Shown: positions 1 to 28,359 of the stretch, one piece after another
Position numbering within the stretch: the first letter of the stretch is position 1
Layout of the letters: every line of letters begins with the position of its first letter
Origin: Promethearchaeota archaeon
Lineage (GTDB): Archaea; Asgardarchaeota; Lokiarchaeia; Sigyniarchaeales; SOKP01
Assembly (NCBI GenBank): GCA_013375475.1
Contig: JABXKD010000035.1
Span: 1-28,359, forward strand
Reading direction: 5' to 3'
DNA length: 28,359 nucleotides
Notes under the pieces: model-generated
The model's database searches: none
Told to the model about the DNA's origin: nothing
Seen by the model: only the letters and a program-made list of their open reading frames with translations
Program-made: the position numbers and the translations under genes

Positions 1-380
1 TAGAAAAAGAAAGTATCTGGTCCGTTTTCAATTAAAATTAGTTCAATGTAATATATCTTAGATTCTGAGGCTGTGTAGTTGATGTAAGGATTATCTTCTA
101 TACTATAAATTATTGCTACGTCAAAAATATCTGGATTAAGGCTATTATCAAGATTTATGAAAGATTCAGTAGGACGCTCATCGTAAAGAAATAGGTTGAA
201 GTTTCCTTCATCGATGTGAGTTACATTAATTACAATATTTTCATCGGCTTCTAAGTGAACGAGAAAATAAACAGAAATCCCGTTGTTTATATTATCTATA
301 TGCTCAAAGCCAGAAACGCTTACAGTTGGGATTAATGTCATTAAAGTAAGAAGAGTAATTGCGAGATACTTTCGTTTCAT
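1..380 (-). CDS. Secreted/surface protein with N-terminal signal peptide, 3' end truncated by the window edge
   Basis: Absent from the ORF track. Manual translation from ATG at 380 gives MKRKYLAITLLTLMTLIPTVSVSGFEHIDNINNGISVYFLVHLEADENIVINVTHIDEGNFNLFLYDERP..., open to position 1. Basic n-region, hydrophobic h-region, then an acidic beta-rich sequence. Confidence 0.8.
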   Translation of the reverse strand, partial: MKRKYLAITLLTLMTLIPTVSVSGFEHIDNINNGISVYFLVHLEADENIVINVTHIDEGNFNLFLYDERPTESFINLDNSLNPDIFDVAIIYSIEDNPYINYTASESKIYYIELILIENGPDTFFF

Positions 381-480
381 AGTCTTGGTTATGTAATAAT
401 TTTAAGTTTGATATAACGTTTAAACAAAATTAAGCTTTATTGAAATTTGAAACACGAAAATAAGTGTGAGCGTACTGAAA

Positions 481-1362
481 ATGGATAAAATTTTATTACA
501 AAATTTAGAGTTTGGCAAGTACCATGGTCTTGGTAACGATTATATAATAATAAACAATTTAAAATATGGAATTCCTGACGATAGAAAATCAGATTTTGCA
601 AAAATATTATGTAGGCATCATTTTTCTATTGGGGCTGATGGAGTTTTATTCGTATGTCATCCTAAAAAAACAGATGTGAGGATGAAGATGTTTAATCCCG
701 ACGGTTCTCAAGCTGAGATGTGTGGTAATGGAGTTCGATGTTTTGCGAAATTTCTATACGAAAACGATATTTATAAAAAAGATAAAATAGAGATTGAAAC
801 GCTTAAGGGGATTGTTATTGCTGAACTCACTGTCATTAATGATAAAGTTGACATAGTAACAATTGATATGGGTATTCCGACTTTAGACTGTGAAAGTATT
901 CCAGTTAATTTAGAAAGCCTGGTAAATCAATGCGTTAACGAACCAATAGTAGTTTTAGATAAGATTTTTAAATTTACTGCAGTATCAACAGGTAACCCTC
1001 ACGCTGTCATTTTTTCAAAAGATGTCATTAATGACGAGGATTTAAATAAGTATGGTGCTGCAATCGAGTCTAACATCCTTTTTCCAAAAAAAACCAACGT
1101 GGAATTTGTAAAAGTATTATCCAAAGAAGAAGCTATTCTGAGAGTTTTTGAAAGAGGGGTTGGTGTAACTAATTCTTGTGGAACTGGTACGTGCGCTGCT
1201 GTGGTTGCAGGGACTACAATAGGATTGTTTAGTAAAAATACTCCAGTTACAGTTCATAATGACGGTGGTGATTTGAAAATCACCTATGACGGGAGATCAG
1301 TTTTTATGGAAGGTCCAGCTGTAAAAGTGTTTGATGGAGTAATTGAAGAGATTGAATTTTGA
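481..1362 (+). CDS. dapF: Diaminopimelate epimerase
   Basis: Motifs KYHGLGNDY, GADG, EMCGNGVRC, GNPH, ERGVG and SCGTG (both catalytic Cys). Start is ATG 481 or GTG 466. Confidence 0.96.
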   Translation: MDKILLQNLEFGKYHGLGNDYIIINNLKYGIPDDRKSDFAKILCRHHFSIGADGVLFVCHPKKTDVRMKMFNPDGSQAEMCGNGVRCFAKFLYENDIYKKDKIEIETLKGIVIAELTVINDKVDIVTIDMGIPTLDCESIPVNLESLVNQCVNEPIVVLDKIFKFTAVSTGNPHAVIFSKDVINDEDLNKYGAAIESNILFPKKTNVEFVKVLSKEEAILRVFERGVGVTNSCGTGTCAAVVAGTTIGLFSKNTPVTVHNDGGDLKITYDGRSVFMEGPAVKVFDGVIEEIEF

Positions 1363-1435
1363 TTTATTTTTATTGATACTTTGATTATTTTTATTTAACG
1401 AAGTAAGTTTTTTATTGTATTTGAGGTAAAAAATT

Positions 1436-2749
1436 ATGAATTATTCTGATTGGCTAAGTAGAAAAGGTTTAGAATATAGAAAAGAGATATTGTATTTTGC
1501 AGATAAAAATACATTGGATATCGCTAACAGTTATGGTACCCCCCTTTATGTAATTAACGAACAAATGATTCGCGAGCGCTACAGAAGCTTAAAAAATGTT
1601 TTAAATCTCGAATATAGAAATAACCAAATAAACTATGCTGTTAAAGCAAATTCAAATCTGTCTGTTCTAAAAATTCTGAATTCAGAAGGAGCCTCCTTCG
1701 ATTGTACATCTATGGGGGAAGTGTACACTTGTTTAAAAGCGGGTATTTCTTCAGAAAAAATAATATTTACAGGTAATATGTTTACCGATACTGATTTTAC
1801 TTTCGCAGTAAATAATGATATATTCGTCAATTTAGATAGCTTAAGCCAATTGAACCGTTTGGTGCGAGTTTATGAGACCTTTGGAAAGGAAAAAAAAGGA
1901 ATCTCGTTTAGGATAAATCCAGAATTTGGAGCAGGACATCATAAGCACACAATTACAGCAGGAAGAGACATAAAATTTGGAATATTAGAAGAACAAACAA
2001 TAGAAGCATATAGAAAAGCTAAAGAAGCAGGCTTTGAGAAGTTTGGCATCCATCAGCATATCGGATCAGGAGTAATAAACGCACTCGATTTTGGAAAACC
2101 AGCTGAAAAATTTATCAGTATTATCGAGAAAATAATAGAAGAGCTCGATATAAAGTTTGAATTTATCGATTTTGGTGGTGGTTTGGGGATTCCTTATCGC
2201 CCAGAAGAAGAACCTTTGGATTTAGAGAGTTATAAAAACTTAGTAATAAAGCCCTTTTTAGATTTAGTGAAGTCAAAAGGTTTAGGAGAACCAATTTTTA
2301 AAATCGAACCGGGACGCTATTTAAGCGCTGAATCTACTATTTTATTAACACAGATAAATACGATAAAGGACAATGGATTTAAACTTTTTGCGGGAGTTGA
2401 CGCGGGCTTTAATACTCTAATTCGCCCAACATTATACAACAGTTATCATCACATAATTCCTTGTGATATAAAAGGAAAAGAGCAGGAGTTTGAATATGAT
2501 GTTGTCGGACCTATTTGTGAGTCAGGAGACATTCTTGGAAAAGCAAGAAAACTAAAAAAATTAAAAGAGGGAGATCATCTTGCTATTCTCGATACGGGAG
2601 CATATGGATTTGTTATGAGTAGCCCTTACAATTCAAGACCTAGACCCGCGGAGGTATTAATTAATAATGAAACTGTTTATGAGATTCGAAGGGCAGAAAC
2701 ATTCGATGATCTTTTAAACACTCAAAAAATTCCAGACCATTTAAAATAA
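1436..2749 (+). CDS. lysA: Diaminopimelate decarboxylase
   Basis: YGTPLYV, PLP-lysine motif YAVKANS, KFG, HIGS, DFGGGLG, EPGR, GPICESGD, GAYG, YNSRPRPAEV. GAGGT RBS upstream. Confidence 0.97.
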   Translation: MNYSDWLSRKGLEYRKEILYFADKNTLDIANSYGTPLYVINEQMIRERYRSLKNVLNLEYRNNQINYAVKANSNLSVLKILNSEGASFDCTSMGEVYTCLKAGISSEKIIFTGNMFTDTDFTFAVNNDIFVNLDSLSQLNRLVRVYETFGKEKKGISFRINPEFGAGHHKHTITAGRDIKFGILEEQTIEAYRKAKEAGFEKFGIHQHIGSGVINALDFGKPAEKFISIIEKIIEELDIKFEFIDFGGGLGIPYRPEEEPLDLESYKNLVIKPFLDLVKSKGLGEPIFKIEPGRYLSAESTILLTQINTIKDNGFKLFAGVDAGFNTLIRPTLYNSYHHIIPCDIKGKEQEFEYDVVGPICESGDILGKARKLKKLKEGDHLAILDTGAYGFVMSSPYNSRPRPAEVLINNETVYEIRRAETFDDLLNTQKIPDHLK

Positions 2750-2767
2750 GAAAAAAGAATTAAATCA

Positions 2768-2774
2768 TTTATAA
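2768..2774 (+). promoter_or_regulatory. Candidate TATA box for the intergenic ncRNA
   Basis: TTTATAA preceded by a purine-rich stretch, about 35-40 nt upstream of the structured element. A second candidate, TTATAAA, lies at 2797-2803. Confidence 0.35.
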
Positions 2775-2806
2775 CGTTAAGTATCACGAGATAGAATTAT
2801 AAAAAA

Positions 2807-2913
2807 GGAAGCTTTAAGGACTGGATACCCTTTAGACCTTCTAGATGAAGAGTTGGCAATATGAAATCTGTATTAAGCAGATTGATGATAATACTGATCT
2901 GCTCTGATCTTTT
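2807..2913 (+). ncRNA. Candidate box C/D-like (kink-turn) small RNA with an extra 5' hairpin
   Basis: Ordered motifs: C-like ATGAAGA (2845-2851), D'-like ATGA (2861-2864), 7-bp hairpin AATCTGT/GCAGATT, C' TTGATGA (2882-2888), CTGA (2894-2897) and D CTGA (2904-2907), then TCTTTT. The 5' hairpin at 2816-2840 uses G-U pairs, which favours the + strand. GC content is higher than in the flanks. Confidence 0.6.
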
Positions 2914-3018
2914 ATAATTTTATCTCTTTCTAAAGAAATATAGTTTTTTTCTCTGATTCTCTTAGAATAGATTTTAAAATTTCACGTGAATTTTATAGTA
3001 AGCCTTCCATGAATGTTT

Positions 3019-3840
3019 TTATAGACTTAAAACATCTTTCATTGAATAAATACGGATTTCATTTTGTTTAGCGATAAATTTAATTGCTTTTATTGCCCCG
3101 GCAGCGAAGCATCCTCTACTATGAGATTGATGTTTCAATTCAATTCTTTCACCGGGTCCAGCGTAGAGAACAGTATGATCGCCAACAATATCACCGCCTC
3201 GAACAGAATGGATACCTATTTCGTTTTTAGCACCCACTTTCCTTTTATTAGGTCCCTTTGAACGTCCAAATTTTATACTTTCCTCTGGATCGCACCTAAG
3301 AGTATCACAGATTGTATTAGCAATCATCAATGCTGTCCCTGAAGGCACATCTGCCTTGCGATGATGATGACTTTCAATTACTTCAATATCCCACTCCTTC
3401 AAGTAGCTTGCTAATATGCTAGAGATTTTAAACAGAATATTGACTCCAGTAGCCATATTTGGTGATATTATAGCTGGAGCTTTGTACTTCTCTACAAGTT
3501 TTTTGAATTTACCTAAAAAATCATCGGACATAGCAGTTGTCCCAATAACGCACCGTATACCATTTTCAACACAAATTAAGCAATTTTTTTCGGTAGCCTT
3601 AGCGACTGTGAAATCGACAACCACATCTGGTTTAGTTTCGCTAATAACTTCTTGAAGATTATTAACATCTTTTATGGTAACCTTATCAGGATCATCGATT
3701 GCAATCAAAGAGCCTAATTTTTTACCTATTTCGGTTAAGTCGCATGCAGCTACAACCTGTATTTCACTATCAGTAATTGCGAGTGAAGAAATTAATTTTC
3801 CCATTGATCCCGTTGGACCTAGTATTAGCAACTTTATCAT
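3019..3840 (-). CDS. dapB: 4-hydroxy-tetrahydrodipicolinate reductase
   Basis: GPTGSMG Rossmann motif, DVVVDFT, VIGTT, SPNMATG, the ESHHHRKADVPSGTA signature, RGGDIVGDH, FAAGA. Confidence 0.96.
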   Translation of the reverse strand: MIKLLILGPTGSMGKLISSLAITDSEIQVVAACDLTEIGKKLGSLIAIDDPDKVTIKDVNNLQEVISETKPDVVVDFTVAKATEKNCLICVENGIRCVIGTTAMSDDFLGKFKKLVEKYKAPAIISPNMATGVNILFKISSILASYLKEWDIEVIESHHHRKADVPSGTALMIANTICDTLRCDPEESIKFGRSKGPNKRKVGAKNEIGIHSVRGGDIVGDHTVLYAGPGERIELKHQSHSRGCFAAGAIKAIKFIAKQNEIRIYSMKDVLSL

Positions 3841-3866
3841 CTCAATCCCTCAATTATACAATTGAT

Positions 3867-4766
3867 CTATATTAAGTTTAGAGCTCTTAATACATTCTTT
3901 ATCTTATCTTGATTTTCTTCTAAAGGCGGAGTTAAAGGTAATCTCATCCTTTTATTCATGATTCCCATTAACTCAGCAGCAAGCTTTACGGGACCGGGAT
4001 TAGTTTCTACGAATAGAATTTTAAATAGATCAAAAAGTTCAAATTGCATTTCCCTTGCTTTGTCCCAATTTCCATTAAGCATAGTACTAGTAAAGTCCAC
4101 TAGTTTTGCGGGTATAATATTAGAGGCTACGCTCACAACGCCTTTACCACCTAGAGCCATTGTGTGATATGTCATTCCGTCATCACCGCTAAGTACTATG
4201 AAATCATCTGGAGTTGTTTTTATAATCGTCGTAATTTGATCTATGTTTCCGCTCGCGCATTTAATCCCTACGATGTTATCTTTTTTATATGCTAACTTTG
4301 ACACTGTTTCCGCCTCTAGATTACGCCCGGTCCTACTGGGAACATTATAAAGAATTATCGGCAAAGAAATTGAATCCGCAACTGTGGAAAAATGGTCGAT
4401 CAGTGAATGTTGGACCGGTTTATTATAATAAGGAACGACCACTAAACACCCGTCTGCGCCTGCACCTTCAGCGTATTGACATAGAGAAATTGCTTCTCTA
4501 GTTGAATTACTCCCACAACCTGCTAAAATAAAGGGATCTTTTCCACTCTTCTTCCCCTCATCAATAGCTATATCCATTGCAACATGATGTTCTTCGTGAG
4601 ATAGGGTTGCAGATTCTCCCGTAGTGCCCATAGTTAGTGGTTGACACCCACTATCAATCTGGAATCTGATAAACTTTCTATATTCTTCCTCGTCTATTAC
4701 CAAATCCTCTGTGAAGGGTGTAATCATGGCAGTAATGACATTTTGTAGTTTTTCTAATTTATTCAT
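3867..4766 (-). CDS. dapA: 4-hydroxy-tetrahydrodipicolinate synthase
   Basis: TAMITPF, GTTGESATLS, PYYNKP, YNVPSRTG, Schiff-base Lys in GIKCAS, SGDD, ETNPGPVK, RLPL. Adjacent to dapB. Confidence 0.96.
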   Translation of the reverse strand: MNKLEKLQNVITAMITPFTEDLVIDEEEYRKFIRFQIDSGCQPLTMGTTGESATLSHEEHHVAMDIAIDEGKKSGKDPFILAGCGSNSTREAISLCQYAEGAGADGCLVVVPYYNKPVQHSLIDHFSTVADSISLPIILYNVPSRTGRNLEAETVSKLAYKKDNIVGIKCASGNIDQITTIIKTTPDDFIVLSGDDGMTYHTMALGGKGVVSVASNIIPAKLVDFTSTMLNGNWDKAREMQFELFDLFKILFVETNPGPVKLAAELMGIMNKRMRLPLTPPLEENQDKIKNVLRALNLI

Positions 4767-4808
4767 AAACTTTCAACTTAGTTTGTAATATTCTGTAGGT
4801 TTTTATTG

Positions 4809-4842
4809 CCTTAATTATTTAAATAAAAAATTCTAATTAAGG
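4809..4842. promoter_or_regulatory. Inverted repeat flanking the putative dapA TATA box
   Basis: CCTTAATTA-N16-TAATTAAGG has perfect 9-bp arms that can be extended imperfectly. The spacer contains TTTAAATA. It lies about 40-75 bp upstream of dapA. Confidence 0.4.
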
Positions 4843-5009
4843 TATAAATTGTTAAAAAACACTTATAAGCATTATTGCTAAGCACATCATAAATAAAACG
4901 CTATAAAATTTGAGATTATTGAACCCGTTTTTGTATTTGAGGAACATGATTTTTTATTTAGTCAAAAAATAAATAAGAAAATGATTATGATTTTGGTATA
5001 AAATTCAAT

Positions 5010-6026
5010 ATGAACATGAAAATTGATTATTTAGATAAATTTTCCGGAACCTTAATAGGAGTAAGCATTGGAGACACCTTAGGTCATCCGTTTGAAGGAA
5101 TGATTAGAGAAAGAATATATTCACATTTTAAGGATTTCAAAGAATTTATGAAAGAAAACAAAAAACTATTCAGAACTTACACAGATGACACTCAACTGAC
5201 ACTGCACACGGCAGAGGCTCTTATCCAGGGATCTGGATTCAATGAAAATAATTTCATTAGGGAATATGTTAGTTGGCTTGACGATCCTCCTATAGGTCCT
5301 GGATTTGGGTGCATATCTTCCATTCGAAAATTAAAATATGGAATTTCATGGAAAAAGGCAGCTTCAAATTCTGGAGGTAATGGCACTGCAATGCGCGTCT
5401 CTCCTATTGGACTATTTTACTGTAAAGATATAAAGAGCTTAAATAGTGCAGCGTTAAAATCAAGCGTAATTACTCATTCACACCCCGCAGCAGCGGCAGG
5501 TGCTATCGTTATAGCAAGAGCAATTGCTTTTCTAATTGATAAATCAATAAAATCTGGTTTTTCTATTGAGGATTTTTTTGAAACCATCATATCCTCAATT
5601 TCTGGCACGCAAGAAAAAATATGGGAAGAATTTATAGAGATTTTAAACAAAGTAAAAGAAAATCTCAACATTTCAGTTGAGGCAGGGTTAATTAAATTCT
5701 CCCAAGCTGGTGTAAAATCTCCTTTCTTTATAGAAGATTATCTAGGTAAAGCTTTTGTTCATCCTTATACACTAAGTACCGTTGCTTGTGCTATTTTCAT
5801 CTTTTTAAAAAACCTTGATTCGTTTGAAGATTGTATTATTCAATTAGCGACTGCGGGGGGTGATAGCGATACTGTCGCTGCCATAGGGGGGAGCTTAGCG
5901 GGAGCTTACTTTGGTATTGGAAATGTTCCAGAAGATTTAATAAATATTGTAAAACAACAAAAATATATTATAAAAGTTAGCGAACAATTATATCTTAAAT
6001 TTAGAGAAAAGTATAGATTGGACTAA
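5010..6026 (+). CDS. ADP-ribosylglycohydrolase (ARH/DraG family)
   Basis: IGDTLG, the YTDDTQ metal-binding motif, GNGTAMRVSP, THSHP, GGDSDTVAAIGG. Confidence 0.93.
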   Translation: MNMKIDYLDKFSGTLIGVSIGDTLGHPFEGMIRERIYSHFKDFKEFMKENKKLFRTYTDDTQLTLHTAEALIQGSGFNENNFIREYVSWLDDPPIGPGFGCISSIRKLKYGISWKKAASNSGGNGTAMRVSPIGLFYCKDIKSLNSAALKSSVITHSHPAAAAGAIVIARAIAFLIDKSIKSGFSIEDFFETIISSISGTQEKIWEEFIEILNKVKENLNISVEAGLIKFSQAGVKSPFFIEDYLGKAFVHPYTLSTVACAIFIFLKNLDSFEDCIIQLATAGGDSDTVAAIGGSLAGAYFGIGNVPEDLINIVKQQKYIIKVSEQLYLKFREKYRLD

Positions 6027-6592
6027 CTAGAATCACTTAAGTAATTGTTCAGCTTTTTTAAACATTTTTTGCATAAATCATGCGGTTTTTTATCTGTATC
6101 ATCTATAGAGTTTGAAAAGCGCATAACACATAGATTTTCGCAATGTTCTAAACCAAACGTATGGCCAAGCTCGTGAATTGCTTCTTTGAAAACTCTTTGC
6201 TCAAATTGAGCTATATCTTCGGTTCTTCTATAAAATTCTTCTCTTAAGCGAGAAACTGAAATTAATGCGCTCCCAAAAGACTTATTTCTAGGTAGATCAG
6301 CAACACCAAATACGAAGTTTAAAAATTTGGAGAAGATATCAACATCCATGACTCCTAAAATGCGATAATATTGTTTATTCTTAACATGAGAGATTAGCCT
6401 TTTTTTAATTTTTAAAGCATCGTATTGTCTTTTATTGGATTCATACTCGGAATCCAGTACAGGGAGCTGGTCAGGAAGGATAACAATTTTAAAGTTATAT
6501 TTTTTAAAGAACCACTTCAAATTCTTTCTAAGAATTATCAATATTCCGGGTTCGATATCTCCAATTTTCTGCAGATAAATTGTTTTCGTCAT
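6023..6592 (-). CDS. amzA: Archaemetzincin (peptidase M54) zinc metalloprotease
   Basis: KRQYDA, DIF...LNFVFG, KEAIHELGHTFGLEHCENLCVMRFS, and the C-terminal DKK...LCKKC Cys motif. Confidence 0.92.
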   Translation of the reverse strand: MTKTIYLQKIGDIEPGILIILRKNLKWFFKKYNFKIVILPDQLPVLDSEYESNKRQYDALKIKKRLISHVKNKQYYRILGVMDVDIFSKFLNFVFGVADLPRNKSFGSALISVSRLREEFYRRTEDIAQFEQRVFKEAIHELGHTFGLEHCENLCVMRFSNSIDDTDKKPHDLCKKCLKKLNNYLSDSS

Positions 6593-6791
6593 TTTAGAGC
6601 TAATTTAAAGAGCTTTCCTAAGGAAGTTAAATATAACCTAATTTATTAGATTTAACAAAAACTGCTTAGATGGAATAAAGAAATAAAAAAATTAAAAATC
6701 GAAAAAAGATTTGGATCATTATTATTGATATTTTATGATTTTATTTTTCATTACGAAAGCATAATTTATCAATTTACTCCTCGAATTTAAT

Positions 6792-6865
6792 GGGAGGGTG
6801 GTCTAGCTTGGTATGATTCCTGGTTTGGGACCAGGTGGCCGGGGGTTCGAATCCCCCCTCTCCCA
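6792..6865 (+). tRNA. tRNA-Pro (anticodon TGG)
   Basis: Acceptor stem GGGAGGG/CTCTCCC plus discriminator A. D arm GTCTAGCTTGGTATGAT. Anticodon stem CCTGG/CCAGG with loop TTTGGGA (TGG at 6826-6828). T arm GGGGG-TTCGAAT-CCCCC. No intron and no encoded CCA. Followed by TTTT. Confidence 0.97.
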
Positions 6866-6936
6866 TTTTCCTACTTCTCTTTCTTAAGGAATGCTAACTT
6901 AAATAATACGAATAGAAGATTTAAAAGGAAAATGGA

Positions 6937-7224
6937 TTATATTTCTGGATATTCTTCTACATTTACTGAATCATTTGGATTAAAGTAAATATCGGGAATT
7001 AATTCTTGAACGGTTGTAAGGAGCGATAACATTATTGCGGGATTATCTGAAGTGATTTTGTAGTATATATGAATACCTAATCTCTTTTTTACTTGAATCT
7101 GATCCTTAAAGAACTGGATTAATTGCTGGACATCTTCTTTAAACTCTTTATTTTTCTCAATCCAAACGAAGATTTGCTTCTTTTTAGTTTTACTATTTGA
7201 TTTAATTTTTAATTTTAATATCAT
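6937..7224 (-). CDS. Hypothetical protein (95 aa, basic N-terminus, acidic tail)
   Basis: ATG-started ORF that fills the gap and has protein-like composition. No recognised motif. Confidence 0.7.
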   Translation of the reverse strand: MILKLKIKSNSKTKKKQIFVWIEKNKEFKEDVQQLIQFFKDQIQVKKRLGIHIYYKITSDNPAIMLSLLTTVQELIPDIYFNPNDSVNVEEYPEI

Positions 7225-7408
7225 AATTATCGAAAAATTTAATTTTTAATTCTTTGAGTATTAGTTATTATTCTTTTATTTCTAATTATAAAAACTTGAA
7301 TATTTTTGATTTTACCTAAGATATACCAAATTTAATCCTTAATTCGTATAAAGGAGAACTACTTAATTAAGTTAAAAAAAAAAGAAAATATGTCTAGTTA
7401 TTAGTTAG

Positions 7409-7687
7409 TTATTCTCTAATCCTTTTTAATTCGATTTTTACAACATTATAACGATCTGGACATTCTAATTCAACTAGATCTGGATTTTGCGACCACGGAA
7501 AAATACCACCAAATTGTAGTGTAATAATGGAGGGAAAAATGTCGTGATAGAAGAAACCACACAATCCTCCAGAATCGTGTCCACTCAATTCGATAATATC
7601 TCCTTTTTTATGATTTGCGTTGCATCGACCTTTAACATCTTTTATGGTACCAACTATTTTATATGTTCTTCTTTCGTTTTCACTCAT
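7409..7687 (-). CDS. TIGR04076-family small Cys-containing protein
   Basis: Pattern VKGRCNANHKKGD...GLCGFFYHDIFP...FGG.FPW...LECPD...VKIELKR. The ATG at 7687 overlaps the polyferredoxin stop (ATGAGTGA). Confidence 0.8.
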   Translation of the reverse strand: MSENERRTYKIVGTIKDVKGRCNANHKKGDIIELSGHDSGGLCGFFYHDIFPSIITLQFGGIFPWSQNPDLVELECPDRYNVVKIELKRIRE

Positions 7688-8747
7688 CGTTAAACACATT
7701 AATTAGGTTTAGTTTTTTTTTAAGCTCTTTCAAAATATTATCTACTTTTTTATCTTTGATCCAGTATCTTATTTTAGAATTACTTAACAATGACTGAATT
7801 TTTTCGTTCAATTCATATAATTCTTGTTTTTCCTCTTTAGATAATTGAGGAATTTCTATTGGCTTAGATTTGCTAATTTTTTTAATATGTTCTTCTACAG
7901 TGGGGATTTCTACTTGCTCCTTTCCTTCAATAAGAGCCTTTCTCAATACTTCTTTTATATTTTTAACCCAGCCTTCTATCCAAGGATATGATCCTCTTTT
8001 TTTCGGATCAATTATCTGAATATTTTTCCTTTTAACCACAATTAAATCGTCGGGACAAGAATTTTCGCATGCTCCACAATAAAAACAATCTTCCTCATTG
8101 CATGCAATTTTACCATATTTCATAACATCCTCTGCGCTCTCAGGAATGTAAAATGATTCCACGGGACAAATATTGACGCAAGCTTTGCAACCTTGTGGGT
8201 CGCACTTGTGTAACATATTTTTCTTAATAATTACTTCTCCTTCAATAGGACTATCGATAGAAAAACAATCTGCTGGGCACTCTTTTGAAATTTTAAAATA
8301 ATCTTGGATGGAATTACTTTCTCTTAGCGATAAACATAATTGACAAACTTCATTTTCCGCATCTTCAGTGCACTTATCGAAATCGATCTCATAGAATTTT
8401 TCGATCGTAGGAAATTCGTCCATATCAATTTGTCCTTCCGGCACAATATTTTCGTGGAATGCGTTTGTCGGGCATACTACGACACATAACATGCAATAAC
8501 AGCATTTATCGTAATCAATAAAGAGTTTTGGATTAGAATCGTCTAATATATTTTGGGCAATTTCGGGGATTGGTCCAAGTTCTATGGCATCGACGGGACA
8601 AACAAGTTTACATAAACTGCAACCTACACATTTTTTAATATCGTAGGTTAATTTTTTCTTAACATCCTTATAATGCCAATTTAAAACTAACTGATCGATA
8701 ATTACATCTAAGGTCTTTTCGATCTCTTCTTCTTTATCGGAGTTCAC
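7680..8747 (-). CDS. Polyferredoxin (FwdF-like multi-[4Fe-4S] protein)
   Basis: CVGCSLCKLVCP, CCYCMLCVVVCP, CDPQGCKACVNICP and CFYCGACENSCP, plus a degenerate central cluster motif and a charged helical C-terminus. Confidence 0.88.
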   Translation of the reverse strand: MNSDKEEEIEKTLDVIIDQLVLNWHYKDVKKKLTYDIKKCVGCSLCKLVCPVDAIELGPIPEIAQNILDDSNPKLFIDYDKCCYCMLCVVVCPTNAFHENIVPEGQIDMDEFPTIEKFYEIDFDKCTEDAENEVCQLCLSLRESNSIQDYFKISKECPADCFSIDSPIEGEVIIKKNMLHKCDPQGCKACVNICPVESFYIPESAEDVMKYGKIACNEEDCFYCGACENSCPDDLIVVKRKNIQIIDPKKRGSYPWIEGWVKNIKEVLRKALIEGKEQVEIPTVEEHIKKISKSKPIEIPQLSKEEKQELYELNEKIQSLLSNSKIRYWIKDKKVDNILKELKKKLNLINVFNDE

Positions 8748-8869
8748 TTTATCCTTTCCTGAAGTTTCAGTAATATTGATTCTCCCTAATACTTTATTAT
8801 AAATTTTCTAATTAATTTTAATTACGGAGATTAATTAATTTTAACTCTTAAATAAATCAAATTAAAAAG

Positions 8870-9397
8870 TTAAGAAAAATAGGTTTGACTTTCTTCATCG
8901 AAACCGGTGATATATTCGATTATTATCCCGTCAGGTCTTCGGTCTGGAGGGATATATGTTACTTTTAGATTTGGAATATAATATCCAATACCGTTTTCTG
9001 CTAGAATTATTGCAGGGTGATCTGCATTTTTAAAAATTTCCTTGCTTACTTTTAATGTGTCTAGTCTACATCGCCATTCATCAATTACACCTAAAGAATG
9101 AATATACTCGTGAAGAAGGATATGATATGTATACGCCCAGACAATTTCATAAGGTTGAGACTTGAGTATAATTCTAAGAGGACTTTTATTAATGACAATA
9201 TCTGTTCCAGGATGAAAATGCATTCCACCTATGAATCCGCCTTGACCCATCCCCATATCAACTAGCCCTAAAGTTAATCCCGCTCGATGGACACCACGAC
9301 CTGAAAAATTTTCAACACGGCTTAAAACTTTTTTCGCATCTTTTTTAACGGTTTCAAATATTTCGGGCATTTTTTGTTTTAATTCTTCAAGGTTCAT
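8870..9397 (-). CDS. Small archaeal HExxH (zincin-like) putative metallopeptidase
   Basis: YHILLHEYIHSLG followed by DE, and an RAGLTLGL segment. AGGAGG RBS upstream. Confidence 0.75.
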   Translation of the reverse strand: MNLEELKQKMPEIFETVKKDAKKVLSRVENFSGRGVHRAGLTLGLVDMGMGQGGFIGGMHFHPGTDIVINKSPLRIILKSQPYEIVWAYTYHILLHEYIHSLGVIDEWRCRLDTLKVSKEIFKNADHPAIILAENGIGYYIPNLKVTYIPPDRRPDGIIIEYITGFDEESQTYFS

Positions 9398-9464
9398 TTA
9401 TTTCCTCCTATATTTAATAATTATAATCTTAATAAAAAAAAGAAAGTTTTAATGATAACGAGTG

Positions 9465-10277
9465 TTAGAAGTCGAAAAACCAATCTTCATCGTCTTCTTG
9501 AAGAAAATTCATTAATCGAGATAAGTCCTGCAAGAGAGGTTTCACTTTAAAGAATCTCTCAGTTCTCTCATCGCGATCCATATTAGAGAAAAACATATCG
9601 TCTAATAATTCATCAATTCTGATTTTATTGAAGTATCTTCCGGGGTTAAAAAACATCGTAAAAAAGATTTCTTTACCCAGATTAAGATTTTTATGTATAT
9701 TTCTCTCTTCTACGCCGCCATCCTTCAACATTTTCTCTAATTTTTGTTTGTATTGATTGTTCATTATATCCTTTAATTCTAAGATAAGACATTCTTTTTG
9801 ATTTATTAAATTGCTTCGCTTACTTTCTAATTTTAGCATATCTCTCTCTATATTTCTTATCTCCTCGCCAAGAAACCTTATTTTTTGGTCGGGAGTTCTT
9901 ATTTTTGAATAGTCAATTGAGCAATCTAAATCTCTGAACTTATATGAGTCAATTTCATTAGGTACATCCGTAGCAGTGTACTTTATGTCATAATAATCAG
10001 GAGTAATATCAATTTTTACAGAAATATTACTTTTGATTCGATATTTACCACCCCTTTTTTCATCAGGATCTATATCTTCGACAATATTATTATCAATTAG
10101 TAAATTTAATTGGCTATGAATTGCTTGTCGAGATATTCCTAAGGATTTTGCTAAATCCGAAGTGGAATGTGGAACTTTAGATAACTTGGATAATATTAAT
10201 CTCCTAGTGGGACTTCCTAAAGTCTCCAATAATGAATCCAAACTAATAAATTGTGTTTTTTTAATATATTCTCCCAT
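9465..10277 (-). CDS. ArsR-type winged-HTH regulator with coiled coil, HSR1/Phr-like heat-shock regulator
   Basis: LGSPTRRLILSKL...DLAKSLGISRQAIHSQLNLL wHTH, KYRIKSNISVKIDITPD wing/strand, then a coiled coil. Lies directly downstream of cdc48 and hsp20. Confidence 0.82.
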   Translation of the reverse strand: MGEYIKKTQFISLDSLLETLGSPTRRLILSKLSKVPHSTSDLAKSLGISRQAIHSQLNLLIDNNIVEDIDPDEKRGGKYRIKSNISVKIDITPDYYDIKYTATDVPNEIDSYKFRDLDCSIDYSKIRTPDQKIRFLGEEIRNIERDMLKLESKRSNLINQKECLILELKDIMNNQYKQKLEKMLKDGGVEERNIHKNLNLGKEIFFTMFFNPGRYFNKIRIDELLDDMFFSNMDRDERTERFFKVKPLLQDLSRLMNFLQEDDEDWFFDF

Positions 10278-10303
10278 TTTAGTTACAACCTCGCAACCAT
10301 TAT

Positions 10304-12619
10304 TTACCTATACATATCTTCTGATCCTTCTGAAGATTTATCATGAATTTTTTTAGCTCTGTCAGCTCCTTTGATAATTTTATCAATTGCTTCGTCTAAC
10401 TCAGCTTGGTTTATCTCTATTTTACTGACAAGGTTAGATTTAACACTCCTAATCTTATCTTCTAATTCTTTGATATCATTAATCGATGCTTTTTGTTGCT
10501 CTAATTGCTCTAATTGCTCTTCGTAATTATGTAATTCTTGTTTTTTTTCGTTAAAAGCTGGAACATTTTTACGGATTGTTAATAATGTTGCTTCTTCGCT
10601 TATGGCTTGAATGTCAGCACCGGTGTAATCTTCTAAAGCTTCAGCAAGTTTATCATAATTTACATCTTTAGCTAAGGGTTTATTTTTGAGATGAATTTTG
10701 AAAATTTCCTTTCGAGTTTCGAAATCGGGCATCGAAATTTCAACATGTCTACCAAATCGTCCTGATCTTAATAGAGCTGGATCGAGCATATCAGGTCTAT
10801 TTGTAGCAGCTAGTAGAATCACACCTTTTAAATCTTCTAAACCGTCCATTTCAGTTAGAAGTTGAGAGATTACTTGATCTGTCACCTCTGAGCTCGCAGA
10901 TCTGCCTCTCATACCTGCGATTGCATCGATCTCATCGAAAAAGATAATGCAAGGAGAGGCTGATCTCGCTTTCCTAAAAGTTTCTCTTACTGCTTTTTCA
11001 CTTTCACCTACCCATTTTGATAAAAATTCGGGACCTTTGACTGAAATAAAATTTACTTCACTTTCGTGAGCTAATGCTTTCGCTAATAAGGTTTTTCCCG
11101 TTCCTGGAGGTCCATATAACAATATCCCACTTGGGGGTTTTGAAGATAAATGCTTATATATTTCGGGAAATTTTAGAGGCCACTCAATAATTTCTCTTAA
11201 TTGTAATTTAGCATCTTCTAAACCTCCCACATCATCCCAAGTTTCCTTAGGCTGAGAAATAACTACTTCTCTTAATGCCGAAGGTTCGATATTATTTAAA
11301 GCCGACGTAAAGTTCTCCATTTTTATTTTTAGTGAATTTAAAATTTCGAAAGGAATTGGTTTGTCTAAGTCTATTTTTGGGAGCATTTCTCTTATCGCTA
11401 ACATCGCTGCTTCCTTAGCTAATGCTTCAACATCAGCACCAACAAAGCCGTGAGTTCTCTCTGCAAGTGTTCTTAAATCAACATCCTCGAGCAATGGCAT
11501 ACCTCGAGTGTGAATTTGCAGTATTTCATATCTTCCATCAGTGTCGGGTACTCCAATTTCGATTTCTTTATCAAATCTACCTGGCCTTCGGAGAGCAATA
11601 TCAATATCATTAACTCTATTTGTTGCCCCGATCACGATGATTTCTCCTCTGCCTTCCAGTCCATCAAGTAAAGAAAGTAACTGAGCTACTACCCTTCTTT
11701 CAACTTCCCCAGTAACCTCCCCCCTTTTTGGGGCAATGGAATCTAATTCGTCTATAAATATTATTGAAGGCGCGTTTTTTTTAGCATCGTCGAAAATATT
11801 TCTTAGGTTTTCCTCGCTTTGTCCATAAAATTTACTCATAATTTCAGGACCACTAATCGTAATGAAATGAGCGTCAGTTTCAAAAGCCACAGCCCTTGCC
11901 AATAATGTTTTTCCCGTTCCAGGAGGTCCGTGCAATAATACCCCTTTTGGAGGATCTATTCCAATTCTTTGAAATAGTTCTGGATGTCTCATAGGCAATT
12001 CTATCATTTCACGAATTCTCTGAATTTCGTCTGCTAATCCACCAATATCTTCGTAACTTACCCTTGCTTTTTCTCTTTCTTGTAATTCCTTGTGCGTTTT
12101 TTCACTTAATCTAATATCCGTGTTTAGATCGATTCTAACAGCATCAGTTTTTGGTTGAAAATCAACGACGATCATATCATATCGTCTAGTACCAGAATAA
12201 AAGCTTAAAATGTCGTTTTTTGTAACGACTCTATTTTCTAATTTTTTATTTAGCTGGCTAGGATTGAATACAACGGACTCAGTCAAACTAGCAATTACAA
12301 CCATTTCTGCCAAAGCAACTTTTATTTTGCGAACTTCTACGAAATCATCAATTGCCGCATCTATATTTCTTCTTAAAGAAGTATCCAGTCTTATTGTGCC
12401 AGTCCCGCTATCTTCGGGTTTCCCTGGATATAACAATGCTGCCGTTTTAGATTTTGAAATAGGGTGAGATATTTCTATAGCATCACCTGTTTTTAAATCT
12501 AGCTTTTTCGCGACCTCAGGATCGATTCTTACTCTACCTGTAGCAGGATCGTCCTTGAAAGCGTCCTTTACTCTTAACCTAATTTCTTTTCCTTCAATAC
12601 CGCTTGAAATTCCAGTCAT
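10304..12619 (-). CDS. cdc48: Cdc48/VCP/p97-family AAA+ ATPase
   Basis: N domain, two AAA modules (GPPGTGKT twice, IFIDELD and [15 protein letters not shown] and LLRSGRF) and a C-terminal MYR (HbYX-type) tail. GGAGGT RBS. Confidence 0.97.
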
Positions 12620-12633
12620 AGTTAATACCTCCT

Positions 12634-13257
12634 CTAAGAATTCCTCTTTCTCATTATAATAGATACTATCCCATTATTTACTTCTAATACATGATCATCC
12701 ATCGTGGACTCGAATGGTAATCGTATTTCTTTTTCTACATTTACAAAATTGATTTCTATTGATACCTTAAGGTTTCTTCCATCCTCACCTAAACTCAGAA
12801 TAATGTGCCCCTTTTCAATTCCAGGTGCCTCTATAACAATATCGGCAAAATCTTCATGTATATTAATTTCATGATAGAGTTCTTTTGCCATAGATTTTTT
12901 GTGTTTTATATTTGGTTCTAAGGATAAAGTTCCTACATCAATAGCTTGTTTTTTTCCTGACTGTCCTAATCGTTTAAACTGCGGAAGGTTAGAAATGTTA
13001 ACCCTTTTAAAATATTCTTTAAGTTTTTTCTCATCGTAATTACCCTCAATTCTTACCTCTGGTTTATCCATGCCAGGTTCAAAATGATAAGTAACCTTAA
13101 ATGCTTTTACATTTTCATCTTTCAGATTCAAGTTTGGATCAAAATTTTGTTCAGGCATAAATAAAAAATCTACATCAAAAACATCTGAGTCTATATTAAG
13201 GTATTTCTTAATACGCTCTAAAAACTCATTATAATCATCATCATACTCATCAGACAA
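12634..13257 (-). CDS. hsp20: Archaeal Hsp20/alpha-crystallin-like small heat-shock protein
   Basis: [22 protein letters not shown]-terminal segment typical of archaeal Hsp20, [20 protein letters not shown]. The likely start is TTG at 13257, behind an AGGTGAT RBS (the ORF track uses 13287). Confidence 0.82.
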
Positions 13258-13281
13258 AAATATCACCTTTTTGCAAAAATA

Positions 13282-13337
13282 TGTCAACTATTAATTGTCA
13301 ACTAACTATTGTAACATTGTTAATGTAGCTATAAAAA
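13282..13337 (-). promoter_or_regulatory. Heat-shock operon promoter with a 14-bp-periodic repeat array (putative operator)
   Basis: TGTCAACTA at 13282 and 13296, TGTAAC at 13310 and TGTAGC at 13324 on the + strand. Palindrome TAACA-T-TGTTA at 13312-13322. Minus-strand TATA-like TTTTTATA at 13337-13330. Confidence 0.6.
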
Positions 13338-13491
13338 TCTGTTGTTTTTTAAAAATAAGCAGTTTACACTTAAAAACTGAATTTTAATAGCATGTTAAAT
13401 AATTTCAATAATATATATAAAATAATCGTTAAATCTACCTCAAAACGATTTCTTCTTATATATTGAATATTTTAGAATTAAAAAATTGTGA

Positions 13492-14085
13492 TTATTCAAC
13501 TAGTGATATCATTTGCGTTTTGTATATTTTCTTCAGAACAAGCTCTAGTAATTCTTCAAAGGATTGTAGGACGCCCTCACCGTATAACGCAGCGGTATTT
13601 TTAGTTTTTAAGTTTTTGTACTTAAAGCTATTGATGTTTTCTAGAAATTCTGAAGTATTAAATTTATCGTCCAAATCTTGTTTGTTAAATGCTAGAATTT
13701 TTGGTATTTTTTCAAAATCCTCTTCGAAATAATTGCATAATTCATTCCACGAGGTTAAATTCCTATAATAGGCAGATTTTTGCGAATCAGCAACAAAAAT
13801 AATTCCATCTATTGCTCGTAAAGTTATAGGTCTAGTTATAATGTAAAAGTCTTGACCAGTTGTGGAGTAAAGGTGGAGTTTAAGAAGCCACTGTTTATTT
13901 TCAAAATTTATAGTACCATAATCGAAGAAAAGAGTTCTTCGTATGCTACTTTCAATACTTAATACCCTATCTTCCTTTCCAAAATGTTTAAATAAGGATT
14001 TCAAAGTAGTGGTTTTTCCCGAAAGGGCAGGACCAAAATAACAAATTTTTAATTGAATCGTTTGGCTTAAATGATCTATTATCAT
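13492..14085 (-). CDS. MglA-like small GTPase (Ras superfamily)
   Basis: LKICYFGPALSGKTT (G1), RRTLFFDY (MglA-type switch I), YSTTGQ (non-DxxG G3), DGIIFVADS, NKQD (G4), TAALYGEGV (G5). Confidence 0.9.
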   Translation of the reverse strand: MIIDHLSQTIQLKICYFGPALSGKTTTLKSLFKHFGKEDRVLSIESSIRRTLFFDYGTINFENKQWLLKLHLYSTTGQDFYIITRPITLRAIDGIIFVADSQKSAYYRNLTSWNELCNYFEEDFEKIPKILAFNKQDLDDKFNTSEFLENINSFKYKNLKTKNTAALYGEGVLQSFEELLELVLKKIYKTQMISLVE

Positions 14086-14196
14086 CTTATATCTTTTTGC
14101 ATTAGTTTTTGTCTTATATTCTGATTTGAAGTATATTAATTTCTATTTTTTTTTACCTAAAAAAGTATAATATTAATAAGAGATATACGCAAGGAA

Positions 14197-15252
14197 TTAA
14201 GAATTCCTTTGTTTTACTTCCTTGATGACATTATATGTTCTTTTCAGTAATTCATATGCAATTTGTGGAGGATTCCATCCTTTAAGCCCACAATCAGGCC
14301 CTACGAATTTAAGTCGGTCTTCATAATGCTCAAGAGCATAAATTAAATTCTTTCTGATGAATTCTTTTGAATCTATTAAGTTCATAGTTCCTTCAAACGT
14401 TTTAAGTTCATCAAGTGAGGTTCCTGCATCCAATTTTTCAGCCATTATGCTATTAATATTCGTTCTCGTAATACCGACACGTATGAACTTATCATGCTTA
14501 TCTAAATCATTTTTTGGAATGACATTAGAATGATCAGAAGCATATTCACATGTGAGTACATCTATATTTTTTGCTTGAATTGGAATGGAGTATTTTTTTA
14601 AAGTGTGAAGGTGGATTTGGATAAGTCCATCTATTCCTTCCACAGTTGTATCAAATGCTTTAATCAAGGCATCTTCTTCAATATTAAACGTATCAACATA
14701 CCCAAATGAAGGTTCATCTATCGAGATGATAGAACTTTGAAGATATTTGGTGTTCTTTATTGATCGTTTCAATATGATGTTAAGAGACTTAGCATAATTG
14801 AAAGCAATATCAGGATATACCGTAAAACCATGCTTTCTAATGTATAATTCTATAGGTCCGGTAACACATACTTTTATTTTAAGCGCATTTCCAGTTCTTT
14901 CATAATAATCCTTCGCAAATCGTTCTAAAATAAAGAGTTCTGGAATAATAGCTTTTTTAGAATCAATCAGAGCAGGTTCAATTTCATAGTCTTCAATTGG
15001 TTTTAAAAATTGGGTATACATGTCCATATGTTGGGGATAATTTATTATTTCTACTCCTGCATTTAATTTTAGTTGAAACGATTGGAGGAAAGGATGGATA
15101 AAGAAATTATATATACCTCTATTCTCGAATATGTCTGCGTTATTTACAATTCCCTTGTAAGCAGTCCAGTAAAACTGCGTGAACTTGTCAAAATCGATAT
15201 AGTCTGGTAAAGGAAAACTGCCTACATCGTCAAATTGGGGAAATTCATCCAT
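14197..15252 (-). CDS. Core (single-barrel) cobalamin-independent methionine synthase, MesC-like
   Basis: FDDVGSFPLP, CVTGPIEL, IDEP, QIHLH, CEYA, GPDCGL. At 351 aa it lacks the N-terminal folate-binding barrel of MetE. Confidence 0.82.
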   Translation of the reverse strand: MDEFPQFDDVGSFPLPDYIDFDKFTQFYWTAYKGIVNNADIFENRGIYNFFIHPFLQSFQLKLNAGVEIINYPQHMDMYTQFLKPIEDYEIEPALIDSKKAIIPELFILERFAKDYYERTGNALKIKVCVTGPIELYIRKHGFTVYPDIAFNYAKSLNIILKRSIKNTKYLQSSIISIDEPSFGYVDTFNIEEDALIKAFDTTVEGIDGLIQIHLHTLKKYSIPIQAKNIDVLTCEYASDHSNVIPKNDLDKHDKFIRVGITRTNINSIMAEKLDAGTSLDELKTFEGTMNLIDSKEFIRKNLIYALEHYEDRLKFVGPDCGLKGWNPPQIAYELLKRTYNVIKEVKQRNS

Positions 15253-15319
15253 TAAAAATCATTCAGACAGAAACACTAATTTCGTTAATCATAAATAATC
15301 CTTTATAAAAGATATATGT

Positions 15320-16378
15320 ATGGAACAAGAACTAATTAGTAAAAAAATAAAAAGAAAGAAAAAACAGCAAATTGCTGAATTAGCGCTAGCTGCTAAAACT
15401 TCTAAGGAAAGAAACGGTAAACCATTTATATTTCACTTTCTTACAACTTTAAAATGTAACTGTAATTGTGAAACCTGTCTTTGGAAGGATAATACGAAAA
15501 CAGATGAACTATCTCTGGAGGAAATCAAACGCATTTATTCGGAAGCAAAGAAGGCAGGGTTTTTAGTAACTATTCTATGGGGTGGAGAACCTCTCATTAG
15601 AAAAGACATTATAGAAATAATTAAATTTGTTAAAAGGGAGCTAAAGTTTACAATTGTTGGGATAGTGACGAATGGCTGGTTTCTTCCAGAGAAAATCAAG
15701 GAACTTGGAGACGATTTAGATTTTATTCTGATATCTCTAGACTCCCCTAAGGCTGAAGAACATAATCAAATTAGAGGGTTGTCGGGATTGTTCGATAGAA
15801 TAATGGATTCAGTTACCATTATTAAAGAAAACTATCCATTGATTTCATTACAATTTAGCTTTTCAATTAGTAAATATAATATAAATCGCGTTGAGGAAAT
15901 GATAATTTTATCGGATAAAACTGGAATTCCTGTAGCTTTTAATGTAATAAATACTGTCCGCCATTATTCACATGGTGATATAGATGAGAAAGGCACACTT
16001 TCTGCGAGTGCTAACGATATTAGTGAAGTATTTGAGAAAATTTTAGGAGCTAAAAAGAGCGGTTCGAAAATATTAAATTCAGAAATGTATCTAAACCACT
16101 TTATTGGTGGCAAAAAACAATACATATGCCATACAAAAAAGGTTTTCATGTTTGTAAACTATAATGGAGATGTTGAAAATTGTCTTCACCTCGATAAACC
16201 TATAGCTAATTTACGGCAAAAATCTGTTAGTGATGTCTTACAACTTCCACAATTTGTTAAATTTATTCAAGAAAGCGAGAAGTGTTATAGTTGTAATTCT
16301 CCCACGATGATCGATACGAGTTATTTATGGGACGATATAAGCTTGTTAACAAAATCAGGAGGTATTTCATTTGGTTAA
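15320..16378 (+). CDS. Radical SAM protein with a C-terminal SPASM/twitch-like Cys region
   Basis: CNCNCETC (CxxxCxxC), GGEPLIRKD, TNG, ISLDS, and C-terminal Cys residues (YICH, GDVENC, CYSC). Confidence 0.9.
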   Translation: MEQELISKKIKRKKKQQIAELALAAKTSKERNGKPFIFHFLTTLKCNCNCETCLWKDNTKTDELSLEEIKRIYSEAKKAGFLVTILWGGEPLIRKDIIEIIKFVKRELKFTIVGIVTNGWFLPEKIKELGDDLDFILISLDSPKAEEHNQIRGLSGLFDRIMDSVTIIKENYPLISLQFSFSISKYNINRVEEMIILSDKTGIPVAFNVINTVRHYSHGDIDEKGTLSASANDISEVFEKILGAKKSGSKILNSEMYLNHFIGGKKQYICHTKKVFMFVNYNGDVENCLHLDKPIANLRQKSVSDVLQLPQFVKFIQESEKCYSCNSPTMIDTSYLWDDISLLTKSGGISFG

Positions 16379-16394
16379 ATCTTTATTATCTCAT

Positions 16395-18275
16395 CTAATA
16401 ATATTTTTCTAGTAAAAAATCTATATCCTTGTCTACTAAATCAAATAATCTAATAAAAAGCATATCTATTATGCTTTGGGGGTTTTTTTCATTTAGTATT
16501 TGGGAATAAATATTTGAAGATATTTCCCTTAACTTAAGTAATTTGTTCGTGTCTATGGAAACTTTATTTTGAGTCAGATTCAAAGTAAAATATCGAATTA
16601 AATCTATTAATTCTAAGTGATATGGAGATCGAAATAGTGAAATGTTGGGAATTGGTATTTCCTCCTCCAATTTAGTCTTGCTTCTCTTTATCATTATATT
16701 TTTTGCTTTAAATAGAAATTTCACAATCTTTGAATTTAGATAAGCAAGAAGAAATAAGTAATCAATGTCGTTCTTGCCTTCCCTTAACCATAAGAAATAA
16801 GTATCAGAGGTGGCGTAATATGAATCTTTGGTATATCCAAACGCATTTGATTTAGAAATGTAACTAAAAAATATCTTTGGTTCCTTGTCATAGTAAGGTT
16901 CGAGATTAACTAATTTTCTTTTATGTTCGATATCAAATTGAGTAATCAAGCTCCCTCTTCGTGGAAAATATATGTCTTTAACATTTTCTTTAGCATTCCT
17001 AAGTATATTTTCAAGTTCTCCTCTGAATTGGTTTAAATATGCCGTAAGGTTAGGATACTTTTTCTCTGTAAACTCATTACGTTTTTTTAAGTTTTTATTT
17101 TTAAATTCATTCTTATCAAGATAGATTAAATAACCCGAAAATTCACTCTTGTCATAAGAGAAAGGCTCGATGACTTTGCTCTTAAACATTTTTTTTAATT
17201 TTTGTTTTTCTTCATCATTCAATTTTACGAAAGTATTGTCAATCTTGATAAACATGTCCGAATCGACAATTTTGAGGCTTTCATTTTCTTTTAATACAAA
17301 AATTTCATCTTTAATCAGAATTAATCCATTTCTAATGACAAAAAAATCAGTTAAATAGGATTTACTCCCATTAAACCTACAATAATTCTCAATCTTTTTA
17401 ACGAGATACTTTACATCAAGAGGATATTTTAAATTCCAGCCGTTACTAGTGATTAAATCTTTATTTGTTATTGCTGATTGGTATTTTAGCAAATGTGGTG
17501 AATTTTCGTTATTTAATATATCTGTAAAGAACTTTTCGTTTGATTTTTCATTAAATTGGTTATTACCCTGTTTAACTTGAATTACATCAATTAATTTATC
17601 AACCTTCTTTTGTTTTTCTTTCTCGTGCTTTTTTTGAAGTATGAAAATACAATTATGTTGACCTTTAGCATCTTTAAAAACATTAATGTTTGATAAATCA
17701 ATATATTGTATTAAGAAGCAATCCTTTGCTATGTGAGGTTTAAGAAGCGTTATCCCCGTCTTTTTTGATTTCGTTAGCCAGTAATTTGTTGTGATAAAAG
17801 ATAACAACCCTCCCGGTTTTAATTTTTCTATACCTAAATGAATGAAAAAATAAAATAAATCCATGTTTCCAACGAAATATTTTCTACAAACCGAATAATT
17901 CTTCACAAGCTCTTGAAAAATTTGAGCGTTGTAGTTTTGTCCTAAATAAGGGGGATTTCCGATAATGATATCAAATTTTTCGTTAGAGTCTGATCCTAAG
18001 AAATTCTCAAATTTAAGCTCAACATTCGGATAACTTTCTAAAAGAGGAATTTTTAAATTTTGATCTAATTCATAAGCGGTAATATCGGTAAATCCTTCAC
18101 CTAATATGTGTTCAATAAAAACTCCTTCACCTGCACAAGGCTCGAGAATTTTAATTTCATTAATGTTAGACTCATTATGTGTTGAAATATAATATTGTTT
18201 AATGTTTTTAACCATGAACTCTGCGATGTAATCAGGAGTAAAAATTTGACTTAATCGATTTTTATTCAAATCCAT
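16395..18275 (-). CDS. Amino (likely N6-adenine) DNA methyltransferase, gamma class, Eco57I/TaqI-like
   Basis: QIFTP, motif I LEPCAGEGVF, motif IV IIGNPPY, DLFYFFI...LKPGGLLSFIT, and a C-terminal LLAYLNS (TaqI-like TRD segment). Confidence 0.9.
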   Translation of the reverse strand: MDLNKNRLSQIFTPDYIAEFMVKNIKQYYISTHNESNINEIKILEPCAGEGVFIEHILGEGFTDITAYELDQNLKIPLLESYPNVELKFENFLGSDSNEKFDIIIGNPPYLGQNYNAQIFQELVKNYSVCRKYFVGNMDLFYFFIHLGIEKLKPGGLLSFITTNYWLTKSKKTGITLLKPHIAKDCFLIQYIDLSNINVFKDAKGQHNCIFILQKKHEKEKQKKVDKLIDVIQVKQGNNQFNEKSNEKFFTDILNNENSPHLLKYQSAITNKDLITSNGWNLKYPLDVKYLVKKIENYCRFNGSKSYLTDFFVIRNGLILIKDEIFVLKENESLKIVDSDMFIKIDNTFVKLNDEEKQKLKKMFKSKVIEPFSYDKSEFSGYLIYLDKNEFKNKNLKKRNEFTEKKYPNLTAYLNQFRGELENILRNAKENVKDIYFPRRGSLITQFDIEHKRKLVNLEPYYDKEPKIFFSYISKSNAFGYTKDSYYATSDTYFLWLREGKNDIDYLFLLAYLNSKIVKFLFKAKNIMIKRSKTKLEEEIPIPNISLFRSPYHLELIDLIRYFTLNLTQNKVSIDTNKLLKLREISSNIYSQILNEKNPQSIIDMLFIRLFDLVDKDIDFLLEKYY

Positions 18276-18366
18276 TATTTACTAGATTGTTGAAAGTAGC
18301 TAAATATTTGAAGTTTTTACTTAGACTTACTTTTGATATTAAAAGAAAAAAGAAACAAAAAATATT

Positions 18367-19893
18367 TTAATGCTCGTGTTGATGTTCATGACCGTGAGGT
18401 TTAATATTTACCGGTCGCATTTTACCAATTGCCCAACCAGCCACTTCATTAAGAGAAGGATGGATTACCATCGATTTATAAACCGGCATAAAAGAACCGG
18501 CATCAGGACAAGCTCTACCTAACTTATTAGATCCCGTTCTTGCGGGAAAGTCGGGAGAATCGCAAGTATACCCTGCGTTCATTAAATATACAAAGGGTTG
18601 AACAAGTATCGAGGCATGAGGTCCAACAGCATGTACACCTAATAATTTATAAGATTTATCGATGATTAATTTCACAAAACCGTTATCTATATCGTCGTTT
18701 TCATAACCCATCGCAAAACCTTTCGCTACTGACGAGTAATTATTTACGGCAACGAATATCTCGTGCCCCTTTTCAATAGCTTCTTCTTGAGTCATACCCA
18801 CATGCCCTATTTGAGGTGATGTAAAAATAGCCCAGGGAACTACTGAATAATCAGCTTCCTTTTTTTCGTCTTCAGGGCCAAAAATGTTATTAGCACAAAG
18901 ATCCGCTTCATAGTTGGCTTTATGTCTAAATTGATAAAGACCGTTAGCGTCTCCAAAAGCCCAAATATTCGGTTTTGTAGTCTCTAAGTATTTGTTGGTT
19001 TTAATCCAGCCATGTTCATTTATTTCAACTCCCGTCTTTTCGATCGCTAACAAATCAGCATTAGAATGACGTCCTACAGCAATTAAAATTTCTTCAGCTT
19101 GTAGTTCTATTTCTTTCCCACTTTCCATATTTTGGACCGTAACTGTTTTGAATTTCTTTTTTGATCCTACTTTAATCGCTTTATGGTTCACTAACACATC
19201 CATATGTTTCTTAAAATTGCGTTCCAAAAATTCGCTTATTTCTGGTTCTTCAGTCATAACTAAGCGTGGTAACATTTCTACAATAGTCACTTTTGTGCCA
19301 AACGCAGAAAAAATATGGGCAAATTCAGCAGCAATTACTCCACCACCAATAATAATTAGACTTTCCCACGGTTTTTTAGGAAATTTATCCCCAAAGAAAT
19401 TTTCATTTGTTATATATTCGATTTCGTCTAAACCCTGTATAGGTGGGATAAAGGAACGTGCACCAGAAGCCAAGACAAATTTATCTCCTTTAAAGTGACC
19501 TATAATCTCTTCAGATCCTACAGATTTTACCTGCATTTCATAGTCTCCAATAAATTCGCCCACTCCTTTATAAAGTTTCAGGTTTGGTACGTGAGATAAC
19601 CCTTCTTCCATTTCTTTGCTTTCGTCTATTTGACTCCACATTCGTTTGGCAATTAAGTTCCAATCAATATCTTCAACTCTAAACTTAATTCCTACTTTAG
19701 TAGCATGCTCTGCTTCTCTTATCAGATCTGCAGGGTGAACCAATACTTTTGAGGGAATACAGCCACGAGTTAAACATGTTCCTCCGAGTTTGGTGTCTTC
19801 TACTAGGGCACATTTTAATCCCATTTGAAGTCCGTAATTAAGGATGCTCAATCCAGCTCCAGATCCTATAACAACTAAATCATATTTCTCCAT
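18367..19893 (-). CDS. Class I pyridine nucleotide-disulfide oxidoreductase (dihydrolipoamide dehydrogenase/mycothione reductase-like)
   Basis: IGSGAG FAD motif, redox-active GGTCLTRGCIPSK, GGGVIAAE, AFGDA, catalytic HPSLNE, and a His-rich tail. Confidence 0.9.
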   Translation of the reverse strand: MEKYDLVVIGSGAGLSILNYGLQMGLKCALVEDTKLGGTCLTRGCIPSKVLVHPADLIREAEHATKVGIKFRVEDIDWNLIAKRMWSQIDESKEMEEGLSHVPNLKLYKGVGEFIGDYEMQVKSVGSEEIIGHFKGDKFVLASGARSFIPPIQGLDEIEYITNENFFGDKFPKKPWESLIIIGGGVIAAEFAHIFSAFGTKVTIVEMLPRLVMTEEPEISEFLERNFKKHMDVLVNHKAIKVGSKKKFKTVTVQNMESGKEIELQAEEILIAVGRHSNADLLAIEKTGVEINEHGWIKTNKYLETTKPNIWAFGDANGLYQFRHKANYEADLCANNIFGPEDEKKEADYSVVPWAIFTSPQIGHVGMTQEEAIEKGHEIFVAVNNYSSVAKGFAMGYENDDIDNGFVKLIIDKSYKLLGVHAVGPHASILVQPFVYLMNAGYTCDSPDFPARTGSNKLGRACPDAGSFMPVYKSMVIHPSLNEVAGWAIGKMRPVNIKPHGHEHQHEH

Positions 19894-19981
19894 AAATTCA
19901 ATTCTAGCTCTATTGTTTATAAATTTATTACTAATTTTTTAAAGAATATAGTAAAATGAGATTATTAATAAGGCTAATAAC

Positions 19982-21172
19982 CTACTTTCGCATATTAATA
20001 AAATCTCCAGATTTCATTAACTCACAAGGTTTAAGATATTTTTTACCGCTAATTTCAACGAAGTCTTCTAGCATTTCAGACCATTTCTCGTAATTGTTTT
20101 TTCCAGGACCAAAAGGTCCAGGTATACTAGTTCCAGTCAACATCACATCATCAACTATTTTATATCCAGAGACTATATTCTCTTCTAATAATTTACATCC
20201 TTCGTTTAACATAATAGCCATTGTCATTTCTGGATTTAAAAGCCCTGCTTTTTTATTCAACTGTATTTCTGGTTTCCCATCCTTCCAATTATAGAAACCT
20301 TGTCCTGTTTTTCTCCCTAAATTTCCTTTCTTTACAAGACTTGTAAGTACTTTACCGGGGGCAAAATCAGTAGAAAAAATCTTTTCAAAACTTTTCATGA
20401 CATTAAAAGCAGTATCTATGCCAAGATAGTCATTTAATTCACATGGCCCCATAGGAGTTAACTTTCTTGCTTCGGCATCTGCATCAATTTGTTCCCAAGG
20501 AATGCCTTTCTCGAAAGCTTGATCAAAAACCCAGCTAAGATAAATAAGTGGAGGCATAAGCAACCTATTTGCGATAAATCCAGGGCTTTCTTTCTTAATT
20601 CTAACGGAAAGCCGTTTTCCTTTAAGACAAGGTAATCTCTTACCAATTTCAACACCTACATCTAAGGCATGATCGGAGGTTTTTTCACCCTTCATTACTT
20701 CAACACAGCATTGCAGGACTACTGGTAGAAAAAAATGCATTCCAATAACATTTTCTGGTCTTTTTGCATCTTCAGCGATGTCTGTGATTCTAAAGGATGA
20801 AGTATTTGAAGCAAAAATGCAATGAGGGGGTGAATTTTCCATAACCAAATTACATATTTGTTTCTTAATCTCTAATTTTTCAACGACAGCTTCAAATACG
20901 AAATCACTCTCTTTAACTACAGATGATAAATCAACTGATTTTTTGCATTTTAACATTAGATCCGAAATGGAGACTCCTTCTTCTATCTTACCCTTTTTCT
21001 GAGCTTTTTTCAAACCTTCTTCGATTTTAGTTAAACCGTTGTTAACTATGTTTTCTTTAATATCAACTAAAGTTACATTAAATCCCGCCATTAAAGCAAC
21101 TTGGGCGATTCCATAACCCATAACTCCCGCGCCAACAACTACAATATTTTTAATCTTACTAATATCTACCAT
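19982..21172 (-). CDS. 3-hydroxyacyl-CoA dehydrogenase with a second C-terminal helical domain
   Basis: VVGAGVMGYGIA, EAVVEKLEIK, ASNTSS, GMHFF, PGFIANR, PMGP, GRKTGQGFY. Confidence 0.93.
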   Translation of the reverse strand: MVDISKIKNIVVVGAGVMGYGIAQVALMAGFNVTLVDIKENIVNNGLTKIEEGLKKAQKKGKIEEGVSISDLMLKCKKSVDLSSVVKESDFVFEAVVEKLEIKKQICNLVMENSPPHCIFASNTSSFRITDIAEDAKRPENVIGMHFFLPVVLQCCVEVMKGEKTSDHALDVGVEIGKRLPCLKGKRLSVRIKKESPGFIANRLLMPPLIYLSWVFDQAFEKGIPWEQIDADAEARKLTPMGPCELNDYLGIDTAFNVMKSFEKIFSTDFAPGKVLTSLVKKGNLGRKTGQGFYNWKDGKPEIQLNKKAGLLNPEMTMAIMLNEGCKLLEENIVSGYKIVDDVMLTGTSIPGPFGPGKNNYEKWSEMLEDFVEISGKKYLKPCELMKSGDFINMRK

Positions 21173-21239
21173 TTTGGATGCAAACTCTTAACTGCTGATT
21201 TTTTCTTGCTTAAATTTCTTTGGGTTAAGAAATTTTATG

Positions 21240-21251
21240 TGAATATATTCA
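21240..21251. promoter_or_regulatory. Palindromic putative operator upstream of the 3-hydroxyacyl-CoA dehydrogenase
   Basis: Perfect 12-bp palindrome TGAATATATTCA adjoining a minus-strand TATA-like TAATATAAAT (21260-21251). Confidence 0.4.
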
Positions 21252-21387
21252 TTTATATTAATCGCTAATTTAAAAACATTCGAGCTTAGGATATTTTTTC
21301 CTCTAAAATAATATTGAAATTATTATATGTATTAGGAAAAATTATTAAATTAATCAAAAATAAAAAAGTAAGATAATATTGTTGAAC

Positions 21388-22323
21388 TTAGTTCTCAATA
21401 ATATCTTTTAATTTAGGGAATATTCGGGGGTAATGAACTGCCATACAATGAATTCCTGCAAGTAAGTTTTTTTTCCGTAATTCTGTTATGAAAGGTTTAA
21501 AGAACTCGTAATTATATTGATCATATAATTTTTTTTGCTCCTTTTTATCAGTGACTTCTTTTTTTACGCTTTTCCACTTTGCTAGAATATCTTTAGGGAC
21601 GCTAACACCAGGTACAAAAGTATCAAAACCTTTAGCCATACCATACGACTTCATTGGAAAGATTCCAAGTAATATCGGCACATTATACTTCTTAATTTCT
21701 GTTAAAAACTCTATAGTGCGATCGAGGTCATAAACAACTTGAGTCTGGATAAATTCACAACCCGCTTCTGCTTTTCTACCTATTTTTAATATTTCTGCAC
21801 CCATTGGTTCCGCATTAGGATTCGCAGCCGCTCCAACATGTAGAGTTGGAGGTGATTCAATTTCATTCCCGTTAATAGAGCCTTTATCAACCATCTCCCT
21901 CACTAATTTTACAAGCGTTGCGGAATCTAGATCAAATACGGGTTTTGACTCGGGCATATCGCCTAAAGCTGTATGATCGCCGGTAAGGGAAAGCACATTG
22001 CGTATCCCTAGAGCGTGCGCGCCCATAATCATTCCAGCAATTCCTAATTTATTAACGTCCCTGACTGTCATCTGCCAAACGCATTCTAAACCAGCAGCTT
22101 TTTGAATTAAATGCGTTGCAGCCATAGAGTTTATTGTTACAATGCCTAAGGGACTATCTGTCACATTTGCGGCGATAACATATGGAGCCATTTCTTTAGC
22201 TTCATGGATTGTGTGAGAGAGATCTGTTGTCTTTTCAGGCTCAAGTTCACCTGTTAATATAAATTCACCCTTCGCGATGGCTTCCCCTAATTTGGAATAA
22301 GTTTTTACATCTGTCATTTTCAT
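21388..22323 (-). CDS. metF: 5,10-methylenetetrahydrofolate reductase, catalytic subunit
   Basis: ELEPEK, ANVTDSP, QMTVRDVN, LTGDH, VFDLDS, KAEAGCEFIQTQVVYD, GIHCM. Start ATG 22323 follows a GGAGGT RBS inside the end of metV. Confidence 0.93.
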   Translation of the reverse strand: MKMTDVKTYSKLGEAIAKGEFILTGELEPEKTTDLSHTIHEAKEMAPYVIAANVTDSPLGIVTINSMAATHLIQKAAGLECVWQMTVRDVNKLGIAGMIMGAHALGIRNVLSLTGDHTALGDMPESKPVFDLDSATLVKLVREMVDKGSINGNEIESPPTLHVGAAANPNAEPMGAEILKIGRKAEAGCEFIQTQVVYDLDRTIEFLTEIKKYNVPILLGIFPMKSYGMAKGFDTFVPGVSVPKDILAKWKSVKKEVTDKKEQKKLYDQYNYEFFKPFITELRKKNLLAGIHCMAVHYPRIFPKLKDIIEN

Positions 22324-22325
22324 GT

Positions 22326-22997
22326 CTACCTCCAAACTACCTCTCTTTGATGGCCAATCTTACTCCAATCTATGGGGTCTCTTAATTTTGTGAATAAGTC
22401 TAAACGACCTAACTCTTTTAGACGATTATATATCAATATCCACCCACAATCTTTCTCGTAATCGCCCACTTCACATTTCCCGTCCACCATTCCTCCACAA
22501 GGTCCATTCATAAGCGCTTTAGCGCAAGTTGTGACAGGACAAATTCCACCAGTTTCGTTTAACAAACAATCACCGCACCCTTGACAACGCATATAGAAAC
22601 GCCCGATGCGTTCTGTCATTCCTATAAACTCAGTGTTATTAGCCGTGAAAACAGGTATTTCTGGATGAGATTTCGTAAGAACTTCAATAATCGATTGTAC
22701 CCCTAAACCACAGGATAAAGTTAAAATACCATCAGATTTTTTAACTTGATCATCAATTTTGCGTAAGTCTTTTTTCATCACACGGTTATCACAAACATCC
22801 TCGCTCACTATTGCATTGGTAACATTAAAACCCCTTTCTTTTAGTTTTTCCGACCATTCCTCAGCCCCTTCACTCCCCCCTGTTTGACAGAGAGCCGCAC
22901 AAACTCCACAGCTCACAATTAATACATTTTTAACCTTATAATTGTTGAGAGCTTCAAAAACTTCTTCCTCTGGTTTTTTTGTAGTTATTACAACCAT
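22326..22997 (-). CDS. metV: Methylenetetrahydrofolate reductase small Fe-S/Zn subunit MetV
   Basis: CGVCAALCQTGG, SCGLGVQ, CQGCGDCLLNETGGICPVTTCAKALMNGPCGG...GKCEV...CGW. Directly upstream of metF. Confidence 0.9.
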   Translation of the reverse strand: MVVITTKKPEEEVFEALNNYKVKNVLIVSCGVCAALCQTGGSEGAEEWSEKLKERGFNVTNAIVSEDVCDNRVMKKDLRKIDDQVKKSDGILTLSCGLGVQSIIEVLTKSHPEIPVFTANNTEFIGMTERIGRFYMRCQGCGDCLLNETGGICPVTTCAKALMNGPCGGMVDGKCEVGDYEKDCGWILIYNRLKELGRLDLFTKLRDPIDWSKIGHQREVVWR

Positions 22998-23204
22998 TAT
23001 TTTTAATCCCTTTATTTTGATTTTTTTAGACTTTTAGTTTTAATCTAATAATATTTAGAGAAAATTATCTAATCCATTTTAACTTAATTATTACAATAAA
23101 TAGACAATTAAATTTATCAAAATGATAATTTTATCGAATTATGAAAATTAACTGATCGAAAACTTTTCAAATCAGACCTTGTGATTAATAAAAAAAAAAT
23201 AAGG

Positions 23205-24692
23205 TTATTGTATTAAAGTGGGAAGGATTTTTGCTAATGGAACGGCCAACCCCCCAAGTAAGGAACCAATGGAGGTTAGTTTTTTCAAATAGTCCTTAAT
23301 GTTTTTAGTAACTTTTATAGTTCTTGTTTTTCCTTCTATAATAGTGCCATCAGAGGACATTAAAAAAATCTGTATGGTCTGTTCTCCCGTCTCTCTTGGC
23401 TCTAAAGTTAACCAAGTTGTATCTCCGTTTTCTAGCATAGTTGATAATGTACCTGCAATATCAGCACCTTCAGAAGAAATAAGGGGAATAGGTTTATTCG
23501 GAATTAAAAAGCTTCCTCTTCCTTCGACTTTGATATCTAACTTCAATTTGCTAGGTTCAAAACCAGGAGCTACTACTTTTATAGCGTAATTCTTATCTTC
23601 AGGAGCATTATTGTAGAGAAAAACCATCACATTCAGTTCTGAATTCAAGTATACGACTTCTTGTGCTGAAGAATCCATATAAATTGGATCTTTTGAAAGC
23701 CGTTCAATGTTATCAGCAAGTTCTAATTGGAGTCTATCAATGATGTTAAAAAAGCCAGGATTGTATTTTTTAATGTAATCGAATAATTTATAGATATCAG
23801 AAGTAGAGAAATACCACAAACCATCAATTAATAACCCCTTCGTGACATCAAAAGAAGCAGAATCTACATTAATTACCTCTTTTAATTCACGTGTAAATTT
23901 TTCGTCCGTTAAAACGCCTTGATATCGCAAGTAGTATAAGAATAATATTGATTCAATCCCAAATGTTAACGGTAATTCATCTTCCTCGGCTTCTTTAACC
24001 TTTTGAATAAAAGTCGGTGTTAATATTTTATCTATCCCTGCTAAGTATTCGTCCCATTTAAGATAAGTAACCGGATCTAAATGATCTGAAAAAACTTCTC
24101 CGAAAAAGTTATCAAGAAAAATCTGATGAGTAGTAGGCTTATAGAAATCTTGAAGACCGTTTACATCGTGAATATTAAGGTTTAAACTCCGAATAATAAT
24201 TGCCAAGCCCAACCCAATTAGAGCAAATCCTGCTGCTGCAAATCCTAAGTTCAGATCTCCGAGCAACAACATTACCAAGAACAAAATAAGTGCTATAAAA
24301 CATATTGTTGAAATGATTTTTAACAAGTTAACAACTCTTTTAACGCTAGAAAACAACATTTCGAAGCCATCTAACGAATCGATTGGTCTTCCTCTCTTTC
24401 TTTCAACTTTTAATCTTAATTTAAGAGAAGAATTCGTAGAATTTGCTCCAAGAAATAGCATTATTGAATTAAAGGCGTATAATCCTAAGATTACGAAGAA
24501 AACTATTTTTAACGTAAAATCCAATACTGAAATAAAAGCTAGAATGGTTACTATCAATAGAAGAATAGGAAGTATGAATAGTAGAATTTTTCCAACTCCG
24601 GAGACATATTTGACCATTTTTCCTTGAAATCGTTCCTTTTTACTTATTTTAGATAAGTCTTTTTCTAATTCTCTTTCCATGTTATATCTCAT
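23205..24692 (-). CDS. Hypothetical membrane protein (about 4 N-terminal TM helices, large soluble region, hydrophobic C-terminal helix)
   Basis: Four hydrophobic segments in roughly residues 33-170, an acidic helical middle and a beta-rich C-terminal region. The start could be 24680. Confidence 0.8.
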   Translation of the reverse strand: MRYNMERELEKDLSKISKKERFQGKMVKYVSGVGKILLFILPILLLIVTILAFISVLDFTLKIVFFVILGLYAFNSIMLFLGANSTNSSLKLRLKVERKRGRPIDSLDGFEMLFSSVKRVVNLLKIISTICFIALILFLVMLLLGDLNLGFAAAGFALIGLGLAIIIRSLNLNIHDVNGLQDFYKPTTHQIFLDNFFGEVFSDHLDPVTYLKWDEYLAGIDKILTPTFIQKVKEAEEDELPLTFGIESILFLYYLRYQGVLTDEKFTRELKEVINVDSASFDVTKGLLIDGLWYFSTSDIYKLFDYIKKYNPGFFNIIDRLQLELADNIERLSKDPIYMDSSAQEVVYLNSELNVMVFLYNNAPEDKNYAIKVVAPGFEPSKLKLDIKVEGRGSFLIPNKPIPLISSEGADIAGTLSTMLENGDTTWLTLEPRETGEQTIQIFLMSSDGTIIEGKTRTIKVTKNIKDYLKKLTSIGSLLGGLAVPLAKILPTLIQ

Positions 24693-24872
24693 CTGTTTAA
24701 ATTCTGTTAAATTAAAAAGATATATAGTTAGAATAATATAAATCGCTATTTAAAATGTTAATAAATATATCACCTTATCTTTTGATTGAAAAACTAAATA
24801 TTTAAAAAACATATTTATAAATTAACTTATGTCAGATATTGATAAATATGTGATTACCGAAGGTGAATTTTA

Positions 24873-25340
24873 ATGAGAACTGGAAAGATTTTCTGCATTA
24901 TCGGTGGACTATTAGTACTAGTAGCAACATACCTTCTAACTTTTAGTCAATTTCATATGACATATTCTTATGGTTTAGGATTAATCCAAAATCTAGGTTT
25001 TATATTTGAACAAGGTGATATAGTAAATATTATTATAGCAATTTTATTCGTTATCTTTTTGTTTTCAGGGATTTTTTTGATCATAGGTGTAAAGCGTAGA
25101 GCAGCTGCTATAATTGGTTCATTTCTCGCGATAGGGATGGGCGTATATATAATATATATTCATTATTATGGGGTATTTAGTATATTTTTTGTTAAATTTC
25201 TATTTTTCACGGAGTTGCCATTAGTAGACGGTATTTATCCCTTACATATTGCTATAGATAGAGTAGGATTAGGAACCTATGTTTTGCTCAGTGGCGGTGT
25301 TATAGGGCTAATAGGTGGGATTTTGGGTACTTCTAGTTAA
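24873..25340 (+). CDS. Small hypothetical membrane protein (about 4 TM)
   Basis: Highly hydrophobic and Gly-rich, ending GGVIGLIGGILG. AGGTGA RBS upstream. Confidence 0.82.
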   Translation: MRTGKIFCIIGGLLVLVATYLLTFSQFHMTYSYGLGLIQNLGFIFEQGDIVNIIIAILFVIFLFSGIFLIIGVKRRAAAIIGSFLAIGMGVYIIYIHYYGVFSIFFVKFLFFTELPLVDGIYPLHIAIDRVGLGTYVLLSGGVIGLIGGILGTSS

Positions 25341-25777
25341 ATTATAAAATTCTCTTTTTTTTATATATTTTAATGAAATACAAATTCGGGACGAAAATAT
25401 TTTTGGAATTAGTATAAATTGAACCAATAAGTTGTGAGTCTTTTTTCACATTTTTGACAACATTTTGATGAATAAAATTAACTAATTTCAGACAAATTCT
25501 TTTAAATAGTGCGGAAAACGGAAAAGAAAATCTTAAAAAATTCATTTCTTGATCATTTTTCTGTTTTTAATGCAATTTTGAGGGACTTTTTTCCCCCCAA
25601 ATAACGAATTCCTTTTTCGTTTATTTTTTATTCAGAAAAAGTCAATTTATTGAGGATTCGCCCGATCTCGTAAAACGGGCTAAGGATAATTTCCCATTAC
25701 ATTTAAATACTTAACTAGTCTAACAATATTTAGAAAAAAAAAACATAATAAAAGATTAAAAAAGTGTGATAAAAAAA

Positions 25778-26116
25778 ATGGAAATATTAAAGCTTAAAGA
25801 AAAAGTAATAAACCTTACGGATGAGCAAATAAATAGTTTGTATTCGTTTGCCAGTAGAGTAACCCAAGAAACTATTGATGAGTTAGCTCCAATCCTATTA
25901 GAAACTTGTTTAAAAGCCGAATCAGGTATTTTAAAAAATGAATTAGGGCGAGTAATTTTTCATCTTCAAAAAACAGAGAGATTAAATACCCGAATTGGTT
26001 TTGAAAAATTATTACATGGAGCCTTAAAAGTCGATGCTAAAGAAGTCTTTAAGGTTCTTGAATCCGGAGCCTCAGACGCTAAGGATTTAGTTGGTAGAAT
26101 TAAAACTGTATTATAA
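25778..26116 (+). CDS. Hypothetical all-alpha protein (about 112 aa)
   Basis: Amphipathic helical pattern, GTGAT RBS-like element before ATG 25778, TATA-like TTTAAATA at about 25702. Confidence 0.8.
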   Translation: MEILKLKEKVINLTDEQINSLYSFASRVTQETIDELAPILLETCLKAESGILKNELGRVIFHLQKTERLNTRIGFEKLLHGALKVDAKEVFKVLESGASDAKDLVGRIKTVL

Positions 26117-26154
26117 GGAAAAAGTTTTTTTTTACTTCTCATTTTATTAAATTA

Positions 26155-26436
26155 ATGGCTAGTCGAGATACTCAGTCTGATTTAGATAAAGCTTGGGAGC
26201 ATTACGAGAAAATCCGAGACTCTCTAAACGGATTATACGAAATTCTACAAATGAATTTGGATGAGGGGAACATATTTTACCAATGCGCAGTTGATAACCT
26301 CGAGATTTTAAAGGAAACAATTATTGATCTATTGAAAAAGGATTACAATCCCTCCGAAATTAAGATTAAATTGCGAGAATTAGAATTTGACATGAAAAAA
26401 ACACTTTTTTTCGAGAAGAAAGAGAAACAGAAATAA
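26155..26436 (+). CDS. Hypothetical helical-bundle protein (93 aa)
   Basis: ATG-started and co-directional, 38 bp after the previous gene, with a heptad-like hydrophobic pattern. Confidence 0.8.
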   Translation: MASRDTQSDLDKAWEHYEKIRDSLNGLYEILQMNLDEGNIFYQCAVDNLEILKETIIDLLKKDYNPSEIKIKLRELEFDMKKTLFFEKKEKQK

Positions 26437-26602
26437 TTAATTCCAACAAATCTATTAGCTTTATTCCCGAACTGTTAATTTTTACATTTTCTTAGCTTTG
26501 GATTTTAAATATCACTCTCATTCTTAAAGGTGATTGAAACAGTTTAAATTAAAGTTATTTTATATATTTATAAGTAAATTAAAAATAAAGAGGGATTATG
26601 AA

Positions 26603-27307
26603 GTGTTAACTTTTTTTGGGTGGATAGATGGGATTACTGCTTCTGGAGTTGTTATCTTTGGCTTTATTTTTGGGCTTTTTTTCTTATATAAATCGAGAAA
26701 GACTAACGCCAAAATTCTAACAATATTAGGTATAGTAAATATATTAGCGGGACTTATGTACTTAGGGGTTTTTACTGATTTTCTCGTAGTTCTGGCAACA
26801 GGGTCCAACTTAGATAATTCTTATGGTTTAGTTGGGATATTAAGTTACATTTGGTTTGCCCCCGTAGTGATTCTTGCTTTGTACATAGGAGTAGAACTAT
26901 TGATACCAAAGAGAAAGTGGTACCTAATGGTAATAATTATTGTTATATGCATCTTATTTGAAATTCTTTTCTTCATGGATCCGATGGGCACTTTCAATTT
27001 TGTTCCTCTACTTATTGCAGGAGAATTATTAATTGATTATAATGTAAACATGTTTACGCCAGCTGGAATAATAATGGCCTTAATGTTGCTTTTAATTTTA
27101 GTAATTCTTGGATTTGGTTTTTTAATAAAAAGTTTTCAGTCGACAGGTATTTTGAAAAAGAAATTCTTTTACTTATCCGCGGGCTCAATCTGCTTCTGCA
27201 TTTTTGGATTACTGGAGGGTCTAACAGAACCAGGATTTATGGTAATTTTCGTAAGAATCGGTTATCTCATTAGTTTTTGGCTGATGTATTATGGTTTAAG
27301 AGATTAA
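26603..27307 (+). CDS. Hypothetical 7-TM membrane protein
   Basis: About seven hydrophobic segments with short loops. The likely start is GTG 26603 after AGAGGGA (the ORF track uses 26534). Confidence 0.8.
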   Translation: MLTFFGWIDGITASGVVIFGFIFGLFFLYKSRKTNAKILTILGIVNILAGLMYLGVFTDFLVVLATGSNLDNSYGLVGILSYIWFAPVVILALYIGVELLIPKRKWYLMVIIIVICILFEILFFMDPMGTFNFVPLLIAGELLIDYNVNMFTPAGIIMALMLLLILVILGFGFLIKSFQSTGILKKKFFYLSAGSICFCIFGLLEGLTEPGFMVIFVRIGYLISFWLMYYGLRD

Positions 27308-27418
27308 AATTATCTTTCAAATCTTATTTTTCTTTTTTGTCGATTTAAAAGGCAAAATAAAAATTGGTTTATTTATTTTCCCAATTAACATTTATTAATT
27401 GATATTTGGGTACTTTTT

Positions 27419-28359
27419 TTGTCTAAACTTAAATCTGCAATCGATGAAATTGATGGTGTTTACCGAATTAAAATTGATGTCCCTTTTCAAGTGAAATTCG
27501 TATGCAGTTACCTATTTAAATTAGAGGACCAAACTGTTCTAATCGATGCAGGTTTCAATAGTCCCTCATGGAAGAAGAAATTTATACAAGAAATCAACAA
27601 TGTTGGATTTAATATTGAGGATATCAATATTTGCATAATAACCCATAACCATCTAGACCATATTGGGCTAATTCAAGAATTTAAGGAGAAGAACCCCCAG
27701 TTAAAGATAGTTATGCATAACATAACTAATAAACTCTTAGAGTGGGAAACAGATAGATCAAATAAGGAAGAAATTGAAAAAAAAGCTACTAAAATTTCTT
27801 TAGAAATGAAGAAATATGGGTTGAGTGAAGAGGAAAGGTTAAGAATTGTACAATTTTTTACCTACTGGCCTAGTTTAAGGAGACATTACCCACCAGATAA
27901 AATTGTGCATGATGGTGATAAGATTTTAAACGATCTAGAAATAATATGGACCCCAGGTCATAGTTTTGGGCATATTTGTATTTTTAACTCAAAAAAGAAA
28001 TATCTTTTCAGCGGTGATCATATTTTAAGTCGCATTACACCACACATAGGCAATTTTGTTATACCTGATTTTCTCGCTGATGAATATATAGACTATAATT
28101 TCAAGAACGTACTTGATCAATACCTTCAATCATTAGATAGAATTGATATGTTGAATCCTAAAGTTATCTTTCCCGCTCATCAAGATATAATCTTTAATCC
28201 CCATGAGAGAATTAAAGCAATAAAAGAACACCACGCGAATAGGCTTAACGATATTTCTAAAGTAATAAAAAAAAATCCATTAACCCCAAGAAAGATATCT
28301 CGAATTCACTTTGGTGAAGATTTGGACGAAATTAACTCGTTTATGGCTTTAAGTGAAGT
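27419..28359 (+). CDS. MBL-fold metallo-hydrolase, 3' end truncated by the window edge
   Basis: Absent from the ORF track. From TTG 27419 it reads (M)SKLKSAIDEIDGVYRIKIDVPF...VLIDAG...ITHNHLDHIG (HxHxDH)...TPGHSFGH...FSGDHILSRITPH...FPAH, open to the window end. Confidence 0.92.
   Translation, partial: MSKLKSAIDEIDGVYRIKIDVPFQVKFVCSYLFKLEDQTVLIDAGFNSPSWKKKFIQEINNVGFNIEDINICIITHNHLDHIGLIQEFKEKNPQLKIVMHNITNKLLEWETDRSNKEEIEKKATKISLEMKKYGLSEEERLRIVQFFTYWPSLRRHYPPDKIVHDGDKILNDLEIIWTPGHSFGHICIFNSKKKYLFSGDHILSRITPHIGNFVIPDFLADEYIDYNFKNVLDQYLQSLDRIDMLNPKVIFPAHQDIIFNPHERIKAIKEHHANRLNDISKVIKKNPLTPRKISRIHFGEDLDEINSFMALSE

Follow-up and report, generated by a model that had tools for sequence, protein, structure and literature searches.

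The 28,359-nt window considered here, by which we mean the whole stretch of DNA that was analysed, carries between its genes lysA and dapB a gap without annotation, and this gap raises the question of whether it encodes an RNA and, if so, what such an RNA might do in the cell. A sequence-only reading of the window had proposed that the gap holds an unannotated, L7Ae-binding RNA of ~110 nt, either an extended methylation guide or a U3-like RNA chaperoning rRNA, and that the host is probably an Asgard archaeon. As to the host this proved right: its close relatives are represented by metagenome-assembled genomes of Promethearchaeota, which are Asgard archaea, and the genome of the window has a G+C content of 32.5%. 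Below we describe the gap element as a genuine, unannotated RNA gene that is found throughout one family, and we argue that its product most likely guides methylation as a box C/D RNA whose architecture is new and extended.

The RNA gene in the lysA/dapB gap

The element is 139 nt long and occupies positions 2788-2926 of the window on the + strand. The features to which we refer throughout are as follows.

1436-2749, + strand: lysA, diaminopimelate decarboxylase (Pfam)
2753-2764, + strand: promoter-like signal, with a BRE-like A-run at -35 to -32 and a TATA-like T-A/T-AAA at -28 to -24, counted from G2788
2788-2804, + strand: 5' arm of the closing helix P1; in 64 distinct sequences 96.6% of cells are paired, and 14 of 17 pairs show changes on both sides
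2807-2842, + strand: hairpin 1, stem 2807-2819/2830-2842 with a 10-nt loop; 10 of 13 pairs change on both sides
2823-2829, + strand: loop word GGAUACC of hairpin 1, identical in 64 of 64 full-length copies
2845-2851, + strand: box C, AUGAAGA; AUGA.G (2845-2850) invariant or nearly so in 65 aligned copies
2852-2860, + strand: 9-nt spacer in the D' guide position, variable, with only G-R-C at 2855-2857 conserved
2861-2864, + strand: box D', AUGA, with invariant GA
2865-2883, + strand: hairpin 2, canonical stem of the predicted internal C'/D' kink-turn; 5 of 7 pairs change on both sides
2885-2891, + strand: box C', AUGAUAA, with AUGA (2885-2888) invariant
2892-2903, + strand: D guide, 12 nt, core 2893-2902 nearly invariant; 13 bp (2 G.U) with the organism's own 16S
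2904-2907, + strand: box D, CUGA in 64 of 65 aligned copies and CUAA in the remaining one
2910-2926, + strand: 3' arm of P1, with the same covariation as the 5' arm
2927-2951, + strand: T-rich, terminator-like stretch with TTT at 2927-2929 and T7 at 2944-2950; most of 63 loci have T-rich runs after this arm
3019-3840, - strand: dapB (Pfam), followed by dapA (Pfam)
6791-6866, + strand: tRNA-Pro (anticodon UGG); nothing else in the window reaches an Rfam gathering score

When the gap was compared by BLAST with 40 relatives, positions 2782-2939 were recovered at 77-93% identity in 21 of the 24 genomes of the same genus and, beyond low-complexity matches, nothing was recovered in the 16 genomes of other families. 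The conserved block in the alignment of 22 loci is sharp-edged and has a 17-nt inverted repeat (2788-2804 / 2910-2926) at its borders; the size of ~110 nt given earlier is corrected by these edges to 139 nt. A covariance model built from 21 genus sequences then identified one full-length copy in each of 105 genomes among the 131 of the family, with matches in 10 of the 13 genera outside the window's own and hence in 11 genera in total, and none in 19 genomes of three sister families (Infernal, with the stricter filters on). Within the genome itself a search for paralogues returned four matches, among which only the 2788-2926 locus is convincing; a second RNA of the same architecture is absent from it.

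The helices of this RNA covary strongly. In 64 distinct sequences fitted to the covariance model, a procedure that leans towards structure, 94.5% of cells form standard pairs, compared with at most 51% when the partners are slid, and both sides have changed in 31 of the 48 pairs; an independent MAFFT alignment gives 93.7% pairing, compared with at most 54% for the slid control. The arms of P1 have in some genera been swapped for unrelated yet complementary sequence. Many single changes in P1 produce a G.U pair on the + strand where the opposite strand would have C.A, and since these variants are G.U-compatible on the + strand only, we take the RNA to be the + strand. P1 is a continuous helix without a bulge-helix-bulge processing motif, hairpin 2 is longer by ~15 nt in one genus, and the loop of hairpin 1 is kept as GGAUACCC or UGAUACCC in f3 and f2, two families of the window's own order. 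Folding of the single sequence yields the same helices at -37 kcal/mol (z = -3.9).

These results bear out the proposal of an unannotated RNA in the gap, by its presence across the family, its covarying helices and its promoter- and terminator-like flanks. The motifs from which that proposal was made are all in place, namely the complementary segments 2816-2825/2831-2840, ATGAAGA (2845-2851) and, 9 nt further on, ATGA (2861-2864), then the hairpin 2865-2871/2877-2883 with six Watson-Crick pairs and one G.U, TTGATGA (2882-2888) and CTGA (2904-2907). The homologue search that it called for finds boxes and stems conserved among the relatives, with helices that covary. One of its helices needs to be redrawn: the 5' hairpin AAGG/CCTT (2816-2840) is possible in the window's sequence but absent from relatives, in which the conserved stem is 2807-2819/2830-2842.

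The flanks suggest that the gene may be expressed on its own. Upstream of the element, the promoter-like positions are conserved across 63 loci that represent 11 genera, and the spacing of the A-run and T-A/T-AAA is what we take to be the geometry of an archaeal BRE/TATA promoter, at the expected distance from TATA to start. The independent transcription signals claimed from the sequence thus stand as to the promoter- and terminator-like flanks, A/T-rich TATA-like words being present upstream and T-runs downstream, but the A/T-rich word that had been taken as TATA is part of the inverted repeat. In 58 of 64 loci the element is preceded on its own strand by lysA, at a distance of 33-76 nt in 50; in 8 loci the gap to lysA is wider (179-1,745 nt), as if other DNA intervenes, and at one of these, in G008, inspected by eye, the promoter-like segment stays with the RNA away from lysA. 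A 151-nt RNA-Seq contig that derives from a relative (8 differences, 4 gaps, depth ~5) covers 2788-2925 plus 4 and 7 nt, which we regard as a weak hint of a discrete transcript. Two further contigs bridge the end of lysA and the element; they come from libraries X1 and X2, which are labelled metatranscriptomic and flagged as probably DNA, and they were therefore set aside as evidence of RNA.

We note a hot spot immediately downstream of the RNA gene, at which single-gene inserts of ~1.1-1.6 kb differ among relatives (L023:705-2064 in G020, L009:2197-3645 in G016 and L089:3172-3300 in G061; also in G014 and G004). Their products are a 370-aa protein with a 4Fe-4S domain, a 458-aa protein without a Pfam family and an N6 DNA methylase. 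Some of the inserts are flanked by a second, partial copy of the 3' half of the RNA, an arrangement reminiscent of DNA that integrates beside an RNA gene and thereby duplicates the attachment site.

Box pairs and scaffold

All four boxes keep their GA, with the exception of the single copy that has CUAA as box D. Covariation links base 7 of box C to the base that precedes box D (A-U in 42 copies, U-A in 11, unpaired in 10), and box D' reads ACGA or CCGA in relatives from other families. Box C' had been read as TTGATGA (2882-2888), leaving a 15-nt spacer; we prefer AUGAUAA at 2885-2891 with a 12-nt spacer, since 5 of the 21 genus sequences, and many of the remaining copies, have an A in place of G2884, the base on which the former reading relies for its sheared pair. 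The preferred register, in which two other families have AUGACGA or GUGACGA, yields a standard kink-turn: hairpin 2 supplies the canonical stem, and beyond it come a 3-nt R-A-U bulge and the G.A and A.G pairs, both of them invariant. Departures from the consensus (RUGAUGA/CUGA) fall at position 5 of box C, position 6 of box C' and position 1 of box D'. Box C and box D have the bases for tandem sheared G.A pairs, and AUGA and AUGAUAA flank the covarying hairpin 2 in the manner of an internal C'/D' motif. Taken together, the conservation of the boxes supports an RNA with two box pairs that should be able to form kink-turns. An RNA of the L7Ae-binding type with two such pairs is what the sequence-only reading had described; the box pairs are indeed conserved and binding of L7Ae itself is predicted. 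The core C/D proteins are encoded in the genome: the genes for fibrillarin (264 bits) and Nop (197 bits) are adjacent on contig C211, and a gene of the L7Ae family (82 bits) is found on contig C246.

The manner in which the box C/D pair is embedded appears to be unusual. A 17-bp helix joins the two ends of the RNA, hairpin 1 stands between this helix and box C, and 2-5 variable bases connect to box D. In the alignment, boxes C and D have no conserved canonical pair immediately next to them; the sequence leading into box C is the 3' strand of hairpin 1, and that leaving box D runs into P1. Since hairpin 1 is closed under the kink-turn and the ends of the RNA exit via a third helix on the non-bulged strand, the topology would be that of a k-junction, which the cited parts of PMC10573300 and PMC4005666 describe as a kink-turn with a third helix on its non-bulged strand. 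We therefore suspect that the C/D junction is a k-junction, an arrangement that would supply the terminal stem expected of a C/D guide next to boxes C and D. If it is modelled on the TPP riboswitch type, the C helix would correspond to hairpin 1, the NC helix to the box C/D stem and the third helix to P1; the Asgard RNA, as judged from its secondary structure, differs from this type in its linkers of 2-5 nt. In the literature searched we found no report of a k-junction for a C/D RNA, and a search of open-access full texts returned no paper on Asgard C/D RNAs.

With canonical archaeal C/D sRNAs, the nearest of which by E value is Pyrococcus sR44 (RF01129), the Asgard RNA shares the box order C - D' - C' - D, the GA for two kink-turns, a 12-nt guide before box D, the N+5 rule and the presence of L7Ae, Nop5 and fibrillarin genes in the genome. 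Such sRNAs are compact, of 50-70 nt, according to the cited part of PMC7994747, whereas the Asgard RNA measures 139 nt and has a 17-bp outer helix as well as a 36-nt hairpin before box C. Its D' spacer of 9 nt is without a target, its boxes depart from the consensus, and its C'/D' motif is closed by a real stem-loop instead of a short loop. Of the archaeal geometry, with two spacers of about 12 nt and a length of 50-70 nt, it keeps the 12-nt D spacer but neither the second spacer nor the length. No Rfam family reaches its gathering score in the gap, and the best matches below threshold (E up to 10) are sR44, far under its gathering threshold at 19.7 of 45 bits (E = 0.011), and the yeast snoRNA snR56 at 20.5 of 54 bits. 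The Rfam check proposed with the sequence-only reading hence yields weak C/D-type matches and none to U3.

Comparison with U3 snoRNA was invited by the suggestion of a U3-like RNA. Both are C/D-type RNAs with a 5' extension and two kink-turn motifs. The Asgard RNA, however, has no conserved antisense to the 5' region of 16S or to its leader, and its 5' extension is a closed hairpin, not single-stranded A/A' boxes. For the 5' part we found no conserved rRNA complementarity: the sole match of 11 nt (2846-2856 to 16S 491-501) includes box C and is lost in relative G120, which has an identical 16S site and a different spacer. With no Rfam match to U3 at E up to 10, the suggestion of a U3-like chaperone was not upheld.

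The D guide and its proposed target in 16S rRNA

The 13 nt that end at box D pair, with 2 G.U, with the organism's own archaeal 16S on contig C222. This own 16S (C222:102936-104338, L024) contains a run of 10 N at ~931-940, just upstream of a GGUAUCC word, and since searches of it miss part of the 5' strand of helix 34, sites were ranked in the complete 16S of the closest relative, G008 (L137). In the latter the target of the D guide is the best site by a wide margin (-20.5 kcal/mol). Random 12-mers find a 12-bp match with at most 2 G.U somewhere in 16S + 23S with p = 0.0075-0.012, and the guide-16S match taken alone is only suggestive. A genome-wide scan for half-motifs with rRNA complementarity gave 63 real and 62 decoy matches, and consequently has no power to find further guides.

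What the relatives add is conservation in the register of a guide. The conserved core lies exactly at -2 to -11 from box D while the neighbouring positions vary, and it is the most conserved single-stranded part of the RNA; variant cores are present in 5 genomes, all of them without an assembled 16S. The target falls within the 3' strand of a long-range helix drawn there by the Rfam archaeal SSU model and alignment, which we take to be helix 34 of 16S rRNA, and it is invariant in the 16 family 16S genes that could be read across the region. The D guide accordingly has the 10-12 nt next to box D, the complement in rRNA and the N+5 target that a C/D guide would need. The 9-nt spacer in the D' position presents a different picture: site ranking in the complete 16S gives it no outstanding or conserved rRNA target, and a pairing with the 5' strand of helix 34 that can be drawn by hand falls outside the best-ranked sites. 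This spacer can also pair with part of the D guide, 2 of the 9 pairs changing on both sides, and such internal pairing would have to open for guiding.

By the N+5 rule, the D guide would select a G in helix 34, in the guide context and register of yeast snR56 (RF01188). In the Rfam consensus the two guides align base for base and in the same register to CUGA, and the selected G stands in the same short rRNA word. From this shared word and the rRNA structure, G1428 of yeast 18S and the selected Asgard G are presumably homologous rRNA sites. That snR56 directs Gm1428 of yeast 18S is given in the cited part of PMC4344503 and in a table of PMC5699541. On the other hand, snR56 is a eukaryotic snoRNA, the Asgard RNA scores 20.5 bits against a gathering threshold of 54, and the likeness is one of the guides; convergence on a conserved rRNA site is as possible an explanation as common descent.

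The same guide recurs outside the family. A pattern composed of a C'-like box, the guide core and CUGA is matched by 89 of the 135 genomes of the family and, among the other families of the phylum, by 12 of 265; a reversed-pattern control gave 1 match in 400 genomes. In f25, f17, f21 and f29 the motif is found inside canonical-looking C/D sRNAs, with the guide in the D' position, and in f25 the best 16S site of the second guide is the opposite strand of helix 34. These sRNAs (L159-L164, L170-L172) have the core CUGA(C/U)CUGC one base before CUGA, from which it follows that the same 16S nucleotide would be selected. They differ from the window's RNA in that their guide is in the first (D') position and their length roughly 60-95 nt, with short terminal stems, no hairpin 1, no long outer helix and a second guide whose best site, in f25, is the opposite strand of helix 34. 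Among them L170 (G292), L171 (G296) and L159 (G232) look like canonical double-guide RNAs with one guide to the 3' strand of helix 34; the other guide of L170 has its best site in the 5' strand, and L171 and L159 carry a similar second-guide core.

Several further observations concern the rRNA genes and other possible guides. Contig C263 (2265-6910; L025, L026) of G000, the genome of the window, carries a complete bacterial rRNA operon (16S, two tRNAs, 23S, 5S) that scores best with the bacterial Rfam models, and we conclude from these scores that C263 is a contaminant contig in an archaeal assembly; G000 is without an assembled archaeal 23S. The 16S genes of G015, G004, G055, G058, G120, G094, G064 and G012 were matched piecewise, the breaks falling at the same model positions (496/497 and 828/829) and some of the pieces being set apart by short gaps; introns, masked stretches or assembly breaks could each account for this. 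A strict scan for half-motifs (C-like box, 11-13 nt, CUGA) gave 95 in the genome. Only 7 of them lie between genes, and these 7 include 3 of the 4 best duplexes. Two further intergenic half-motifs, at C228:29531-29552 (+) and C77:9667-9690 (+), form duplexes of 11-13 bp with 16S or 23S through their guides and may belong to other C/D sRNAs.

A proposed single-guide RNA and the competing readings

We propose, with a probability of roughly three in four, that the RNA is a single-guide box C/D RNA for 2'-O-methylation of a G in helix 34, built on an extended, k-junction-like scaffold. Transcription from its own promoter would start at about G2788 and stop within the T-runs that lie beyond 2926. 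Two kink-turns with tandem sheared G.A pairs would form, one between box C (2845-2851) and box D (2904-2907) and the other between box D' (2861-2864) and box C' (2885-2891); L7Ae would bind to them, and Nop5 and fibrillarin would be recruited. The 12-nt guide that separates C' from D would pair with the 3' strand of helix 34 in 16S, and fibrillarin would add a 2'-O-methyl group to the G that faces the fifth guide base, counted upstream from box D. The D' side is degenerate, with its 9-nt spacer and no conserved target, so the RNA would work as a single guide. In this account the secondary structure, the conservation, the invariant boxes, the complementarity to 16S, the flanking signals and the genes for the proteins are observed, whereas we infer protein binding, methylation, the three-dimensional junction and the transcript ends. 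Of the two functions suggested by the sequence-only reading it is the extended methylation guide that becomes the best reading, by virtue of the guide, the boxes, the covariation and the recurrence in other families.

Let us consider what else the RNA might be. It might be a chaperone for ribosome assembly, in spirit like U3, U14 or snR30, that holds segments of pre-16S with or without methylation. The guide would then hold the 3' strand of helix 34, while the loop of hairpin 1 would hold the GGUAUCC word ~25 nt beyond the 5' strand. This thought draws on the loop word GGAUACC, which does not vary among the 64 full-length copies and is kept in two other families, and on its perfect 7-nt complement in 16S, which is the best 16S site of the loop and invariant in the 16 family 16S genes; the canonical relatives, in which the second guide is best at the 5' strand of helix 34, moreover provide a precedent for two-point binding. 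Yet a given 7-mer is expected by chance, on our estimate, ~0.09 times per 16S, and 23S also holds one; since the loop and its complement are both invariant, there is no covariation signal between them, and neither a U3 match nor conservation of the 11-nt match of the box C region to 16S lends the idea further weight. We regard a chaperone as unlikely, and treat the match of the loop as no more than a lead to a possible accessory anchor on 16S. An RNA that binds L7Ae without being a guide, as a 3'-UTR element of lysA or as a regulator or sponge of L7Ae, with its rRNA complementarity fortuitous, seems to us quite unlikely. The close association with lysA described above (58 of 64 loci, 33-76 nt in 50) and the two bridging contigs labelled metatranscriptomic would fit it, and L7Ae is reported to bind kink-turns in mRNAs in the cited part of PMC5539422. 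The libraries of the bridging contigs are, however, flagged as probably DNA, and the promoter-like signal keeps a fixed distance to the element and moves with it when other genes intervene. Nor does this reading account well for the presence of the same guide in unrelated contexts in other families, or for a guide core that is conserved beyond every other single-stranded part.

Lastly, the element might not be an RNA gene at all, but a miniature mobile element or recombination site with 17-bp terminal inverted repeats. Such repeats are present, and the differing single-gene inserts just downstream of it in relatives, flanked by partial duplicates of the 3' half, are what one might look for in such a site. 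Against this, the element is single-copy in the genome, its arms are not repeated elsewhere in the genome and its genomic place is fixed across 11 genera; variation in the arms is compatible with G.U pairing on a single strand, covariation of the arms persists where their sequence has been replaced altogether, and the internal helices covary too. We consider this reading very improbable, and return to the single-guide C/D RNA as the preferred one.

A more far-reaching scenario may be sketched, although as a whole we hold it to be rather doubtful. In one Asgard order, an ordinary double-guide sRNA for helix 34 might have been rebuilt into a single-guide RNA as large as those of eukaryotes, with a three-way k-junction at its box C/D pair and with the loop word GGAUACC of the added hairpin as a second, non-methylating anchor on 16S beside helix 34. 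The resulting RNP would have two roles, methylation and the chaperoning of the 3' major domain as it closes. Since the G predicted to be methylated matches the snR56 (Gm1428) site, this could also be the first candidate for a particular pair of guide and site that Asgard archaea and eukaryotes share by descent.

Irrespective of that scenario, a family-wide C/D RNA of 139 nt means that snoRNA-like elaboration exists on the archaeal side, here in the form of an extra hairpin, a closing helix that is long, a C'/D' motif closed by a stem and a single working guide. The covariance model can be used to annotate the gene in more than 100 genomes, and the RNA is a natural candidate for asking whether proteins of the L7Ae family assemble on a k-junction. 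For the biology of these archaea, the finding predicts a 2'-O-methylated G in helix 34 of Asgard 16S rRNA, apparently at the same site that is methylated in yeast.
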